A DNA stretch of 64,000 nt from contig CAZQZT010000003.1 in the NCBI GenBank assembly GCA_964597925.1, positions 35,199 through 99,198 of the forward strand, given 5' to 3'. Below the pieces are notes generated by a model. It saw only the letters and a program-made list of their open reading frames with translations. It made no database searches and was not told the origin of the DNA. How positions within the stretch are numbered: position 1 is the stretch's first letter; every line of letters begins with the position of its first letter. The translations under genes and the position numbers were made by a program. Below are positions 1 through 64,000 of this stretch, piece by piece. Source of the stretch: an uncultured Candidatus Saccharibacteria bacterium (lineage in GTDB: Bacteria; Patescibacteriota; Saccharimonadia; Saccharimonadales; JBBQAJ01).

Positions 1-2
1 CC

Positions 3-116
3 AAGCAATTGAGTGACGGTGGAGTTGACGTATTAAACGTGGGCGGTTTTATACAAAAGTCAGAAGACCCGCAGAATGCTTATGATAAACTGGTTGCAGT
101 AATAACAGAGAGCTGA
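3..116 (+). CDS. 3' end of an upstream gene (partial, frame 3). The ...AGxDxLVxGSxIF-like C-terminus is compatible with ribulose-phosphate 3-epimerase or a related TIM-barrel protein.
   Basis: Open frame from the window edge to TGA at 114-116. The tail GGVDVLNVGGFIQKSEDPQNAYDKLVAVI resembles an Rpe C-terminus. Position upstream of transketolase fits a pentose-phosphate cluster. Weak. Confidence 0.3.
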   Translation, partial: KQLSDGGVDVLNVGGFIQKSEDPQNAYDKLVAVITES

Positions 117-125
117 AAGAAAGAA

Positions 126-986
126 GTGATGGGCAAAAAACTGACAATTGAAGAACTTGAGCTCAAAGCAACCACAATTCGAGAAGACATAATCAAGATG
201 TTGGAGCATGCAAAAAGTGGACATAGTGCTGGGCCATTAGGCCTTGCAGATATATTTACGGCACTTTACCTAGATGTTCTAAAGCATGATCCTAAAAATC
301 CCGACTGGGATAAACGAGATATTTTGCTACTCAGCAATGGCCATTGCGCACCGGTACAGTATGCTGCAATGGCACATGCGGGATATTTCGATCGCAAAGA
401 ACTCATGACCCTGAGACAATTTGGCTCGAGACTACAGGGTCATCCAGAGAGAACAAAATTACCAGGACTTGAAAATACCAGCGGGCCTTTGGGATGTGGG
501 CTTAGTCAAGCCTGTGGTATGGCATTGGCGCTTCGAATGAATAAGGAATTGCACAGGTGGGTTTATGTTGTCATGGGAGATGGCGAGCAAGATGAGGGCA
601 ATGTTTGGGAAGCTGCCATGCTAGCGAACAAATATAAGCTCACCAACATTATCGCTATAACGGATCGTAACAACATACAAATAGATGGTCCTACGGAGAC
701 TGTTATGCCACTGGAAGACTTCAAGGCCAAATGGGAAGCCTTTGGCTGGCACGTTATAGACATTGATGGCAACAACATAGAAGCTGTGATTGATGCCTGT
801 GCGATGGCTAAGGCCATTGTAGAAAAACCAGTCATGATAATTGCTCATACTATCCCTGGCAAGGGTGTTGATTTTATGGAATATGATTTTCACTGGCATG
901 GTGCACAGCCAAATCACGAACAGGCTATGATTGCTCTGCACGAACTTCGTACTCTAAAAGGGAAAATTCGGAGTGAGCATGAATAA
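126..986 (+). CDS. tkt: Transketolase, N-terminal (TPP-binding) subunit of a split transketolase
   Basis: GDGEQDEGNVWEAAMLANKYKLTNIIAITDRNNIQIDG is the thiamine-PP-binding transketolase motif. It overlaps the following C-terminal subunit gene by 14 nt. Confidence 0.9.
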   Translation: MMGKKLTIEELELKATTIREDIIKMLEHAKSGHSAGPLGLADIFTALYLDVLKHDPKNPDWDKRDILLLSNGHCAPVQYAAMAHAGYFDRKELMTLRQFGSRLQGHPERTKLPGLENTSGPLGCGLSQACGMALALRMNKELHRWVYVVMGDGEQDEGNVWEAAMLANKYKLTNIIAITDRNNIQIDGPTETVMPLEDFKAKWEAFGWHVIDIDGNNIEAVIDACAMAKAIVEKPVMIIAHTIPGKGVDFMEYDFHWHGAQPNHEQAMIALHELRTLKGKIRSEHE

Positions 987-1995
987 AATGTACCTTGTTG
1001 CAGATATTTTGGACAAAGATATTTTGAAAGAGCCGAATCGCAAAGGATTCGGAAAGGGCTTATTGGAGGCTGGTCGTCGCGATACAAATGTAGTGGCTGC
1101 GTGTGCGGATTTAACTGATTCAACACAGATAAGTTTGTTTCGAGATGCGTTTCCTGACAGGTTTATAGAGATTGGAGTTGCAGAGCAAAATCTAGTAACT
1201 GTAGGTTCGGGTATGGCTGCAATGGGTAAAATCCCGTTTGTAAGTTCTTATGCCGCATTTAGCCCGGGGCGCAACTGGGAGCAGATTCGCACAACGATTT
1301 GTCTGAATGACCGACCCGTAAAGATCATTGGTTCGCATGCAGGACTTTATACTGGTAAAGACGGTGCCACGCACCAAATGCTTGAAGACATAGCGCTTAT
1401 GCGGGCCCTGCCAAATATGGTTGTATTGGCTCCCTGCGATGCCTTAGAAGCAGAAAAAATGACCATAGCTATGGCAGAAGATTCCCGACCCAACTACATG
1501 CGTTTAGCACGCGAGCCTATTCCTACGATTACTTCCGCCAAAACACCATTTGAAATCGGTAAGGCTTATGTGTATGCTCCCGGAACTGACGTGACAATAA
1601 TTGCAACTGGTACTATGACCTATCAGGCGCTAGTAGCGGCAGAGCGATTGTATAAAACGGGCGTAGACGCAGAAGTCATACACTGTCCAACAATCAAACC
1701 ACTAGACAAAGAAACTATTTTAGAAAGCGTTCACAAAACACGCGCTGTTGTAACTGTGGAAGAGGCTCAGATTAATGGTGGACTAGGCGGTGCAGTTGCC
1801 GAACTGCTGGGCGAAGAGCTACCGGTGCCGATTAGGCGCGTTGGTGTCAAGGATCACTTCGGTGAATCAGGTGACCCAGAAGAATTATTGCGACATTTTG
1901 GACTAACAGCAGAACACATCATGCTGGCCGCCCACCTAGTTGCAGATAGAAAACCCGTTTATCAATCAAAAAAGCATAACCCACATAAGTCGTGA
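973..1995 (+). CDS. tkt: Transketolase, C-terminal (pyrimidine-binding) subunit
   Basis: IEIGVAEQNLVTVGSGMAAMGKIPFVSSYAAF and the C-terminal transketolase fold motifs. Translationally coupled to the N-terminal subunit. Confidence 0.9.
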   Translation: MSMNKMYLVADILDKDILKEPNRKGFGKGLLEAGRRDTNVVAACADLTDSTQISLFRDAFPDRFIEIGVAEQNLVTVGSGMAAMGKIPFVSSYAAFSPGRNWEQIRTTICLNDRPVKIIGSHAGLYTGKDGATHQMLEDIALMRALPNMVVLAPCDALEAEKMTIAMAEDSRPNYMRLAREPIPTITSAKTPFEIGKAYVYAPGTDVTIIATGTMTYQALVAAERLYKTGVDAEVIHCPTIKPLDKETILESVHKTRAVVTVEEAQINGGLGGAVAELLGEELPVPIRRVGVKDHFGESGDPEELLRHFGLTAEHIMLAAHLVADRKPVYQSKKHNPHKS

Positions 1996-2040
1996 AATAG
2001 TTGCAGGCAATAAGCATAACCAGTTACAATAAGCCCTAAG

Positions 2041-3012
2041 ATGCCACTAACTCTAAAACAGATGAGGGATAACTGCCAACATGGTCGCCAAGCTATGTTG
2101 CGAGCAAGAGCAGAACATTTTGCTTTAGGTGCTTTCAACATAGACAATCAAGAAACACTAATTGCCATAGCACGAGCGGCTGCCAAAAAAAACGCTCCTG
2201 TGTTAATCCAGGCTAGCCAAGGAGAAGTTGACGCTTTAGGCCTAGATAATATTCGTGACATGGTGGATAACTATAAAGAAGAACTGGGCGTAGAAATGTA
2301 TTTAAATCTTGACCACAGCCCGACAGTGGCAGGCGCTATTGCTGGCATAGAGGCAGGTTTTGAGTTCATTCACATCGACATTAGTCAGGCGCGCAAAGAT
2401 GCCGGCATTGAAGAAATTGTTTTAGAAACTCGCCAAGTAGTTGAATACGCCAAACTAACCGGCGCATCTGTAGAGAGTGAGCCTCACTATTTTGGTGGGG
2501 GCAGTAACCTACATACCGAAGCAATCGACTACGAAGAGATTAAAAAAACCTTTAGTACTCCAGGGGGGGCCAAAGGTTTTGTGGATGCAACAGATATAGA
2601 CACATTTGCTGCGGCAGTGGGCAATCTGCATGGTAAATTTCCAGTACCTAAAAAACTTGATATTGAACTCTTAGCTCAAATACGTAACGCAATTGATTGC
2701 AACATAAGTCTGCATGGCGGCAGTGGTACCCCAGGCCACTATTTTAAGTCGGCTACAAGAATAGGGGTTAGTAAGGTAAATATCAATACCGATCTGAGAG
2801 TGGCTTATCGTAACACACTAGAAAAAGTTATTAAAGAAAACAAGTCAGAATATGCTGTAGTGAAGCTTATGGACCAAGTGATTGATGCAGTGCAGGATGT
2901 GGTAGAGGCTAAAATTGATATGTTTAATGCAGCCGGTAAAGCACATGTACATAATTCTAGTATTGCCAGCGGACATAATAAAAAGGGAGTTGATGAAGAC
3001 GCCTTTAACTAG
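2041..3012 (+). CDS. fba: Class II fructose-/tagatose-bisphosphate aldolase
   Basis: Class II aldolase signatures GAFNIDNQE..., LHGGSGTP and HIDISQ, with metal-binding His residues. 323 aa. Confidence 0.85.
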   Translation: MPLTLKQMRDNCQHGRQAMLRARAEHFALGAFNIDNQETLIAIARAAAKKNAPVLIQASQGEVDALGLDNIRDMVDNYKEELGVEMYLNLDHSPTVAGAIAGIEAGFEFIHIDISQARKDAGIEEIVLETRQVVEYAKLTGASVESEPHYFGGGSNLHTEAIDYEEIKKTFSTPGGAKGFVDATDIDTFAAAVGNLHGKFPVPKKLDIELLAQIRNAIDCNISLHGGSGTPGHYFKSATRIGVSKVNINTDLRVAYRNTLEKVIKENKSEYAVVKLMDQVIDAVQDVVEAKIDMFNAAGKAHVHNSSIASGHNKKGVDEDAFN

Positions 3013-3069
3013 AAAAAATCTTCACAAGCTGTGATAGACTAAGCATAAGAAGTATGAAAAGGGTGGAAC

Positions 3070-4071
3070 ATGAGTGAAATTGAAGTGCTAGCTATAGGCG
3101 ATGTAGTAACAGATGCATTTATAAAACTGTTAGATGACAGAGCCAGTACGTATGAAAACGAAGATGGAAAGTTTTTGGCCATGCCATTCGGCATGAAAGT
3201 ACCTTTTGACCACGCAGAAGTGATTGAGGCAGTTGGTAATGCAGCTAATGCGGCAGTTAGTTTTGCAAAGCTAGGAATTAACAGTGGCTTGATATCAAAT
3301 GTAGGGGGTGATTCGCATGGTCGCGACATTATAAAAGCACTTCATGATAAAAAAGTTGATAGTAGATTCGTAATCATAAATTCGAACAAAACTACTAACT
3401 ATCACTACGTGCTATGGTACAAAGACGAGCGTACTATCCTGATAAAACATGAAGAATACGACTATCATTGGCCACGATTCCGTGATGCCGACATCCCAAA
3501 ATGGGTATACTTTAGCTCGATAAGTGAAAAAGCTCTAGATAGATATCACGATTTGGTTGCAGACTGGCTAGAAGAAAACCCAGAAATAAAGCTGGCGTTC
3601 CAGCCTGGAACTTTCCAGCTTGAGGCTGGGGTAGAGCGTCTAAAACGGCTGTATGAGCGCACAGAAGTGCTGGTTTTTAACCGTGAAGAAGCTGTGCAGG
3701 TAACGGGCGGAGATTATGACAACGTTCACGAACTCCTAGACAGACTTCATAGTTACGGACCAAAAATTGTATGTATAACAGATGGTCCAGCCGGGGCTTA
3801 TGCCTCAGACGGGAACGTTCGCTTAAAAATGCCTCCATATCCAGACCCAGCTCCTCCTTTTGAGCGCACTGGTGCAGGCGATGCCTTTGCGAGCACATTC
3901 GTGGCTGCTCTTATCCAAGGCAATAACATCGAGGGTGCACTTCAGTGGGCGCCAATAAATTCTATGAATGTAGTCCAGCATATGGGAGCCCAAGAAGGTT
4001 TGCTGACCGAACATGAAATAGGCGAATTTCTCAAAAAAGCCCCAGAATGGTACAAGCCCGAAAAGTTCTAG
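3070..4071 (+). CDS. PfkB/ribokinase-family sugar or nucleoside kinase
   Basis: C-terminal PfkB signature TGAGDAFASTFVAAL and an N-terminal GDVVTD glycine motif. Substrate not assignable from sequence. Confidence 0.8.
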   Translation: MSEIEVLAIGDVVTDAFIKLLDDRASTYENEDGKFLAMPFGMKVPFDHAEVIEAVGNAANAAVSFAKLGINSGLISNVGGDSHGRDIIKALHDKKVDSRFVIINSNKTTNYHYVLWYKDERTILIKHEEYDYHWPRFRDADIPKWVYFSSISEKALDRYHDLVADWLEENPEIKLAFQPGTFQLEAGVERLKRLYERTEVLVFNREEAVQVTGGDYDNVHELLDRLHSYGPKIVCITDGPAGAYASDGNVRLKMPPYPDPAPPFERTGAGDAFASTFVAALIQGNNIEGALQWAPINSMNVVQHMGAQEGLLTEHEIGEFLKKAPEWYKPEKF

Positions 4072-4730
4072 CCGATTTCAGTATATAGAGAGGTGTTACC
4101 TAGTTTTTCCAACGTAAGCCTATCTACTTTTTTTCTAAATTCCCGCTCACCTTTTTCGCCATTTTTTGTTCCAGATGCTATTACTGACAATGCCACACGC
4201 CTAACGTGATTATTTTTAGACATAGGACTCGCTAACGCCACTCCGCCCAGTGACTGTTTAACCATTTTGATTTTATTGTCGCGACTTGCGCGTAGCTCTT
4301 TTTTGTCTAAATCAAATTCGTGTATTCGTTTTCGATTTTCATCCATTTTCATGTTACGGATCTCGGTGCGCTCCACAAGACTTTCTAATTTTTGAGTCGT
4401 TGTTGCGTCTCCTTGCTTTTCGGCACGAGTCTTCATACCGTTAAACATGGCTTCGGTTAATTTATGGTCTGCTATAGGGTCTAACTCTCCGCCTGAAGTC
4501 GATAGGTCATAACCTCTGACATATTTTGCTACGGTTGCCCAAAAGCCGTCTGTTTTGTCCGAAATTAAGGCAGCCCCAAGTGCTACGGTAGCTGGCCAGT
4601 TCGGGTCAGATTCACCAATCCATTCACCTATCATTTCGGCGTGCTGGTCCCGGAATGCAGTGTCCTTATCTGCTAGCCCCTGAAAACCATCAGCCAAATT
4701 TTCTCTTATTGCTTGTACATTTACAGACAT
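4068..4730 (-). CDS. Hypothetical protein (220 aa). Soluble, charged and Lys/Glu-rich, with no recognisable motif.
   Basis: Long ORF with coding-like composition, divergent from the next ORF. No Walker, HExxH or TM motifs seen. Confidence 0.5.
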   Translation of the reverse strand: MSVNVQAIRENLADGFQGLADKDTAFRDQHAEMIGEWIGESDPNWPATVALGAALISDKTDGFWATVAKYVRGYDLSTSGGELDPIADHKLTEAMFNGMKTRAEKQGDATTTQKLESLVERTEIRNMKMDENRKRIHEFDLDKKELRASRDNKIKMVKQSLGGVALASPMSKNNHVRRVALSVIASGTKNGEKGEREFRKKVDRLTLEKLGNTSLYTEIG

Positions 4731-4837
4731 ATCCCTGTCACTCTATTTGTTTCTAGGTGTTCTTGCAAGCACAAGCTTTACCAGATATGGCACTAGTGTT
4801 ATGCTTAAGCTAAGAAAAAGAAGGGCCATACAAACAA

Positions 4838-6094
4838 GTGTGCAAACTAGTCGCCGAGTTGGTCGGAGCAGATGAACAAGTTGTTCGCGAGATGTTCGTA
4901 CGACTGGAGCGTCAGTCTGGTGAGCCTGGTGTTGATCTTCGTCTGACTAGTGAGATTTATGGCAAACTGCATATGAAAATGCGAACTCTTGGTTTAGACC
5001 CAAACGACACAACTCCGCATGAGCTGTATCATTCACTGCTAAGCCTAGCGGCACTGCACGACAAGTTTCTTGCTAGGCGTATTGGCATAGATGATCCAGA
5101 AAATGCTACAGAGATAGCCAAGGCTATTGTTCGGTTGATAGAACGCATGCGTTTCTCGAAGCATTCATGGGCCTTAAAGCCTACGGCTGCTCGGCGTCTG
5201 CTTAGGCAGACTCCGCCAAAGTACCTCATGAAACTACTAAATTACCGCTCTTTAGATTCTATGCTGAAGCGTGAATCTCCTATGGAGCTTTTGGCTGTGG
5301 CTCGACACTGCGAATCTCAGAACTGGCAGAAGCGATTCGTCCATACATACAGGAAACTACAGCCAAACGACTTTGAAGTACGCGATATAGAAGTAATATA
5401 TCTTGCCGATAACCGCTGGGAGGCTGTTGGGGATATGTTTAGTAGTACAAAGCATAACAACATTATTCACACGCCAGAAGTGGGCGTTGTTGCTATTTTG
5501 CCAGCCAAAGTAGAGAAACGTACTGGGCTTACGCTCACGACACTGCTACTTACTTTGCACTATATAAACGAAATAAGAGTCTTTAGTACTTACTGTAAAT
5601 TTCATCACATGCGTACGGACTTTGGCGGTTTGCTAGTTGAGCATTTGCTGCACGAAAAACAAGACCACGTAGCCTTAGTAGGACAGCCCGTACACTGGCG
5701 AGTGGTGCATCGGTACTACGGTACGAGAGATCGATTTAACCATCCAGAAATATTTGAGCCTCACGTACAACCAGAAGATTTAACTTATCGCAAAGCAGAG
5801 GCAATACTTTATCGTCTGGAGCCTGCACTTCATTTTTGGCATGACACAGACTATGTGGGCTTGCCAGAAACTGACGGACCGATAAGTTTTAGTCTTACAG
5901 ATATGGCGATGAATCTAGTAAATGGATTGCCGTATGAAAAGAGAGCTTATTATCACATGCAGGATTCACTGTGGAACGAAGTGTATAGTCGATATATAGG
6001 TCAGACAAGTTTTGAGAAGCAAATGTTGCAGCAGCTGGACGAACAGCCAGTTTTGGCTGAACAGCCAGCCATGAGTATGGAGTTCGTGCTATAG
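4838..6094 (+). CDS. Hypothetical protein (418 aa, GTG start). His-rich, with no recognisable catalytic motif.
   Basis: Long ORF with no internal stops. GTG at 4838 sits about 12 nt downstream of AAGAAGGG. No NTPase or TM motifs. Confidence 0.5.
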   Translation: MCKLVAELVGADEQVVREMFVRLERQSGEPGVDLRLTSEIYGKLHMKMRTLGLDPNDTTPHELYHSLLSLAALHDKFLARRIGIDDPENATEIAKAIVRLIERMRFSKHSWALKPTAARRLLRQTPPKYLMKLLNYRSLDSMLKRESPMELLAVARHCESQNWQKRFVHTYRKLQPNDFEVRDIEVIYLADNRWEAVGDMFSSTKHNNIIHTPEVGVVAILPAKVEKRTGLTLTTLLLTLHYINEIRVFSTYCKFHHMRTDFGGLLVEHLLHEKQDHVALVGQPVHWRVVHRYYGTRDRFNHPEIFEPHVQPEDLTYRKAEAILYRLEPALHFWHDTDYVGLPETDGPISFSLTDMAMNLVNGLPYEKRAYYHMQDSLWNEVYSRYIGQTSFEKQMLQQLDEQPVLAEQPAMSMEFVL

Positions 6095-6239
6095 ACCGCT
6101 TGTCAAACCCTAGTCTACGAAAGACATAGAGTAACCGCAGCCTAAACGGTATTTTCTCACCGACGTTTCTAAGTATAAGTCTCCTCTAAACAAACCGCTC
6201 ATGCTACAATTCCTGTATGCATTTTCCTAAGGTTGGGGT

Positions 6240-6860
6240 TTGGAAAGAGGTCTCGTGAACTATGCCATTTGCCTATCTGGCGCCGCGTCTGGTAATACGG
6301 TTGATTCTTCTCACGAAAACGCCAGCAAACTAGGGTTTGCTATTGCTAAAAGTGGTCACATAATCACTACGGGAGCCACCGTGGGACTTCCTTTTTATGC
6401 CGCCTTAGCTGCAAAAGAGGCTGGTGGCATGAGCATAGGTTTTTCTCCTGGAGCTAGTCTGCGAGAGCATGTTTCTAAATACAGGCTTCCGATAGGTGTT
6501 TATGACTATATCAACTTTACGGGTATGCACTACGTGGGCCGTGATGTGCATTTAGTGCAATCCAGTGACGCTATAATCACGGTTGGCGGACGTTTTGGCA
6601 GTTTGCACGAATTTACGACTGCACTCCAGTGTAGAATGCCCTGTGGAGTTCTTTTAGGTAGCGGCGGAACAGCAGACATAATACCTGAGCTTATGCAAAA
6701 ACTAGAGCCCATAAATGCTGATATGCTGGTTTACGACACCGATCCAGAAATGTTGGTGGCAAAAATCATCGCCATATTAGATAAAGAATACGAAGACATA
6801 AATACTAAAGCACTCAGTGCTCATTGGTTCATGGAAAATAATCATCACCACAAGGGCTAA
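6240..6860 (+). CDS. LOG/TIGR00725-family (SLOG) Rossmann-fold nucleotide-binding protein
   Basis: The pattern AICLSGAASGN...TTGATVG..AALAAKEAGG.SIGFSPG...SDAIITVGGRFGSLHEF matches the lysine-decarboxylase-like/LOG (TIGR00725) family consensus. Confidence 0.7.
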   Translation: MERGLVNYAICLSGAASGNTVDSSHENASKLGFAIAKSGHIITTGATVGLPFYAALAAKEAGGMSIGFSPGASLREHVSKYRLPIGVYDYINFTGMHYVGRDVHLVQSSDAIITVGGRFGSLHEFTTALQCRMPCGVLLGSGGTADIIPELMQKLEPINADMLVYDTDPEMLVAKIIAILDKEYEDINTKALSAHWFMENNHHHKG

Positions 6861-6917
6861 AAAAGTAGTCCGACAAATAGCGGACTGATATAGTGCAATA
6901 AGTACTGCTACAATGTA

Positions 6918-8885
6918 ATGATGACTAAATTTAGAATAACTTCTGGCTATAAGCCTACGGGAGATCAGCCGGCGGCTATTGCTGCTCTCACTGATGGTTT
7001 GAATAAGGGCGTCAAAGAACAGACGCTGATGGGCGTAACTGGCTCTGGCAAAACTTTTACCATGGCAAACTTGATTCAAAACACCCAGAAGCCCACTCTT
7101 ATCTTGAGCCATAATAAAACATTGGCTGCCCAGCTGTACAACGAGTTCAAGAGTTTCTTTCCAGATAATGCCGTCCACTACTTCGTTAGCTATTTTGATT
7201 ATTATCAGCCAGAAGCATATATAGCACGCAGCGATACATATATAGAAAAAGACAGTCAAATAAACGAAGAGATTGATAGATTGCGACATGCTGCCACCGA
7301 CTCTCTATTAACACGAAGAGATGTAATTATTGTGGCGAGCGTGAGTTGTATTTATGGAATTGGTTCAGTAGAGGACTACGGTAACCTAGCTGTAAAAGTG
7401 AAAACCGGGGAACGACGTGTCCGCGACAAGCTGCTCAGACAGCTCACAGACATACAATACCAGCGCAACGACATAGATTTTCACAGAGGTACATTTAGGG
7501 TTCGCGGTGATGTGTTGGATATATTTCCGGCCGGTGAAGAGGTTGCCTACAGAGTTGAGTTTTTTGGTGATGAAATAGATCGTATAACCCAGATTGATCC
7601 GCTGACTGGGGAGATACTTTCCAAACTAGAAGAGTTAAAAGTATTTCCAAGTAGCCACTACGTTACGCCGGGAGATAAGCTCAAAACAGCGATGGTAAAG
7701 ATCCAGCAAGAGCTTGACGAGCGCCTGGCGTACTTTAATAAGCACGGACTTTTACTAGAAGCACAGCGCCTACAGCAGCGCACTAGATTTGACCTAGAAA
7801 TGTTAGAAGAGACGGGTTTTGTGAAGGGTATAGAAAACTATAGTAGATACCTGACTGATCGTGAGCAAGGTGAACAGCCGGCCACACTCTTAGATTACTT
7901 CCCGGATGACTACCTATTATTGGTAGATGAATCGCACATGAGTATGCCTCAGGTACGAGGGATGTATAACGGAGACAGGGCGCGTAAAGAAGTGTTGGTA
8001 GAGCATGGATTTCGCCTGCCAAGCGCATTAGATAATAGACCGCTTACATTTACTGAGTTTGAAAAGCATATCAACAAAGTAGTGTATGTAAGTGCTACGC
8101 CAGCTGAGTATGAGTTATCTCATAGCCCCGAGCCGGTTCAACAAATAATACGTCCGACCGGCTTGACCGATCCAGATATAGAAGTCCGTCCTATAGACGG
8201 TCAAATTGATGACTTACTACACGAAATCAGAGAAACAATCACTAAACGCCAGAGAGTTTTGGTAACAACGCTGACCAAACGTATGTCTGAAGATCTGACT
8301 GATTACCTAAAAGAACTAAACGTAAAGGTCACGTATTTGCACAGTGATGTGGACACACTGGATAGAACTGACATATTACGTGATTTGCGACTAGGCGTAT
8401 ATGACGTGGTAGTTGGGATTAACTTACTAAGAGAAGGCTTGGACTTGCCTGAGGTCAGCCTGGTTGCAATCCTAGATGCTGACAAAGAGGGTTTTTTACG
8501 TAGTGAACAGGCGTTAGTACAAACAGTTGGTCGTGCCGCACGGCATATTGAAGGTCGTGTGCTTATGTATGCAGACCGCATAACTGGAAGTATGCAGCGG
8601 ACCATAGATGAGACGAATCGTCGTCGTAAAATACAAGAAGACTACAACAAAAAACATGGCATTACGCCAGAGGGAATATCGCGGTCTGTAGAAAAGGGTA
8701 TGCGAGCAGATTTGCCCGACAAAGCTAAAAAAGCCAAACTGGATCTAAGGAAGATACCAAAAGATGAGTACGGCCACCTTATTCGTGACCTAGCCTCTCA
8801 GATGGACCTAGCAAGCGCAAACCTAGAGTTTGAAAAAGCCGCAGAACTCCGCGATATAATAGCTGACATTAAGTCCAAACTCTGA
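6918..8885 (+). CDS. uvrB: Excinuclease ABC subunit B
   Basis: N-terminal [14 protein letters not shown], Walker [11 protein letters not shown], helicase motifs and a C-terminal UVR domain ([13 protein letters not shown]). 655 aa. Confidence 0.95.
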
Positions 8886-8888
8886 AGC

Positions 8889-10082
8889 TCAGTTTTTGAC
8901 TAAAGAAAGTTCAGGATTGGCAACACGTAAGCCTAGCCGAGTTGCTTGATGTGCAATTCTTCGTCCACCAGCGAATGGTTTAAGTGCCATTCCATGGCCC
9001 CGACCCTCTAGAACATCTACGCTGATTTGTTCGGGTAAGTCTTTTTGCATCCGAGATAGCATATCTAGTTGTAGCAGTGGGTCGTTACTGCCACTAATAA
9101 CTACCTTGGGTATATGTTCAATAACTTCTCTTTGCTCATCTTCTGGCGTGCCTCGCATTATACTTAAACCCTGTCTACCCATAACTCTCAAATCTTGACT
9201 TCTCGGGCCGGAAGCGCCCAACATCTTTAAGGCACCAATTAGATGCTTCGGGCGTGTTTTTAAAATTAGTTCTTTCACTCCATCAATTCCCATATGCGGC
9301 ATGAATAAAAATGCCATATCCTTGGCAACATTTCTCGGATCTACTAGAGCATGAGCATAGTCAACTATAGCTTGAATTTCCAGAGGGCTTCCATGTTCAA
9401 GGTTATAAAGCGCAACGCCGTGATTTTCTATAGTCCCTTCAGAAACACCAACTAGCATTAGCGGTGAATTAGGGAAGAAGGTCTCCAGAAATCTTCGCTC
9501 GTGTTCAACTAGCTGTTTCATGTCATGATCTAGCAGGTCAGACCAACTTAACTCTTGCCCAAGTGGGCCTATGCCATATGTTGCATGCGTGACAATAGAG
9601 GCAAGTGGCATTTGTCGCGAAAGCTGCTTGTGGTGAATCCAGCCCAACCCTTTCTCGACTATTTCACCAAGGCCCGGCTTGCTGAAGACCACAATAGGCT
9701 CAGAGTCGGTAACACAGCCTAGCAAGGCATCACTATACCACCAGACATGGCGTCGGTCGTCTATAGTTGCCACCATAAGGTAATGGTCGCGCTCGGGATA
9801 TTTATCTTGCTTTCTTCCGTCTCGTGTCTTGAACTCCACAACTTCGACGTTACTCAGACCAGAATTGCAATTTGCGGATGAGAATGGTTCTGGAAGGAAA
9901 ACGTTCTCGTGAGTAAGGGCCTTTCTATGCTCTTGGCCCAAGGCTGCCATACCTACTCTTGATATTAAAACACCCTCGCCTGTGCGAGGGTGAACTAAGT
10001 GCTCATCAGTCATTAAGCTTGAAGTGTCCATATGACTACTTGGGTTTGGGGGAAATTCTACTAGTTCGACCCGCGTTACCAT
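8889..10082 (-). CDS. Two-domain protein: unknown N-terminal domain (~190 aa) fused to an alpha/beta-hydrolase fold
   Basis: Nucleophile elbow GVSEG (LMLVGVSEGT), a downstream SGSNDPLL acid residue and a GRGHGMA His motif near the C-terminus. Confidence 0.6.
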   Translation of the reverse strand: MVTRVELVEFPPNPSSHMDTSSLMTDEHLVHPRTGEGVLISRVGMAALGQEHRKALTHENVFLPEPFSSANCNSGLSNVEVVEFKTRDGRKQDKYPERDHYLMVATIDDRRHVWWYSDALLGCVTDSEPIVVFSKPGLGEIVEKGLGWIHHKQLSRQMPLASIVTHATYGIGPLGQELSWSDLLDHDMKQLVEHERRFLETFFPNSPLMLVGVSEGTIENHGVALYNLEHGSPLEIQAIVDYAHALVDPRNVAKDMAFLFMPHMGIDGVKELILKTRPKHLIGALKMLGASGPRSQDLRVMGRQGLSIMRGTPEDEQREVIEHIPKVVISGSNDPLLQLDMLSRMQKDLPEQISVDVLEGRGHGMALKPFAGGRRIAHQATRLGLRVANPELSLVKN

Positions 10083-10184
10083 TGTTTATATCCTTGATGT
10101 GAGGATTCTTACTAATGCTTATCGTAGTCTTGTCTTTCGTATTTGTAAAGCGCAATCTTACCACCTTTGTTATACTAGGATCAA

Positions 10185-10478
10185 ATGGCAGAACTTACAC
10201 GCAATGATGTCTTAAAATTGGCTCGGTTATCTAAGCTTCATTTAACTGAAGACGAGATTGAGCAGTTCGCCGTAGAAATTAGTGCCATATTGGCGTACGT
10301 GAAACAGCTTCAATCTGTAGATTTGAAAGACCTGAAACCAACAAACCAAGTCACTGGGCTGACCAATGTTTTGAGGCCAGATGAGATTAAAGACTATGGG
10401 GTATCCCAAGAGGAGTTACTTAAAAACTTGCCCGCTAATCATAAAGGGCATATCAAAGTCAAAAGGATGCTTACGTGA
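10185..10478 (+). CDS. gatC: Asp-tRNA(Asn)/Glu-tRNA(Gln) amidotransferase subunit C
   Basis: 97 aa. MAELTRNDVLKLARLSKLHLTEDEIEQF is typical of GatC. Immediately precedes and overlaps gatA. Confidence 0.85.
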   Translation: MAELTRNDVLKLARLSKLHLTEDEIEQFAVEISAILAYVKQLQSVDLKDLKPTNQVTGLTNVLRPDEIKDYGVSQEELLKNLPANHKGHIKVKRMLT

Positions 10479-11899
10479 TAGGGTGGCAAAGTATAGCTCA
10501 GATAGCATCCAATGTTCAGTCTGGTAAAGTCAAGGCGACAGATTTAGTGAATCAAGCTTTGGCAACGATTGAAGAAAAGAGCGAATTTAATGCCGTAATA
10601 GCAACTATTGAAAAAAGGGCAAAAGAACGCGCCCAAGAAATAGACCAGCACGTTGCAAAAGGCGAAAAGGTTGGTCGACTGGCAGGCGTGCCTTTCATTG
10701 CAAAAGATAACTTCCTTACTTTCGGCGTAGAAACCACGGCTGCCAGCAATATCCTTAAAGGCTTCAACGCTCCCTACCAATCAACGGCCATTGAAAAATT
10801 AGAAGCTGAGGGAGCAATATGCGTGGCAAAGGCTAATTTGGACGCTTTTGCTCATGGCTCAAGTACCGAAAACAGCGACTTTCAAACTACTAAAAATCCC
10901 CATGACAAAACACGTGTTCCTGGTGGTTCGTCTGGAGGCTCAGCAGCAGCAGTTATTTTAGACATGGCTCCATTTGCACTAGGTACGGATACGGGTGGTT
11001 CTATTCGATTGCCTGCAGCATTTTGCGGTGCGGTAGGTTACAAGCCAACCTATGGGCTGGTATCTCGCAGCGGTGTAGTAGCAATGGCAAGTAGTACGGA
11101 CGTGATTGGTCCGCTGACACGGACCGTCGAAGACGCGGCACTGGTCCTAGATGTAATGTCAGGACGAGATGAGCTAGATAGCACTATGATCGAGCGTGAC
11201 AAAACGCCTTATACTGACCTAAAGTTTGACGTTAAGGGTAAAAAAATAGGCATAATCAGCGAATACATGCGCGAAGGTTTAAGCGAAGACGTTAGAAGCA
11301 AAATTGAAACAGCTGCAGACAAGTTAGGCTTGGCAGGTGCGGTGCCTTTTAGCATCAGCTTGCCCAGCCTGCCCTTGGCATTGGCTTGTTACTACATTAT
11401 TTGTCCTGCGGAAGTCAGTAGTAACCTTAGCAGATATGATGGTCAAAAGTATGGGTACTCTCATGTACAAGCCAAAAATCTGGACGACAGCTATAACTGG
11501 TCTCGTAGCGAGGGCTTTGGCAAGGAAGCAAAAAGAAGGATTATGATGGGTACCTATGTTCTGAGCAGTGGTTACTATGATGCATACTATAAAAAAGCCC
11601 AGCAGCTTAGGACAAAATTGGTTCAGGAGTTCGAAGAGGCTTTCACTAAAGTTGATTTTTTGCTGGGTCCTACTACTCCTACTACTGCATTTGCGATTGG
11701 TGAAAATACAGATGACCCATTGCAGATGTATTTGAGAGATATTATGACGGTAGCCGTAAACCTGGTTGGCGTACCTGCCATCAGTATACCCGCTGGTAAT
11801 GTTGATGGTTTACCGGTTGGTCTTCAGCTTATTGCTCCACAGCATGGCGACAGGAAACTCCTAGCGTTAGCCCAAAAAACTGAGGAGTTGTTGGCATGA
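10475..11899 (+). CDS. gatA: Glutamyl-tRNA(Gln) amidotransferase subunit A
   Basis: Amidase signature GGSSGGSAAAV, with a Ser-cisSer-Lys triad context. Confidence 0.95.
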   Translation: MIGWQSIAQIASNVQSGKVKATDLVNQALATIEEKSEFNAVIATIEKRAKERAQEIDQHVAKGEKVGRLAGVPFIAKDNFLTFGVETTAASNILKGFNAPYQSTAIEKLEAEGAICVAKANLDAFAHGSSTENSDFQTTKNPHDKTRVPGGSSGGSAAAVILDMAPFALGTDTGGSIRLPAAFCGAVGYKPTYGLVSRSGVVAMASSTDVIGPLTRTVEDAALVLDVMSGRDELDSTMIERDKTPYTDLKFDVKGKKIGIISEYMREGLSEDVRSKIETAADKLGLAGAVPFSISLPSLPLALACYYIICPAEVSSNLSRYDGQKYGYSHVQAKNLDDSYNWSRSEGFGKEAKRRIMMGTYVLSSGYYDAYYKKAQQLRTKLVQEFEEAFTKVDFLLGPTTPTTAFAIGENTDDPLQMYLRDIMTVAVNLVGVPAISIPAGNVDGLPVGLQLIAPQHGDRKLLALAQKTEELLA

Positions 11900-12336
11900 A
11901 TGTTGGGTTGATTATCTCCACAAGTCTTGGCGTAATCGTGGTACTGATTGTGGGAACAGTATTTGCTATCAAGCTTCCCAAAAAGCTCAAAGTAGATAGA
12001 TTTATTGCTAGCTGGCAAGAATTGCAAAGCTGTTGTAGAGACAAAGCCACCTGGGCTCAAGCGATTACGCAAGCAGATAAATTGCTAGACGTAGCTCTCA
12101 AAAAGCGAAAGCTCAAAGGCAAAACTATGGGCGAGAGAATGGTGTCGGCCCAGCGTTTATTTACAGATAACGATGATGTTTGGTTTTCTCATAATTTGGC
12201 AAAAAAACTAACAGTTCAGATGGATATGAGGCTTAAAGAGTCAGACGTAAAAGACGCACTCATGGGATTTAGACAAGCCTTGCGTGATATAGGCGCCTTG
12301 CCGCCTGCTGGTAAAGAGGTGTCTGATGATAGCTAA
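11896..12336 (+). CDS. Small membrane protein (146 aa) inserted between gatA and gatB
   Basis: N-terminal hydrophobic helix IISTSLGVIVVLIVGTVFAI. Overlaps gatA and gatB by a few nt, so it appears translationally coupled. Confidence 0.5.
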   Translation: MNVGLIISTSLGVIVVLIVGTVFAIKLPKKLKVDRFIASWQELQSCCRDKATWAQAITQADKLLDVALKKRKLKGKTMGERMVSAQRLFTDNDDVWFSHNLAKKLTVQMDMRLKESDVKDALMGFRQALRDIGALPPAGKEVSDDS

Positions 12337-13777
12337 GGAAGTCGCAGAGGCTTATATAACCACTATTGGTATTGAATGCCATGTGCAGTTAAAGACTAAG
12401 ACGAAACTGTTTTCTGCAGTTGGTAATGATGCACGGTTTGCAAAACCAAACACACTAATTAGTCACATCGACCTAGGTATGCCTGGTGCGTTGCCGGTTC
12501 TAAATGAGCAGGCGGTGGAACTGGCAATGAAAGCGGCGTTTGCGCTTGGCGTAGCACCACAGAAATTTAGCAAATTTGATCGCAAACACTACTTCTACCC
12601 TGATTTGCCAAAAGGTTATCAGATTACCCAGTTCGATGAGCCAATTGTGCTTGGTGGCCATGTAGATATAGTGATTAACGGTAAAACCAAACGTATCAAT
12701 GTAACCAGGGCTCATCTGGAAGAAGATGCCGGTAAAAGCACGCATCCTACAGGCAAAGATTATAGTCTCGTAGACCTCAACAGGGCGGGTACGCCACTGT
12801 TAGAAATTGTGTCAGAGCCAGAAATGCACAGTGCCGAAGAAGCCAAAGCTTTTGCTAAAGAGCTGTATTTGCTAATGCGTTATGCCGACGTTTCTGATGC
12901 AAATTTGTACTATGGAAACATGCGCTTCGATGTGAATGTGTCTGTCAGCAAAACAAAAGAGCTTGGTACACGCACAGAAACCAAGAATCTGAACTCTTTT
13001 AAGAGCGTAGAAAAAGCAGTTGAATACGAAGTGAAACGTCAGACAGAGCATCTAGAAAAAGGTCAGCCAATTGTCCAAGAAACTCGTGGCTGGGATGATG
13101 CTAAGCAAAAAACATTTAGCCAGCGAACCAAAGAAGACGCGCATGATTACCGCTACTTTCCTGACCCAGACATCCCGCCGCTAGAACTTACTGATGCCGC
13201 AATTGAAGGCATGAAGTTCATTATGCCACCACTACCACACGATCTGAGAACCAGCTTCGCAAAACTAAAGCTGGACAAGTCAGCTGTTGACACGCTTGTA
13301 GTGGAAATGCCTGCCGGTAAGTTGGTACATGATCTGCTGGAGACTGATTGTAGTGCACGACTTGTCAAACGAGTTGCTAATTGGTTAGTTAGCGATGTTC
13401 AGGCAGTTTTGTCTGATGGTGAAAAAAACTGGGAAGATTTGAAGCTAAACCCAGAGTACTTGGTTGATTTGGCAAAACTAGTAGAGGGTAACAAAATTAG
13501 CTCCACCGGAGCCAAAACAGTGCTACTGGAAATGATAAAAACCGGTGAGGTGCCGCTAAAAATTGCAGAAGCCAAGAATGTATTGCAAACATCCGACAAA
13601 GGCGAAATAGACAAAATAGTCCATGATGTTCTGAAAGACAACCCGCAAGCTGCACGAGACGTCAAAAGCGGTGAACTGAAGGCAATCGGCTTCTTAGTAG
13701 GCCAGGTAATGAAGGCCAGCAAGGGCAAAGCCAACCCCGCCCTCGCGCAAGAGCTGATCAAGAAGCAACTTGGATAA
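12326..13777 (+). CDS. gatB: Asp-tRNA(Asn)/Glu-tRNA(Gln) amidotransferase subunit B
   Basis: GIECHVQLKTKTKLFS and DLNRAGTPLLEIVSEP are canonical GatB motifs. C-terminal YqeY-like domain present. Confidence 0.95.
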   Translation: MIAKEVAEAYITTIGIECHVQLKTKTKLFSAVGNDARFAKPNTLISHIDLGMPGALPVLNEQAVELAMKAAFALGVAPQKFSKFDRKHYFYPDLPKGYQITQFDEPIVLGGHVDIVINGKTKRINVTRAHLEEDAGKSTHPTGKDYSLVDLNRAGTPLLEIVSEPEMHSAEEAKAFAKELYLLMRYADVSDANLYYGNMRFDVNVSVSKTKELGTRTETKNLNSFKSVEKAVEYEVKRQTEHLEKGQPIVQETRGWDDAKQKTFSQRTKEDAHDYRYFPDPDIPPLELTDAAIEGMKFIMPPLPHDLRTSFAKLKLDKSAVDTLVVEMPAGKLVHDLLETDCSARLVKRVANWLVSDVQAVLSDGEKNWEDLKLNPEYLVDLAKLVEGNKISSTGAKTVLLEMIKTGEVPLKIAEAKNVLQTSDKGEIDKIVHDVLKDNPQAARDVKSGELKAIGFLVGQVMKASKGKANPALAQELIKKQLG

Positions 13778-13866
13778 CACCTATTTCGAAGTTGACTATA
13801 ACCTCTGTATATGGTCTTGCCATGATTATTGTTTGCTATATCTTTGCGCGTGCTACAATTTAGGCA

Positions 13867-14757
13867 ATGGATAAGCCGAAGGTTCGAAAAGCAGTAATTG
13901 CTGCAGCAGGGTTTGGGACACGGTTTTTGCCACAAACAAAGGCCATGCCTAAAGAGATGCTGCCACTGATAGACAAGCCTATAATTCAATATATTGTAGA
14001 AGAGTTAGTTGAAGCAGGGATAGAAGATATTGTTATAGTAACCGGATATCACAAGCGCTCTATAGAAGACCATTTTGACCAAATGAGTGCAGACCTGAAG
14101 GCAAATCTCAAACAGAGTGGTAAAGATGAATTGCTGAAAGAAACACAAAAAATTTCTAATCTAGCTAACTTCGCGTACATCAGACAAAAAGGACCAATCG
14201 GTAACGGCACACCGCTACTTAATGCTGAACATTTGATCGGGAACGAACCATTTATCTTTACATGGAGTGACGACTTTATAGTGTCATCTCCAGTTAGGTT
14301 CAAACAACTTATAGGGACCTACCAAAAATACGGCTGTACGGTTGTAGGTACTATAAAAGCCGACAAAGACCAAGATTATGATCGCTATGGTTATGCGGCA
14401 GGTGAAGAAATAGAGCCAGGCATTATTCAGGCTACGCGCATAGCCGAAAAACCAGGAAAACTTGACGCACCGTCCAGTCAAGCAACCAATGGTGGTTTTT
14501 TGCTAACTTCTGATATATTTGACTATTTGCGTCAAGCTAGGGATGAACTTAAAGATGGTGATGAGTTGGTAACCAACAGTGCGCTGATGAAGATGCTTGG
14601 CGATGGCAAAAAAGTTATTGCTGCCGAAATCCAAAATGCAAAATACCACGACGCTGGCAATAAGCTCGAATATCTTAAAACAGTAGTAGATTTTGCACTT
14701 CAGAGAGATAGTATGAAAAAGGAATTTCTTGACTATTTACGCACAGTGGTACAATAG
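13867..14757 (+). CDS. galU: UTP--glucose-1-phosphate uridylyltransferase
   Basis: KAVIAAAGFGTRFLPQTKAMPKEMLPLIDKPIIQYIVEE is the GalU nucleotidyltransferase motif. Confidence 0.9.
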   Translation: MDKPKVRKAVIAAAGFGTRFLPQTKAMPKEMLPLIDKPIIQYIVEELVEAGIEDIVIVTGYHKRSIEDHFDQMSADLKANLKQSGKDELLKETQKISNLANFAYIRQKGPIGNGTPLLNAEHLIGNEPFIFTWSDDFIVSSPVRFKQLIGTYQKYGCTVVGTIKADKDQDYDRYGYAAGEEIEPGIIQATRIAEKPGKLDAPSSQATNGGFLLTSDIFDYLRQARDELKDGDELVTNSALMKMLGDGKKVIAAEIQNAKYHDAGNKLEYLKTVVDFALQRDSMKKEFLDYLRTVVQ

Positions 14758-14766
14758 TAAGTACAT

Positions 14767-15033
14767 ATGGATAACGCCGAAACAATCCTAGTTATTATAT
14801 TGTCCACCACCTTAACGGTGTTTCTAATCCTTGGCATAATAGCAATGGTAAAAGTGAATGCAATACTAGGACACTTGAAAGTTATTTCAGAAAAAGCAGA
14901 AGCTCTGGCTACGACCGCAGAAAATGTTGGTGAATTTTTTAAATACACAGCCGGTCCGGCCGCAATCGGCAAATTAGTTTCAAATATTAGCGATGCAGTT
15001 TTTAAGCATAATAAGAAATCTAAAGAGGACTAA
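14767..15033 (+). CDS. Small membrane protein (88 aa)
   Basis: One strong TM helix (ILVIILSTTLTVFLILGIIAMV). Confidence 0.4.
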   Translation: MDNAETILVIILSTTLTVFLILGIIAMVKVNAILGHLKVISEKAEALATTAENVGEFFKYTAGPAAIGKLVSNISDAVFKHNKKSKED

Positions 15034-15035
15034 TC

Positions 15036-15458
15036 ATGATCAAAAAAAGCACAGCAGCAATTGGTAGTCTTCTGATAGCGGGTGTTGGCTATGTGGCCGG
15101 TGTGCTTACTGCCCCTAAGAGTGGACGGGAAACGCGTAAAGACCTGCGAGCAGCTGCGGCAAAAGCCAAAAGTGAAGCAGAGCGCAAGCTCAAGGCAGCA
15201 CATAGTGAGCTAACAAAACTACTCGATGAAGCAGCATTATTTGCGGAAAAAGCAAAGGGCAATGCCGATGCGGAGTTTAAGAAAGTACGTGCTCAGGCAG
15301 AAAAAGTACGTCAAAAAGCGCGTGAACTATTATCTGGTATTCATGAAGGTGAAGCGGACGACAAGGATTTGCAACAAGCTATAGATGACGTAAAAAAAGC
15401 CTCCGCGCATTTAAAGAAATATCTTGAAAAACAAAACAGCTCAGAAGCAACAAAATAA
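15036..15458 (+). CDS. YtxH-like membrane-anchored coiled-coil protein
   Basis: N-terminal GxxxGxLxAPKSGRETRKDL motif characteristic of the YtxH family, followed by a Lys/Ala/Glu coiled coil. Confidence 0.6.
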   Translation: MIKKSTAAIGSLLIAGVGYVAGVLTAPKSGRETRKDLRAAAAKAKSEAERKLKAAHSELTKLLDEAALFAEKAKGNADAEFKKVRAQAEKVRQKARELLSGIHEGEADDKDLQQAIDDVKKASAHLKKYLEKQNSSEATK

Positions 15459-15702
15459 GCCTAGAGATCCAGAAGAACTGGGTAAGATGTTGATTGGCAT
15501 TTATGAAAGCGGGTATCTGGATCGTCCGACTGCCTACAGGACCAGCTTTTTCAAAGGCATTTTAGCTGGTTTGGGAGGGGCTGTTGGAGCCACAATTGTA
15601 CTTGCTCTAGTGCTCTGGGTCTTGGGTCTATTCAGCAGCGTACCTCTGCTGGGTAGAGTTGTTGAAAATATCAAAGATACCGTCAATTCTGCCAATCTGT
15701 AA
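15424..15702 (+). CDS. Small membrane protein (92 aa). The start may be the internal Met at 15487.
   Basis: C-terminal TM helix GAVGATIVLALVLWVLGLF. Overlaps the previous ORF by 35 nt unless the start is shifted. Confidence 0.4.
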   Translation: MKNKTAQKQQNKPRDPEELGKMLIGIYESGYLDRPTAYRTSFFKGILAGLGGAVGATIVLALVLWVLGLFSSVPLLGRVVENIKDTVNSANL

Positions 15703-15774
15703 CAACTGTTGTAATTAATTGCTGTATATGTAAAAGACAAAGTACACTAAAATATACCAAGATGAGGGGAATAT

Positions 15775-18700
15775 ATGGCTAGATACAGCCCACTGACACC
15801 TGCGGATTATGTGCATCTACATAACCATACTCAGTACAGTTTACTGGACGGTTTGACTCGCATAGATCAGCTGATGGATTACGTACTAGAACAAGGTATG
15901 CAAGCCGTGGCTATGACTGATCACGGCACGCTGTCTGGTGCAATCGAATTTTATAAAGAAGCCATAAATCACGAAGTTAAGCCAATTATTGGAATTGAAA
16001 CTTATATGGCGATGCGTGGTCATAAAGACAAAGACCCGGCAAAAGACAAAAATCGTTTTCATTTAATCCTATTAGCCATGAACGATGCAGGATATCAGAA
16101 TCTAATGCAACTCAGTACTACAGCTAACTTAGATGGATTTTATTATTTTCCGCGCATAGATCATGAGTTATTAGAAAAGCACAACAAAGGCCTGATAGTT
16201 CTTAGTGCATGTATGGGCGGAGAGATTGGCAATGCACTGAGGGAGAGTCAGTATGAAAAAGCTAAAGACATAGCACTATGGTATAAGGGTATTTTTGGCG
16301 ACAGATATTATTTGGAGATTCAAGACCATGGTCACCCAGAAAATCCCATGCATAACGTCGAGCAGCAAGCCATAAATGAACAAATCCTAGAACTTGGCAA
16401 AGAGCTAGACATACATGTGGTTGTAACAAGTGATGCTCATTATTTGCGTCATGAAGATCAAGATGCGCATGAAATTTTACTCTGCGTCGGAACTGGATCT
16501 TTTTTGGCTGACGAAAAGCGTATGTCACTCAAGGAATTTCCTTTGCATGTTACGGAGCCAGAAGAAATAATAGCTCGCTGGGGAGTGAACCATCCGGAAG
16601 TTATTCGTAACACACGTACAATTGCTGAACGCTGTAATTTAGAAATTGATCTTGGAAAAATTTTGATACCGAAGTTTAGTGTGCCAAAAGGTAAAACAGA
16701 AAAAAGCTATTTGCAAGAGCTAGTGTACCAAGGCTTGGCATGGCGCTATGGTGGGGTTGGTCAAGAAAAATCAGGTAAACTAAGCAAGGATGTAGCTACT
16801 AAAACATTGCCCGAACTGGTAAAAAAGCGAGCCGAATACGAACTTGGCGTAATTGGACAGATGGGTTTCAATGGTTACTTTTTAATTATCCAGGATTTCA
16901 TAAATTGGGGTAAAGGCCAAGGAATAGTTTTTGGACCTGGGCGAGGCTCTGCTGCGGGTTCAATCATATCTTACGCTCTAAATATTACCGAGCTTGACCC
17001 GCTAAAGTATGATTTGCTTTTCGAGAGATTCTTAAACCCAGATCGTGTTTCAATGCCAGATATTGATATAGATATCCAAGACACACGGCGTGATGAAGTA
17101 ATTCAGTACTGTGTACAGAAATATGGAACTGATAGAGTGGCGAATATTGTTACTTTTGGAAGAATGTTTGCACGCAATGCTGTTCGTGATGTTGCTAGAG
17201 TCTTGCAGGTACCTTATGCAGACGCCGACCGTCTAGCAAAAATGATTCCGCCGCCAATTCAAGGCAGGCATATTCCTTTGGAAACTTCATTACGTGAAAA
17301 TAATGAGCTGAAGGCCGAATATGAAAACAATGAAACTTCCAGGCGTGTACTGGACCAAGCACTCAGACTTGAAGGCACTATCCGTAGCCACGGGGTGCAT
17401 GCAGCAGGTGTAGTGATTGCTCCAGACAAGTTAGTTAAATTTGCCCCTCTGGAAATGGCACAAAAAGGGGTCGTTTCTACCCAATATTCGATGGGCCCTA
17501 TCGAAGAACTGGGCTTGCTGAAGATGGATTTCCTAGGCCTTTCTAACCTAACCATAATTAAAAATGCCCTAAGAATAGTAAAGAAAGTACATGACATTGA
17601 TTTGGTGGTCGAAGACATACCACTAGATGATAAGAAAACCTTCAAACTGTTCCAAGACGCCGATACAACTGGTCTGTTCCAGTTTGAGTCAGCTGGCATG
17701 AAACGCTACTTGAAACAGCTTAAGCCGACAGTATTTGAGGACCTGATAGCTATGAATGCACTGTATCGACCGGGTCCAATGCAATGGATTGAAGATTTTA
17801 TAGCAAGAAAACATGGTCAAAAAGAAATCAGTTTTTTGCACCCTGCCATGGAGCCTGCACTAAAAAATACTTATGGAATCATTGTGTATCAAGAACAGGT
17901 CATGCAAATAAGTAAAGAAATGTGCGGCTTTACTGGTGGTCAAGCCGACAGTTTACGAAAAGGTATAGGTAAAAAAATACCTGCCGTCCTTGCAAAGCTT
18001 AAAACAGAATTTATAGAAGGTGCCATGACCACTGTTGGAGCAGACAGGGAACTGATGGAAAAATTTTGGAAACAGTTAGAGGCATTTGCTTCGTATGCTT
18101 TTCCAAAAGCTCACTCGTCGTGCTATGCACTGATCGCTTACTGGACAGCTTATCTTAAAGCTAATTATCCAGATGTTTTTATGGCTGCGCTGATGACAAG
18201 CGACTACGATGATATCGATAGACTGGCTGTAGAAATAGCTGAATGCAAACACATGGGTATAGAGGTACTGGCACCAGATGTTAACGAATCGTTTAACGAA
18301 TTCGCCGTAGTTCCTGGTAAAAAACAGATTCGTTTTGGACTACGTGCAGTAAAAAATGTCGGCAGTAATGCCGTAGATGAAATATTGCGCGCACGTGAAC
18401 GTGTGGGTTCGTTCAAATCACTTGAAGAATTTTTTGGTAACGTAAATGTTCGTACAGTAAATCGCAAGTCACTAGAAAGTTTAATTAAAGCTGGGGCGTT
18501 TGATAGTTTAGGAGAGCGAGCAGAACTGCTCGGAAACATGGACCTGTTATTGGCTTATGCAAACAAAATACAAAAAGACATAGCGAGCGGCCAAACAGAT
18601 TTGTTTGGCAAGCTTGAAGCCGGACAAGCGAAGTCGCGGTTAGTGCTTAACGCTTCTTTTCCTGCAATTGAACAACGCGAACAGTTGCTCTGGGAACGAG

Positions 18701-19389
18701 AGCTCCTGGGTATATATCTAAGTCAACATCCTCTGGGCCAGTTTGAAGCATTCTTGGCCGAACAGGCCATAGCCCTAAACGCACTAAAACCAGAGCATGA
18801 TAATAAATCGGCTCAAATTGGTGGTGCAGTTACCGATATGCGCGAGATTACAACAAAAAATGGGCAAAAAATGGCTTTTGTAAAAGTTGCTGACCAGTTT
18901 GGCGAAATTGAGTTGGTCCTTTTCCCAAGTATTTATCAGCAAACAACTGGCATATGGGAGCGCGACAAAGTTGTTCTTGTAAAAGGAAAAGTTACTGCCA
19001 AAGACAAAGAAGGAAACTCAACCGGCGAGATAAAGCTTTTGGTAGACGATGCCCGTGAAGTTACCCATGAACAAGCAAAGGCATACCAAACAACTGGCAA
19101 AAAACCAAAGGCAGTAAAATTGAGTAAGGCGATTAAGAAACCAGCACAAACTAAAAAATCCGCAGAATTGCCAACCAGAGTATATGTTCGCCTGCAAAAC
19201 AGCGCCAATCAAGATGAGCTGGTCTCACTAAAACAAACTATTGACGCACATCCTGGCGAAACGGAGGTTGTATTAGTTATAGGAGATAAAGAGAAGCAAA
19301 TTATTAGGTTGCCAAACAGAATATCACACAAAACTGGTTTGGCTGATTTGCAATCAGTAATTGGCCATGAACATGTTCGCCTGCAGTAA
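15775..19389 (+). CDS. dnaE: DNA polymerase III alpha subunit (DnaE type) with a Lys-rich C-terminal extension
   Basis: PHP domain HLHNHTQYSLLDG, polymerase core, OB fold and tail. 1204 aa. Confidence 0.95.
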   Translation: MARYSPLTPADYVHLHNHTQYSLLDGLTRIDQLMDYVLEQGMQAVAMTDHGTLSGAIEFYKEAINHEVKPIIGIETYMAMRGHKDKDPAKDKNRFHLILLAMNDAGYQNLMQLSTTANLDGFYYFPRIDHELLEKHNKGLIVLSACMGGEIGNALRESQYEKAKDIALWYKGIFGDRYYLEIQDHGHPENPMHNVEQQAINEQILELGKELDIHVVVTSDAHYLRHEDQDAHEILLCVGTGSFLADEKRMSLKEFPLHVTEPEEIIARWGVNHPEVIRNTRTIAERCNLEIDLGKILIPKFSVPKGKTEKSYLQELVYQGLAWRYGGVGQEKSGKLSKDVATKTLPELVKKRAEYELGVIGQMGFNGYFLIIQDFINWGKGQGIVFGPGRGSAAGSIISYALNITELDPLKYDLLFERFLNPDRVSMPDIDIDIQDTRRDEVIQYCVQKYGTDRVANIVTFGRMFARNAVRDVARVLQVPYADADRLAKMIPPPIQGRHIPLETSLRENNELKAEYENNETSRRVLDQALRLEGTIRSHGVHAAGVVIAPDKLVKFAPLEMAQKGVVSTQYSMGPIEELGLLKMDFLGLSNLTIIKNALRIVKKVHDIDLVVEDIPLDDKKTFKLFQDADTTGLFQFESAGMKRYLKQLKPTVFEDLIAMNALYRPGPMQWIEDFIARKHGQKEISFLHPAMEPALKNTYGIIVYQEQVMQISKEMCGFTGGQADSLRKGIGKKIPAVLAKLKTEFIEGAMTTVGADRELMEKFWKQLEAFASYAFPKAHSSCYALIAYWTAYLKANYPDVFMAALMTSDYDDIDRLAVEIAECKHMGIEVLAPDVNESFNEFAVVPGKKQIRFGLRAVKNVGSNAVDEILRARERVGSFKSLEEFFGNVNVRTVNRKSLESLIKAGAFDSLGERAELLGNMDLLLAYANKIQKDIASGQTDLFGKLEAGQAKSRLVLNASFPAIEQREQLLWERELLGIYLSQHPLGQFEAFLAEQAIALNALKPEHDNKSAQIGGAVTDMREITTKNGQKMAFVKVADQFGEIELVLFPSIYQQTTGIWERDKVVLVKGKVTAKDKEGNSTGEIKLLVDDAREVTHEQAKAYQTTGKKPKAVKLSKAIKKPAQTKKSAELPTRVYVRLQNSANQDELVSLKQTIDAHPGETEVVLVIGDKEKQIIRLPNRISHKTGLADLQSVIGHEHVRLQ

Positions 19390-19403
19390 GATTTTGAATA
19401 AGC

Positions 19404-20399
19404 CTAGCGAATAAATCCAGTTGTTTGTGACAGGAAACTTCCCATAAGTACCAAGCTAATCAGCGCCGTGTCCAGCAGGGGGTGATGCAAGACAAACCGC
19501 TCACTATCTTTTATCAAATGGCGCAAACCAGCAGCATGCTTTAATAGAAGGAACGCCGTGGCTAGACCGGTTATGATACCGACCACAAACAATGCCCACG
19601 GCGCATTGCCGTTGGTTAGTGTTTGAATGCGACTGACTGCAAGTGAAGTGGGTTCTGCCAGTATTGATGTGTCGGTTGTGACTGGAACATCTTTTGTGAC
19701 TTTAGGAGTCGCAGCGGGGGCGGGTGCTGGATTTGCGGCAGGATCGATTTGGGTAGGGGCGCTTATGGGTGCTGGTGCAGCTGATGCAGGAGCTTGGTTA
19801 GCGGAAGCTAAAACAAGAGGCTTGCCGTACATAGCTACAACAACCGTTTCTTCGCCACTATTATTGAAGTCAGATCCGTTGGCATACCCAAACCCAACTT
19901 CTGTATATTCACTGTCTAGTAAATTCTCTTTGTGTATCGGACTATTCATCCAACCTGTTACGGTGTCATCGCTTGTTAAAAAGCCATAGGCAAGGTTTTC
20001 GCCTGCTTTTTGATATTTGTAGCCAGCGCCATCAATGAAAAACCATGGCTCTTTGCCATCAGGAGTTGTGTGGGACCAATAGTTGCGAGCAATCATATCA
20101 TTTGCTTTTGCTTGCGCGGCTGCTGAGAGCGTTGAGTTCAGTTGTAGTGTTGCGGACCCGTTTTGAGTTCGTTGACTGTTTGTTGCACTAAGTAATTGTC
20201 CTTGACTTACGCTGATAGCATAGGCTAGAAAACTTCGCTGATGAACGGGCTGTATCAAGCTAATCAAAAAAGTTCCTACTACAAGTAGCAACAGAGGTAT
20301 ATACGGCCAATAATGCCGGTGTTCGCTTTTGTTAATTTGTTTTGGTTTGCTTAGCGCACGAAAATTGTGCGGCCTGTGCGGCCTTTGTGCCATAAGCAT
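19404..20399 (-). CDS. CAP/SCP/PR-1-like (YkwD-type) domain protein, membrane-anchored, with a Pro/Ala-rich linker
   Basis: N-terminal TM helix. CAP core NYWSHTT...GENLAYGF...GWMNSPIHKENLL...YTEVGFGYA. Then a PA-rich low-complexity linker and a C-terminal hydrophobic segment. Confidence 0.7.
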   Translation of the reverse strand: MLMAQRPHRPHNFRALSKPKQINKSEHRHYWPYIPLLLLVVGTFLISLIQPVHQRSFLAYAISVSQGQLLSATNSQRTQNGSATLQLNSTLSAAAQAKANDMIARNYWSHTTPDGKEPWFFIDGAGYKYQKAGENLAYGFLTSDDTVTGWMNSPIHKENLLDSEYTEVGFGYANGSDFNNSGEETVVVAMYGKPLVLASANQAPASAAPAPISAPTQIDPAANPAPAPAATPKVTKDVPVTTDTSILAEPTSLAVSRIQTLTNGNAPWALFVVGIITGLATAFLLLKHAAGLRHLIKDSERFVLHHPLLDTALISLVLMGSFLSQTTGFIR

Positions 20400-20402
20400 A
20401 TT

Positions 20403-20906
20403 CTAAACCAAATTAGCAAAAGCGCAATGGTACAGCGCCATAGCTGTGGCTTGAGTAACATTGAAGGATTCTTTTTTTCCCAGCATAGGGATTTCAAGCA
20501 CAGTATCACAAGCTGCCAGGACTTCTGGCTCAATTCCTTCAGTTTCGCGCCCTACAACGAGTGCTACATTTGTTGGTGGTTTCCAGGTAGTTATGTCTAC
20601 GGCAAAACAGTCTTGTTCTAATCCACAAACCGTAAACCCTTCTGACTTTAACTGGTGTATCACAGATAAAACATCGTCCGAGTGTGTCCAACGACCAGTC
20701 GATTCAGCACCAAGTGCAGTTTTTTGAATCTGTTTATGTACTTTTGTAGCAATATGAGGCAGGCGGGTATCATTTTCCCGCAAAGGGTATGGCGTATAGC
20801 CCGTAAGGTACACAGTGCACACACCTAATCCGTCTGCGGTACGTAGCAAGGAGCCTACATTGTGGCAACTGCGTAAATTGTGAGCGATCAATGCAATGTT
20901 TCTCAT
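20403..20906 (-). CDS. SpoU/TrmH-family RNA 2'-O-methyltransferase (short, TrmL-like)
   Basis: SPOUT knot motifs IALIAHNLRSCHNVGSLLRTADGLG and LVVGRETEGI. 167 aa. Sits 3 nt upstream of the CAP gene on the same strand. Confidence 0.8.
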   Translation of the reverse strand: MRNIALIAHNLRSCHNVGSLLRTADGLGVCTVYLTGYTPYPLRENDTRLPHIATKVHKQIQKTALGAESTGRWTHSDDVLSVIHQLKSEGFTVCGLEQDCFAVDITTWKPPTNVALVVGRETEGIEPEVLAACDTVLEIPMLGKKESFNVTQATAMALYHCAFANLV

Positions 20907-20989
20907 AGTCTCAGTTTATAAATATCCCGCCTTTTGTAAAGTCACACTAGCGAATTAAGTCCCAGACAAATAAATTTTATGAACTGGCG

Positions 20990-22612
20990 GTGCTTATGGT
21001 TATAATAGGCTCTATGAGCCAAGATGCTAGACGGGATGAAGAAGCCAATACCCTACGACGTGCCCAGATATTAAATCTGCAATATTCTGATACTTCAGAT
21101 AGTCAAAAGCAACTGTACAAAGAACTGATGAATGTGCAGGATATGTATAACTTGCGGTTTGTTCCTTTGCTGGCAGATGATCATAGCGTCACTTTTGGCG
21201 TTACAAACACCACTTCTCAGCAAACAATGACTCAGCTGAGACAGCAGTATATAGACCAGCGCATTACATTTATGCTCATTTCAGATGCTGGTTACCGCGA
21301 ATATATGCAGCTTTATGATCCACCTAAATCTGTTCAATATCACGATATTAGCCTGTCACAAGCTGGTTCAGAAGGCTTGGTAGGTCAAGTGTCAGCTATG
21401 CTAGAACAGGTTCGTGCCGATGATATGCTGGCTTATTTGGTGCAACAAGCTCATAAGCTCAATGCGTCTGACGTACATTTAGAAACACAAAAAGATCATG
21501 CCCGCATAAGATTTCGGGTAGACGGAGTTCTGCATGCGGTGGCAAGGCTGAGTCTTGAAAAATATCGTATTTTGATTGCAGCTATTGCGAGTGCAGGAAA
21601 CGTATCTACGGCTTCGGCCGACGCGCAACAGGGACACATTGCCCAAAAAGTTAAAATGGCCGATGGAGCCGAAGTCGACGTGAATGTTCGTCTAGAAACA
21701 GTGCCCACGATTAACGGTATAGACGTTGTTATGCGCTTGTTTAATATGGACCAGGCTATGTACAATCTCGATCGCTTAGGTTTATCAGACGCTGAGCGTC
21801 GGGTCGTAGATGAGATTATTGCTAAACCCACGGGTTTAGTGCTGGCAGTGGGACCTACTGGTTCGGGCAAAACCACCACACTTTACTCCATGCTAAACAG
21901 CCTAAATGTAGAAGAGCGCAAAATAATCACCATAGAGGATCCGGTTGAGTATCAGTTTGCTGGGATAACTCAGATTTCTGTTACGTCTCAGAATTCTCAA
22001 GAAACAAACTTTGCAGAAAAACTTCGTGCGGTATTGCGCCTGGATCCAGACATAGTGATGGTAGGTGAGATTCGCGACGACGATACAGCAAAAACCGCCT
22101 TACAAGCTGCCTTGACGGGCCATTTGGTGCTTTCTACATTTCACGCTAGTTCTGCAGCTGCAGCACTTACTAGGTTGATGGAAGTTATAGGGCAAAATCC
22201 ACTGTTTGTATCTGCCATACGTCTGGTTATGGCCCAGCGTTTGGTTAGACGCCTAGATGATGAATCTAAGCAAGCCTACCAGCCTGATGCTGCGTCCCTG
22301 GCCAAAATCACTGAGGTCTTTGCGAGCTTACCAGAAGGAATAGAAAAACCATCACTTGAAGGCTTACAGCTTTATAAGCCTGGTGCCTCAGAGGATAATC
22401 CGTATGGCTACAAAGGCCAGCTTGCTCTACGTGAACAGTTTATGATGAAGGGTAAAATGGTGGAACTTCTCGCCGCAGGGCGTGGCCCCTCCACCCAAGA
22501 TATCGAAGCTGCGGCTATTGCTAGCGGTATGTGCACCATGCTCCAAGACGGCATGCTGAAGGTTGTGGCCGGTGAAACCACCCTAGATGAAATCTACCGC
22601 GTCATCGGCTAG
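20990..22612 (+). CDS. pilB: Type II/IV secretion ATPase, GspE/PilB family
   Basis: N-terminal T2SSE_N domain, Walker A GPTGSGKTTT, Asp box, Walker B and His box. The real start may be at Met 21014. Confidence 0.85.
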   Translation: MLMVIIGSMSQDARRDEEANTLRRAQILNLQYSDTSDSQKQLYKELMNVQDMYNLRFVPLLADDHSVTFGVTNTTSQQTMTQLRQQYIDQRITFMLISDAGYREYMQLYDPPKSVQYHDISLSQAGSEGLVGQVSAMLEQVRADDMLAYLVQQAHKLNASDVHLETQKDHARIRFRVDGVLHAVARLSLEKYRILIAAIASAGNVSTASADAQQGHIAQKVKMADGAEVDVNVRLETVPTINGIDVVMRLFNMDQAMYNLDRLGLSDAERRVVDEIIAKPTGLVLAVGPTGSGKTTTLYSMLNSLNVEERKIITIEDPVEYQFAGITQISVTSQNSQETNFAEKLRAVLRLDPDIVMVGEIRDDDTAKTALQAALTGHLVLSTFHASSAAAALTRLMEVIGQNPLFVSAIRLVMAQRLVRRLDDESKQAYQPDAASLAKITEVFASLPEGIEKPSLEGLQLYKPGASEDNPYGYKGQLALREQFMMKGKMVELLAAGRGPSTQDIEAAAIASGMCTMLQDGMLKVVAGETTLDEIYRVIG

Positions 22613-22624
22613 AGAGATAGCTCC

Positions 22625-23776
22625 CTACCTTATAACTTTTGCAATACTAGGGACAAGGCGCTCATCTAAAACAGTTGGGATTATGTTTTCTGCTGTCGGT
22701 GAGCGAACTAAGCCAGCAATTACTTCAGCTGCTGCAATTTTATGCTGATCGGTAATTTTGTTTACATGGTTATCTAACGCGCCACGAAAAATTCCAGGGA
22801 ATGCCAGTGCATTGTTTACTTGATTTGGAAAATCGCTACGGCCAGTTGCTATCACTGCCGCCCCCGCAAGTTTTGCCTCAATAGGCATGATCTCTGGAAC
22901 CGGATTAGCCATGGCAAAAATAATCGGATTTTGTGCCATTGATCTAATCATTTCACGAGTTAGCAGGCCTGCCTTCGAAACGCCAATAAAAATATCTGCT
23001 CCATCCAGTGCGTCATCGAGTGTTCCAGTAACTCCTTGTGAATTTGTAAAACTTAGTAGTCCTCGTTTCTCTAATGTTAACCCCTCACGGTCGGGGCTTA
23101 TAATTCCTTGACTATCGACTGCTAAAATAATTGGTCTGGCATAGAGGTGTAACAATTTCATGACGGCAGTTCCGGCAGCTCCGGAGCCAACAACCACAAT
23201 TTTGCAGTCATGTAAATTTTTACCAACCACTTTCATGGAGTTAATTAACCCGGCGAGCACAACAACGGCGGTACCGTGTTGGTCGTCGTGCATGATTGGT
23301 ATATCTAGGGCTGCTTTTAGTTCGCTTTCAATAGAAAAACATTGCGGCGAAGCAATGTCTTCGAGATTTATCCCACCAAAACTTGGTGCAATTGCTTTGA
23401 CTGCGGCAACGATCCCGTCAACGCTGTGTACGTCTAAAACAATAGGTACTGCGTCTATCCCTGCGAAGTGTTTGAATAGCATTGCTTTGCCTTCCATGAC
23501 GGGTAGTGCTCCATAAGGTCCAATATCACCAAGACCTAAAACAGCCGATCCATCGGAAATTACAGCCACGGAATTATTCAGCCAGGTATAGTCACGCGTC
23601 TCTTCTGGGTGCGCTGCAACGTAGCTGCTAACCGCAGCCACACCAGGCGTATAGTAGGTGCTTAGCTTATCTTTTGTATCAGGGGTATCCTTGAGAGTAA
23701 TCTCAATTTTACCTTTGAGTTCTTTGTGCTTTTTTAGCGCTTCTTCTGCAAAATCCATCTTTATATGATACGTCAT
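22625..23776 (-). CDS. maeA: NAD(P)-dependent malic enzyme (short form)
   Basis: YTPGVAAVS and the malic-enzyme NAD-binding domain. 383 aa. Confidence 0.9.
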   Translation of the reverse strand: MTYHIKMDFAEEALKKHKELKGKIEITLKDTPDTKDKLSTYYTPGVAAVSSYVAAHPEETRDYTWLNNSVAVISDGSAVLGLGDIGPYGALPVMEGKAMLFKHFAGIDAVPIVLDVHSVDGIVAAVKAIAPSFGGINLEDIASPQCFSIESELKAALDIPIMHDDQHGTAVVVLAGLINSMKVVGKNLHDCKIVVVGSGAAGTAVMKLLHLYARPIILAVDSQGIISPDREGLTLEKRGLLSFTNSQGVTGTLDDALDGADIFIGVSKAGLLTREMIRSMAQNPIIFAMANPVPEIMPIEAKLAGAAVIATGRSDFPNQVNNALAFPGIFRGALDNHVNKITDQHKIAAAEVIAGLVRSPTAENIIPTVLDERLVPSIAKVIR

Positions 23777-23835
23777 AGCGCTACAGGCTTAAAGTGTTGC
23801 ATAAATTAACAGATTGATATAAGATATTTTGGTCT

Positions 23836-24384
23836 ATGGAATCAGTAATTCAGAAAATTGAAGCAAAGTATAAAAAAGCGCAAGTTGTTGACGTGCGTTC
23901 GGGTGATACCGTGAAGGTGCACCAGAAAATCCGCGAAGGAAGTAAAGAGCGTATTCAGATTTTTCAGGGGTTGGTGATTCGTACAGACCGTAAAGGCAGC
24001 CATACCAGCCGGATTACTGTGCGACGTATTGCCAGTGGTGTTGGCGTTGAGAAATCATTTATGCTACATAGCCCACTGGTGGTTAAGGTCGAGGTTACCA
24101 AGCGTAGCAAAGTTCGCCGGAATTACCTTACCTACATGAGACAACGCACAGGCAAATCAGCACGATTAACCGGCATGAATTTTGACAAAGAGGCTGTAAA
24201 CACTGTGCACGATGAAACAGCCGAAGTCGTAGAGAAGCTGACCAAAGAAGAAGCAGGCAAACAGCACGACGCAGAATCCGCTGAAAAGGCAGCAGAAGCA
24301 GCCAAAGAAGAAGCAAAGGCTGCAGAAGCGCTAAAAGCTCATGAAGCTGTGGCCGAAGAAATAAAAACTGACGAAAAAGCATAA
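23836..24384 (+). CDS. rplS: 50S ribosomal protein L19 with an ~65-aa Glu/Lys/Ala-rich C-terminal extension
   Basis: L19 core ...DVRSGDTVKVHQKIREGSKERIQIFQGLVI...; the C-terminal ~65 aa are EKA-rich low complexity. Confidence 0.9.
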   Translation: MESVIQKIEAKYKKAQVVDVRSGDTVKVHQKIREGSKERIQIFQGLVIRTDRKGSHTSRITVRRIASGVGVEKSFMLHSPLVVKVEVTKRSKVRRNYLTYMRQRTGKSARLTGMNFDKEAVNTVHDETAEVVEKLTKEEAGKQHDAESAEKAAEAAKEEAKAAEALKAHEAVAEEIKTDEKA

Positions 24385-24405
24385 ATAATACGACGAATAG
24401 AACAC

Positions 24406-24431
24406 AACCGCTTAGTCTAGGCGGTTTTTTT
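24406..24431 (+). terminator. Rho-independent terminator after rplS
   Basis: AACCGC...GCGGTT stem followed by TTTTTTT. Confidence 0.6.
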
Positions 24432-24445
24432 GTTATCATAGTGCC

Positions 24446-25018
24446 ATGAGCAATATTGTTGGCATCGATGAGGTGGGCAGAGGTTGTTGGGCGGGTCCCT
24501 TGTTAGTAGTGGCGGCACGAGCTAAGGCTACACTTCCAGAAGGCTTAGCTGATTCAAAAGCTCTGACTAAGAAACAGCGTGAATCTTTGCTAGAACCAAT
24601 TATAGAAAGTTGTGAGCTAGGTGAAGGTTGGGTCCAGCCAGAAGAAATAGATAACTTCGGCCTGGCGCAAGCCATGAGAATAGGTGTGACTAGAGCGCTG
24701 ATGGATTTGGGGGCTAGTCCGGAAGCTGAAATCATATTGGACGGTCTAGTAAATTATTGTTCCCCTGAATTCGTAAACGTTACTACACTCGTAAAAGCCG
24801 ATACTCTTCACTCCACGGTAAGTGCGGCAAGTATTTATGCCAAAGTTACGCGAGACGCCCATATGACACGCGCTGCCAAGTTCCATCCGTATTATGGTTT
24901 CGAAAAGCATGTTGGATACGGGACTGAACTACACCGAGCGGCGCTTAGAATTCACGGTGTAAGCAAACTCCATCGTAAGAGCTTTAAGCCAGTGCAACAG
25001 TTTTTATTACCGGCCTAG
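24446..25018 (+). CDS. rnhB: Ribonuclease HII
   Basis: N-terminal GIDEVGRGCWAGPLVVAA catalytic motif. Confidence 0.9.
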   Translation: MSNIVGIDEVGRGCWAGPLLVVAARAKATLPEGLADSKALTKKQRESLLEPIIESCELGEGWVQPEEIDNFGLAQAMRIGVTRALMDLGASPEAEIILDGLVNYCSPEFVNVTTLVKADTLHSTVSAASIYAKVTRDAHMTRAAKFHPYYGFEKHVGYGTELHRAALRIHGVSKLHRKSFKPVQQFLLPA

Positions 25019-25182
25019 GGCATGACAAATAATCAGACTGGTCATGATGCCGAAATGTGGGTAAGTAATCATAGCTGGCAAGACGACTATCAGCTTTCCG
25101 CAATAGAACTTGCTGGTCCAGCTTTTATGGGTTACAAACTTTCTAGTTGACCTTTAAAGGATTATGGATTTTTTAGCAATTG

Positions 25183-27759
25183 TTATTTGCTGGATGGAGA
25201 ATTCAAAAATGCTTTTACTTTTGCTTCGTCACGATTGCGCCAGTCAACTCTAGCTTTGATTTCGGCCTGAGCAATTTTAATATTTCTCTTTAATGCGACT
25301 ATATCTGATTTTGGTTCAAAAAACGTTTCGAATTTAGTTTGCCATTCTTTGGTATTTAGCGGGCCGGCCGCATATACTACAAAATAATCCAGTGATTTGC
25401 TTTCACTAAATTCGGCGTATAATCTGTCCCAGTTGTCTGCAAGCCATTGCCAGGCGTTTGCGCGAGTGTGGCGGTTGCGCATGAGGTAGGCAAACCAGCG
25501 AAAAATATCTTGAGAGCGCACAAAACCAGCTTTTTGGTCTCCGAGTGCTTCTGAGATTAGTTGTTTACTGAGTGCTTTGTCCTTTATAGATGACAAGCCA
25601 CTGGAAATTGCCATTTGAATTTCTGGGTTGGTGGTGTCCTTGTACGCGTGTATCAAATTCTTCATGTATTTTCTGGGTTCGGATTTTATAAGTGTACCCA
25701 GGATCATGCCTCGGTGTTCGGCGTTTATAGTGTCTATGGAAGTCGCCGTTTCAAAACGCTTGATTGCTTCATTTGTAGTTGTGTCATCCTCACCGGCTAA
25801 CATCCACCCAAGCAGGGTGAGGCGAAGTAGGCGGGTATTTGGGTCATCTTTTTTCTGATCATCCCAGTTTAGTTCAGCATGTTGGGGTTTGGCTACCTTG
25901 CATCTGAATGCGTTTAGATGTGTGTGGGCTGTTTCGTCGTTTTCTATCAACCCATATGCCGTGCCAACCGCACGGCCCATCAGTGCCCATACGGCGTCGC
26001 GCGGTTCGGTGCTTGATTTTGCTACAACTTCTAGCACTTCGTCCGTTGATATGTCGCCACGCCTCGCAAGTAGCAGAAGGTCGTTTAGATAGTTTATCCT
26101 GCCTTCGCTTGCCATGGTTCGTTTTGCAAATGCATCATCAACGCTATCTTTCAGTTCGCCACTGCCGTAGTTGACTATGTAGTGTCCACTGCCGCGTTGG
26201 TTGAGAATGAGTGGTTTTGGATATTCGCTGATCACTACACTTGGCTGATCAAACATAGTTGGTAATACTTTGTCAGCTAGTAACGGGATAGGCCAGCGCG
26301 TCTTGTCATTGGGCTTGTCCAGTACAAACCGTTGCTGGATAGCGATGACTTTGTTTTTTTCTGCCCGTAGGCTAACAACTGGCATGCCGGACTGTTCTAG
26401 CCATGGGTCCATGAATGCATGTATGTTTTGGCCGCTGGCTTTGCTGAGTGCTTTCCATAAGTCATCACGGGTTGTGTTTTTGTAGGCGTTAGCGTCGAAG
26501 TATGTTTTCAAACCTTTTCTGAATGCTTTGTCGCCTATGTATTCTCTGAGCATTTTTAATAATCGTCCACCCTTGGCATACACAATAGCCGGATCAAACA
26601 AGGTGCCTATTTCATCCGGATGCTTCACGTCAACTCGTACCGGCTGGACGTCTTTGAAAATATCTCGGTTTGAACAGCTAATCACATCACTTGAAGCAAA
26701 CGTCTCCCATTGGTTCCAGTCTGGGTGAAGGCTGTCGAGAGCAATGTGCTCCATTAGGCTTGCAAAGCTTTCGTTTAGCCACAAGTCGTCCCACCATTTC
26801 ATGGTTACAAGGTTGCCGAACCATTGATGTGATACTTCATGTGCTACTACCATGGCTACATATTGTTCGCTTGTCAGCGAGCGGTTTTTTGCGTCAGTTA
26901 GCAGGGCGATTTCGCGGTAGGTAACAAGCCCCCAGTTTTCCATGGCGCCACTTTCAAAATCCGGTAAGGCAATCTGGTCCAGTTTTTTGAGTGGGAAAGA
27001 TGTCTGAAAGTAGTCAGCGAAAAATTCAAGAACACGCTCGGCTTCTTTGTTTGCAAATTCTAGAGATGACTTAGGTTGAGCAACTGTGCCCCACGTATTT
27101 ACTACGATACCGTCTGAAGTTTTCGTAGATACACCGTGTATGTCACCAGCTACAAATGCCAGTAAGTAGGTACTCATGATGGGCGTAGTTTCAAATGTCG
27201 TTGTTTTTCTATTTCCTTTAGTGTATTGACTTAAGACAGGGGTGTTTGCTAGTACTTGGTCGCCGAGTGTGTGGGTGAGCGTGAGGTCAAAGGTTGCTTT
27301 TGCTTCAGGCTCATCTATGCACGGAAAAACTTCTCTGGCATGGTGGCTTTCGAATTGCGTAGCTAGTAGTTTTTTTTCTTTTCCCTTGTGTGTGAAATAA
27401 CAAGGATATAATCCATGCATTTGAGGGGTTATTTTACCTGCAAATTCAAGCTTTATAATGTACCGCCCCGGATATAGCATTTGTTTGGCGTGCAAACGTA
27501 CTTCATGGAAGCTGTTGTGGTTGTTAATGCGTTCAATCTCGATAACTTGAGTTGATTTTTTACCGTGGTAAGTTAGTTCTGCTTTAGTTATTTTGAGGCC
27601 GTTTTGATGTAGGGTGAGTCGCTGGCTAGGGCGGCCGGATTTATGCCCGTCAACCAATACCGCGCCATGAAAAGTAAGCGCCTGTTCGTCTAGGTTGAGC
27701 TCCAGGTCATATTTGGTGGGTTGAAACTGTGCAAACAGCCGTTTTACGTTCTTTGTCAT
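25183..27759 (-). CDS. pepN: Aminopeptidase N (M1 family zinc metallopeptidase)
   Basis: GAMEN-like motif GAMENWG, HEVSHQWFGN...E zinc motif (HExxH-x18-E) and a C-terminal ERAP-like domain. Confidence 0.9.
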   Translation of the reverse strand: MTKNVKRLFAQFQPTKYDLELNLDEQALTFHGAVLVDGHKSGRPSQRLTLHQNGLKITKAELTYHGKKSTQVIEIERINNHNSFHEVRLHAKQMLYPGRYIIKLEFAGKITPQMHGLYPCYFTHKGKEKKLLATQFESHHAREVFPCIDEPEAKATFDLTLTHTLGDQVLANTPVLSQYTKGNRKTTTFETTPIMSTYLLAFVAGDIHGVSTKTSDGIVVNTWGTVAQPKSSLEFANKEAERVLEFFADYFQTSFPLKKLDQIALPDFESGAMENWGLVTYREIALLTDAKNRSLTSEQYVAMVVAHEVSHQWFGNLVTMKWWDDLWLNESFASLMEHIALDSLHPDWNQWETFASSDVISCSNRDIFKDVQPVRVDVKHPDEIGTLFDPAIVYAKGGRLLKMLREYIGDKAFRKGLKTYFDANAYKNTTRDDLWKALSKASGQNIHAFMDPWLEQSGMPVVSLRAEKNKVIAIQQRFVLDKPNDKTRWPIPLLADKVLPTMFDQPSVVISEYPKPLILNQRGSGHYIVNYGSGELKDSVDDAFAKRTMASEGRINYLNDLLLLARRGDISTDEVLEVVAKSSTEPRDAVWALMGRAVGTAYGLIENDETAHTHLNAFRCKVAKPQHAELNWDDQKKDDPNTRLLRLTLLGWMLAGEDDTTTNEAIKRFETATSIDTINAEHRGMILGTLIKSEPRKYMKNLIHAYKDTTNPEIQMAISSGLSSIKDKALSKQLISEALGDQKAGFVRSQDIFRWFAYLMRNRHTRANAWQWLADNWDRLYAEFSESKSLDYFVVYAAGPLNTKEWQTKFETFFEPKSDIVALKRNIKIAQAEIKARVDWRNRDEAKVKAFLNSPSSK

Positions 27760-28020
27760 TGTTTATATGGTACCAGACCTGAAGTTCTAGGCATGCCGTC
27801 TGTTATACAACATGATTAGCTCGAGGCCTGACGAAAGACAGCGGAAGTAGAATGATTAGATACCATTATGCGCACTTTTTCACCGCGACATCCGTCTTGC
27901 TGAATTTGTTGATCCTATACAAACCGCACTCGGCAACTTGATAAATAAATCCAAATGGCGTATATTATAGGTTGTTCAGGTCGGCCAGCAGGTCGGCTTT
28001 TTTCATACAAAGGAGAAGGA

Positions 28021-29205
28021 ATGGATTTAGATATAAAAAGCTTGGCACTGGCCGTAAAAACCATAGCCGAAGAAAAGAATTTACCAGAAGACGTAGTGCA
28101 AGAAATTGTAGAACAGGCTCTAGCTGCTGCTTATCGTCGTGATTATGGCGAGCGAGAGCAAGAGGTTCGTGTTAGCATGAATCTAAACAACGGAGAAGTG
28201 GACGCTTACATCAGTAAAGAAGTCGTAGAGAAAGTAGGTGATGAAAGTTTTGAGATAAGCCTCAAAGACGCACAGCTAATGAAGAAAAATGCCAAGGCTG
28301 GAGATACTATTGAGATTTTTCAAAAAGTAGAATCTTTTGGTCGCGTTGCGGCGCAGACTGCCAAGCAAGTTATTTTGCAGCGTCTTCGCGAAGCAGAACG
28401 TGAAATAATCATGACTGAATACGAAGATAAAATCGGCACAGTTGTAAACGGTATAGTTGCTCGTGTAGAAGGTAACATCGTCAGAGTAGATTTGGGTAAA
28501 GCACAAGGCATTATGCCTCGTAGCGAACAGATTCAGGGCGAACACTATCACGCCGGGCAACGCCTAAAGGTGTTTCTAAAAGATGTAGAGCGTGGTTTCC
28601 GCGGTCCGCAGCTTGTTGTGTCTCGTGGCAACAATCAGTTCATTGAGTGGCTATTCCGTGGTGAAGTACCAGAAATGGAAAACGGAGCAGTGGAGATTAA
28701 GAATATTGCCAGAGAAGCAGGTGTGCGCAGTAAGATTGCCGTAGCTAGCAGTGTGCCCGGAGTAGACCCGGTCGGTACTTTTGTAGGCGGTCATGGTACT
28801 CGCGTGAATGCTGTTATGAGCGAAGTTGGCGAACAAGAAAAGATTGACATAGTGGTGTTTAATGAAGACCCAGCTACATATATAACAAACGCCTTAAGCC
28901 CCACAAAAGTTACCAAGGTAGTATTAGATGAGGCCACCAAGAAAGGCAAAGTAATCGTGCCAGAGGACCAGCTGAGCATAGCAATAGGAAAAAGCGGTCA
29001 AAACGTTCGTTTGGCTAGTAAGTTAACGGGTTATGAACTAGACATAAACGCTGAACAGGAAATTGCAGACGAACCTGCGCCAATCATAGAAACATCCAAG
29101 CCAGTTGTGCATAAGCTCAAGAAAAAAGAAGCCCTTGAAAGCGCCCTGCTAGAAGCCATAGAAGAACACGGTACTGAAGATACAGAAGAAAAAGCAACTC
29201 AATAG
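28021..29205 (+). CDS. nusA: Transcription termination/antitermination factor NusA
   Basis: Strong RBS AAAGGAGAAGGA before ATG 28021. N-terminal NusA domain, S1 domain and two KH domains. The ORF-track start at 27955 is probably too far upstream. Confidence 0.9.
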   Translation: MDLDIKSLALAVKTIAEEKNLPEDVVQEIVEQALAAAYRRDYGEREQEVRVSMNLNNGEVDAYISKEVVEKVGDESFEISLKDAQLMKKNAKAGDTIEIFQKVESFGRVAAQTAKQVILQRLREAEREIIMTEYEDKIGTVVNGIVARVEGNIVRVDLGKAQGIMPRSEQIQGEHYHAGQRLKVFLKDVERGFRGPQLVVSRGNNQFIEWLFRGEVPEMENGAVEIKNIAREAGVRSKIAVASSVPGVDPVGTFVGGHGTRVNAVMSEVGEQEKIDIVVFNEDPATYITNALSPTKVTKVVLDEATKKGKVIVPEDQLSIAIGKSGQNVRLASKLTGYELDINAEQEIADEPAPIIETSKPVVHKLKKKEALESALLEAIEEHGTEDTEEKATQ

Positions 29206-29359
29206 CAGAGCAACCTTCGAGTAGTGTTGTTCCAGTAGCTATCGGGGCAATTGCGATTGGTCTTTGAGCTAGCATTGTAAAGTGAGGACTTCAAGCTGGG
29301 CGGAGTGTACACTCTCATCGTTTTGTGCCAGAAAGACAACTCCTTTACAACGCCGTAAA

Positions 29360-29386
29360 TTAGCACTCTTGACCTATGAGTGCTAA
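29360..29386 (+). promoter_or_regulatory. CIRCE (HrcA operator) TTAGCACTC-N9-GAGTGCTAA overlapping the -35 of the clpC promoter. -35 TTGACC is at 29369-29374 and -10 TATAAT at 29391-29396.
   Basis: Perfect match to the canonical CIRCE consensus. The spacer contains TTGACC, with a 16-nt gap to TATAAT. Confidence 0.75.
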
Positions 29387-29447
29387 TTGCTATAATAATT
29401 ACTAGCGAAGCTTTTAGAATAGTCGCTACAAGGATGCGTATAAACAT

Positions 29448-31931
29448 ATGATGCCGCAATCGCCGGATTTTCAAGAATTTTTAAATCATTTAACTGACAA
29501 CGCGCTGAGCAGTCTTAAGCATGCCGATGCGGTTGCCCGGAGTTTTGGTAGTGCTTACGTTGGTACGGAGCATTTGCTATTGGGCGTATTAGCACAAGAC
29601 AGCAGTATGGGTGCTAAGATCCTGTCAGACGCAGGTGTGACACTCGACAGGGCTCGTTTGGTGCTAAACCTGACGCCTAAAACCTTAGTCATAAATCTAG
29701 GAGGCAAGGGGTTAAGTGAAACAGCCAAACTCACGCTCAAGATGGCACAAGACGTTGCTCAAGAATTTAGCCAGGAATACACTGGCACAGAGCACATTTT
29801 ATACAGTATATTGAGTCAAAAGAATGCTAGGGCCACCAAACTGCTTTCTGACATGAATGTAAATGTAGACGGTTTGAATAACGAGCTAGAACAGTTTCTA
29901 AACCGCCAACAATATGACGAAGACAGTGAATCCGCAACCGAAAATCGCAGCAAACGGAGCAAAAAACAACGCAAAACAGCACTGGATTTTTTCGGAACTG
30001 ATTTGACCAATATGGCACGTCAGGGCAAACTTGATCCTGTAGTTGGACGCGAGCCACAAATCAAACGTGTGATTACTATATTGAACCGTCGGACAAAGAA
30101 CAATCCAGTACTAATAGGTGAACCGGGTGTTGGAAAAACAGCCATAGTAGAAGGTCTTGCACAGAGAATAGTGACCGAAGATGTGCCGGATAGTTTGCTG
30201 GATAAAAGAATTGTGATGCTTGATCTAGCGGGAATGATTGCTGGTACCAAATATCGTGGCGAGTTTGAAGAGCGACTCAAAAAAGTCATGGCTGAACTTG
30301 AGCAAGACAAAAAAACTATTGTGTTTATAGATGAGCTTCATCTGATCGTAGGAGCAGGAGCAGCTGAAGGTGCAATGGATGCTGGTAATATACTCAAACC
30401 AGCGTTGGCTCGTGGCAAGATTCAATTAGTCGGCGCTACCACAACTGCTGAATACACAAAGCATATAGAAAAAGACGCAGCTTTAGAGCGCCGTTTCCAA
30501 CCAATTCAAGTACCTGAAACCACGGTCCCCGAGACGCTTGCGATTTTGAAGGGTTTGCGCAAACATTATGAAGCCTTTCACGGCGTAAAGGTGAGCGATG
30601 ATGTACTTGAAGACACTGTCACTCTAGCAAAGCGCTACATCAATGATCGTTTCATGCCAGACAAAGCCATTGACTTACTAGACGAAACAGCGGCACACCT
30701 TCGAGTAGATAAAGGAGTGACACCTCCAGAAGTTCGCAAACTGCAGAAAGAGCTTAAGCTGGTGAATTCTCGTCGCGAAAGGGCTGCCGATAACGAAGAT
30801 TACGAAAAAGCCGCCAAATACAAACAGCGTGCTAGCCAAATTTCTGATGATTTGAAAAAACTAGAAGCCAGTGGTAAAGCAATAAAGCGACTGACTATGA
30901 CCAGTGATGACGTAGCTGACGTGGTAGCCCGCATGACAGGCGTACCAGTAAGCAAAGTGATTCGCTCCGAAGCGAAATACCTGCTAAATCTAGAAAAAAA
31001 CCTTAGTAAATTTGTAATTGGGCAAGGCGAAGCGGTGGGGGCAGTAGCCAAAGCTATTCGTCGTAATCGTTCTGGCGTGGGTGCTGAAGGCCGGCCAATC
31101 GGTTCATTTATATTCCTTGGCCCAACTGGCGTGGGAAAGACAGAGCTAGCCAGAGTATTAGCAAGGGAATTCTTCGGTTCAGAGGATTCGCTAGTTAAGA
31201 TTGACATGAGCGAATTCAACGAACACCACAACGTCTCAAGACTTGTTGGTGCGCCTGCTGGCTATGTTGGCTATGACGACGGTGGACAGCTAACAGACAA
31301 AATCCGTCGCCAACCGTATAGTTTGGTGCTGTTTGACGAGATTGAAAAAGCTCATCCAGATGTTTTTAATATACTACTTCAAGTGCTAGAAGACGGTGTT
31401 TTGAATGATGCAAAAGGTCGTAAGATAGATTTTAGCAACGCTATCATTATCATGACCAGCAACATCGGTGCCGACCGATTGCAGAAAGAAGCCGCTCTAG
31501 GATTTCAAGTTGGCGATAGTGTGAATAAAGAAAACCTGGATAGCCTGCATCAAGCAAACAAAGACAAAGTTCAAGATGCATTAAAAAAGATGATGCGTCC
31601 AGAATTGTTAAACCGCATAGACAAGACGATTGTGTTTAGGGCTTTAACCAAAAAAGACATCTTGACCATTCTAGATTTACAGCTGAACGAATTACGTCAA
31701 CGATTGGTCAAACATGGGTTGGGCTTGCAGTTGACGGCGGGGGCAAAAGATTACTTGCTAGAGCATGGATATGATGCTAAAAATGGAGTTAGGCCAATGC
31801 GCCGTTTACTACAAGACACTCTGGAAGATCACGTAGCGCTAGAACTACTAGACGGCAAATATCAAAAGGGCAACATAATAAAAGTAACAGCCAAAAAAGA
31901 CGACCTGCTGTACACAATCACTTCCGAATAA
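29448..31931 (+). CDS. clpC: ATP-dependent Clp protease ATP-binding subunit ClpC (class III stress AAA+ chaperone)
   Basis: Double Clp_N repeat, two AAA+ modules ([16 protein letters not shown]) and a UVR-like linker. 827 aa, lacking the long ClpB M-domain. Confidence 0.9.
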
Positions 31932-31945
31932 GCTACACTTATCAC

Positions 31946-32917
31946 GTGATAAAAAAGACCAAAATAATTACCCGCATAGCAACTATCGTGGTTGTGGTTG
32001 CTGTACCGGTAGCTATATGGAGCCAGCGTTGGAATATCCATGATGCCATGCGTTTGCGTAGCTATATTCCCTCAGCAGAAGTTTCACAGCTCGCTACAGA
32101 CACGACTATGAATGATTCGGCACGCAGGGTCTTTTATGTTAATCGCCCAGAGCTTCAGGGCAGAGAGGCGTTTAATCAAAGTTGCACTTCGTCTGAGCAA
32201 ACCATTGTTTTGGGGTGCTTTGTATCAGGAACCGGAATATTCTTGCATAACGTTTCAGACGAACGCTTGAAGGGTATTGTGCAAGTAACAGCCGCACACG
32301 AAGTACTACATGCCGCATATCAGCGACTGGATAGGAGGGAAAAAGCGCGAGTAAATGACATGCTTGAGCAAACTTTTGCTAAACTAGATAACCAGCGCAT
32401 AAAAGACACTATACAAGACTATCGAAAAAACGGTGCTGACACTACGAATGAACTTCATTCTATATTAGCAACAGAAGTTCGTGATTTGCCTGCAGAGCTA
32501 GAGCAGTATTATAGCCAGTATTTTACTAGTAGGGTCAAGATAGTAGAATTCTCCGAAAAATACGAACAAGCTTTCACGCAACGAAGGCAACAAGTGGCGG
32601 CGGCAGATGTAAAGTTAGCGGAGCTAAAACAGCGAATAGAAGCAGCCGAAGCTACGCTGCAGACCAAAGCCGAACAACTAAAAGCAGAGCGCGCTAGGAT
32701 GGATGGACTGCTGGCTGCTAAAAATTTCGAAGATTTTAATGCGGCTGTTCCAGCGTTCAACGCCAGTGTGAGCGCTTATAACGCACAGGTTGCGAGCGTT
32801 AGAAGACTAATTGACCAGTACAACGCCCTAGTAGCTGAACGCAACGCTATAGTTACTGAAGAAACAGAACTGGTAAAAGCTTTAGACAGCAGACCAGACA
32901 CTATTCAGACCGAGTAG
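31946..32917 (+). CDS. Membrane-anchored HExxH protein (putative zinc metallopeptidase) with a C-terminal coiled coil
   Basis: N-terminal TM helix (ITRIATIVVVVAVPVAIW), motif VTAAHEVLHAAYQRL and an Ala/Glu/Gln-rich coiled coil at 200-300 aa. Sits between clpC and radA. Confidence 0.5.
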   Translation: MIKKTKIITRIATIVVVVAVPVAIWSQRWNIHDAMRLRSYIPSAEVSQLATDTTMNDSARRVFYVNRPELQGREAFNQSCTSSEQTIVLGCFVSGTGIFLHNVSDERLKGIVQVTAAHEVLHAAYQRLDRREKARVNDMLEQTFAKLDNQRIKDTIQDYRKNGADTTNELHSILATEVRDLPAELEQYYSQYFTSRVKIVEFSEKYEQAFTQRRQQVAAADVKLAELKQRIEAAEATLQTKAEQLKAERARMDGLLAAKNFEDFNAAVPAFNASVSAYNAQVASVRRLIDQYNALVAERNAIVTEETELVKALDSRPDTIQTE

Positions 32918-32934
32918 TCTGGTAAACTTGTAGA

Positions 32935-34278
32935 ATGGCGAAAAAAGATTCTGTGAGATATGTCTGTAGCAATTGTGCGGCTGTTAGTTTGACATGGAGT
33001 GGGCGCTGTTTTAGCTGTGGAGAGTGGAATACTTTGCAAGAAGAGATGTCTATAAGTGGCGCTCAGGCTGCAGCTGGTGGCAGGCCTCTTAAAACTCAAA
33101 CAGTTAGCAGCTCTATTGCCAAAGACAATAAGAGACTTACGACTGGTGTCAGCGAGGTAGATACCGTTTTTGGCGGGGGTATTGTATTGGGCAGTATGAA
33201 TTTGATAGCAGGACAGCCTGGGATTGGCAAAAGTACGCTTCTGCTTCAGGTAGCGCATGATTTGGCGCAAAAAAACCGTGTGTTATATATAAGTGGTGAA
33301 GAATCTGCTCATCAGATAGGCCTGCGTGCAGGTAGGCTTGGGGCAGGGGCCAAAAACCTTCAGTTGGCTACCAGTACTAGTGCAGACGACATAGCCACAA
33401 CGATAAGTGAGGCCAAATTTGACCTAGTAGTGGTAGATTCTATACAAACGCTCAACTGCAGTGCTATAGCTTCGGCATCTGGAACTGTAAGTCAAATCAC
33501 CAACAGTACGGCACTACTCACTATGGCTGCAAAACAATCAAACACAGCAGTAATATTAGTTGGTCATGTTACTAAAGAGGGCTCCATAGCTGGGCCTAAA
33601 GTGCTAGAACACGTAGTTGACGTGGTATTGCAGCTAGAAGGCGATCGGTACGGCGGGTTTAAGATTCTGCGGGCGGTAAAAAACCGCTACGGTTCTACAA
33701 ACGAGGCTGGGATATTTGAAATGGCAGACAACGGTCTCAGACCAGTAGATAACCCATCTGCTGCTCTTTTGGCGGAAAGGCAAGCTAGCGACGGCTCTGT
33801 AGTGCTGGCAACCATGGAAGGAACCAGGCCACTGCTAGTAGAAGTGCAGGCCTTGGTAAATCGCACTAGTTATGGTTACCCAAAGCGCACAGCCAGTGGG
33901 ATAGATTTAAACCGCATAAATTTGCTGGTAGCTATGCTAGAAAAACGCACAAAACTGAGCTTAGCTGACCAAGACATCTACATAAATATAGTTGGTGGAA
34001 TTAAGCTGACAGAACCAGCTGCAGACCTAGCCATATGCATGGCAATAGCCACCGCCGCAAAGGGTATGCAGCTCAAACAAAACGCCGTTGTTTTTGGAGA
34101 AGTAGGGCTTTCCGGAGAAGTGCGTCATGTTCCATTTATAGACAAGCGCCTGGCAGAAGCTAAAAAACTAGGCTTTGACGTAGCTATAGGCCCAGTTATA
34201 AAAGGCAAACAAACAGCTAAATACGCCGGCGTCAAAGACGTCCGTTCCGCCCTAAATACATTCTTGGCTAAAGACTAG
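32935..34278 (+). CDS. radA: DNA repair protein RadA/Sms
   Basis: N-terminal C4 zinc finger (CSNCAAVS...CFSCGEW), RecA-like Walker A GQPGIGKST and a C-terminal Lon-like domain. Confidence 0.95.
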   Translation: MAKKDSVRYVCSNCAAVSLTWSGRCFSCGEWNTLQEEMSISGAQAAAGGRPLKTQTVSSSIAKDNKRLTTGVSEVDTVFGGGIVLGSMNLIAGQPGIGKSTLLLQVAHDLAQKNRVLYISGEESAHQIGLRAGRLGAGAKNLQLATSTSADDIATTISEAKFDLVVVDSIQTLNCSAIASASGTVSQITNSTALLTMAAKQSNTAVILVGHVTKEGSIAGPKVLEHVVDVVLQLEGDRYGGFKILRAVKNRYGSTNEAGIFEMADNGLRPVDNPSAALLAERQASDGSVVLATMEGTRPLLVEVQALVNRTSYGYPKRTASGIDLNRINLLVAMLEKRTKLSLADQDIYINIVGGIKLTEPAADLAICMAIATAAKGMQLKQNAVVFGEVGLSGEVRHVPFIDKRLAEAKKLGFDVAIGPVIKGKQTAKYAGVKDVRSALNTFLAKD

Positions 34279-37200
34279 GATGATCCTACTAGAGAAAAAC
34301 TTTCGTTCGCACTCGCCCCACCTGTTGCATTTACGCTCCATGTGCAGTTAGCCGGATAAGCGATAACCGCAGGGTAGTTATATAAATTCGAATCAGGTGG
34401 GTTATAACTAAGCCCAGAAGTGGAGTTATTCCCTGAAGTTGTAAATCCGCCCATTGTGCAAGTCCATGCTACTGTGTAATTTGATGCCCCAATATTGTTC
34501 CACGAGAAATTCACCGCAGATCTGTTAACTGAACTACCTGACACTGGAGAAAGTAACTGTAGACCACCTCCACTGTTACCACTTAACGACACAGCTGCCG
34601 AAGAACTTTCGTACAAAACGCTGTCAATAACTTGAGCAGTGAAATCCTTACTGCCATCAAAACTAAGAACGGGTGTATAGGATGCGGTTACATTATTGTC
34701 ATCAACAGTTGCTGTGTTTACTATTTGCCCATCAAGTATGAAGTTCACTGTTCCGGGAAATTGGCTGCTAGAAAGCGGGTGTGTTCCTCGCTGTACGGTT
34801 GCTACAAGTGTGTTGCCAGTCTTGCTAAGGCTAATGGTTGGCTTTGCATCTTCGCATTTATGTATGTCGTCTTTGTCTGTCCCGCCTGCTGCAACTGCTG
34901 CCCCGGCTACAAATTTATCCACGGAGAACGTATTGCTTTCTGAACTATTACCTTCTTTGACCGCTCGTGGAGGAGTACATTCGGTGGCAAGTTTATTACT
35001 AACTTGATCTATTTTAACGTTTACGCCCGTTGCTTTGCTTGGTTGTTTGTACCATGAAGGGAATAGGTCGGTAGCAGGACTTGGCTCTCTAGACCCTACG
35101 CCCACATGGGTACGAACTATAAAAGCCGGGAGGGTTTGTATGCCACTAGGCTTGGCTCGGGCTTCTGGTTTGAGGTTTTCGTGCATGGTTGTCATCCAGC
35201 CGTTCACGATTGGTAGAGTCATGGTTTCCATGAACCCGCTCATCACCTTTTGACGGTTGTGGTAGCCAACCCACGTACCAACAGCATATTGGGTAGAAAA
35301 CATCATCATTAGACCGTCTTTTGAGTCGTTGGTCGTACCAGTTTTAGCGCCAAATTTCCAGCCCTTGTAGTTCTGAATTTTGTTTGGTAGGTAGCTAGCA
35401 TTTGGATCACTCATCATGTCTGTAACTATATATGCACTCTCTGGACTCACGGCCTGCACTCCTTTACTTGGCTTCCACTCATCGACTGTTTTGCCAGCTG
35501 CGTCAGTAATTTTTAATATGTATGTCTGGGGTATGTTTAAGCCGTTTCGAGAAAGCGTGCCATAGCCATGGACATGCTCGTCCAAGCGTAGATAGGCTCC
35601 ATCACCAATAGCGGAAGATGCGTAGCAGGGTGCCTGTTGGGTGTTTTGTTCGTCGTAGTAACAGCGATAGTTACCGATTGTTGGGTCTGGTTTTCCATCC
35701 GGGCCATAATTTGTCATTAGTTTATTAGCAGTTTCTATTGTTTGCTCAACGCCAGCTATCAGCATGGCCTTTATGGCTGGAACGTTTCGTGAGCCTCCCA
35801 GTGCATAGCGCAAAGTCATGGGTCCCGGATAGCGTAAGTCATAGTCTACCAAGCAATTTCCGGTACGTGTAGCTCCTGTGGTGCAGGGATAGCCTGGAAC
35901 GGGTCCTTTTGAGTCGTAAAGCACTGAACCGGCACCAACGTTCTTTTGAGTGTCTATAAGTGCAGTATAGTCATATGGTTTGAAAGAAGAACCTGGGGGT
36001 AGCTCTAAATCATGGGCATAGTTATTTTGTCCAAATTCTTCGTTGTAGAAATCAACGCCACCAACCAATGCAACGACTTGACCTGTTTTAACATCTTCTG
36101 CCACAAAACCAGAAGTATCTCCTCCTTGGCGGCGTACCTGGGTCATGCCTTTTTGTACTTGCTCTTCTGCTACTTTTTGTGCATTTAAATCTAAGGCGGT
36201 TGTGACTTTCCAGCCTCCTCGCTTAACACTGGTAGCTCCAAAACGACGTTCGAGTTCTTGTTTGGCTGTCAATACATACCAAGGAGATTTAATGCCATCA
36301 AATCTTTGGGGGCGTGGTTGAACTTGGGCTACTACATCAACTTTCTTAGCATTGTCTCGTTGCTCTTTGGTTATCATACCCTGTTGTTCCATGAGATCTA
36401 ATATGTAATGTTGTCTGCCTATTAACGCTTCTCGGTCGAAATCTGTTTTGTTATAAGGTGAATAGTAACTGGGTGATTTAGGTATGGCAGCGAGCATTGC
36501 AGACTGTTCTAGTGTCAAATCTTTTGCTGATTTATGGAAATAGTTTTGGGCAGCTGCTTCTATACCATTTTCAATACCACCATAGGGTGCAGTGTTAAGA
36601 TAACCAGTTAAAATTTCTTGTTTGGTATATTCGCGCTCAAGTTCAACAGAAAGAATTACTTCTTTAACTTTTCTTGTATAGGTGCGCTCTGATCCAACGT
36701 TCGACTGCGTAAGACGAACAAGTTGCTGACTAATAGTAGAGCCACCTTGAGTACCATTTCCGCCTACTAAGTTATTGATGCCAGCGCGCATAATCCCACG
36801 TACGTCAAAGCCTCCGTGTTTGAAAAAATCTTTATCTTCCACGGCTATAGTTGCCTGTTTTACGTAAGTTGAAATGGCTTCATCTTTAACGGGAATCCTC
36901 TTAGACCCATCAACATCTTCGAAGAGTAGGGTTTCCCCAGTTCTGTCATAGTACAAAATACTCCCGCCTATGTTACTGCCAGATATATCACGAATGTTTG
37001 GTAGATCTTTACGAAAGTAAGCAAACACTCCAACTAGCATCAAGAAACATATAAGAGTACCAATTCCCAACAGTTTGAGTGCCATGATTCCACCTTCACG
37101 ACTGAACCAGTATTTGTAGAGGCGTTTTGGCTGCAATCTAAAGAAGAATCGCTTTATGCGGCTTTTAGGCATGCCCGCTAGCCGTTCCGCTCGCTTTTGT

Positions 37201-37355
37201 GCATAAGATGCGCGTTTGGATCGGATTTTATCGCCTATGGATCGATTAATCTTAATTGTCTGCCCACTTTTGGTTACAAAACTGCTCTTACTCTTTCGGC
37301 CTAGGTTTTTACCTCGACTACTTCCACTCGATTTCTTAGTACTCATTTCGGTCAA
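34275..37355 (-). CDS. mrcA: Class A penicillin-binding protein (PBP1A; glycosyltransferase GT51 + transpeptidase) with a ~250-aa Ser/Thr/Asn-rich C-terminal extension
   Basis: N-terminal TM anchor. GT51 motifs (EDKDFFKHGGFD, RKVKE), transpeptidase SxxK (SSFKP), SxN and KTGT(T) (GAKTGTT). The C-terminal tail contains Ig-like repeats. Confidence 0.9.
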   Translation of the reverse strand: MTEMSTKKSSGSSRGKNLGRKSKSSFVTKSGQTIKINRSIGDKIRSKRASYAQKRAERLAGMPKSRIKRFFFRLQPKRLYKYWFSREGGIMALKLLGIGTLICFLMLVGVFAYFRKDLPNIRDISGSNIGGSILYYDRTGETLLFEDVDGSKRIPVKDEAISTYVKQATIAVEDKDFFKHGGFDVRGIMRAGINNLVGGNGTQGGSTISQQLVRLTQSNVGSERTYTRKVKEVILSVELEREYTKQEILTGYLNTAPYGGIENGIEAAAQNYFHKSAKDLTLEQSAMLAAIPKSPSYYSPYNKTDFDREALIGRQHYILDLMEQQGMITKEQRDNAKKVDVVAQVQPRPQRFDGIKSPWYVLTAKQELERRFGATSVKRGGWKVTTALDLNAQKVAEEQVQKGMTQVRRQGGDTSGFVAEDVKTGQVVALVGGVDFYNEEFGQNNYAHDLELPPGSSFKPYDYTALIDTQKNVGAGSVLYDSKGPVPGYPCTTGATRTGNCLVDYDLRYPGPMTLRYALGGSRNVPAIKAMLIAGVEQTIETANKLMTNYGPDGKPDPTIGNYRCYYDEQNTQQAPCYASSAIGDGAYLRLDEHVHGYGTLSRNGLNIPQTYILKITDAAGKTVDEWKPSKGVQAVSPESAYIVTDMMSDPNASYLPNKIQNYKGWKFGAKTGTTNDSKDGLMMMFSTQYAVGTWVGYHNRQKVMSGFMETMTLPIVNGWMTTMHENLKPEARAKPSGIQTLPAFIVRTHVGVGSREPSPATDLFPSWYKQPSKATGVNVKIDQVSNKLATECTPPRAVKEGNSSESNTFSVDKFVAGAAVAAGGTDKDDIHKCEDAKPTISLSKTGNTLVATVQRGTHPLSSSQFPGTVNFILDGQIVNTATVDDNNVTASYTPVLSFDGSKDFTAQVIDSVLYESSSAAVSLSGNSGGGLQLLSPVSGSSVNRSAVNFSWNNIGASNYTVAWTCTMGGFTTSGNNSTSGLSYNPPDSNLYNYPAVIAYPANCTWSVNATGGASANESFSLVGSS

Positions 37356-37449
37356 TATACTCCCTAAATAGTATTATGTATTATAGCAAATCTTTGATAA
37401 TAAAAGTGATTATAAGCATTATTTATATGGACTGCTATACTAAGGTAAA

Positions 37450-38688
37450 ATGGCAAATATGACTTTATCAGAAGAACTTGCATGGCGTGGTTTCGTCAAT
37501 CAGACGACTTATAAGGATATCACAGCCCTAGACAGGGAGCCAATTACGTTTTATTGGGGGGTAGATCCTAGTGCGCCTTCTATGACAATCGGCAACCTGG
37601 CAGCCGCTATGATGGTTCGACATTTTATAGACCACGGCCACAAAGCCGTACTGTTGGTAGGAGGTGCTACGGGGATGATTGGTGATCCAGACGGCAAGCG
37701 CGAAGAGCGAAAGCTTAAAACTCCTGAAGAGCTAGAAGCAAATAAATCCGGTATTGCTGGTCAGTACAAAAGTATCTTCGGTGGTAAAGATTTTAAACTA
37801 GTAGATAATTATGACTGGTTCAAGGACATGGGTTACCTGCAGTTTTTGCGTGATGTAGGCAAACATGTGCCCATGAGACAAATGCTGGGACGAGATTTTG
37901 TGCAAACGCGTCTAGCGGAGGGTGGTGCAGGGATCAGCTATGCTGAGTTTAGCTATGTGCTGATTCAAGCCTACGATTTCCTACACATGAATAGTCAAAT
38001 AGGCGTGGAGCTGCAGGTCTGTGGCTCAGACCAATGGGGCAACTGCATTGCCGGCGTAGACCTGATACGCCGAATTTCTGGCAAAGAAGCTCATGTATGG
38101 TCCACGCCGCTGGTTATAAATAAGACAACTGGTGCAAAGTTTGGCAAAACAGAAGATGGAGCTGTTTGGCTGGACGAAAAACTAACAAGCGTTTACAAAT
38201 TTTATCAGTTTTGGCTAAACGTAGACGACGAAAGCATAGAAGACTACTTAAAGGTTTATACGTTGTTATCAAAGGCAGAAATTGAAAAGGTTTGTAGCGA
38301 ATTCAAACAGAATCCAGGCCAGCGAGTAGCTCAAAAATTACTAGCATACGAGGTTTCGAAATTGGTTCATGGCGAAGCCCGCGCTAATTCGGTTAGAAAA
38401 GTTAGTGAGGCGTTGTTCGGAGAAGGTAGTTTTCTGGAACTTTCGGAGGCCGAAGTGGAATTATTGACTCACGAATTACCCGTAGTTACCGCCAGTGACG
38501 ATTTGTATGAAATGATTGCTAGTGCTGGTCTGGCTAGTTCTAAGGGCGAAGCACGCAACTTCCACGCCTCTGGGGCAATATACATCAATGGTGAAAAAAC
38601 TCTTCCGGATCAAGAGATTGTGTTTCGAAAAGGGGCAAATCTGCTGAAGCGAGGCAAAAACAGCTTTGCAATTGTTGACAACAAATAA
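37450..38688 (+). CDS. tyrS: Tyrosyl-tRNA synthetase
   Basis: Class I Rossmann fold with variant HIGH and KMSKS (KFGKT) motifs and a C-terminal S4 domain. Confidence 0.9.
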   Translation: MANMTLSEELAWRGFVNQTTYKDITALDREPITFYWGVDPSAPSMTIGNLAAAMMVRHFIDHGHKAVLLVGGATGMIGDPDGKREERKLKTPEELEANKSGIAGQYKSIFGGKDFKLVDNYDWFKDMGYLQFLRDVGKHVPMRQMLGRDFVQTRLAEGGAGISYAEFSYVLIQAYDFLHMNSQIGVELQVCGSDQWGNCIAGVDLIRRISGKEAHVWSTPLVINKTTGAKFGKTEDGAVWLDEKLTSVYKFYQFWLNVDDESIEDYLKVYTLLSKAEIEKVCSEFKQNPGQRVAQKLLAYEVSKLVHGEARANSVRKVSEALFGEGSFLELSEAEVELLTHELPVVTASDDLYEMIASAGLASSKGEARNFHASGAIYINGEKTLPDQEIVFRKGANLLKRGKNSFAIVDNK

Positions 38689-38710
38689 ACTGCTATACTT
38701 AAATCTCGTT

Positions 38711-39487
38711 ATGCCAAAATCCACAAAGATACAGTCAAAAAAAGCTGACCAATACGATGAAGGTGACTATAATTACCTGAAATATTGGGATGGTCGCGAC
38801 TACGAACATGCTTCTGAAGAAATGGCCATAAGGCGCCTTCTCAGAGGCAAACATTTCAAAACAGCCACAGACATAGGTGGCGGTTACGGTCGTATGTGTG
38901 TATTTTTAGAGCAGTTTGCCGATAAAGTTACGCTAGCAGAACCCTCTAAGCAACAATTAGAAATAGCCAAAGATTTTCTAAAAGACTATCCAGAGATAGA
39001 CCGAGTGCTAACCCAAGCAGACAATATTAAGCTACAAGACAAATCTCAGGATTTGATAACTATGATTCGTGTAATGCATCATTTGCCAAACCCGCGCGAA
39101 GAATTCAAGGAACTCCACCGTGTACTTAGCGACGACGGGTATTTGCTCTTAGAAGTAGCCAACTACGCTCATGCCAGAAATCGCATAAAGCACATTGTGC
39201 GATTTAAGGCTTTGCCCACTGAGCCTGTAGATATACGTTCAGAAGCAAACCGAAACGATGCAGAAATAGCTTTTGTGAATCACAACCCCCGCACAGTAGT
39301 GAAACAGTTAGCCCATGCTGGATTTAAGGTGCAAAAAGTCCTATCTGTGTCAAATCTTCGCAGCCCAGGTCTCAAGAAGGTCATCCCTCAAAGCATCATG
39401 CTAAGCCTAGAAAAAATCATGCAGCCCACCCTGGCCAAAACATACTTCGGCCCCAGCGTCTTCTTTCTAATCAAAAAAGCCAAATAA
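38711..39487 (+). CDS. Class I SAM-dependent methyltransferase
   Basis: Motif I DIGGGYGRMCVFL plus motif II/III spacing. Start chosen at the Met just after the tyrS stop. Confidence 0.7.
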   Translation: MPKSTKIQSKKADQYDEGDYNYLKYWDGRDYEHASEEMAIRRLLRGKHFKTATDIGGGYGRMCVFLEQFADKVTLAEPSKQQLEIAKDFLKDYPEIDRVLTQADNIKLQDKSQDLITMIRVMHHLPNPREEFKELHRVLSDDGYLLLEVANYAHARNRIKHIVRFKALPTEPVDIRSEANRNDAEIAFVNHNPRTVVKQLAHAGFKVQKVLSVSNLRSPGLKKVIPQSIMLSLEKIMQPTLAKTYFGPSVFFLIKKAK

Positions 39488-39570
39488 AATTCACATGTCC
39501 TTTATCAATAAGAGGATTATCCTCTTTAAGGTGAGACATATGTGATTTATGGTGACGTATACTGGGTTAT

Positions 39571-41607
39571 ATGACTTTGGGTAGTTCGGTTACAGATATA
39601 AAAGGTGTGGGGAGTGAAGTGGCCAAGAAATTGGCTGTTTTGGGGGTGAAAACCGTCGGTGAGCTGATTGACTACTATCCGCGTAGTTATGCTGATTATT
39701 CCGATGTTCAGACTATAAAACAGATAAAACCTGGCACAGTAACTATTAAAGCCACCATCAAATCCTCGGCAGGGCGCTATGCTCGCAGGGGGCTTCATAT
39801 TACAGAGGCTGTGGCTAGTGATGAAACAGGGGGTGTGCGGTTGGTTTGGTTTAATCAACCGTATAGAGCGGCGTCACTGAAATCAGACCAGGATTATTTC
39901 ATATCAGGTGAATTTGGATTGAATTATCAGAGATTAAGCATACAAAATCCGTCCATAGAATTGGTAACTAATTTTCCAGTCAACACGGCAAGGATAGTGC
40001 CAGTTTACCGTGAGACCAAAGGTTTGAAATCCGGTCAGATTCGGCGAGCTTTGCGTGAAACTCTGCCAGTTTTGCGCGCGTTACCAGAAACGTTGCCAGC
40101 TTGGTTGGTACAAGCAGAGCGCCTAATGTCTCGGGCAGAAGCGGTTGAGCAGATACATTTTCCTTCAACACCAGAAGATTTGATTACTGCTAAGCGCCGT
40201 CTAGGGTTTGAGGAAGTTTTCGAGCTAACTCTCGCTGCGCTCATGAACAAGTATGAACTTATGCAGGAAGTAGCAGTGAGCATACCATTTGAAGAAAAAC
40301 TGGCCAGAAGCTTCGTAAAACACCTGCCGTTTGTACTCACAGACGATCAAAAACGAGTGATTTGGCAGATTTATCAGGACATGCAGAAAACACAGCCCAT
40401 GAACCGTTTGATTGAAGGTGACGTTGGTTCTGGCAAGACCGTAGTAGCAGCCATGGCGGCAGTTATGGCTATGCAACATGGTTTCCAGATAGCATTTATG
40501 GCACCTACCGAGCTGCTTGCCAGACAGCATGCCAAAACTATCTACAAACTATTAGAACCACTGGACATGCATGAGCAAGTTGGTTTGCTGGTTGGCGGTC
40601 TTAGCCCAGCCCAAAAAACTGCCGCTCAAAAAAACATCGCCTCTGGCGACATTCGCTTTATGATAGGGACCAACGCCCTGATTCAGGAAAAAGTAGATAT
40701 GCACAAACTTGGTTTAGTAGTGATAGACGAACAGCACCGTTTTGGCGTAGAACAGCGTAAAAAGCTGCAGGCCAAAGCGGGCCACATGCCACACGTACTG
40801 AGCATGACGGCTACGCCCATACCTCGTAGTCTGGCGCTTACGCTGTATGGTGAACTTGACGTATCTGTTATAGCCACAAAACCTGCTAACCGCAGAGAAA
40901 CTAAAACAGAGTTAATCCCACTGGTTGGTCGCCAAAAAGCGTATGAAGACGTAGGCAAACAACTAGAAGTTGGTCGCCAAGCATTCATAGTTTGTCCGCT
41001 TATAAGTGACTCAGACTTTTTACCGGCAAAATCTGCCGAACAGGTTCATAAAGAACTATCTGGCGGTGTCTTCAAGCATAGGAGGGTTGGCCTACTGCAT
41101 GGCAAAATGAAGCCAGTAGAGAAGGATGCAATTATGCAGGAATTCGTCCATAACAAGCTCGATGTATTGGTTGCAACAACGGTCATAGAAGTTGGTGTTG
41201 ATGTACCAAATGCCACAGTTATGCTAATAGAAAATGCAGAACGGTTTGGTTTGGCGCAGATTCATCAGCTAAGGGGTAGAGTTGGGCGGAGTGAATATCA
41301 GGGTTATTGCTATCTGCTACTAAGTGATAATCAGTCTGCGACACCGCGTTTGCGGGCATTGCAGCATTCTTCGGACGGCTTCAAATTGGCTGAATATGAC
41401 CTTGAACTACGTGGTCCAGGAGCAATTTACGGTAGTATGCAACACGGTCAATTAGATCTAAGGATAGCCAAACTTAGCGACACCAAACTTATAGCATCTG
41501 CCAGAAGTCGTGCCCAGGAGTTTATAGATAAGCAAGAAGACCTGCTAAACTATAAGCAGCTTTATGAGCGAGTAAAAGCAAATCGCTCAGTTACGAATTT
41601 GAACTAA
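39571..41607 (+). CDS. recG: ATP-dependent DNA helicase RecG
   Basis: Wedge domain. Helicase motifs GDVGSGKT, DEQHRFG and QLRGRVGR. Confidence 0.9.
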   Translation: MTLGSSVTDIKGVGSEVAKKLAVLGVKTVGELIDYYPRSYADYSDVQTIKQIKPGTVTIKATIKSSAGRYARRGLHITEAVASDETGGVRLVWFNQPYRAASLKSDQDYFISGEFGLNYQRLSIQNPSIELVTNFPVNTARIVPVYRETKGLKSGQIRRALRETLPVLRALPETLPAWLVQAERLMSRAEAVEQIHFPSTPEDLITAKRRLGFEEVFELTLAALMNKYELMQEVAVSIPFEEKLARSFVKHLPFVLTDDQKRVIWQIYQDMQKTQPMNRLIEGDVGSGKTVVAAMAAVMAMQHGFQIAFMAPTELLARQHAKTIYKLLEPLDMHEQVGLLVGGLSPAQKTAAQKNIASGDIRFMIGTNALIQEKVDMHKLGLVVIDEQHRFGVEQRKKLQAKAGHMPHVLSMTATPIPRSLALTLYGELDVSVIATKPANRRETKTELIPLVGRQKAYEDVGKQLEVGRQAFIVCPLISDSDFLPAKSAEQVHKELSGGVFKHRRVGLLHGKMKPVEKDAIMQEFVHNKLDVLVATTVIEVGVDVPNATVMLIENAERFGLAQIHQLRGRVGRSEYQGYCYLLLSDNQSATPRLRALQHSSDGFKLAEYDLELRGPGAIYGSMQHGQLDLRIAKLSDTKLIASARSRAQEFIDKQEDLLNYKQLYERVKANRSVTNLN

Positions 41608-41609
41608 AT

Positions 41610-42425
41610 ATGTATAGCGGAACCACTCTCACCAAAATGTCCGGTCGTTTGCTCGGCACTCATCAGAAAATTGATCGTATAGCACGTAAACAACTCATGC
41701 GCTTAGTGCCAGAATTAAGCGGCTTTCCTCCGATAAAAAGAATCCTGCATTATGAGGGAAAAAACGGCCCCGACGCCATTAAGCGTAAAAGTCCCGCACG
41801 TAATGAGCCTTGGCATTTTATTAACCCTTATGATGACAAAGATATGCTACTTCTTGAGATAATTCAAGAACATTACGACAGGCTAGTTCAGGAGTTTAAA
41901 GTTGGTAATCAGGAGCGAATAGCGTTCGAAGCTGCCTGGCTGTCACACGCTATGGTAGATGGTCTGACTCCTGCGCATCATTACCCATACGAAGAAGAGC
42001 TAAAAGATATCAGAAATCATTCAGAACTATCCGACATAGATACCTTAAAAAAGAAATTTGTTATGCCTGGCAACACTACTCGCGAACTTCTGAGCAATAA
42101 TTGGCGGGCTTGGGGACCCCGAGGTCTCAAAACGGCTCATACGTTGTTCGAAATGGGCGTTGCTACGCTCATCGCTCCGCTACAATTCGGAGAAGTCCTA
42201 GTTACAGAAGCTGATATCGCACGATTAAAAAAGGTTGGTTTGCAGGCCTGGTACCGTGATACTGCCCGAGAAATCGCAGTGCTCGACATGTATCACAACT
42301 ATATCGATAAAGGTTGGACACCCAAATTGGCTTGGCAAGTAAGGCATAGGCTGGGGCCTACTCTGGTAAAGTCGGTTGCATTGGCTTGGCATGCTGCCCT
42401 GACAGAGTCGGAAGCTACTAAATAA
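41610..42425 (+). CDS. Hypothetical protein with possible Zn-phospholipase C / S1-P1 nuclease-like His/Asp signatures
   Basis: GTHQKI near the N-terminus and SHAMVDGLTPAHH (H-x3-D-x3-P-x-HH) mid-protein. 271 aa. Confidence 0.4.
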   Translation: MYSGTTLTKMSGRLLGTHQKIDRIARKQLMRLVPELSGFPPIKRILHYEGKNGPDAIKRKSPARNEPWHFINPYDDKDMLLLEIIQEHYDRLVQEFKVGNQERIAFEAAWLSHAMVDGLTPAHHYPYEEELKDIRNHSELSDIDTLKKKFVMPGNTTRELLSNNWRAWGPRGLKTAHTLFEMGVATLIAPLQFGEVLVTEADIARLKKVGLQAWYRDTAREIAVLDMYHNYIDKGWTPKLAWQVRHRLGPTLVKSVALAWHAALTESEATK

Positions 42426-42997
42426 TGAGGATCATCGCTGGCAGCTTAAAGGGTAGGCTATTTGAAGCTCCAAAAGGTCACAAATCTCACCCAATGGGCG
42501 ACAAACAACGTGGTGCACTATTTAATACATTGGGAGACATAACGGGTTTGACGGTCCTTGATCTATACGCTGGTAGTGGAGCGCTGAGTTTTGAAGCAAT
42601 TAGTCGCGGAGCATCCAGGGTTACGGCAGTAGAACTAGATCAGACCGCACAAGACTCAATCGTAAACAATATTCACAGTCTTGGTTTGCAAGAAAGTGTT
42701 ACGCTGGCCTCCAGCCGGGTAGCCAGCTGGTCTAAAAAACACATCACTGATTGGTACGACGTAGTTTTGTGCGACCCTCCCTATGACCGTGTACTAGAGG
42801 GTTCAATCCAAAAACTAACAACGCATGTAGCCAGAGGCGGAATCTTTGTCCTATCATGGCCCTCAAAACTCTCAATCCCCGAATTCAAATCCCTAGAACT
42901 AATAAAATCCAACACCTACGCCAACGCCCGAATAATATTCTACAAAAAACCAATCTCAATGCAAACACCTCTAGACGAAAACCGCTTTCTTCCGTAA
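42425..42997 (+). CDS. rsmD: 16S rRNA (guanine966-N2)-methyltransferase RsmD
   Basis: MRIIAGSLKGR...LDLYAGSGALSFEAISRGA...VLCDPPY is a canonical RsmD sequence. Confidence 0.85.
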   Translation: MRIIAGSLKGRLFEAPKGHKSHPMGDKQRGALFNTLGDITGLTVLDLYAGSGALSFEAISRGASRVTAVELDQTAQDSIVNNIHSLGLQESVTLASSRVASWSKKHITDWYDVVLCDPPYDRVLEGSIQKLTTHVARGGIFVLSWPSKLSIPEFKSLELIKSNTYANARIIFYKKPISMQTPLDENRFLP

Positions 42998-43017
42998 ACT
43001 ATGATGGTAAATTATAC

Positions 43018-43102
43018 GCGGATGTGGTGGAATTGGTAGACACGCCAGTTTTAGGAACTGGTGCCGTAAGGCGTGAAGGTTCAAGTCCTTTCATCCGCAC
43101 CA
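43018..43102 (+). tRNA. tRNA-Leu (anticodon UAG), class II with a long variable arm and encoded CCA
   Basis: Acceptor GCGGATG/CATCCGC, D-loop TGGAATTGGTAGAC, anticodon loop TTTAGGA and T-arm GGTTCAAGTCC. Ends ACCA. Confidence 0.85.
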
Positions 43103-43218
43103 TAATTTAAAACTATAGACAAGCATGGTATAATATATTACATGATTGCAAAATCTAATCAGTTGCATGTACATATCCTGCCCCAACGAGCCGGTTAGTT
43201 TGTCTTTTCTCAAAATCC

Positions 43219-43247
43219 AAACGCCCCGGCAGTCGGGGCGTTTTTAT
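43219..43247 (+). terminator. Strong rho-independent terminator
   Basis: 10-bp GC-rich stem AAACGCCCCG/CGGGGCGTTT, 5-nt loop, then TTTTT. Confidence 0.7.
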
Positions 43248-43303
43248 TATCCGTCTAAAATAACTTAGTCGGATTTGTATTTATTAACATATGGAGAAAT
43301 AAT

Positions 43304-43666
43304 ATGAATGAATTTAGAGAAATTTCTGGGAGCGCTGGGCTTAAATACAACGCTGAGGGTCTTGTATCAGTTATTGTAATCGATCAGCAAGCCATGGCAA
43401 TAAAAGGCCTTGAGGCTGTGTTAATGCAAGCATGGGCCGACTCTGAAGCAATAGACTTAAGCCTGTCGACAAGAAAAGCAACCTTTTGGTCAAGAAGTAG
43501 ACAAGAGCTTTGGGTAAAGGGTGAAACCAGTGGAAATAGTCTCTGGGTGTCGGCTGTCTACGCAGATTGTGATCTTGACTGTCTGTTGTATGACGTGAAC
43601 CCTATGGGTCCTGCTTGTCATAACGGAACTCAATCTTGCTTTCAGGTTGCTGATGGCGAAAATTAA
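43304..43666 (+). CDS. hisI: Phosphoribosyl-AMP cyclohydrolase-like protein (HisI family), standalone
   Basis: FWSRSRQELWVKGETSGN...DCDLDCLLYDVNP.GPACHNGTQSCF is the PRA-CH signature including the Cys/His metal site. Good RBS GGAG. Confidence 0.8.
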   Translation: MNEFREISGSAGLKYNAEGLVSVIVIDQQAMAIKGLEAVLMQAWADSEAIDLSLSTRKATFWSRSRQELWVKGETSGNSLWVSAVYADCDLDCLLYDVNPMGPACHNGTQSCFQVADGEN

Positions 43667-43686
43667 ACGTAAAATGAAGTAAAATC

Positions 43687-44985
43687 ATGACATTAAGTAC
43701 ACAACCAGTTAAAGGAGCACGGGATTTCTATCCTGAGCAGATGCGCGTTCGCAACTACATTTTTTCCAAGTGGCGAGAAGTTTGCGAACGGTTTGGATAT
43801 GAAGAATACGATGCACCTATACTAGAACCTACAGAACTGTATTTGAGTAAGGGTAACGAAGAAATAATTGCCGAGCAGACCTATACTTTTAAGGACCGCG
43901 GAGATCGGAGCGTTACCCTGCGCACGGAGATGACACCAACTGTTAGTCGTATGGTAGCTGCTCGGCGCCAAGAAGCGCCTTATCCACTCCGCTGGTATTC
44001 TATGCCTCAGTGTTGGCGCTACGAGCGTATGCAACGCGGTCGTGGTAGGGAATTTTACCAACTCAATGTAGACATGTTTGGAAACACTGATTTTGCGGCA
44101 GATCAAGAGCTGATTGTGGTGGCGGATGCGGTTATGAAGGCGTTTGGCGCCAAGCCAGCCATGTACAACATCAAGGTCAATAGCCGAAAGTTAATGGACT
44201 ACGTTTTGCTAGATTTCATAGGTTTAGATGAGACTCAGGCGCAAACCATGCGGCGACTCATAGATAACAGGGCAAAAGTTGCCCCTGCGGAATTTAAAGC
44301 AAAGCTAGATGTGATGTTTTCTCCCGCTCAGCGTGAAACTAATAAAGAAGCTCAGCTTATGGATTTTCTAGATGTAGGGAGCCTAGATGAGATTACAGCC
44401 GAGCTGCAAACCAGACCGGAAGTGGGCGAGCTTAAACAGCTACTGGCGAATCTGGAAATAGTAGGAATTAGCAATGCGAGCTTTGATCCATCACTGATAA
44501 GGGGATTTGACTACTACACTGACATAGCCTTCGAAGTAAACGACGTAAACCCAGAAAACAATCGTAGTATGTTTGGCGGTGGTCGTTATGACGGGCTGGT
44601 AGAGCTGTTTGGTGTAGAGGCACTTTCTGGCGTGGGGTTTGCTATGGGGGACATTACGCTCGTAAACTTCTTGGAATCAAACAGCCTGATGCCCAAATTT
44701 AAACCATCTACCGAACTGTATGTGTGCGGTCTAGGGGACGGTGCGCAAAAAGTTGCCCAGCAACTGCGAGGAATGGAAATAAACACTGCATTTGATTCAA
44801 CCGGCAGAAAGCTTGAAAAACAGATCAAAACAGCAGAAAAACTAGGCATTCGCTACATACTCTTCGTGGGCGACAAAGAGCTTGCCGAAGAACAGTTTGG
44901 CCTAAAAGATTTGGTTACAGGAGAGCAAGAAGCACATTCGTTAGAGCGTATCGTCAGTATAGTCAAAGACTTCCGCAAAGCATGA
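43687..44985 (+). CDS. hisS: Histidyl-tRNA synthetase
   Basis: Class II motifs (RYERMQRGRGREFYQLNVDMFG) plus a C-terminal anticodon-binding domain (IRYILFVGDKELAEEQFGLKDLVTGEQ). This argues for HisS rather than HisZ. Confidence 0.85.
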   Translation: MTLSTQPVKGARDFYPEQMRVRNYIFSKWREVCERFGYEEYDAPILEPTELYLSKGNEEIIAEQTYTFKDRGDRSVTLRTEMTPTVSRMVAARRQEAPYPLRWYSMPQCWRYERMQRGRGREFYQLNVDMFGNTDFAADQELIVVADAVMKAFGAKPAMYNIKVNSRKLMDYVLLDFIGLDETQAQTMRRLIDNRAKVAPAEFKAKLDVMFSPAQRETNKEAQLMDFLDVGSLDEITAELQTRPEVGELKQLLANLEIVGISNASFDPSLIRGFDYYTDIAFEVNDVNPENNRSMFGGGRYDGLVELFGVEALSGVGFAMGDITLVNFLESNSLMPKFKPSTELYVCGLGDGAQKVAQQLRGMEINTAFDSTGRKLEKQIKTAEKLGIRYILFVGDKELAEEQFGLKDLVTGEQEAHSLERIVSIVKDFRKA

Positions 44986-45431
44986 CTGCTACAAACCACG
45001 CACTCACCGGAGCGCTAATAGGGCTGGTGGTTGGTCAGCCCGTAGTAGCTGTAATTTTAGCAGTGCTATCTCATTTTGTTCTTGACGCAATACCGCATTA
45101 CACAGATGAGTCAATTAAAATATCTTCTGATGGCTTTACAAGGTATCTGATAGTTGAGGCACTCTTTTGCTTTAGTTTGGTAGCCGTATTGGTTCTAGCG
45201 CATCCTGAAAATTGGCCGTTGGCAGCCATTTGCGCTTTTTTGGCGACTAGCCCTGATTTTATGTGGATGCCTAAATATCTACGAGCGAGACAAGCTAAAC
45301 CAGAACCAAAGACACATAATGCCATAATCCGTTTCCATAGCCGCATACAGTGGTTTACAAAGCCAGTAGGTGCTGTTGTAGAGGCTGTTTGGACTGTGTG
45401 CGCTATTGTCCTGCTGGCAAAACTCATTTGA
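44982..45431 (+). CDS. Inner-membrane protein, DUF457/YdjM-like putative metal-dependent hydrolase
   Basis: Multi-TM protein with conserved His positions (NHALTGALIG, SHFVLDAIPHY). Confidence 0.5.
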   Translation: MTATNHALTGALIGLVVGQPVVAVILAVLSHFVLDAIPHYTDESIKISSDGFTRYLIVEALFCFSLVAVLVLAHPENWPLAAICAFLATSPDFMWMPKYLRARQAKPEPKTHNAIIRFHSRIQWFTKPVGAVVEAVWTVCAIVLLAKLI

Positions 45432-45451
45432 ATCTGTTAAAGTAGCATCTT

Positions 45452-46732
45452 ATGCAAGTAAAAGTCACTCATCCATCTACCACAGAAGCTGTAGTCACAG
45501 TTATAGCCAATGACGCCGAAATTAAAAACATCAAAGAGCACGTACTTGGACATTTCCAAGACAGGGTTAAAGTGCCTGGGTTTCGTTCGGGCAAAGTTCC
45601 CGTAAATGTTTTAGAAAAACACGTAGACCCTACGGATTTGCAAACGCAATTTTTAGAAGAAGCTATAGAACAGCTATACAGCCAATCATTGCAGTCGCAA
45701 AAACTGCGACCAGTGGACCGTCCGCAAGTTGCTATAAAGAAATTTGTACCATTTACTACTTTAGAATTTGAAGCCACAGTACCAGTTGTAGGCTCAATCA
45801 AGCTGGCTGATTATAAAAAGGTAAAAAAGACTAAACCAAAAGTTACTATTACAGCCAAAGACGTAGACGAAGTTATTGCGTCATTGCGTAATCGTGCAGC
45901 GGATAAGTCGGACGTAGATCGTCCAGCTAAAGATGGCGATCAAGTACATATAGATTTTAAAGGTACCGACAAAAAAGGTGCGCCTGTTAACGGTGCCGAC
46001 GGCAAAGACTATCCGCTTACTATCGGCAGTAAGGCCTTTATACCAGGGTTTGAAGAAAACCTGGTGGGGCTGAAAGCAAACGAAGAAAAGACCTTTACGT
46101 TGAAGTTTCCTAAGGATTACGGCGTTAAGGCGCTGGCGTCCAAAGACGTGACTTTCACAGTAAACGTCATAAAGGTGCAAGAACTCAAAGAGCCAAAACT
46201 CGATGACGCACTTGCTGCTACAGTAGGACCGTTCAAGACGGTCGCTGAACTAAAAGAAGACATCAAGAAACAGTTGGCAATAGAGCGCCAGCAACAAGCA
46301 GACCGTACGTACGAAAACGACATAATCCAGGAAATTAGCAACAAAAGCACAGTAGATGTGCCCAAAGCGCTGGTAGACGACCAGATAGAGCGTATGGAGC
46401 AAGAAGAGCGTCAAAACCTCACTTACCGCGGTCAGACATGGGAAGAGCATCTTGTGAAAGAAGATGTAGACGCAGACCAGCACAAAGAGCAAAAACGCCC
46501 CCAAGCGCTAGAACGCATAAAAGCCAGCTTAGTCATGACGGAGATTGCCGAAGCTGAAGGTTTGGAAGTTACGCCAGAAGAATTAGATCTGCGCATGCAG
46601 TTACTACGAGCACAGTACCAAGACCCGCAAATGTTAGCAGAGCTAGATAAGCCGGAAGCTCGCAGAGATATAGCCGGTAGAATCCTTACAGAAAAAACCC
46701 TAGAAAAAGTCGTTGGCTACACCTCTAAATAA
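45452..46732 (+). CDS. tig: Trigger factor
   Basis: N-terminal ribosome-binding domain (GFRSGKVP), FKBP PPIase domain and C-terminal arm domain. Confidence 0.9.
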   Translation: MQVKVTHPSTTEAVVTVIANDAEIKNIKEHVLGHFQDRVKVPGFRSGKVPVNVLEKHVDPTDLQTQFLEEAIEQLYSQSLQSQKLRPVDRPQVAIKKFVPFTTLEFEATVPVVGSIKLADYKKVKKTKPKVTITAKDVDEVIASLRNRAADKSDVDRPAKDGDQVHIDFKGTDKKGAPVNGADGKDYPLTIGSKAFIPGFEENLVGLKANEEKTFTLKFPKDYGVKALASKDVTFTVNVIKVQELKEPKLDDALAATVGPFKTVAELKEDIKKQLAIERQQQADRTYENDIIQEISNKSTVDVPKALVDDQIERMEQEERQNLTYRGQTWEEHLVKEDVDADQHKEQKRPQALERIKASLVMTEIAEAEGLEVTPEELDLRMQLLRAQYQDPQMLAELDKPEARRDIAGRILTEKTLEKVVGYTSK

Positions 46733-46778
46733 TAGAATTGCTAGCATAATACTAACAAGTGTGATATAATATTTCTTC

Positions 46779-47018
46779 ATGCATGAGACAATTATAACAA
46801 CAAATGGTTCAATTCAGCCTGAACGCCCCCCGACAATTAACGATTACGATCGACATCTAAACGTTGTGCTTAGTGAATTTCCGCGCCATCGGCTGATGAT
46901 TAGAATAATTGACCTTGCAGTAGATAGACTCGCCCAAACAGATCCGGGTAAAGCAAGTGAACTTGGCTTTAATCTGTTTGAAATGGTAGAAGCATATGAT
47001 AAGAGGCTTAGACAATAA
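46779..47018 (+). CDS. Small hypothetical protein (79 aa) between tig and clpP
   Basis: Preceded by a promoter-like TTGCTA-N18-TGATATAAT. No recognisable motif. Confidence 0.4.
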   Translation: MHETIITTNGSIQPERPPTINDYDRHLNVVLSEFPRHRLMIRIIDLAVDRLAQTDPGKASELGFNLFEMVEAYDKRLRQ

Positions 47019-47038
47019 ACTAGCACTCTTGACTTGTG

Positions 47039-47065
47039 AGTGCTAGTTTTTTATACTGGGCACGT
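47039..47065 (+). promoter_or_regulatory. CIRCE-like operator CTAGCACTC-N9-GAGTGCTAG overlapping the clpP promoter. -35 TTGACT is at 47048-47053 and -10 TATACT at 47071-47076.
   Basis: 8 of 9 positions per arm match the CIRCE consensus. The spacer carries the -35, with a 17-nt gap to TATACT. Confidence 0.65.
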
Positions 47066-47081
47066 AAACAAAGGGTTATAG

Positions 47082-47669
47082 ATGCCGCTTATTCCAACCG
47101 TTATAGAAAGTGAAGGCCGCTACGAAAGAGCCTATGATATTTATTCTCGTCTGCTAAAAGAACGCATAATCTTCATGGGAGAGGACGTAAACCCTCACAC
47201 CGCCAATCTGATCGTTGCACAGCTATTATTCTTACAATCAGAAGATGCCAAAAAAGACATTTACTTATACATAAACAGCCCCGGTGGCAGTGTGTACGAC
47301 GCCCTAGCCATCTACGACACAATACAGTTTGTAAAAAATGACGTTCAGACAGTGGGTATCGGTGTGCAAGCATCGGCTGCTGCATTTTTGCTGAGTTCTG
47401 GTGCTAAAGGTAAGCGCATGATTTTGCCTAACTCCACAGTTATGATTCATCAGCCGTCCTCAGGCACACGTGGCAAAGTAACAGATCAAGAAATTGACCT
47501 TAAAGAATCCTTGCGTGTAAAGAAATTGCTAGAAGGCATCATGGCCAAAAACACTGGCCAAAAACCAGCAAGAATACATGAAGACATGGAACGCGACCGT
47601 TGGATGGACTCGGTTGAAGCCCTGAAATACGGCATAGTAGACGAAGTCATCACTAACCCACCTAAATAG
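47082..47669 (+). CDS. clpP: ATP-dependent Clp protease proteolytic subunit
   Basis: ClpP signature SPGGSV with an active-site Ser, His and Asp in S14 peptidase context. Confidence 0.95.
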
Positions 47670-47685
47670 CAACACGTAAACTATA

Positions 47686-48576
47686 CTATTTATCTAGAGC
47701 ATCGAGTAGTTTGGTTCCACGGAAATTTAGGTCATTGGTTATTCGATCATATTGTTCAGGGTTATTTAGCTCATGAAATGCGTTCATAATTATGATTCGA
47801 CCAATTGATGTTTCGTTATACCTGAGTGCCAGGTCGGGTAGGACGTTTAGGGCTACTATGTCTGGGGAATCAGATACTGGACCTCTAGCAGTGGCTTTAT
47901 TCGTTTTTATTTGAACTTTATATGAAATTTCGGGACCAGATTCGTTCAGTTCTGTCCATATACTTAGGTCCCAGGCATTTGGCCTTGCTTCCAAGCAGCT
48001 ATTGCCGTGATCTTGACGGAAAGTACTTTGTAATGGCAGCCATGTAACGGGTGAATTCATTGGGATATCTGAATCAATTTTTTTAGCTTCTCTCATGGCC
48101 AATATACCAACCGCTATTTCAGTTGTCGTACCGACTAGTGGAAGGGCATTGTCTCCGTCCCAGGTATGCAATTCAGCTTTCGGATTCGATAACCCGTCAT
48201 GGCCGACGTCCACCATTTTAGCATAAGCCGACAATACGTTTTTTCGAGTTGGAAGTTGGTTGCCGGCAGCAACCGATTTGAATAAACCCAGCTGAGCAAG
48301 TCTAAACTTAGAACGTAATCCGTAATACATAAGTGGGTCATTCCCGGCGGAGGCCGCTCTTTTGAAATGAACTGATGCCTTGTTTACAAGATCCTTCTGC
48401 TTGGTATCAAATGCGGCTTGTAGTGACATTTCACCTGCGAAATACTCACCTAAACCACCCCTCCGACGAGCTAGATGCACGCTGTTAGCCAAAGTATCTT
48501 CACCGTTTAAATATGAATCGGATATTACTAATAGGGCTTTTATTGGACTAAGATTTGCTAGATCGGGAGAGGACAT
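47686..48576 (-). CDS. Hypothetical protein (296 aa) with possible Sel1/TPR-like helical repeats in the N-terminal half
   Basis: Long ORF. GEYFAGEMSLQAAFD...AASAGNDPLMYYGLRS resembles Sel1-like repeats. The C-terminal half is unknown. Confidence 0.45.
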   Translation of the reverse strand: MSSPDLANLSPIKALLVISDSYLNGEDTLANSVHLARRRGGLGEYFAGEMSLQAAFDTKQKDLVNKASVHFKRAASAGNDPLMYYGLRSKFRLAQLGLFKSVAAGNQLPTRKNVLSAYAKMVDVGHDGLSNPKAELHTWDGDNALPLVGTTTEIAVGILAMREAKKIDSDIPMNSPVTWLPLQSTFRQDHGNSCLEARPNAWDLSIWTELNESGPEISYKVQIKTNKATARGPVSDSPDIVALNVLPDLALRYNETSIGRIIIMNAFHELNNPEQYDRITNDLNFRGTKLLDALDK

Positions 48577-48706
48577 AAATTATATAATAACATACAACGG
48601 AAACAAAGCAAGGCTAGGTTAATTTACAAATGAAGTGATTTGAGAGAAAAAACTACTAAAACGCATGCTTGCAGAATAAGTAATTATCGCTATTATATAT
48701 CTGATT

Positions 48707-48874
48707 ATGAAAGAATCTCAGTCAAAAATCGAAACCAGCCAGCTCATCACGGTCACGCTCAGTAGTGATATTTACGATCGTATTCAATTATTACGAGACT
48801 TTATAGTTGATGTGGCTGTAGGTGGATTCATGGATGGAGTAGCCGAAGGATATGTCAAAGAATTACCGGAATAG
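48707..48874 (+). CDS. Possible ribbon-helix-helix (CopG/antitoxin-like) mini-protein, 55 aa
   Basis: ITVTLSSDIYDRIQLLRDF shows a beta-strand then helix pattern typical of RHH DNA-binding proteins. No convincing RBS, so it may be non-coding. Confidence 0.25.
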   Translation: MKESQSKIETSQLITVTLSSDIYDRIQLLRDFIVDVAVGGFMDGVAEGYVKELPE

Positions 48875-49103
48875 AGAAATTACTTGACTCCAGACATATA
48901 ACCCGATATTCTATACGATAAGAAGTAGTGTACATCGGGCCGTGCTTTCTTTAATTTAAAAAAAGCACCAAAATCCCTTGGTAGTGGTCTTCGCGAGAAA
49001 AATTACAACAATATGAATGGCGGCTTATTATTCTTTTGCCCATATATGGGTTGGCCGCCAGTCTTGCAGCAATAAACTAACCAACCTAGGAGTAACGCAT
49101 TAC

Positions 49104-52100
49104 ATGGCTAAAGGCACCGCTGTCCCCAAGAACACTAAACAAAAACGTACATTTTATACCAAAAGTGACGACGCACTAGACCTTCCAAATTTAGTAGATC
49201 ACCAAAACCGTTCTTTTCAATGGTTTGTAGAAGAAGGTCTGGGAGAATTACTGGCAGAGATTAGTCCTATAGACGACTATACTGGCACCAAACTATCACT
49301 TAGTTTCAAAGATTATCGCTTTGAATCTCCAAAAATGACAGAGGCCGAAGCTAGAGAAAACAACGTTAGCTTTGATGCTCCACTAAAAGCCACCGTAGAG
49401 CTTACCAATAAAATTACCGGTGAAATTAAAGACCAAGAAATCTACCTGGGCGACTACCCGTGGATGACTACACGCGGAACATTCGTAATCAACGGCGCAG
49501 AGCGTGTAGTTGTATCTCAGCTTATCCGTTCTGCTGGCGTATTCTTTACCGCAGATGCTCATGGTACTCGCAATAACTATGGTGCAAAAGTCATCCCTGG
49601 CCGTGGTGCTTGGCTCGAGTTTGAAACAGCTGCAAACGGTGCATTGTACGTAAAAATCGATAGAAAGCGTAAAATTGCAGTTACAACTTTGCTAAGGGCT
49701 CTTGGCATGACAGAAGCCACTATGAAAGAAGCCTTTAAGCATGTAGATCAAGGCAAATCGAGTTATATAGAAGCAACTCTAGAAAAAGACCCAACCAAGG
49801 GCAATAACGAAGCACTGATTGAGGTGTATCGTCGTTTGCGTCCGGGCGATTTGGCTACAGTAGATAACGCTCGTGGCTTGATAGAAAACATGTTCTATAA
49901 CTTCAAGCGCTTTGATTTTAGCCGAGTTGGCCGATACAAAATCAATAAGCGACTAAATATAGATATACCTAACACTGCCGAAAACCGAATTATGCGCCTA
50001 GAAGATCTAGTCGCAATCGTGGCAGAGATTATTCGTCTAAATAATACCCAAGACCCGATTGACGACATAGATAGCTTGGCTAACCGTCGAGTAAAATTGG
50101 TTGGCGAGCTGGTACAGCGTCAGTTCCGTATAGGTTTGCTTCGTATGGAGCGAAACACCAAAGACCGGATGAGCATGAGTGAAATCGAAACTGTTACCCC
50201 TGCTCAGCTCATAAATGCTCGCCCAGTTGTTGCCGCAGTTCGTGAATTTTTTGCTAGTTCCCAGCTGTCGCAGTTCATGGACCAGATCAACCCATTATCT
50301 GAACTAGCTCACAAACGACGTTTGAGTTCTATGGGCCCTGGTGGACTCAGCCGTGAACGTGCTGGTTTTGAAGTACGTGATGCTCATGCGACTCACTATG
50401 GACGTATTTGTGCCGTAGAAACACCAGAAGGTGCCAACATTGGTTTGGTACTTAACCTAGCGTCTTATGCTCGAATTAACGACTATGGATTTATAGAAAC
50501 ACCATATAAAAAGGTTATAAGCTCGGTCACTGCTAAAAATGCAGTTGGACACATCGCATCAGCAGACTTAGAAGATGCCAAGGGCAAAGTTATAGTAAAA
50601 TCTGGGGCTAAGATCACTGCCGATGCTGCCAAAAAACTAGCTATCGTGAAAAGCCAAGTTACATGGCCAGTTAAAGCTACTGTCACAAGTGAAGTAATGT
50701 ATTTAGATGCCAGTGGTGAAGAAGGTGCTGTTATAGCCAGCGCTGGTGAAGAAATTGATGCTAACGGATTCTTTGTAAATGATCGTGTGAGTGCTAGAAG
50801 TAACTTGATGGCTGGTGAGGTGGACGCAAATGATGTTACTCATATGGATGCTTCACGCAAGCAAATAATTGGCTCTAGTGCAGGATTAATTCCTTTTATT
50901 GAGAAGAACTATGTGTATCGTTCACTTATGGGTAGTAACCAGCAGCGTCAAGCTGTACCTTTGGTGCAACCGCAGGCGCCGATTGTCGGTACCGGTATGG
51001 AGGCACCAGCTGCTCGTAACACGGGTCAACTTACCGTCGCTGATGCCGACGGTGAAGTATTAAAAGCATCTGCCGACGAAGTAGTAGTAAAGTACAAAAC
51101 AGGCAGTGTAACCTACAATCCCCTGCACTTTATTCGTAGTAATGAAGGCACCAGCATTAACCAAAAAGTAGTAGTTAGCTCTGGCCAAAAGGTCAAAGCT
51201 GGAGATCCGCTGGTTGAAGGTATGTCTATTGCTGGCGGCGAACTTGCTCTTGGAAAAGATTTAATTGTAGCGTTTATGCCATGGAGCGGTTACAACTTCG
51301 AAGACGCTATCATCATTAGTCGCAAGTTAGTAGAAGACGATACGCTAACTTCTATACATATTGTTGACTACATGGTAGAAGTACGTGAAACCAAGCTGGG
51401 ACCTGAGATTGTAACCAGAGACATTCCGAATGTTTCTGAAGAAGCTTTGCGTCACTTAGATGACGATGGCATTGTGCGCATAGGTGCAGAAGTACACCCT
51501 GGTGATATTTTGGTCGGTAAGATTACGCCAAAAGGCGAGCAAGAACTTTCTAGTGAAGAGCGTTTACTACGAGCAATCTTCGGTGAAAAAGCCAAAGAAG
51601 TACGAGACACCTCACAGCGTATGAGCAACGGTAAGCACGGTAAGGTTGTAGGCGTTAAAGTCTTTAGCCGCGCCAATGGACATGAGCTAAAAGCCGGCGT
51701 ACTGATGCAAATCCAAGTCTTCGTGGCTCAAATGCGTAAAATCAGCGTAGGAGATAAACTCGGTGGTCGTCACGGTAACAAGGGTGTAATAGCACGAATT
51801 TTACCAATCGAAGACATGCCATTTATGGCTGATGGTACTCCTGTAGACATAATCTTGAACCCACTCGGTGTGCCTAGCCGTATGAACATTGGACAGTTGT
51901 TTGAAACTCACCTTGGTATGGCTGCACGAGCACTAGGTATGACCATTGCAAGTCCCGCATTTGACGGAGTTAGTCCTGCAAAGATTCGCGAACTGCTTAA
52001 AGAGGCTGGGTTCCCAGAAGACGGCAAACAACAGCTATTCGACGGCCGAACTGGCGAAGCATTCAAAGAGTACACTACTGTCGGCTCTATGTATGTAATT

Positions 52101-52694
52101 AAGTTGAACCACATGATTGCAGATAAAATCCACGCTCGTTCAACCGGACCATATACCATGGTTACGCAGCAGCCATTGGGTGGTAAAGCCCAAAACGGCG
52201 GTCAGCGTTTTGGAGAGATGGAAGTATGGGCTCTAGAAGCCTACGGTGCTTCTAATACTCTGCAAGAAATGCTGACAATCAAGTCCGACGATGTGTACGG
52301 CCGCTCTAAAGCCTACGAAGCAATCATCAAAGGTACTGAGATTGTGGGTCCAAAAGTCCCAGAATCATTCAATGTACTAGTAAAAGAACTTCAAGGTTTG
52401 GGGCTAAAGATTGACCTAGTAGCTCAGAGCAGACTGGTAGACGCCGAAGAGGTTTTGGCAGAAAACATAAAAGACGAGGCGGCACACTTGCCTGAGATTG
52501 AAGTACCGACTTCAAGTATATCGGATGTAGATGTTACGGAAAATGCCGCAGACATGGACGAATTTGTAGTGATTGAAATGGATGATGATTTGCCAGCTAC
52601 TACCATGATAAACGACGATACTACCCTAGCTTCCGATGACGACAATACTACGGCGGCCGTCACCGCAGATGATGACAAAGGGGAGGAGGCGTAA
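49104..52694 (+). CDS. rpoB: DNA-directed RNA polymerase beta subunit, with an acidic Asp/Thr-rich C-terminal tail
   Basis: Start at the ATG after AGGAG. Conserved RpoB blocks throughout. The last ~45 aa are D/T/A-rich. Confidence 0.95.
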   Translation: MAKGTAVPKNTKQKRTFYTKSDDALDLPNLVDHQNRSFQWFVEEGLGELLAEISPIDDYTGTKLSLSFKDYRFESPKMTEAEARENNVSFDAPLKATVELTNKITGEIKDQEIYLGDYPWMTTRGTFVINGAERVVVSQLIRSAGVFFTADAHGTRNNYGAKVIPGRGAWLEFETAANGALYVKIDRKRKIAVTTLLRALGMTEATMKEAFKHVDQGKSSYIEATLEKDPTKGNNEALIEVYRRLRPGDLATVDNARGLIENMFYNFKRFDFSRVGRYKINKRLNIDIPNTAENRIMRLEDLVAIVAEIIRLNNTQDPIDDIDSLANRRVKLVGELVQRQFRIGLLRMERNTKDRMSMSEIETVTPAQLINARPVVAAVREFFASSQLSQFMDQINPLSELAHKRRLSSMGPGGLSRERAGFEVRDAHATHYGRICAVETPEGANIGLVLNLASYARINDYGFIETPYKKVISSVTAKNAVGHIASADLEDAKGKVIVKSGAKITADAAKKLAIVKSQVTWPVKATVTSEVMYLDASGEEGAVIASAGEEIDANGFFVNDRVSARSNLMAGEVDANDVTHMDASRKQIIGSSAGLIPFIEKNYVYRSLMGSNQQRQAVPLVQPQAPIVGTGMEAPAARNTGQLTVADADGEVLKASADEVVVKYKTGSVTYNPLHFIRSNEGTSINQKVVVSSGQKVKAGDPLVEGMSIAGGELALGKDLIVAFMPWSGYNFEDAIIISRKLVEDDTLTSIHIVDYMVEVRETKLGPEIVTRDIPNVSEEALRHLDDDGIVRIGAEVHPGDILVGKITPKGEQELSSEERLLRAIFGEKAKEVRDTSQRMSNGKHGKVVGVKVFSRANGHELKAGVLMQIQVFVAQMRKISVGDKLGGRHGNKGVIARILPIEDMPFMADGTPVDIILNPLGVPSRMNIGQLFETHLGMAARALGMTIASPAFDGVSPAKIRELLKEAGFPEDGKQQLFDGRTGEAFKEYTTVGSMYVIKLNHMIADKIHARSTGPYTMVTQQPLGGKAQNGGQRFGEMEVWALEAYGASNTLQEMLTIKSDDVYGRSKAYEAIIKGTEIVGPKVPESFNVLVKELQGLGLKIDLVAQSRLVDAEEVLAENIKDEAAHLPEIEVPTSSISDVDVTENAADMDEFVVIEMDDDLPATTMINDDTTLASDDDNTTAAVTADDDKGEEA

Positions 52695-52695
52695 T

Positions 52696-55600
52696 ATGAA
52701 GCGTTACTCATACGGAACAGATATTGCAGATTTTGACGCGGTTCGATTAGCTGTAGCAAGCCCAGATGATATTTTGGACTGGAGCTATGGTGAAGTTACC
52801 AAGCCAGAAACTATAAACTATAGAACTCAAAAACCAGAGCGAGACGGTTTGTTTTGCGAACGGATTTTTGGTCCCGTAAAAGACATAAACCCGCACGACG
52901 CCAAATATAAAGGTGTTCGCTCGCGCGAAGCGGCAGTAGATAAGAATGGTGAGATTGTCACCAAATCAATTGTTCGCCGTGAGCGCATGGCGCACATAAA
53001 CTTGGCAAGCCCTGTAGCACACATATGGTTTTTGCGTGGTACACCGAGTGCGGTCGGTCTATTGTTAGGCATGACCGTAAAGAGCCTCGAGAGAGTGGCT
53101 TATTTTGCCAGTTATATCATAAAAAAGGTTGACGTAGAAAAACGCGATCAGATTTTGGCTGATAAAGAAGCTGAGTTTGCGGCTGCTAAAGAAGCTATAA
53201 AGTTGCGGTACGAAGAAGAAGCAAAAGCCGAAGGAGCGAACCTAAAGGCTTTGGCTGAATTGCAAACCAAGGAGCTAGAAGACATTCAGATAGAGTTTGA
53301 TGAATACAAAGCTCAGATTACTTCATTGGCAAAGCTAAGCCTAATCAGTGAAACAGATTATCGACTCCTTCCTGACGGACTTGGGGATCTTATAGAGGTC
53401 GGTATGGGTGGCTCTACTCTTAAAGACCTGTTAGTAGAAGTGGACCTTGAAGACTTAATTGCTGAACTGAGCAAAGAGGCCGAAGAAGCTAAAGGGCAGC
53501 GCAAGAAAAAACTCATGAAGCGCTTGCGCCTACTGGAAAGCATGCACCGTGCTGGCATCAAACCAGGCAGCATGTGTGTGACAGTTCTGCCTGTGATCCC
53601 TCCGGATCTGCGCCCTATGGTACAGCTAACTGGCGGACGATTCGCAACAAGCGACCTAAACGACCTGTATAGACGAGTCATTAACCGAAACAACCGCCTA
53701 AAGAAGTTGATTGAACTAAATGCTCCAGAAGTAATTCGTCGAAACGAACAGCGTATGCTCCAAGAAGCAGTCGATGCTCTGATAGACAACAACAACGCTC
53801 GTAGCGGCCGTGCCGTAGCAGCGACCGGACAACGTCGACGCCTAAAGAGTCTCAGTGACATGCTAAAGGGCAAACAAGGACGATTCCGCCAAAACTTACT
53901 CGGTAAGCGTGTGGATTATTCTGGTCGTTCAGTGATTGTAGCCGGCCCCGAACTAAAGATGTTCCAGTGTGGGTTGCCAAAAATGATGGCCCTAGAGTTG
54001 TTTAAGCCATTTGTTATTGGCTGGTTAATTCGCAACGAGCACGCTCACAACATTCGTTCTGCTACTCGCATGATAGAAACTGGTGAAATTGCCGTTTGGG
54101 ATGCTTTGGACGAAGTAATCAAAGGTAAATACGTACTATTAAACCGTGCTCCATCACTACACCGTCTTTCTATACAGGCTTTTCAGCCAGTTTTGATTGA
54201 GGGCCGAGCCATACAGTTGCACCCGTTAGTATGTAAAGGTTTCAATGCCGACTTTGATGGTGATCAAATGGCTGTGCACTTGCCGTTGTCTGATGCTGCT
54301 CAAAACGAAGCTCGAGACATCATGGCCAGCAACAAGAACTTACTCAAGCCAGCAGACGGTTCGCCGATTTTGCATATCGAACAAGATATTGTGCTGGGTT
54401 GTTACTACCTAACCTATGAACAAGCATCCAGAACCGAAGAAAAACTACGTACATTTACCGGGATAGAAGAAGCCATCATGGCCAAAGATGCTGATGTTAT
54501 TGGCATACAGTCTCGCGTGCGCTTACCTTTTAGAGGAGAAATAAAAGAAACTACTTTTGGACGTTTGCTGTTCAATGAAATTTTCCCAGATGATTTTCCG
54601 TTCCAAGATGAGGCAATGACCAAGAAAAAACTAACCAACGTCATGGCTCAGGTATACCAGAAGTACGGACAAGATAAGACCGCCGAGATTGCTGATGATT
54701 TGAAAGATATCGGTTTTGACTGGGCTACTCGCTCCGGGCTGAGTATGGGCATGGGCGATTTTGCCGAAATCAAGGGTATGGATAAGGTGCTAGATGACGG
54801 AGAAATTCGTACAGCCGCTATTAGCGAGCAGTACGAACAAGGTTTCATCACAGAAGAAGAACGATACCGTTTGACGGTAGAAACCTGGACAAACATCGAC
54901 ACCCACGTCCAAGAACTTTTAGTCAAACAAATGGAAGGCTTTGAGTCATCCATGGCTATAGCCATCACGTCTGGTGCTCGCGGAAACATCTCGCAGATGA
55001 AAAACGCCGTTGGTATGCTTGGAGTACTCCAAGATGCAACCGGTAGGACCATCGAGCTGCCTATCAAATCAGGCTATGTGAAGGGTTTGACAGCACTAGA
55101 GTACTTCACCGGTACTCGCGGAACCCGAAAGGCGTTGATTGATATTGCGCTCAAGACTGCCGATGCCGGTTATTTGACACGCCGTTTGGTAGATGTCGGT
55201 CAAGATGTGTTCACGATAGACGACGACGACACCGATCCTGGTTTTGCTATGAATCGTGCCGATGCCGAAGAGATTGGCGTAAGTTATGCATCTCGCCTAG
55301 AAGGCAGGTTTGTTGCCGTTGCAGTAAAGGGATACATAAAATTAGGCGAACAAATCAGCAAAGAAGTGGCAGCCAAACTTGAAGCAGATGAAGCAATCGA
55401 CGGTTTACGAATCATGAGCGCACTATCATGTACATCGGTAAGAGGTGTGCCACAGAAATCTTATGGCGTAGACCCCGCTACCGGTAATCTAGTCGCAGCA
55501 CATCACCCAATTGGTGTAATTGCAGCCCAAAGTATTGGCGAACCCGGTACCCAGTTGAGTCTAGATTCAAAACACCGTTCCGGAGCAGTACTTGCCGACG

Positions 55601-56505
55601 AAGTTGCGCAAGGACTGTCTCGTATTGAAGAATTGTTTGAAGTACGAACACCGAAGGGCCAGGCTCATCTGTCAGATATAGCTGGATCTGTGAATGCTTT
55701 TGAAGAGGGTGATCACTATGTGGTTCAGGTAACTGCAGACGAACAAGCCAAAGTAGAGCTCAATCTAGGTGGTCGCAAGCCACAAATCGCCAGTGGCAGT
55801 GAAGTAGCTATAGGCGATGTTGTTGCTGCTGAGGAAGACAACAGCAAACCGCTGATTTCCCCTATGGCTGGTAAGGCCGAGATTATTGGCAAGAAAATCG
55901 TAATTGTTCCAAGCGCAAAAAGCCTAATTCGTTACGAAATTCCTAGCTTTAAACAGCTGTTCGTAAAAGATGGAGATACAATTATAGCGGGCCAAAGACT
56001 TACCAGTGGTTCTATAAACTTGCATGATTTGATGAGTTTACAAGGAGTTGAGGCAACGCAGCGCTACGTCATGAACGAAATCCTGCGCATATTTGCCGGA
56101 CAAGGTCAGAATATAGCCGACAAGCACCTAGAAATAATCGTGCGCCAGATGTTCAGCCGCGTGCAGATAGAAGAAGCTGGCGACAGCGACTTTGTAACTG
56201 GCGACATTGTAAGCAAGCTTGCAGTGGTAGAAGCAAACGAGCGTCTTGTGGCAAACAAAAAACAGCCAGCTAAAGTTACCCAGCTGTTGCTAGGTATTAC
56301 CAAAGCTAGTCTAAGCACCGATTCGTTCCTAAGTGCTGCTTCTTTCCAAGACACTACTCGCGTGCTAATTGCCGCTGCAACCAGCGGTAAGATAGACAAA
56401 CTGTATGGTTTGAAAGAAAACGTTATCTTGGGTCGCAGGATTCCAGTTGGAACTGGCTACAACCCAACTCACGACCTTGATCAAGAAATCATCATCGAGG
56501 ACTAG
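52696..56505 (+). CDS. rpoC: DNA-directed RNA polymerase beta' subunit
   Basis: Start ATG 52696 sits 4 nt after GGGAGGAGG and 1 nt after the rpoB stop. NADFDGD catalytic motif, zinc finger and trigger loop present. Confidence 0.95.
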   Translation: MKRYSYGTDIADFDAVRLAVASPDDILDWSYGEVTKPETINYRTQKPERDGLFCERIFGPVKDINPHDAKYKGVRSREAAVDKNGEIVTKSIVRRERMAHINLASPVAHIWFLRGTPSAVGLLLGMTVKSLERVAYFASYIIKKVDVEKRDQILADKEAEFAAAKEAIKLRYEEEAKAEGANLKALAELQTKELEDIQIEFDEYKAQITSLAKLSLISETDYRLLPDGLGDLIEVGMGGSTLKDLLVEVDLEDLIAELSKEAEEAKGQRKKKLMKRLRLLESMHRAGIKPGSMCVTVLPVIPPDLRPMVQLTGGRFATSDLNDLYRRVINRNNRLKKLIELNAPEVIRRNEQRMLQEAVDALIDNNNARSGRAVAATGQRRRLKSLSDMLKGKQGRFRQNLLGKRVDYSGRSVIVAGPELKMFQCGLPKMMALELFKPFVIGWLIRNEHAHNIRSATRMIETGEIAVWDALDEVIKGKYVLLNRAPSLHRLSIQAFQPVLIEGRAIQLHPLVCKGFNADFDGDQMAVHLPLSDAAQNEARDIMASNKNLLKPADGSPILHIEQDIVLGCYYLTYEQASRTEEKLRTFTGIEEAIMAKDADVIGIQSRVRLPFRGEIKETTFGRLLFNEIFPDDFPFQDEAMTKKKLTNVMAQVYQKYGQDKTAEIADDLKDIGFDWATRSGLSMGMGDFAEIKGMDKVLDDGEIRTAAISEQYEQGFITEEERYRLTVETWTNIDTHVQELLVKQMEGFESSMAIAITSGARGNISQMKNAVGMLGVLQDATGRTIELPIKSGYVKGLTALEYFTGTRGTRKALIDIALKTADAGYLTRRLVDVGQDVFTIDDDDTDPGFAMNRADAEEIGVSYASRLEGRFVAVAVKGYIKLGEQISKEVAAKLEADEAIDGLRIMSALSCTSVRGVPQKSYGVDPATGNLVAAHHPIGVIAAQSIGEPGTQLSLDSKHRSGAVLADEVAQGLSRIEELFEVRTPKGQAHLSDIAGSVNAFEEGDHYVVQVTADEQAKVELNLGGRKPQIASGSEVAIGDVVAAEEDNSKPLISPMAGKAEIIGKKIVIVPSAKSLIRYEIPSFKQLFVKDGDTIIAGQRLTSGSINLHDLMSLQGVEATQRYVMNEILRIFAGQGQNIADKHLEIIVRQMFSRVQIEEAGDSDFVTGDIVSKLAVVEANERLVANKKQPAKVTQLLLGITKASLSTDSFLSAASFQDTTRVLIAAATSGKIDKLYGLKENVILGRRIPVGTGYNPTHDLDQEIIIED

Positions 56506-56613
56506 CTATTGCTTACAGCTCTCGTATCTGTTACAATTTACAACAGTCATTAAGTGATCTGAGCCTTACGTCGGCATGCGTTTGCAGCGGAAGATCACAC
56601 TTAAAGGAGAATC

Positions 56614-57027
56614 ATGCCAACAATCAATCAATTAGTGCGCAAACCACGCACCAGTAAAGGCAAAAAGTCCGGCGCACCGCATTTGCAGCGCGTCACCAAT
56701 AACTTGAAAACCCGTAACTATGACAAGCCAGCGCCGTTTAAGCGTGGGGTTTGTATAAAAGTAACTACCAAAACACCTAAAAAGCCAAACTCAGCGCTGC
56801 GTAAAGTTGCTCGTGTGCGCCTAACAAACGGCTACGAAGTCTGGGCATACATAGGTGGCGAAGGCCACAACTTGCAAGAGCACGCAGTGGTGACGATCCG
56901 TGGTGGACGTGTAAAAGATCTTCCAGGTGTGCGCTATCATATAGTTCGGGGCAGTCTAGACCTTCAGGGTGTTGCTAACCGTAAGAACGGCCGTAGCAAA
57001 TATGGCACAAAGAAGGAGAGCAAATAA
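56614..57027 (+). CDS. rpsL: 30S ribosomal protein S12
   Basis: [11 protein letters not shown]...[10 protein letters not shown] is canonical. Confidence 0.95.
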
Positions 57028-57506
57028 TGCCTCGTAAAGTTACCAAATCACTTATTCGTGATATCAAACCGGATCGTTTGTACAACAGTGTGATGATACA
57101 GCGTTTAATAAACCGCGTTATGCGTCATGGTAAAAAGCAGATGGCAGAACGACTCGTGTATAACGGTTTACAAAAAGCGGCTGACAAGCTGGAAGTTCAG
57201 AATCCGCTGGAAGTGTTTGAGCAAGCTATGAAAAACGCTCGTCCACACATGGAGACTCGTTCACGCCGTGTTGGTGGTGCCAACTACCAGATTCCTTTTG
57301 AAGTTTCTGGCCAGCGCCAAAACCACCTAACAATGATGTGGTTTGTAGCGGCGGCTCGCAGTCGCAAAGGCATGAGTATGGAAGATCGACTAGCCATGGA
57401 GTTTGTAGACGCCTACAACAACACAGGCACAGCCGTAAAGAAAAAAGAAGATACTCACAAAATGGCTGAAGCTAACCGAGCCTTCGCTCACTTCGCAAGG
57501 TACTAA
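57027..57506 (+). CDS. rpsG: 30S ribosomal protein S7
   Basis: Canonical S7 sequence. Start overlaps the rpsL stop (TAATG). Confidence 0.95.
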   Translation: MPRKVTKSLIRDIKPDRLYNSVMIQRLINRVMRHGKKQMAERLVYNGLQKAADKLEVQNPLEVFEQAMKNARPHMETRSRRVGGANYQIPFEVSGQRQNHLTMMWFVAAARSRKGMSMEDRLAMEFVDAYNNTGTAVKKKEDTHKMAEANRAFAHFARY

Positions 57507-57542
57507 CTGCTTTTTGAAAATTGAATCGACTAAAAGGAGCGT

Positions 57543-59633
57543 TTGATGGCTGATAAAAAGATTGAAATGAAGAAAATTCGTAATTTGGGCATTATTGCTC
57601 ATATAGATGCGGGTAAAACTACTACTACTGAAGGTATTTTGTACAGAACGGGGCTGAACCATAAGATTGGTGCTGTTCATGAGGGAGAAACTACCACTGA
57701 CTGGATGGCTCAAGAGCGCGAACGTGGTATCACTATTGTGGCTGCTTCTGTGACTTGTTTTTGGAACGGTCATCAGATTAACATTATCGATACTCCAGGA
57801 CATATCGACTTTACTGTAGAAGTAGAACGTTCTCTACGCGTGCTTGATGGTGCTTGCGTGGTGTTTGATGGCAAAATGGGCGTGGAATCACAGTCTGAAA
57901 CCGTTTGGCGCCAAGCCGACAAATACAAAGTGCCGCGCATTTGCTTTATCAACAAAATTAACCAAACTGGTGGTGATTTTTACAAATCTCTAGATACCAT
58001 TCACGCTCGTCTGAGCAAGCGCGCTTTCCCCGTACACCTGCCAATTGGGTTTGAACAGGCCATAAATGGCATCGTTGACTTGGTTGAAATGAAAGCCTAC
58101 ACCTACAAAGAGTTTACCGACAAAGCCCTGGTACAAGGCGAAATTCCTGAAGAAATGATGGATCAGGTAAAGAAATACCGTTCACTGCTGATTGAAAACG
58201 CTGTAGCTGAAGACGAACAAATGCTAGAAAAGTATTTTGAAGTCGGCGAAGAAGGTCTGACCGAAGATGACATCAAACAAGCTATCCGTACTGCTGTGCT
58301 TTCTGGCAAATTCTTTGCAGTAACGGGTGGTGATGGCCGTGGTGTGATAGTAGAAAAAGTACTAGACATGGTAAACGATTACCTGCCAAGTCCAGAAGAT
58401 CGTGGCAGCACTTGGGGCACCCACACTAAAACTGGTGACGAAATCGAGCGCAAGCCCACAGAGGCAGAGCCGTTTTCTGCACTGGCTTTCAAGATCACTA
58501 CTGACCCATTTGTGGGCAAACTAGCCTATTTCCGAGTGTACTCCGGCAGACTAGTAGCTGGCTCATACGTACTAAACAGCTCTACGGGCGAAAAAGAGCG
58601 CATTGGCCGCATTGTGCGCTTGCAGGCAGACAAGCGAACCGATGTAACAGAGGTTGGTGCCGGAGACATTGCTGCTATTGTAGGGCTAAAAGGCACTACT
58701 ACTGGCAACACACTTTGTGATTTAACCAATCCCATCGTATTAGAAAGTATTACGTTCCCAGAACCACCAGTCTCAATCGCGATTGAACCAAAGACGAAAG
58801 CCGACCAAGAAAAAATGAGCATTGCCATGCAACGCTTGGCAGAAGAAGACCCAACCTTCCGTATTCGTGTAGACGAAGAGACTGCTCAGACCATCATATC
58901 TGGTATGGGTGAACTGCACTTAGAAATAATCGTTGACCGCATGAAGCGGGAATTTGGCGTAGAAGCCAATATAGGCGCTCCACAGGTCGCTTACCGTGAA
59001 ACAATCCGAAAAGACGGCGTAGAAGCCCAGGGCAAATTCATCCGCCAGTCCGGTGGACGTGGTCAATATGGTGATGTCTGGTTGCGTCTTAGTCAGAACG
59101 AAGCCGGCAAAGGCATAGAGTTTATCAACTCCATCAAGGGCGGAGTTGTTCCTAGTGAATACGTTAAACCAGTTGAGCAAGGAATCAGGGAGGCTCTTAA
59201 CAACGGTGTTGTAGCCGGTTACCCAGTCGTAGATATCAAAGCCGAACTATATGACGGCTCCTATCACGATGTCGACTCCTCCGAAATGGCTTTTAAGATC
59301 GCTGGTTCTATGGCTATCCAGGCGGGCGTGAAGCTTGCCAAGCCAGTTATCTTAGAGCCAATCATGAAAGTTGTGGTAGTTACGCCAGAAGACTTCATGG
59401 GTGAAGTGATAGGTGATTTGAACGCTAAACGTGGTCGAATTGAATCTATGGAAGACTTATCTTCCGGCATAAAAGAAATCACTGGATTTGTGCCGCTTGG
59501 CGAAATGTTCGGCTACACTACCAATCTGCGTAGCAGCACCCAAGGTCGCGCTAGTTCGAGTATGGAGCTAGACCACTACCAAGACGTCCCAGGTAACGTA
59601 GCTGAAGCCATCATAGCCAAAAACGCTAAGTAG
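57543..59633 (+). CDS. fusA: Elongation factor G
   Basis: G-domain AHIDAGKTT, DTPGHIDF and NKID (INKIN variant), plus domains II-V. Confidence 0.95.
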   Translation: MMADKKIEMKKIRNLGIIAHIDAGKTTTTEGILYRTGLNHKIGAVHEGETTTDWMAQERERGITIVAASVTCFWNGHQINIIDTPGHIDFTVEVERSLRVLDGACVVFDGKMGVESQSETVWRQADKYKVPRICFINKINQTGGDFYKSLDTIHARLSKRAFPVHLPIGFEQAINGIVDLVEMKAYTYKEFTDKALVQGEIPEEMMDQVKKYRSLLIENAVAEDEQMLEKYFEVGEEGLTEDDIKQAIRTAVLSGKFFAVTGGDGRGVIVEKVLDMVNDYLPSPEDRGSTWGTHTKTGDEIERKPTEAEPFSALAFKITTDPFVGKLAYFRVYSGRLVAGSYVLNSSTGEKERIGRIVRLQADKRTDVTEVGAGDIAAIVGLKGTTTGNTLCDLTNPIVLESITFPEPPVSIAIEPKTKADQEKMSIAMQRLAEEDPTFRIRVDEETAQTIISGMGELHLEIIVDRMKREFGVEANIGAPQVAYRETIRKDGVEAQGKFIRQSGGRGQYGDVWLRLSQNEAGKGIEFINSIKGGVVPSEYVKPVEQGIREALNNGVVAGYPVVDIKAELYDGSYHDVDSSEMAFKIAGSMAIQAGVKLAKPVILEPIMKVVVVTPEDFMGEVIGDLNAKRGRIESMEDLSSGIKEITGFVPLGEMFGYTTNLRSSTQGRASSSMELDHYQDVPGNVAEAIIAKNAK

Positions 59634-59688
59634 AATTTTGTATTTTATTTGAAATGATGCTATAATCATAGATATGAAGGATTCAGGT

Positions 59689-59898
59689 ATGTCAAACGTA
59701 GAGCAAGCCCCAACAGGGGACTTAAACACAAATGCGCTAAGAAAAATATTCATTGTTGGGGCTCTGGCTATAACTGCAGCGTTTACTTTTGACCGACTCA
59801 CGGATGGAAATGCAGACTGTGTCGTTAAATCAAAAGACAGTTTTGATGTAAACGTAGTGCAATGTGCAAACGATATACTCGGAACTAAGTTAGGTTAA
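59689..59898 (+). CDS. Small TM-helix protein (~69 aa) inserted between fusA and tuf
   Basis: RBS AAGGA 7 nt before ATG 59689. One hydrophobic helix (IFIVGALAITAAF). An alternative start is at 59674. Confidence 0.35.
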   Translation: MSNVEQAPTGDLNTNALRKIFIVGALAITAAFTFDRLTDGNADCVVKSKDSFDVNVVQCANDILGTKLG

Positions 59899-60001
59899 CC
59901 CTTTACAAACTTCTTAGGGTTATGTAAAATATGTTAGTAACTCGTGTGAGTGCTTTATTTTCTCACGCAAAATTATTTAGTAAATAAGGAGACAAACTAC
60001 T

Positions 60002-61183
60002 ATGGCAGATTTTGACCGTAGCAAGCCTCATGTGAACGTTGGTACTATGGGCCACGTTGACCACGGCAAAACCACGCTAACCGCAGCTATTACTGCTGTA
60101 CTAGCAAAAAGACTTCCCAGCGAAGTGAACAAACCAGTTGCGTATGATCAGATCGACAACGCTCCAGAAGAAAAAGCTCGCGGTATCACCATCGCTACTT
60201 CTCATCAAGAGTATGAAAGCGAAAAGCGTCACTACGCCCACGTCGACATGCCAGGTCACGCTGACTACGTTAAAAACATGATTACTGGTGCCGCCCAGAT
60301 TGACGGTGCTATTTTGGTAGTTGGTGCCAACGACGGCCCATTACCACAAACGCGTGAACACGTACTTCTTGCCAAGCAAGTTGGGGTGCCAAAGATCTTA
60401 GTCTTCATGAATAAAATGGACTTAGCTGATCCAGAACTGATTGAACTAGTTGAAATGGATATACGTGAACTTCTAGCAAAAAACGGTTTTGACGAAAACG
60501 CTCCTATCATTAAAGGTTCTGCTACGAAGGCTTTGGCTGGCGACGCAGAAAATGAAGATGCCATCATGGAACTCGTCAAAGCTATGGATGAATTTATCGA
60601 AGAACCTAAGCGTGAATTAGATAAACCATTCCTCATGCCTATAGAAGACGTCTTCTCTATCAAAGGTCGTGGCACTGTAGCTACTGGTCGTGTAGAAACC
60701 GGAATTGTTAAAGTTAACGAAGAAGTTGAAATTGTCGGTATCCGCCCAACTAAAAAAGTTGTGGTAACCGGAGTAGAAATGTTCAAAAAGAACCTAGACC
60801 AAGGTCAAGCAGGTGATAACGTTGGCGTACTACTTCGTGGAATTGAGCGCGATGATATTGAACGCGGGCAAGTGCTTTGCAAACCAGGTAGCATCACACC
60901 TCACACTGAATTTGACGCAGAAGTTTACATCCTAACCAAAGAAGAGGGTGGCCGGCACACGCCATTTTTCAAAGGTTACAAGCCACAGTTTTATTTCCGT
61001 ACTACTGACGTAACTGGTGAAGTAGAACTTCCAGCAGACAAAGAGATGGTCATGCCAGGCGACACTATAACTTTCAAAGTTAAACTGCTCGCTCCAATAG
61101 CCATGGAACAAGGTTTACGCTTTGCCATACGTGAAGGTGGCCGAACCGTCGGTGCCGGCGTAGTAACCAAAGTAACAAAATAG
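60002..61183 (+). CDS. tuf: Elongation factor Tu
   Basis: [18 protein letters not shown] and NKMD motifs. Confidence 0.95.
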
Positions 61184-61205
61184 TTAAGAGCTACCGAGAA
61201 GCCAA

Positions 61206-61240
61206 AAAGAGCTCTGAGCAATCAGAGCTCTTTCTTTATT
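61206..61240 (+). terminator. Rho-independent terminator after tuf
   Basis: Perfect 12-bp stem AAAGAGCTCTGA/TCAGAGCTCTTT with loop GCAA, followed by CTTTATT. Confidence 0.75.
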
Positions 61241-61348
61241 AAAGATAATATTGTACAGTCATAACTGTAAACTAATGGTGATGACTAAAAGTCGTCTCGA
61301 TATATCTTTATAGTATCGTGAAGTTGTTACATCACAAGGAGTCAGATT

Positions 61349-61825
61349 ATGGCGGAAGCCAAAAAACCTGTAGCTAAGAAGGCTACTGATAAGAATCCAG
61401 CTGCAAAGGCAGCCGCAAAACCTAAAGCAGAAAAAAAAGTTCCAGCTGAAGTTGTCGCTGAACCAGTAGCAGAAACAAAGCCAATGGTTGTGGTAGCAAA
61501 GGACAAAGCTGAAGCACCAGTCAAGCAGAGAATTCGAATTCGTTTGAAGGCTTATGACCATAAAGTAATAGACCAGTCTACTAAGCAGATCGTAGATGTT
61601 GCACTGCGTACTGGTGCTACAATTGCCGGACCAATTCCTTTTCCGACAAAGAAGACAACATACACAGTAGTAAAAAGCCCTCACGTATTCAAAAAGGGCC
61701 GTGAACAGTTCGAAATGCGGGTCCACAAACGCCTAATCGATGTATATGAACCAACGCCAAAAACAATAGATAGCCTCATGAACCTATCATTACCTGCCGG
61801 TTGCGATGCAGAAATTAAGATGTAA
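61349..61825 (+). CDS. rpsJ: 30S ribosomal protein S10 with a ~55-aa Lys/Ala/Pro-rich N-terminal extension
   Basis: Strong RBS AAGGAG 7 nt before ATG 61349. The S10 core begins [18 protein letters not shown]. The N-terminal 55 aa are histone-H1-like KAP-rich. Confidence 0.85.
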
Positions 61826-62367
61826 TGATTTGGGGAGCTGTTGACTTGACCATCATGTCGGCCAGAGAGACGGTAGTCGAAATCAATTCATAAAACTTTA
61901 GTAACTTCGTTACCCCAGCAACATTACGTGTAAAGTACTGACTACTCGGAACAGTCGCACAATAGTGATAATCACTAGCTCATAGGCTTTTGGACCCAAA
62001 CTGGCATATTCATTACGGTTTTATGACAAATTACTGCTGCTCTGATTTTGAAAATATACTATTTATACACGAATTCAAGTGGAACAGAGGTTTACGAAAG
62101 CAGATTCGCAATGAGCGAGTCAGTCAATCGAAAATAGAGTTTGCGGACGAAGCTTATCGAACTAACATAATGTAGTATAAACAACGGCTTGACAGAGGTA
62201 TCAGTTTACTGGTACTCTGTTATGGTATCTAAATAGATTTCTTGGTCAATTGGCTAGGTTCGCTATCACAACGAGAGCGAAAACCAGCAATGACCAAGCG
62301 TTTTTATTTTTCGCCTCCGAGAGGAATGTGCGAAATGAGCAATAACGTTAAGGGTTTGTAGTATCAC

Positions 62368-62979
62368 ATGAAAGCATTCATAACCAGAAAAGTCGGCATG
62401 ACCAGCACTATCGCAAAAGATGGTGTTATGCAAGCTGTTACTTTGCTTTCGGCTACACCAAATACCGTGACACAAATTAAGAACAACGAAACAGATGGTT
62501 ATATGTCAGTGCAAATGGGTATGGGAACAGCCAAAAAGATGGGAAAATCGCTCGCAGGACATTTCAAGCTCTCAAAGACCCAGCCCAAGGTTACTCGTGA
62601 GTTCCGTATTACTGAAACACAAGAAGACCTAAACGTCGGCTCGCAACTAGCAGCCGACGTTTTTAGTGTAGGTGACGTTGTGCACGTTACCGGTACCAGC
62701 AAAGGTAAGGGCTGGGCAGGTACAATCAAGCGTCACAACTTCCACCGTGGACGCAAAACTCATGGTGGTGGGTCTTATCGACGCCCAGGTTCTATAGGTT
62801 CTATGTATCCACAAAAGATTTTCAAAGGCAAAAAGATGGCCGGACAAATGGGTGACGAACAAGTTACCGTACGAAACCTCACGGTAGCCCTTGTAGACTT
62901 AGAACTCGGCATGATTGGCGTGACCGGCGCGGTGCCTGGACCACGCAAAGGTATTGTCTTGATACGAGGAGCCAAATAA
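62368..62979 (+). CDS. rplC: 50S ribosomal protein L3
   Basis: Canonical L3 (KVGMTS...; GKGWAGTIKRHNF.RG...HG). Confidence 0.9.
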   Translation: MKAFITRKVGMTSTIAKDGVMQAVTLLSATPNTVTQIKNNETDGYMSVQMGMGTAKKMGKSLAGHFKLSKTQPKVTREFRITETQEDLNVGSQLAADVFSVGDVVHVTGTSKGKGWAGTIKRHNFHRGRKTHGGGSYRRPGSIGSMYPQKIFKGKKMAGQMGDEQVTVRNLTVALVDLELGMIGVTGAVPGPRKGIVLIRGAK

Positions 62980-63656
62980 TGAGTACGGCTACTTACACCA
63001 AGACAGGAACCAAAGCCACTACTCCAGCTAAACTGGATAAATCGGTCTTTGGTGTTGTCCCAGAAAACCACGAGCTTCTAAAATCAGCCTATGTTGCTTA
63101 TCTAGCAAATGGCCGCACAAGTGCTGGCAAAACCAAAACTCGCGGCCTAGTCCGTGGTGGTGGACGCAAGCCTTGGAAACAAAAAGGCACAGGTCGCGCA
63201 CGTTTTGGCTCATCACGTAACCCTATCTGGCGCGGTGGTGGAATTGTATTTGGTCCAACCGGCGAAGAAAACTACAGCCACAAAATGCACACCACAGCTA
63301 AGCGCAAAGCAGTTCGCCAAGCATTAAGCGTTGCATCTGCAGAAAACAAACTCATAATTATTGAAACTTTTGAATGCAAAGAAGGCAAAGTTGCACCAAC
63401 CATAAAACTACTCGACAAAATTGGAGCAAAGGGTAATGTTTTACTGGCAGTGAGCGTTAAGGATGATCTAGTTGAGCGTGCTACACGAAATCTAACAAAC
63501 GTTAAAGTTGTACAAGCAAAATACCTGAATGTATACGACCTAATGAATGCCGATACAGTAGTGTTGAGCAAAAAAGCACTAGATATGGTAACTGAATGGC
63601 TTGCACCCGCTAAGGAGACTTCCTCCACCGCCAAGGCTACGGAGGATAAAAAGTAA
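62979..63656 (+). CDS. rplD: 50S ribosomal protein L4
   Basis: KPWKQKGTGRARFGS L4 motif. Start overlaps the rplC stop. Confidence 0.9.
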   Translation: MSTATYTKTGTKATTPAKLDKSVFGVVPENHELLKSAYVAYLANGRTSAGKTKTRGLVRGGGRKPWKQKGTGRARFGSSRNPIWRGGGIVFGPTGEENYSHKMHTTAKRKAVRQALSVASAENKLIIIETFECKEGKVAPTIKLLDKIGAKGNVLLAVSVKDDLVERATRNLTNVKVVQAKYLNVYDLMNADTVVLSKKALDMVTEWLAPAKETSSTAKATEDKK

Positions 63657-64000
63657 TGGATAAGACCATGACTATCAAACCTCGCATTAGTGAAAAGGCT
63701 TATGCACTCAGCCAGACTCAGAATGTGTACGTACTACAGGTTCCTTCAGATGCAAACCGTTTGATGGTTGCCGATGCAGTAACAGCACAGTTTGGCGTCA
63801 CAGTTACGAAAGTGAATATTTCTAATGCCAAAGGAAAAGTTAAGCGTACTGTTCGTAAAGGCGGACGTCAGACCTTTGGAAAACGACCAGATACTAAGAA
63901 GGCTTACGTAACGCTTAAAGAAGGCGATAGTATTGCAATCTTTGCAACAGATGACGATGAGAAAAAGAACGATAAAGCTGCCGAAAAGTCTAAAAAAGCT
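63656..64000 (+). CDS. rplW: 50S ribosomal protein L23 (3' end runs off the window), with a charged C-terminal extension
   Basis: ATG 63656 overlaps the rplD stop. RISEKAY...VYVLQV...AKGKVKR matches L23. No stop before position 64000. Confidence 0.8.
   Translation, partial: MDKTMTIKPRISEKAYALSQTQNVYVLQVPSDANRLMVADAVTAQFGVTVTKVNISNAKGKVKRTVRKGGRQTFGKRPDTKKAYVTLKEGDSIAIFATDDDEKKNDKAAEKSKKA

Follow-up and report, generated by a model that had tools for sequence, protein, structure and literature searches.

The window analyzed here is a stretch of 64,000 nucleotides from an uncultured Candidatus Saccharibacteria bacterium. A program-made list of open reading frames bears out the positions of three genes that a preliminary description had singled out as a cluster of proteins of obscure function, here called p220, X, and the SLOG protein (table 1). 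The stop codons of p220 and pfkB overlap in the tetranucleotide CTAG. The best NCBIfam models for the pfkB product are ribokinase, IolC, and ribose-1-phosphate kinase, every score being under the respective cut-off.

Table 1. Features of the sugar-phosphate gene block and its p220, X, and SLOG genes in the window
Feature	Position	Strand	Basis and remarks
Split transketolase	126-986 and 973-1995	+	ORF list; tktN and tktC of the block
Class II fructose-bisphosphate aldolase (fba)	2041-3012	+	ORF list; upstream part of the conserved block
pfkB, PfkB/ribokinase-family sugar or nucleoside kinase	3070-4071	+	PF00294, E 8.6e-34
p220	4068-4730	-	220 aa, ATG start; hydrophilic CDP-alcohol phosphotransferase (PgsA-like) homologue
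Divergent intergenic region p220/X	4731-4837		107 bp
X	4838-6094	+	418 aa, GTG start; uncharacterized family, putative partner of LOG-type proteins
SLOG cluster-4 protein	6240-6860	+	206 aa, TTG start; PF18306
uvrB	6918-8885	+	ORF list; conserved neighbor downstream of the X and SLOG pair

A Conserved Sugar-Phosphate Gene Block

The gene order of this block in Saccharibacteria is rpiB, rpe, tktN, tktC, fba, pfkB, X, SLOG, uvrB, gatCA, as seen from Pfam labels in four loci (L001, L003, L005, and L089) and by tblastn in 80 loci. Our synteny sample comprised 80 species genomes, with counts taken over 77 loci, or fewer where the neighbors were uninformative. pfkB lies upstream of X on the same strand in all 75 informative loci and uvrB lies downstream of the X and SLOG pair in 65 of 66. 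Saccharibacteria are reported to lack 6-phosphofructokinase and mostly also transaldolase, and to process carbon via the pentose-phosphate pathway (PMC6031116).

Co-occurrence and adjacency separate the three genes into a pair and an outsider. In 69 of the 77 Saccharibacteria loci the next gene downstream of X, in the same orientation, is SLOG (median gap 27 bp), but p220 is not part of this unit. Its family occupies the gap between pfkB and X in 19 of 77 genomes (about a quarter), and two loci (L039 and L041) carry p220 without a SLOG gene, which speaks against the three-gene system that had been envisaged. Likewise, the divergent arrangement of p220 and X is real in the window but is confined to a minority of related genomes. 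We treat p220 as a matter separate from the X and SLOG module.

The 107-bp region shared by p220 and X (4731–4837), which had been described correctly, presumably holds the promoters of both genes in this genome. A scan for sigma-70-like promoters gave no match within it and, over the wider region, no more promoter-like sites than in shuffled sequence. An Rfam scan of positions 3900–7000 returned one subthreshold chance match only, and the folding of the spacer between X and SLOG was not significant (z = −1.29).

X Is a Likely Partner of SLOG and LOG Proteins

More than 1,400 homologues of X of about 418 residues were found. Clustering of the family at 50% identity gives 920 clusters or more, and X occurs in 274 GTDB species genomes, the family being known from Saccharibacteria-type genomes. 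The GTG start is supported by the homologues, whose first residues (MCKL/MSKL) lie at the same position. Eight residues are invariant over the whole family (E24, D33, E62, P127, W287, W334, D355, and Y386). X had been called His-rich, and its histidine content is mildly raised at 5.3%, but the neighboring transketolase has 4.9%, and over the wider family the histidines vary.

Profile searches and structure prediction agree with the earlier impression that X has no recognizable family or fold. None of 36 members of the family matched Pfam, NCBIfam, or PADLOC, and relaxing the Pfam search to E ≤ 1 yielded scattered single matches only. The AF2 model of X (pLDDT 78, pTM 0.77) had no Foldseek match in PDB (best E 0.95, TM about 0.1) or BFVD (best E 0.21), and the sole return of the family profile against PDB sequences was a de novo protein (E 0.18). 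We rejected X as a PpnN accessory domain (hhalign of family profile A1 against E. coli PpnN, probability 0.4%). Motifs of HD-domain, PD-(D/E)xK, MazG-like, and nucleoside-hydrolase proteins, assessed by eye, misfit the conserved residues or predicted secondary structure of X, and no tool result supported any of them.

Three genomes with labeled neighbors have a 418-aa X followed by an LDcluster4 protein in the same block. One lineage encodes, at the same syntenic position, a fusion (P0138) of X (residues 1–410) with a canonical LOG domain that scores 144.5 bits against TIGR00730 (cut-off 96.35). Two loci (L077 and L085) have no SLOG gene downstream but carry a TIGR00730 LOG (158 and 145 bits) divergently beside X. 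The partner LOGs of X in three lineages belong to TIGR00730 and have the full PGGxGTxxE and GGGxGxME motifs. X and the SLOG gene form a conserved, sometimes fused, two-gene module inside the sugar-phosphate operon, inherited vertically in Saccharibacteria and standing at the end of the pentose-phosphate/glycolysis gene block.

The SLOG protein had been assigned to the LOG/TIGR00725 family. It does belong to the SLOG/LOG-like superfamily, with a PF18306 (SLOG cluster4) score of 92.3 bits (cut-off 26.3; E 2.9e-26; residues 10–171 over model positions 4–149 of 151), but it falls short of the curated TIGR00725 cut-off (58.9 vs. 106.9 bits) and is a relative of that family rather than a member by the NCBI criterion. 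It is also under the cut-offs of the LOG models PF03641 (22.1 vs. 27) and TIGR00730 (38.4 vs. 96.35) and of NF058542 (23 vs. 300 bits), and does not reach the LOG and PpnN equivalogs. Its nearest solved relatives among PDB sequences are a Thermotoga maritima protein (1rcu), the Chlamydomonas MoCo carrier protein (2iz5), and 6y01. All 74 orthologues compared keep R101 and E124 (GGRxGxLHE) and the glycine-rich loops (100% conservation), and by motif alignment R101 and E124 may correspond to the catalytic Arg/Glu pair of LOG. Judging from the sequence, the true start may be the GTG at 6255, in frame and preceded by a Shine-Dalgarno-like stretch (GAAAGAGG), rather than the TTG at 6240; the TTG-start version is absent from the protein collection that we searched.

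We know of no established function for bacterial SLOG cluster 4 or TIGR00725-type proteins. A full-text literature search for TIGR00725 was empty, a search for LDcluster4 gave no relevant result, one on the SLOG superfamily turned up mainly work on its other proteins, and we found no enzyme assay for any protein of either type. In the cultured Southlakia epibionticum, a SLOG4 gene of the same block starts 9 bp after pfkB with no X at the junction, and was called nonessential by Tn-seq (PMC10633639, supplement).

p220 Belongs to a Hydrophilic PgsA-Like Family

The preliminary description had p220 as a charged, soluble protein, and its composition agrees: 31% of residues are charged, and its GRAVY of −0.66 and maximum 19-residue hydropathy of 0.83 compare with +0.82 and 2.50 in E. 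coli PgsA, used as control. With a 19-residue Kyte–Doolittle window reaching 1.6 as the criterion for a TM helix, 19 of 22 family members have no such window; GRAVY in the family ranges from −0.66 to 0.00 and charged residues from 20% to 33%, against 13% in E. coli PgsA. p220 is not unannotatable, however, for it contains a signature like that of CDP-alcohol phosphotransferases, D58-x2-D61-G62-x2-A65 … G80-x3-D84-x3-D88, of which D58, G62, D84, and D88 are invariant among the 22 sequences. Relative to the pattern tested, D-x2-D-G-x2-A-R-x(7-12)-G-x3-D-x3-D, the clade in the window has Thr for Arg and a spacer of 14 residues, and some relatives have Glu instead of the second signature Asp.

Alone, p220 remains below the PF01066 threshold (E 0.009; 16.8 vs. 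22 bits), and hhalign of its narrow clade with PgsA aligned the motif only (probability 2.8%), so the assignment rests on the wider syntenic family. An HMM of the clade recovers the open reading frame in the pfkB–X gap of locus L054 (E 1e-30), and four syntenic members exceed the PF01066 cut-off of 22 (L045, 51.5; L009, 38.5; L041, 34.8; L054, 32.9 bits). The family profile (A3) matches Staphylococcus aureus PgsA (7drj) at E 2.8e-9, and hhalign pairs it with E. coli PgsA (97% probability, E 1.2e-10). The best matches of the AF2 model of p220 (pLDDT 80) are the PIP synthases 5d92 and 6h5a (probability 0.95–0.99, TM about 0.5). Close relatives of p220 number five, every one at the same genomic position, and a protein search with profile A3 returned 10 proteins only and did not extend the family. 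We consider p220 a member of a fast-evolving PgsA-like family of Saccharibacteria-type genomes that has kept the metal-binding Asp motif and lost TM hydrophobicity. A hydrophilic family with essentially no predicted TM helices is unusual for PgsA homologues, and a literature search for soluble CDP-alcohol phosphotransferases gave nothing relevant.

It is rather unlikely that p220 is instead an ordinary phosphatidylglycerophosphate synthase that associates with the membrane despite its composition and takes CDP-diacylglycerol toward phosphatidylglycerol. Homology does run from the first TM helix of PgsA to the GKxKT motif, and in four genomes the p220-family domain is fused to a YqeG-type HAD-IIIA phosphatase, a family that presumably includes the PGP phosphatase GEP4. 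Such an enzyme would nonetheless be hard to reconcile with the number of members below the TM threshold, the low GRAVY, the many charges, and, in the window clade, the replaced Arg of DGxxAR and the longer motif spacing.

Proposed Role of the X and SLOG Module

LOG proteins of TIGR00730 are phosphoribohydrolases that act on cytokinin riboside 5'-monophosphates, and E. coli PpnN is a nucleotide 5'-monophosphate nucleosidase. We propose, with a probability of a little under one half (about 0.45), that the module consists of a LOG-type phosphoribohydrolase and its partner X and supplies ribose-5-phosphate to the products of the neighboring pentose-phosphate genes. The substrates of the SLOG protein would be nucleoside 5'-monophosphates or a close ribosyl-5'-phosphate compound, and cleavage of their N-glycosidic bond would release a free base and ribose-5-phosphate, the latter passing straight to the enzymes encoded just upstream. 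X would be a physical partner of the SLOG protein, either as a regulator or as the catalyst of an adjacent step. Saccharibacteria do not synthesize nucleotides of their own and live on scavenged material.

The complete conservation of R101, E124, and the glycine-rich loops makes the SLOG protein look like an enzyme, and a canonical TIGR00730 LOG beside or fused to X points to an equivalent enzymatic role. Several points count against our proposal: we found no enzyme assay for any protein of the SLOG cluster-4 or TIGR00725 type; among the solved relatives with a known role, the closest is the MoCo carrier protein, which carries a ligand and is not an enzyme; the SLOG protein is under the PF03641 and TIGR00730 cut-offs; X is absent from the Southlakia pfkB–SLOG junction, so the SLOG protein can work without it; the Southlakia gene is nonessential; and, as regards X, neither sequence nor structure searches gave a clue to its chemistry. 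The synteny with pentose-phosphate genes could also reflect history and not function, presumably the case for uvrB.

The carrier protein 2iz5 and the scores under the catalytic LOG models would suit a SLOG protein that binds or senses a ligand without catalysis, as the MoCo carrier protein and the ThsA SLOG domain do. It would report the level of a nucleotide or sugar phosphate to X, and X, which with its many invariant polar residues may be the component that acts, would regulate carbon flux or some other housekeeping process. We think this unlikely given that the partner of X in three lineages is a canonical LOG with full motifs and that R101 and E124 are invariant. It is very unlikely that the adjacency is meaningless and that X, SLOG, p220, pfkB, and uvrB, with unrelated functions, simply remain together in streamlined genomes as frozen synteny. 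The neighbors uvrB and gatCAB have obviously unrelated roles and are just as well conserved, X is missing from this position in Southlakia, and the SLOG gene has been lost beside X in L041 and L061, but an X–LOG fusion exists, and frozen synteny is insufficient to account for the independent recruitment of a different LOG paralogue beside X, on the opposite side and strand. Least probable is the conflict, antiphage, or signaling system conjectured earlier, in which the SLOG protein would be the sensor of a nucleotide second messenger and the effectors would be X and/or p220, for which SLOG sensors in Thoeris and related systems offer a precedent and the chemistry of X leaves room: PADLOC-DB at E ≤ 1 gave no match for p220, X, SLOG, or p397; no relatives of X were found among 2.9 million viral contigs; no effector signature of the nuclease, NADase, TIR, or TM kind was found, and the preliminary description had likewise recognized no nuclease or TM signature; p220 and the SLOG gene can each occur without the other; the GC, GC3, and codon usage of the segment, a comparison it had suggested, resemble those of the flanks; and X has a fixed position in the chromosomes of at least 75 species, within a core metabolic block of small genomes. 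The X and SLOG pair is best regarded as a housekeeping element rather than as a mobile or defense system.

If X is an obligate partner of LOG-type phosphoribohydrolases, the module would constitute an undescribed way for ultra-small episymbiotic bacteria to bring scavenged nucleotides into their pentose-phosphate pathway. As X is conserved in tiny genomes, tied to LOG proteins, and placed in a central carbon operon, it probably marks a missing piece of the conversion of nucleotides to energy and carbon. The LOG genes of Saccharibacteria were earlier interpreted as serving plant-hormone (cytokinin) purposes (PMC6031116); that they keep a constant place within the sugar-phosphate block favors a role in metabolism instead. 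A p220 family that was soluble and catalytic would act on soluble CDP-alcohols, and a CDP-alcohol phosphotransferase homologue without TM helices would be a rare natural solubilized membrane-enzyme fold, of interest to lipid biochemists and protein designers. We regard as doubtful the full combination of two independent novelties, in which X would be a new-fold obligate partner of LOG-type phosphoribohydrolases and the p220 family a soluble, catalytic CDP-alcohol phosphotransferase descendant.

Comparison with Known Systems

Thoeris ThsA and its relatives resemble the module in combining a SLOG-fold domain with a second component, but the module in the window has no SIR2, TIR, or TM effector and no PADLOC match, and sits immobile in a fixed housekeeping context.

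PgsA and other CDP-alcohol phosphotransferases (PF01066; 7drj, 5d92, and 6h5a) resemble the p220 family in the signature DxxDGxxAR…GxxxDxxxD and in further conserved Arg and GKxK positions, and p220 is predicted to form a six-helix bundle of equal size. To our knowledge, characterized CDP-alcohol phosphotransferases are without exception polytopic membrane proteins. They have about six TM helices, whereas the p220 family essentially lacks hydrophobic TM segments and its window clade differs further in the Thr for the motif Arg and in the longer spacer.

SLOG cluster 4 and TIGR00725-type proteins (1rcu, 2iz5) provide the best Pfam family and the best PDB-sequence matches of the window protein, which differs in having a putative dedicated 418-aa partner; our literature searches found no description of such a partner for proteins of this type. 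X shows no relationship to PpnN's flanking domains. In comparison with LOG/TIGR00730, the SLOG protein scores under the PF03641, TIGR00730, LOG, and PpnN equivalog cut-offs and its motif is one residue longer (GGRFGSLHE). It nevertheless belongs to the same SLOG Rossmann superfamily and has a glycine-rich phosphate loop and a GGxxG[ST]xxE-type motif, with an invariant Arg and Glu, and it is canonical LOGs that replace the cluster-4 protein beside X or are fused to X.

Organization of the locus

The locus comprises a housekeeping module, one partner of which is an uncharacterised protein, beside an atypical CDP-alcohol phosphotransferase homologue; it offers two good biochemical leads and nothing pointing to a new kind of system. 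The preliminary description had seen here a three-gene cluster of unknowns, possibly acting in conflict or signalling. The ORF list bears out the layout it gave, with a 220-aa protein (p220) and a 418-aa protein (X) encoded divergently across a 107-bp spacer and a SLOG gene as third ORF. A split transketolase, a class II aldolase and a PfkB-family kinase are encoded 5' of the trio, and uvrB, the gene for an unknown 397-aa protein and gatC/gatA lie 3' of it. Homologue names and gene content place the source genome in the Saccharibacteria (Patescibacteria).

Coordinates of the ORFs of interest in the window and of the ~490-aa fusion genes in related loci
Feature	Sequence	Coordinates	Strand	Remarks
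p220	window	4068-4730	-	220 aa
X	window	4838-6094	+	418 aa, GTG start
SLOG ORF	window	6240-6860	+	206 aa, TTG start as annotated
397-aa protein	window	8889-10082	-	between uvrB and gatC; without family match
~140-148-aa ORF	window	11896-12336	+	directly 3' of gatA; no Pfam family
HAD + CDP-alcohol phosphotransferase fusion	L009	4454-5926	+	
HAD + CDP-alcohol phosphotransferase fusion	L010	4468-5916	+	
HAD + CDP-alcohol phosphotransferase fusion	L011	4469-5935	+	
HAD + CDP-alcohol phosphotransferase fusion	L080	4469-5956	+	

The 397-aa protein gives a weak alpha/beta-hydrolase hint (E 0.06) and was found by tblastn at the same position in about seven of 80 related loci. The short ORF beside gatA is conserved in the window and in two diverged Saccharibacteria genomes, where its counterparts stand between gatA and gatB (L001 11766-12212, L089 12710-13129).

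The locus is not a defence island. The proposed role in conflict is disfavoured by a PADLOC screen with zero matches, by the lack of X relatives on viral contigs, by a composition of the three genes (GC, GC3, codon usage) like that of the flanks, and by the fixed position of X within core metabolism across dozens of species.

X and its LOG-type partners

X belongs to a length-conserved family of more than 1400 homologues (~418 aa each) that forms 920 clusters at 50% identity among 1.84 billion representatives. It occurs in 274 species-representative genomes of a GTDB-based collection, and the best 80 of the 274 are all Saccharibacteria-type MAGs. The MAGs of loci L013 and L051 are named Candidatus Limnocylindrales/Limnocylindria, yet show full Saccharibacteria synteny round X; the binning or labelling of these contigs is probably wrong.

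Three diverged X homologues share the neighbourhood rpiB, rpe, tktN, tktC, aldolase, PfkB, X, LDcluster4 (SLOG cluster-4), uvrB, gatC. In a tblastn survey of 80 loci, counted over the informative ones, the SLOG gene stood directly 3' of X on the same strand in 69 of 77 (median gap 27 bp, with overlaps in some), PfkB was 5' of X in all 75, and uvrB was downstream in 65/66. The pairing of X with the SLOG gene is genuine, so the earlier intuition of a system holds for these two genes but not for a three-gene unit, p220 being independent. At L032 (7307-8044) and L084 (7051-7674) the SLOG gene is replaced between X and uvrB by one for a small protein that has a hydrophobic anchor at its N terminus and the common motif ECAAAGxPxMESYPEQCAANG.

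The X family shows three architectures: a downstream cluster-4 SLOG gene, fusion to LOG, and a divergent LOG. The fusion is found in one family member, P0138 (658 aa), whose canonical LOG domain scores 144.5 bits against the TIGR00730 cut-off of 96.35 and whose gene, on an 809-kb contig, occupies exactly the same syntenic position. L077 and L085 lack the downstream cluster-4 gene and have a divergent canonical LOG (TIGR00730 158 and 145 bits; motif PGGFGTLDE) in the pfkB-X gap, adjoining X. These three architectures are not accounted for by frozen synteny. X is linked to LOG-type enzymes in general, not to cluster-4 alone, and the architectures imply that either protein, cluster-4 or LOG, can fill the same functional role at this locus.

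The third ORF, previously labelled LOG/TIGR00725, is confidently a SLOG cluster-4 protein (PF18306, 92 bits) but scores under the curated cut-off of TIGR00725, as it does for TIGR00730 and PF03641. Across 74 cluster-4 orthologues its glycine loops do not vary, nor do R101 and E124 (GGRxGxLHE), two residues that may correspond to the catalytic Arg of LOG and to the Glu in PGGxGTxxE. Among solved relatives, the nearest one with an established role is a cofactor carrier, and we found no published enzyme assay of any SLOG cluster-4 protein. Within 6240-6260, the annotated TTG is a questionable start; a GTG in the same frame, at 6255, stands after the Shine-Dalgarno-like GAAAGAGG, and the TTG-start protein is absent from a collection of 15 billion proteins.

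No match to X was found in Pfam, NCBIfam or PADLOC, and comparing 36 members with Pfam and an X profile with PDB sequences yielded nothing. Structure and profile checks gave a reasonably confident AlphaFold model (pLDDT 78, pTM 0.77) with a helical N-terminal and a mixed alpha/beta part but no recognised family. Comparison with the accessory domains of PpnN, the LOG-type enzyme of E. coli, showed no kinship. The histidines noted in the preliminary description are not conserved family-wide. E24, D33, E62, P127, W287, W334, D355 and Y386 are invariant in members down to 26% identity, and D54, D57, K114, R137, S138, S141, K144, E159 and D178 nearly so, an acidic, basic and aromatic set compatible with a ligand or active site. 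P0133, an X-family protein of 582 aa, carries an additional copy of the first ~100 residues before full-length X, hinting that the N-terminal helical part may be a separable domain.

Metabolic setting

Wang et al. (2023, PMC10633639) give, in supplementary tables on the cultured Southlakia epibionticum, the order rpe, tkt, aldolase, PfkB (SEML1_0547), SEML1_0546, small hypotheticals and uvrB. SEML1_0546 is a 'LOG family protein' (PF18306) 9 bp 3' of PfkB, and these tables list no X at that position. The association of SLOG with the sugar-phosphate block thus extends even beyond the X family, making X an added-on partner. The same source calls the SLOG gene non-essential and reports growth defects for PfkB, aldolase and rpe. 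Its supplement also places a second SLOG cluster-4 gene next to that of a phosphoribosyltransferase-domain protein (SEML1_0423/0424), a further tie of the family to base/nucleotide metabolism.

Saccharibacteria are without 6-phosphofructokinase and mostly without transaldolase, and route carbon via the pentose-phosphate pathway (Starr et al. 2018, PMC6031116); Starr et al. interpret Saccharibacteria LOG as a cytokinin enzyme. As the simplest reading, we infer that the SLOG/LOG protein would hydrolyse nucleoside 5'-monophosphates to base and ribose-5-phosphate, the latter feeding the enzymes of the rpiB, rpe and tkt genes 5' of the module. The PfkB kinase, with ribokinase and ribose-1-phosphate kinase as best matches (both sub-threshold), may provide a parallel entry, and X would either control the LOG-type enzyme or carry its reaction further.

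A hydrophilic family of CDP-alcohol phosphotransferase homologues

Only five close relatives of p220 were found among 5.8 billion proteins, all at the same site and convergent with pfkB, with stops overlapping in CTAG. The pfkB (+) and p220 (-) stops share this 4-bp palindrome at 4068-4071 in the window, L006 2661-2664 and L007 3162-3165, and its recurrence in two diverged genomes suggests long residence, not recent insertion. The pfkB-X gap measures 490-2170 bp in 25/77 loci and otherwise at most 220 bp, and holds a p220 homologue in 19 of 80. Fifteen of these homologues are encoded on the minus strand (210-330 aa). The other four, on the plus strand, are ~490 aa long and carry a HAD domain at the N terminus (best match YqeG family, sub-threshold). 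In these fusions the HAD phosphatase domain precedes a hydrophilic CDP-alcohol phosphotransferase domain, and they resemble PGP synthase and PGP phosphatase in a single chain. Since p220-type genes are present in L039 and L041, where the SLOG gene is absent, and most X-SLOG loci are without one, p220 lies outside the X-SLOG module.

Several family members exceed the Pfam CDP-alcohol phosphatidyltransferase cut-off of 22 bits (L045 51.5, L009 38.5, L041 34.8, L054 32.9). The family profile matches PgsA of S. aureus at E 2.8e-9 and that of E. coli at 97% probability over 132 columns (hhalign), and D58, G62, D84, D88, R125 and R133 are invariant. The best matches of the p220 AlphaFold model (pLDDT 80) are PIP synthases (probability 0.95-0.99, TM ~0.5). 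Taken by itself, the narrow clade of p220 aligns with PgsA over the motif only, so the assignment of p220 is transitive, via the L054 ORF, which the clade HMM matches at E 1e-30. p220 is the tip of a fast-evolving family.

No canonical pgsA was found in the window or the fetched loci. We know of no characterised CDP-alcohol phosphotransferase other than polytopic membrane proteins, and found no non-membrane one in the literature. Unexpectedly, all 22 p220-family members are hydrophilic (GRAVY -0.66 to 0.00; 20-33% charged residues), and 19 have no 19-residue window at the usual TM threshold, whereas E. coli PgsA, scored in the same way, is hydrophobic (GRAVY +0.82, maximum window 2.50).

Follow-up and report, generated by a model that had tools for sequence, protein, structure and literature searches.

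Predicted HrcA operators overlap the promoters of clpC and clpP in a Saccharibacteria genome fragment

Introduction

In B. subtilis and most bacteria, the class I heat-shock genes are described as controlled by the repressor HrcA and its operator CIRCE in the work of Zuber & Schumann (1994) and Schulz & Schumann (1996), as cited in PMC6305308. The class I targets are the dnaK and groESL operons only, and the operator, an inverted repeat of the form 9-N9-9, is usually located between the -10/+1 region and the start codon. In model bacteria HrcA is kept active by GroEL, and the titration of GroEL by unfolded proteins leads to HrcA inactivation (PMC6305308). The HrcA regulon of Mollicutes comprises dnaK, clpB and lon, and some of its promoters bear CIRCE in tandem (PMC5138195; Chang et al. 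2008, cited there). Mollicutes have neither ClpP nor ClpC, the targets added to their regulon being the ClpB disaggregase and Lon. The clpP gene of S. salivarius is reportedly under dual CtsR/HrcA control (Chastanet & Msadek 2003, as cited in PMC6305308), with CtsR as the main Clp regulator, and in Actinobacteria clpP and clpC are activated by ClgR, which is also among the bifidobacterial stress regulators. The CtsR regulon of Firmicutes takes an extreme form in Oenococcus oeni, where hrcA is absent and CtsR alone controls the clp genes together with dnaK and groESL (PMC6305308).

Very little has been explored of gene regulation in Patescibacteria/CPR. Transcription factors, promoters and heat response go unmentioned in a 2024 perspective on these bacteria, and a literature search found no paper tying HrcA or CIRCE to Saccharibacteria, for which genetic work has relied on the constitutive tuf and rpsJ promoters only, without conditional tools. 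The DNA analysed in this work is a 64-kb stretch from an uncultured Candidatus Saccharibacteria bacterium, hereafter the window, in which a CIRCE element had been predicted on the clpC promoter from the sequence alone (the original prediction).

Results

The clpC gene (29448..31931, plus strand) encodes an 827-aa class-I AAA+ ATPase, as assigned by Pfam, NCBIfam and alignment. The Pfam domains Clp_N (two copies), AAA, UVR, AAA_2 and ClpB_D2-small were recognized, which amounts to two AAA+ modules and a short UVR-type middle domain, both Clp_N repeats being encoded by the 5' part of the gene (29448..29931, plus strand). The ClpB equivalog model matched this protein in two pieces and skipped profile positions 453-520, corresponding to the long M-domain, and the open reading frame was assigned to ClpC rather than to ClpB because a ClpP-docking LGF loop is present at residues 684-686. 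An identical ClpC protein is found on metagenome contigs (Logan SRR86708xx), this organism occurring in runs SRR8670872-SRR8670883, and the nearest named relatives, from 'Candidatus Saccharibacteria' and Saccharimonadales MAGs, share 77-80% identity with it. The proteolytic subunit ClpP, of 195 aa, was identified by family matches at 47082..47669 (plus strand).

Upstream of clpC lies nusA (27955-29205), and downstream are a 323-aa open reading frame (31946-32917), which begins 15 nt past clpC, and radA. The usual bacterial arrangement is nusA-infB, and in the window nusA is followed by clpC instead of infB. The 323-aa open reading frame is conserved in the Logan contigs and gave no match in Pfam or NCBIfam; the order clpC-x-radA recalls the clpC-radA-disA neighbourhood of Firmicutes. 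Between tig and clpP there is a 79-aa open reading frame (46779-47018) with a stop codon that abuts a CIRCE element. The clpX gene is not next to clpP, and the gene that follows (47686-48576, minus strand) had no family match; it is one of five open reading frames of 220-418 aa in the window without a significant Pfam match, together with those at 4068-4730, 4838-6094, 8889-10082 and 41610-42425.

The CIRCE element upstream of clpC, a predicted HrcA dimer site with no strand assigned, occupies positions 29360..29386 and reads TTAGCACTC TTGACCTAT GAGTGCTAA (half-site, spacer, half-site), an exact match to the consensus. Its 9-nt spacer contains the -35 hexamer TTGACC (29369..29374, plus strand), and an extended -10 element TG-C-TATAAT was found at 29388..29396 on the same strand, with TG at 29388-29389 and TATAAT at 29391-29396, 16 nt past the -35 hexamer and 4 nt past the right half-site. 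With this geometry the right half-site takes up most of the -35/-10 gap. The promoter, including the extended -10, scored 11/12 in a consensus scan, and the clpC open reading frame starts 52 nt 3' of the -10 hexamer. The original prediction had proposed a perfect CIRCE at these positions, a -35 TTGACC in its spacer separated by 16 nt from TATAAT, and clpC as the gene downstream; coordinates, sequence and the 16-nt spacing proved right, both hexamers were recovered by the promoter scan, and the identity of the gene agrees with its two Clp_N repeats, UVR-type middle domain and LGF loop.

A motif scan revealed a second CIRCE, absent from the original prediction, at 47020..47046 (again with no strand assigned) on the clpP promoter. 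It reads CTAGCACTC TTGACTTGT GAGTGCTAG, with 2 mismatches to the consensus and a palindrome that is still perfect, and it is located 35 nt upstream of clpP and 17.6 kb from the clpC copy. The clpP promoter (47029..47057, plus strand) is composed of a -35 TTGACT (47029-47034) within the CIRCE spacer, a 17-nt gap and a -10 TATACT (47052-47057). Both elements are inverted repeats of the form TTAGCACTC-N9-GAGTGCTAA, and each overlaps the -35 hexamer and the -35/-10 spacer of its promoter. When the whole 64 kb was scanned with up to 3 mismatches allowed, these 2 sites were obtained vs 0.05 expected by chance, and none of 100 shuffles gave two. In a relaxed scan they were also the only sites with fewer than 6 mismatches, the next best having at least 6, so that within the window CIRCE marks exactly clpC and clpP, the two ClpCP protease genes. 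The possibility that the motif is a dispersed repeat unrelated to promoters, which had been named as a refutation of the original prediction, does not apply in the 64-kb window, since there are only two such sites and both are on promoters.

Conservation of the operator was determined in a motif-blind sample, in which relatives of the window ClpC were taken from metagenomes by protein similarity alone. The 26 loci with an intact upstream region (24 distinct sequences; ClpC identity 72-98%) all carry a CIRCE with at most 4 mismatches, placed 43-224 nt before the start codon; one distant homologue, with 31% identity, has no CIRCE upstream. The spacer begins with TTGAC in 20 of these 26 relatives and with TTGCA in 3, while 3 lack a -35-like hexamer at this position, two of which have TTGAC at the 3' end of the spacer. 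A TAnnAT hexamer at 16-18 nt spacing was present in nearly all of them. In the operator-anchored alignment of the motif-blind relatives, the information content per position was 1.86 and 1.82 bits for the two half-sites, 0.26 bits for the 30 nt upstream and 0.34 bits for the 45 nt downstream.

The operator design found at both window sites, expressed as the pattern TAGCACTC-TTGAC-N4-GAGTGCTA, was searched for in reference genomes (one per species), and at least 120 loci with a TTGAC-bearing CIRCE spacer were recovered. According to the record titles, the loci listed include 73 of Saccharibacteria type, 13 of other Patescibacteria, 9 unlabelled MAGs and 25 of other phyla. Clustering of the first downstream gene among the loci listed gave HrcA (at least 30), DnaK (at least 28), ClpC-type (at least 26), ClpP (at least 9) and Hsp20 (at least 6), with a few cases each of GroES, GroEL and DnaJ, and ClpB as well; the HrcA, Hsp20, ClpB and ClpC assignments were confirmed by Pfam and NCBIfam. 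Among the same loci, the clpP promoters of 9 related genomes have the operator design of the window. A census of the Patescibacteria loci with up to 3 mismatches, in which the counts are biased by the choice of loci, placed CIRCE sites before ClpC (44), DnaK (39), HrcA (37), ClpP (9), Hsp20 (6) and DnaJ (5), and also before ClpB, GrpE and GroES (1-2 sites); operators on hrcA itself, on dnaK and on groES were thus seen in relatives. In one Saccharibacteria locus (L049) the CIRCE is 27 nt upstream of groES-groEL; in another locus (L085) clpC and clpP share an operon preceded by one CIRCE, and in a third (L103) each of the two genes has its own. The linkage between CIRCE and clpC persists to about 50% ClpC identity. 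The promoter consensus derived from the window locus and its relatives is TTGACa, 16-18 nt, TAtaAT. The presence of CIRCE on clp genes appears, from these comparisons, to be a lineage-wide trait and no peculiarity of this genome, a view supported by the sites on both window genes, in the 26 ClpC relatives and on chaperone genes across the lineage. The widening of the HrcA regulon to Clp, put forward in the original prediction together with an analogy to mycoplasma lon and clpB, is supported by these data, and the Mollicutes regulon likewise includes clpB and lon (PMC5138195); a true take-over of Clp control would require that CtsR and ClgR be missing.

Several Saccharibacteria dnaK promoters have two operators (L011, L014, L027, L072, L098, L118, L158:8212-8285 and L162:3991-4065). 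The first has the -35 hexamer in its spacer, and the second, often degenerate, covers the predicted transcript start; some 20 nt separate it from the end of the first (about 47-48 bp from start to start). The clpC and clpP genes have a single operator each, vs two at dnaK.

Some loci stand apart in the reference scan. Three MAGs labelled Acidobacteriota, Gammaproteobacteria and Dialister (L030, L046, L087) carry a short hrcA of Saccharibacteria type with the same operator design, which is probably due to contamination of these bins by Patescibacteria contigs. In three Chloroflexota-type MAGs (L018, L019, L029) the CIRCE-TTGAC element precedes not a chaperone gene but one encoding a small zinc-ribbon protein (CxxC...CxxC, 95-121 aa), and a ClpC/ClpA-like gene of Fervidobacterium has a perfect CIRCE.

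For 30 of the sites among the loci listed, the protein encoded downstream matches both HrcA Pfam domains, PF03444 and PF01628, and the sole match of these proteins among solved structures was T. maritima HrcA (1STZ). The hrcA gene was present in 49 of the fetched loci, or 44 after leaving out 5 Streptococcus loci. The Patescibacteria proteins are short, with 217-256 aa (about 235), as in L038-L122 (for example L086:894-1607 and L122:2300-3049) and P0001-P0120, and a profile search of a protein collection gave at least 8000 such proteins. Alignment with Streptococcus HrcA revealed one clean deletion of about 105 aa just past the N-terminal third. The NCBIfam hrcA equivalog TIGR00331 matched the short protein in two pieces with 167 bits, vs a cut-off of 197, and the canonical architecture of about 340 aa (wHTH, GAF-like domain and inserted dimerising domain) is not found in the lineage protein. 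By its Pfam domains, the short protein is classed as a member of the HrcA family without the canonical architecture. The deleted residues presumably sit where 1STZ (Liu et al. 2005) has the inserted dimerising domain. A structure prediction based on 18 near-identical sequences had a pLDDT of 42.

The genomic context of hrcA was studied in loci of four HrcA clusters (P0044, P0109, P0087 and P0040), which were picked by protein, with no use of the DNA motif. The gene order in them is lepA-ahpC-gmk-x-hrcA-grpE-x-(x)-dnaK, and in the two clusters with enough flanking sequence dnaJ is located one small open reading frame past dnaK. In the P0044 and P0109 loci (L158-L165) a CIRCE with TTGAC in the spacer precedes hrcA, another one precedes dnaK, and a further, more degenerate copy is present in the dnaK leader. 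The lineage therefore possesses an HrcA repressor with the same operator design on its own promoter, predicted to be autoregulated, as well as on the classical targets. As originally stated, hrcA is absent from the 64-kb window, according to Pfam scans of the open reading frames and a six-frame HMM search based on HrcA proteins of the lineage, and it is also absent from the 8-10 kb beyond each window end. The four clusters, with contig counts similar to those of the window genes, all come from other samples, and the presence of hrcA in this organism is expected at the level of its lineage.

Discussion

In all sequence features the operators described here belong to the CIRCE family. Their 9-N9-9 sequence is identical to that of the B. 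subtilis class I genes, the repressor belongs to the same family (wHTH plus HrcA C-terminal domain), and in the Saccharibacteria relatives hrcA likewise bears an operator within an hrcA-grpE-dnaK-dnaJ cluster, as expected for autoregulation. Unlike in class I, the predicted Saccharibacteria targets include clpC, clpP, hsp20 and clpB, the operator spacer encloses the -35 hexamer, and the repressor of the lineage is about 105 aa shorter. The similarity to Mollicutes extends to a reduced genome with very few regulators, to an HrcA that would reach AAA+ quality-control genes and to the tandem CIRCE copies, which in Saccharibacteria are seen at dnaK; the difference is that both ClpCP subunits are targeted here. 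As in S. salivarius, a CIRCE is present on the clpP promoter, but neither clp promoter of the window has a detectable CtsR box. With O. oeni these bacteria would share the collapse of chaperone and protease control onto one repressor, although the repressor family and the operator are different, CtsR recognizing direct heptad repeats, and it is the opposite regulator that has been retained. Finally, the target genes clpP and clpC are the same as those of the actinobacterial ClgR. That regulator activates its targets through an unrelated operator, and no conserved sequence around the clpC operator resembles a ClgR site.

It is very likely that the repeats at clpC and clpP are working HrcA operators placed directly on sigma-70-type promoters, and that HrcA governs the chaperones together with ClpCP. 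By analogy with the established HrcA/CIRCE system, from which HrcA binding, repression, heat induction and GroEL dependence are taken, an HrcA dimer bound to CIRCE would deny RNA polymerase access to the clpC or clpP promoter; this occlusion is expected because the -35 hexamer lies in the operator spacer and the right half-site in the -35/-10 gap. Under heat or protein-folding stress HrcA would lose its DNA-binding capacity, and clpC and clpP would be de-repressed together with hrcA-grpE, dnaK, dnaJ, hsp20, clpB and groESL. In Saccharibacteria one repressor thus probably controls the chaperones and the ClpCP protease, and HrcA would be the single input for both arms.

Other readings of the repeats have to be considered. 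HrcA could supplement a dedicated Clp regulator (CtsR, ClgR or another one) encoded elsewhere in the genome, as in the dual CtsR and HrcA control documented in streptococci and staphylococci (PMC6305308). This arrangement would also accommodate the TM7x transcriptomes, which include no heat-shock condition and in which clp genes and chaperones shifted in opposite directions between symbiosis phases, a pattern unlike that of a single simple regulon, at least under symbiosis conditions. The same lack of concert could also stem from the two operators at dnaK vs the single one at the clp genes, which may confer different repression strengths. A search for CtsR boxes (direct repeat RGTCAAANANRGTCAAA, up to 3 mismatches) gave 9 matches in the window vs 8.2 expected, that is, chance level, and none of them at the clpC or clpP promoter, so that a CtsR box at these promoters was discarded; the upstream neighbour of clpC is nusA and not ctsR. 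In addition, apart from the -10 hardly any information is conserved in the 30 nt before and the 45 nt after the CIRCE, and the flanks of the clpC operator showed no further conserved motif. An additional Clp regulator is for these reasons rather unlikely. The palindrome could instead be the target of another regulator, which converged on or inherited the CIRCE sequence, as might be suggested by the atypical HrcA of the lineage, with its reduced length, its score below the equivalog cut-off and the presumed lack of the insert that dimerises canonical HrcA. However, the winged-helix domain has been retained and aligns to that of T. maritima HrcA, the half-sites do not differ from the pan-bacterial consensus, and this alternative is very improbable because the operator sits on hrcA itself, in 37 loci, which is the classical signature of autoregulation.

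An inverted repeat may also act as an RNA or DNA hairpin, serving as terminator, attenuator or mRNA stability element, and the two copies do fold well (-14.8 kcal/mol at clpC and -17.4 kcal/mol at clpP, with z = -6.2 and -5.1, respectively); the clpP copy moreover starts 1 nt past the stop codon of the 79-aa open reading frame and is followed by six U. Nevertheless, among 25 distinct operators from the relatives 6 of the 9 pairs are invariant and one variable pair is broken (A.C) in 8 and compensated in 3; covariation did not exceed that of shuffles (123/500). It is the sequence of the half-sites, and not their base pairing, that is conserved, which fits a protein operator and not a hairpin. 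Furthermore, the same 18 bases recur before unrelated genes in unrelated contexts, the element would lie outside the transcript of its own promoter, no run of U follows the clpC copy, and no Rfam matches were obtained. A hairpin or terminator as the main role was accordingly rejected, being a shade less probable still than a foreign regulator, although the clpP copy might serve on the side as a terminator of read-through from the tig/79-aa open reading frame transcript. A chance or relic match without function, with 0.05 sites expected per window and a motif kept in all 26 relatives while the flanks diverge, is effectively refuted by the conservation data, and its probability is negligible.

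Returning to HrcA operators on the clp promoters, what is new is the lineage, the fact that ClpC and ClpP are both included, the systematic placement of the -35 hexamer within the spacer and the short repressor. The novelty is modest, considering that clpB, lon and clpP are known HrcA targets elsewhere, and for this reason the finding should be a modest surprise for heat-shock specialists and of more use to CPR biology and tool-building. The loci supply a clear regulon for Patescibacteria/CPR, made up of hrcA, grpE, dnaK, dnaJ, groES, hsp20, clpB, clpC and clpP, and a clear promoter consensus. They also represent a further case of a small genome with stress control on one repressor, a mirror image of Oenococcus, and the compact promoter, with its predicted repression by HrcA, readily suggests itself as a candidate for heat-switchable expression in Saccharibacteria. 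A farther-reaching proposal, advanced here tentatively and with more doubt than conviction, is that the domain-deleted HrcA is the sole regulator of protein quality control in Saccharibacteria, and possibly in the wider Patescibacteria, repressing the chaperones and both ClpCP subunits through operators with the -35 hexamer in the spacer. If this were true, there would be another mode of dimerising on a canonical CIRCE and of sensing stress there, and the operator-promoters of about 40 bp would be the first defined, portable and stress-switchable promoters for CPR genetics.

Some minor features were observed in the surroundings of the clpC operator. The predicted 5' leader of clpC (29403..29447, plus strand), with a transcript start at about 29403 deduced from the -10, contains AAGGA at 29430-29434 and a stem formed by TAGCGA (29403-29408) and TCGCTA (29423-29428). 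Many clpC leaders start with a small stem-loop of this kind (window 29403-29428; L123, L133, L139, L142, L146, L149 and L150), the sequence of which differs between relatives, and some of the arms resemble the outer CIRCE bases (TAGC...GCTA). A conserved leader stem-loop was dropped as a candidate element, as the stem was not significant in the window (z = 0.3) and was weak in the relatives (mean z of -0.9, with 9 of 24 below -1.5); it might represent the remains of a second operator or serve to stabilise the 5' end. On the other side of the operator, in the nusA-clpC spacer, a perfect 12-bp palindrome, GAGTGTACACTC, is located at 29303-29314, 46 nt upstream of the CIRCE, and it is made up of the inner CIRCE bases (GAGTG/CACTC) with their order flipped.

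Follow-up and report, generated by a model that had tools for sequence, protein, structure and literature searches.

The CIRCE/HrcA system is a textbook system. In Bacillus subtilis, the CIRCE elements are found close to the transcription start, past the promoter hexamers, and in model bacteria HrcA is inactivated either by titration of GroEL, which keeps it active, or by its own heat lability. Firmicutes possess in addition a CtsR regulon, which takes in the ctsR-mcsA-mcsB-clpC-radA genes and clpP. HrcA operators were described for dnaK and groE of B. subtilis (Zuber and Schumann 1994), and the CIRCE consensus is given as TTAGCACTC-N9-GAGTGCTAA (quoted in PMC7464140). The clpP gene of Streptococcus salivarius is under the control of both CtsR and HrcA (Chastanet and Msadek 2003, as cited in PMC6305308), and the gene order tig-CIRCE-lon is found in Mycoplasma pneumoniae (PMC7737663). 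In Campylobacter jejuni and Helicobacter pylori, HrcA footprints of 30-40 bp overlap the core promoter or transcription start and are thought to block RNA polymerase sterically (PMC7464140). Full-text literature searches returned no paper in which HrcA is linked to Saccharibacteria, TM7, Patescibacteria or CPR, and transcriptional regulation in Saccharibacteria or other ultrasmall episymbionts is almost entirely uncharacterised. We analysed a stretch of Saccharibacteria DNA of 64 kb (the window), in which a CIRCE operator enclosing the -35 hexamer of clpP very probably places the Clp protease under the control of the HrcA stress repressor.

The operators at clpP and clpC

The features of the clpP locus, in coordinates of the window, were as follows.

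45452-46732, plus strand: tig (trigger factor), located upstream of clpP in the same orientation
46779-47018, plus strand: orf79, a small open reading frame of 79 codons, with 1 nt between the end of its stop codon and the operator
47014-47052 (arms 47014-47028 and 47038-47052), plus strand: extended inverted repeat with 15-nt arms AATAAACTAGCACTC / GAGTGCTAGTTTTTT, then T residues; possible tig/orf79 terminator
47020-47028, plus strand: left CIRCE arm CTAGCACTC (consensus TTAGCACTC; position 1 is C)
47029-47037, plus strand: operator spacer of 9 nt, TTGACTTGT, beginning with TTGACT (47029-47034), the -35 hexamer of clpP
47038-47046, plus strand: right CIRCE arm GAGTGCTAG (consensus GAGTGCTAA; position 27 is G)
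47052-47057, plus strand: -10 hexamer TATACT of clpP, from the promoter scan
47070-47075, plus strand: Shine-Dalgarno-like AAAGGG of clpP
47082-47669, plus strand: clpP, 195 amino acids (NF001368, 282.7 bits, above cut-off; TIGR00493, 271.7 bits)

The first-pass annotation had placed the palindrome at 47039-47076; it actually lies at 47020-47046, 19 nt upstream, and the palindrome together with the -10 hexamer (47020-47057) has the same length of 38 nt, shifted by 19 nt. The 9-N9-9 architecture that it described is correct for the arms and spacer listed above, as is its placement of the -35 hexamer in the spacer, 17 nt before TATACT. Sixteen of the 18 arm positions agree with the CIRCE consensus across the 9-nt spacer, and the two mismatches are the outermost arm positions, symmetrically placed. 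The promoter scan scored the TTGACT/TATACT pair as a 10/12 match at 17-nt spacing, from which the transcription start of clpP would be expected at approximately 47064-47065. An Rfam search of 46600-47300 yielded no family match.

Around the operator, the genes run hisS - orf149 - tig - orf79 - [operator] - clpP - orf296 (opposite strand) - rpoB - rpoC. The arrangement tig-clpP-rpoB is retained throughout the phylum, and orf79 is unique to the source species: it had no family match and no homologue among 80 other Saccharibacteria species. Gene callers annotated it on several contigs of the source species, and it may not be a real gene. An identical ClpP is present on metagenome contigs and in the metagenome-assembled genome (MAG) GCA_943354495.1, and the ClpP relatives found in species-representative genomes (79-88% identity) all belong to Candidatus Saccharibacteria/Saccharimonadales MAGs.

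A sister operator with its promoter precedes a second Clp gene.

29360-29386, plus strand: perfect CIRCE (18/18), TTAGCACTC-TTGACCTAT-GAGTGCTAA
29369-29374 and 29391-29396, plus strand: clpC promoter, with -35 TTGACC inside the spacer and -10 TATAAT
29448-31931, plus strand: ClpC-type AAA+ ATPase (Clp/Hsp100), 827 amino acids, with an LGF ClpP-docking loop at residues 684-686

The TATAAT lies 16 nt downstream of TTGACC, and 61 nt separate the operator from the start of clpC. Given that the LGF loop for docking to ClpP is present, we regard the ATPase as ClpC-like rather than ClpB-like. The AGCACTC/GAGTGCT arms noted at clpP are indeed the same in this site (29362-29384), and the separation of the two sites, put earlier at 17.7 kb, measured 17.66 kb. 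Profile matches identified the downstream genes as those for ClpP and a Clp/Hsp100 ATPase, in accord with the earlier description of two protease genes. The gene order at the sister site is nusA - [operator] - clpC - orf323 - radA-like, clpC being followed by a 323-amino acid open reading frame without annotation (31946-32917) and then by a radA/sms-like gene (32935-34278). This clpC-radA linkage resembles the ctsR operon of Bacillus, with ctsR, mcsA and mcsB missing. The nusA-operator-clpC layout recurs in Saccharibacteria metagenome contigs (L144, L160, L190, L204), conservation of the clpC operator being drawn from metagenome loci that were chosen by the operator pattern itself (L144, L160, L190 and others) and that therefore form a biased sample.

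We also observed a CIRCE-like repeat within the clpC coding region at 29589-29617, approximately 140 nt past the start, with an 11-nt spacer and three mismatches (TTAGCACAA...GGTGCTAA); it is probably a chance occurrence.

Conservation and promoter geometry of the clpP operator

Short palindromes are common, and a search for the core with three mismatches performed alone at chance level, both of which would suit a reading of the clpP palindrome as a functionless chance occurrence. For sites with no more than two mismatches to the 18 CIRCE bases, the base composition predicts 0.0014 per 64 kb (1e-6 for a perfect CIRCE), yet the window holds two, both just upstream of Clp genes, and a consensus scan of the 64 kb found no third site with up to five mismatches. 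We compared the clpP loci of 80 other species (L007-L086), of which 79 had DNA upstream of clpP. CIRCE was present before clpP in all 79, at 20-225 nt from the gene; 46 of these operators were perfect, 32 had one or two mismatches and one had four. The rarity expected of such sites and this conservation refute the chance reading, to which we give practically no credence, and bear out the earlier claim of a genuine regulon.

The statistics that follow are for 80 operators, including that of the window. Positions 4-9 (GCACTC) and 19-24 (GAGTGC) were invariant in 80/80, and positions 2 and 26 nearly so; variation was found at positions 1, 3, 25 and 27. The bases immediately outside the arms were mostly AA before (64/80) and TT after (70-72/80), and DNA farther away was unconserved. 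The invariance of the core amid variable flanks identifies the element as a site for a sequence-specific protein. The C..G outer pair of the window occurred in 5 of the 80 operators (those of the window and four other species). Another Saccharibacterium has the same variant on its dnaK promoter and T..A in its hrcA operator, and we therefore consider the outer C/G of the window to be an ordinary variant. The first-pass annotation suggested that it might tune HrcA affinity.

The outer pair also bears on another reading, in which the palindrome serves chiefly, or in a second role, as an intrinsic terminator, with tig/orf79 transcripts folding and stopping before the clpP promoter. C1 and G27 co-occurred in five species against approximately one expected (Fisher p = 6e-4). 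The stem AAACUAGCACUC/GAGUGCUAGUUU has a predicted energy of -17.4 kcal/mol (z = -4.5 versus shuffles) and is followed by U residues, the hairpin starts 1 nt past the stop codon of orf79, and in relatives the operator is often close behind tig, several species having only 61-106 nt between tig and clpP. The conserved AA before and TT after the arms would also suit such a hairpin. A terminator needs structure rather than sequence, however, and yet 80 species share, without exception, 12 core positions that match the CIRCE consensus. Variants at positions 3/25 are most often the non-pairing A..C (15 species), as against G..C in three, and conservation of the T-run is lost past +30 (T in 27/80 at +31, 23/80 at +32). 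The 9-nt loop is long, the scan called no terminator, and the same element is found before clpC, hrcA and dnaK in other gene contexts. The covariation of the hairpin is mixed and a purely structural element is unsupported. We consider the terminator reading unlikely; a terminator role would be secondary at most, and part of the conservation of the operator flanks could reflect it.

Reading of the site as an operator built around a sigma-70-type promoter is consistent with the geometry of the clpP loci. All 80 operators had TTGAC within the spacer, in either of two registers that are 4 nt apart. TTGAC occupies spacer positions 1-5 in register A (the window and 55 other species, 56 in all); in register B (24 species), it occupies positions 5-9 and the hexamer TTGACG enters the right arm. 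The best -10 hexamer of register A starts 5-6 nt past the right arm, and that of register B 9-10 nt past it. In both registers, the -35 and -10 hexamers are 17 nt (59 species) or 18 nt (19 species) apart. The phase between operator and promoter seems to have changed at least once in the evolution of Saccharibacteria, with neither having been lost.

An ATG in frame with clpP is positioned 6-9 nt after the -10 hexamer in 30/80 species, precisely at the expected point of transcription initiation, which indicates that the clpP mRNAs of these species are probably leaderless. The predicted leader exceeds 20 nt in 46 species, usually with a GGAGG-like site, and clpP of the window belongs to this long-leader group (24 nt and AAAGGG). 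Given that the bimodal distribution of leader lengths would otherwise be hard to explain, the predicted clpP promoter appears to be the real one. The shift of the -10 hexamer together with the -35 hexamer, combined with the bimodal leaders, therefore argues that the operator and the -35 hexamer are physically inseparable. Leaderless and Shine-Dalgarno-like initiation are both used for clpP in a single phylum.

Operators at other stress genes and the HrcA of the phylum

We scanned metagenome contigs for TTAGCACTCTTGACNNNNGAGTGCTAA and classified the first gene downstream of each of the 120 loci obtained. Short HrcA-like proteins were encoded at 37 loci (217-245 amino acids for complete ones, with PF01628 and PF03444 above cut-off), DnaK at 23, ClpC/ClpB at nine and ClpP at eight, clpC and clpP of the window being extra to these counts. 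The remaining classes were GroES (five), a zinc-ribbon protein (four), Hsp20 (two), and DnaJ and GroEL (one each). A TAnnnT sequence was present 16-18 nt past TTGAC at 36/37 HrcA, 23/23 DnaK, 8/9 ClpC/ClpB and 8/8 ClpP loci. Several of the ClpP and nusA-clpC loci were assigned to Saccharibacteria by 70-90% identity to genes of the window. The operator design that the first-pass annotation saw as shared by clpC and clpP thus extends, in related DNA, to the same operator type before hrcA, dnaK, clpC and hsp20.

The DnaK promoters contained a second CIRCE-like repeat after the -10 hexamer in 22 of 23 cases (L087, L101, L102, L104, L115, L121 and others). Tandem operators were also observed at some hrcA promoters (tandem examples are L208, 2923-2999, and L236, 1424-1499). 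In the tandem layout, a consensus CIRCE surrounds the -35 hexamer and a degenerate TTGGCACTC or TTGGCAATC-N9-GAGTGCTAA follows just past the -10 hexamer; the clpP and clpC promoters have only the first CIRCE, at -35. On contigs of high G+C content (62-69%; L090, L093, L119, L146) from other phyla, the same TTGAC-CIRCE was found before the gene for a small FmdB-type zinc-ribbon protein (PF09723), and no TAnnnT -10 sequence was present at the expected distance at these zinc-ribbon loci. The FmdB-type gene is possibly an unrecognised HrcA target in those phyla.

None of the open reading frames tested in the 64-kb window was hrcA, and likewise none was dnaK or groEL; a tblastn search with the short HrcA proteins against the window and 80 clpP loci gave no match. 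Proteins homologous to one short HrcA are assigned by NCBI to Candidatus Saccharibacteria or Saccharimonadales and annotated by JGI as heat-inducible transcriptional repressor. Their genes head hrcA-grpE-(small ORF)-dnaK-dnaJ clusters. Five Saccharibacteria-labelled hrcA loci were retrieved by protein homology, independently of the operator pattern, and all five carried a register-A CIRCE with no or one mismatch before hrcA, which is the usual signature of autoregulation; operators at dnaK or grpE were present in L218 and L233. None of the Saccharibacteria hrcA operons retrieved with the homologues P0049, P0081, P0110, P0101 and P0012 shares a genome with an examined clpP operator, and none comes from the samples or assembly of the window (SRR8670876, ERZ27280191/2, GCA_943354495.1).

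The Saccharibacteria HrcA, at approximately 235 amino acids, is without about 100-110 central residues of the classical protein of approximately 340 amino acids, and retains the NH2-terminal winged helix and the COOH-terminal region with the GPxR motif (37 loci; P0001-P0120; L207-L240). A profile search of the PDB aligned residues 16-99 with Thermotoga maritima HrcA (1STZ) at E = 1e-21, the alignment covering the NH2-terminal winged helix only. To judge from a MAFFT alignment with one long HrcA and from partial Pfam coverage, the missing segment may correspond to the dimerising domain that is inserted in the structure of T. maritima HrcA. An AlphaFold model of the short HrcA had a pLDDT of 42.4, probably because the underlying alignment was shallow (69-85% identity).

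The short HrcA raises the matter of whether another regulator, either CtsR- or ClgR-like or specific to Saccharibacteria, binds a site that merely resembles CIRCE. Most Gram-positive clp genes are under the control of CtsR or ClgR rather than HrcA (PMC6305308), and the Saccharibacteria HrcA is atypically short, with its binding here being predicted. Against this, the site matches the consensus of CIRCE itself rather than the heptad repeat of CtsR, none of the genes tested in the window was CtsR-like, hrcA is preceded by the same operator, and the DNA-binding domain of HrcA is well conserved. We regard control by such a regulator as very improbable. As for a CtsR regulon, the heptad direct repeat RGTCAAANANRGTCAAA occurred at chance level (9 found versus 8.2 expected, with two or three mismatches), and none of the matches was near 29360 or 47020. 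Given the absence of CtsR boxes, HrcA appears to be the sole stress repressor at clpP.

Proposed control of the Clp protease and comparison with known systems

On these grounds we consider it highly likely that the HrcA operator represses clpP. Under non-stress conditions, an HrcA dimer would occupy both arms (47020-28 and 47038-46) and hide the TTGACT between them, shutting RNA polymerase out of the clpP promoter. With the build-up of unfolded proteins, HrcA would lose its activity and clpP would be transcribed from approximately 47064. Titration of GroEL or thermolability of HrcA, carried over from model organisms, would be the stress signal. The clpC gene, 17.7 kb away, would be wired likewise, and this type of operator would also control hrcA-grpE and dnaK in Saccharibacteria. 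Given that the operator is found at hrcA-grpE, dnaK, clpC and clpP, one repressor appears to govern both the chaperones and the Clp protease.

A broader proposal, which we put forward tentatively and to which we give slightly less than even weight, is that the truncated HrcA is the single master repressor of the entire complement of proteostasis genes (hrcA-grpE, dnaK-dnaJ, hsp20, clpC and clpP) in Saccharibacteria, and probably in the wider Patescibacteria/CPR, acting through operators with the -35 hexamer in two registers and with the hairpin doubling as a terminator for the upstream genes. If true, this would amount to a distinct, phylum-wide variant of HrcA/CIRCE control, beyond one more member of the regulon.

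The loci described here offer a concrete and testable regulon, consisting of one predicted repressor, one near-consensus operator and defined promoters for clpP, clpC, hrcA and dnaK, which are often predicted to be leaderless. They should be of use for promoter annotation in the phylum and for the reading of TM7x transcriptomes, and they provide a ready candidate promoter, stress-inducible or repressible, for use with the genetic tools that are new to the phylum.

The operator shares with the B. subtilis CIRCE the 9-N9-9 TTAGCACTC/GAGTGCTAA repeat, the repressor family and the negative control of stress genes. It differs in that the -35 hexamer is located within the CIRCE spacer rather than upstream of the element. 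HrcA of B. subtilis targets chaperone operons only, with the clp genes forming a separate CtsR regulon (PMC6305308). With that regulon the present case has in common the targets clpC and clpP and the clpC-radA linkage, which is kept in the window, whereas the site recognised by CtsR is a direct tandem repeat of a heptad rather than an inverted repeat, and is absent here. S. salivarius clpP provides a precedent for CIRCE on clpP and for its membership of an HrcA regulon; its promoter also carries CtsR boxes, of which none was found here, and it belongs to another phylum.

M. pneumoniae is likewise genome-reduced, has a gene for an ATP-dependent protease directly behind tig with CIRCE, and has an HrcA regulon that spans proteases and chaperones; its protease is Lon, however, and lon is also read from the tig promoter, whereas the clpP promoter here lies within the operator. 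The Saccharibacteria case fits the mycoplasma pattern, in which genome reduction puts proteases under HrcA. For C. jejuni and H. pylori, steric exclusion is the mechanism that is also proposed here, but their sites are degenerate and CIRCE-like, are centred on the transcription start and act together with HspR, whereas those described here are near-consensus and centred on -35. The Saccharibacteria case, the two-register placement of the -35 hexamer in the spacer and the truncated HrcA appear to be undescribed. Understanding of HrcA/CIRCE itself is unchanged, a known system being extended, unsurprisingly, to a little-studied phylum: in the clpP operator, the regulon member is new and the phylum is new, and the mechanism is a known one.
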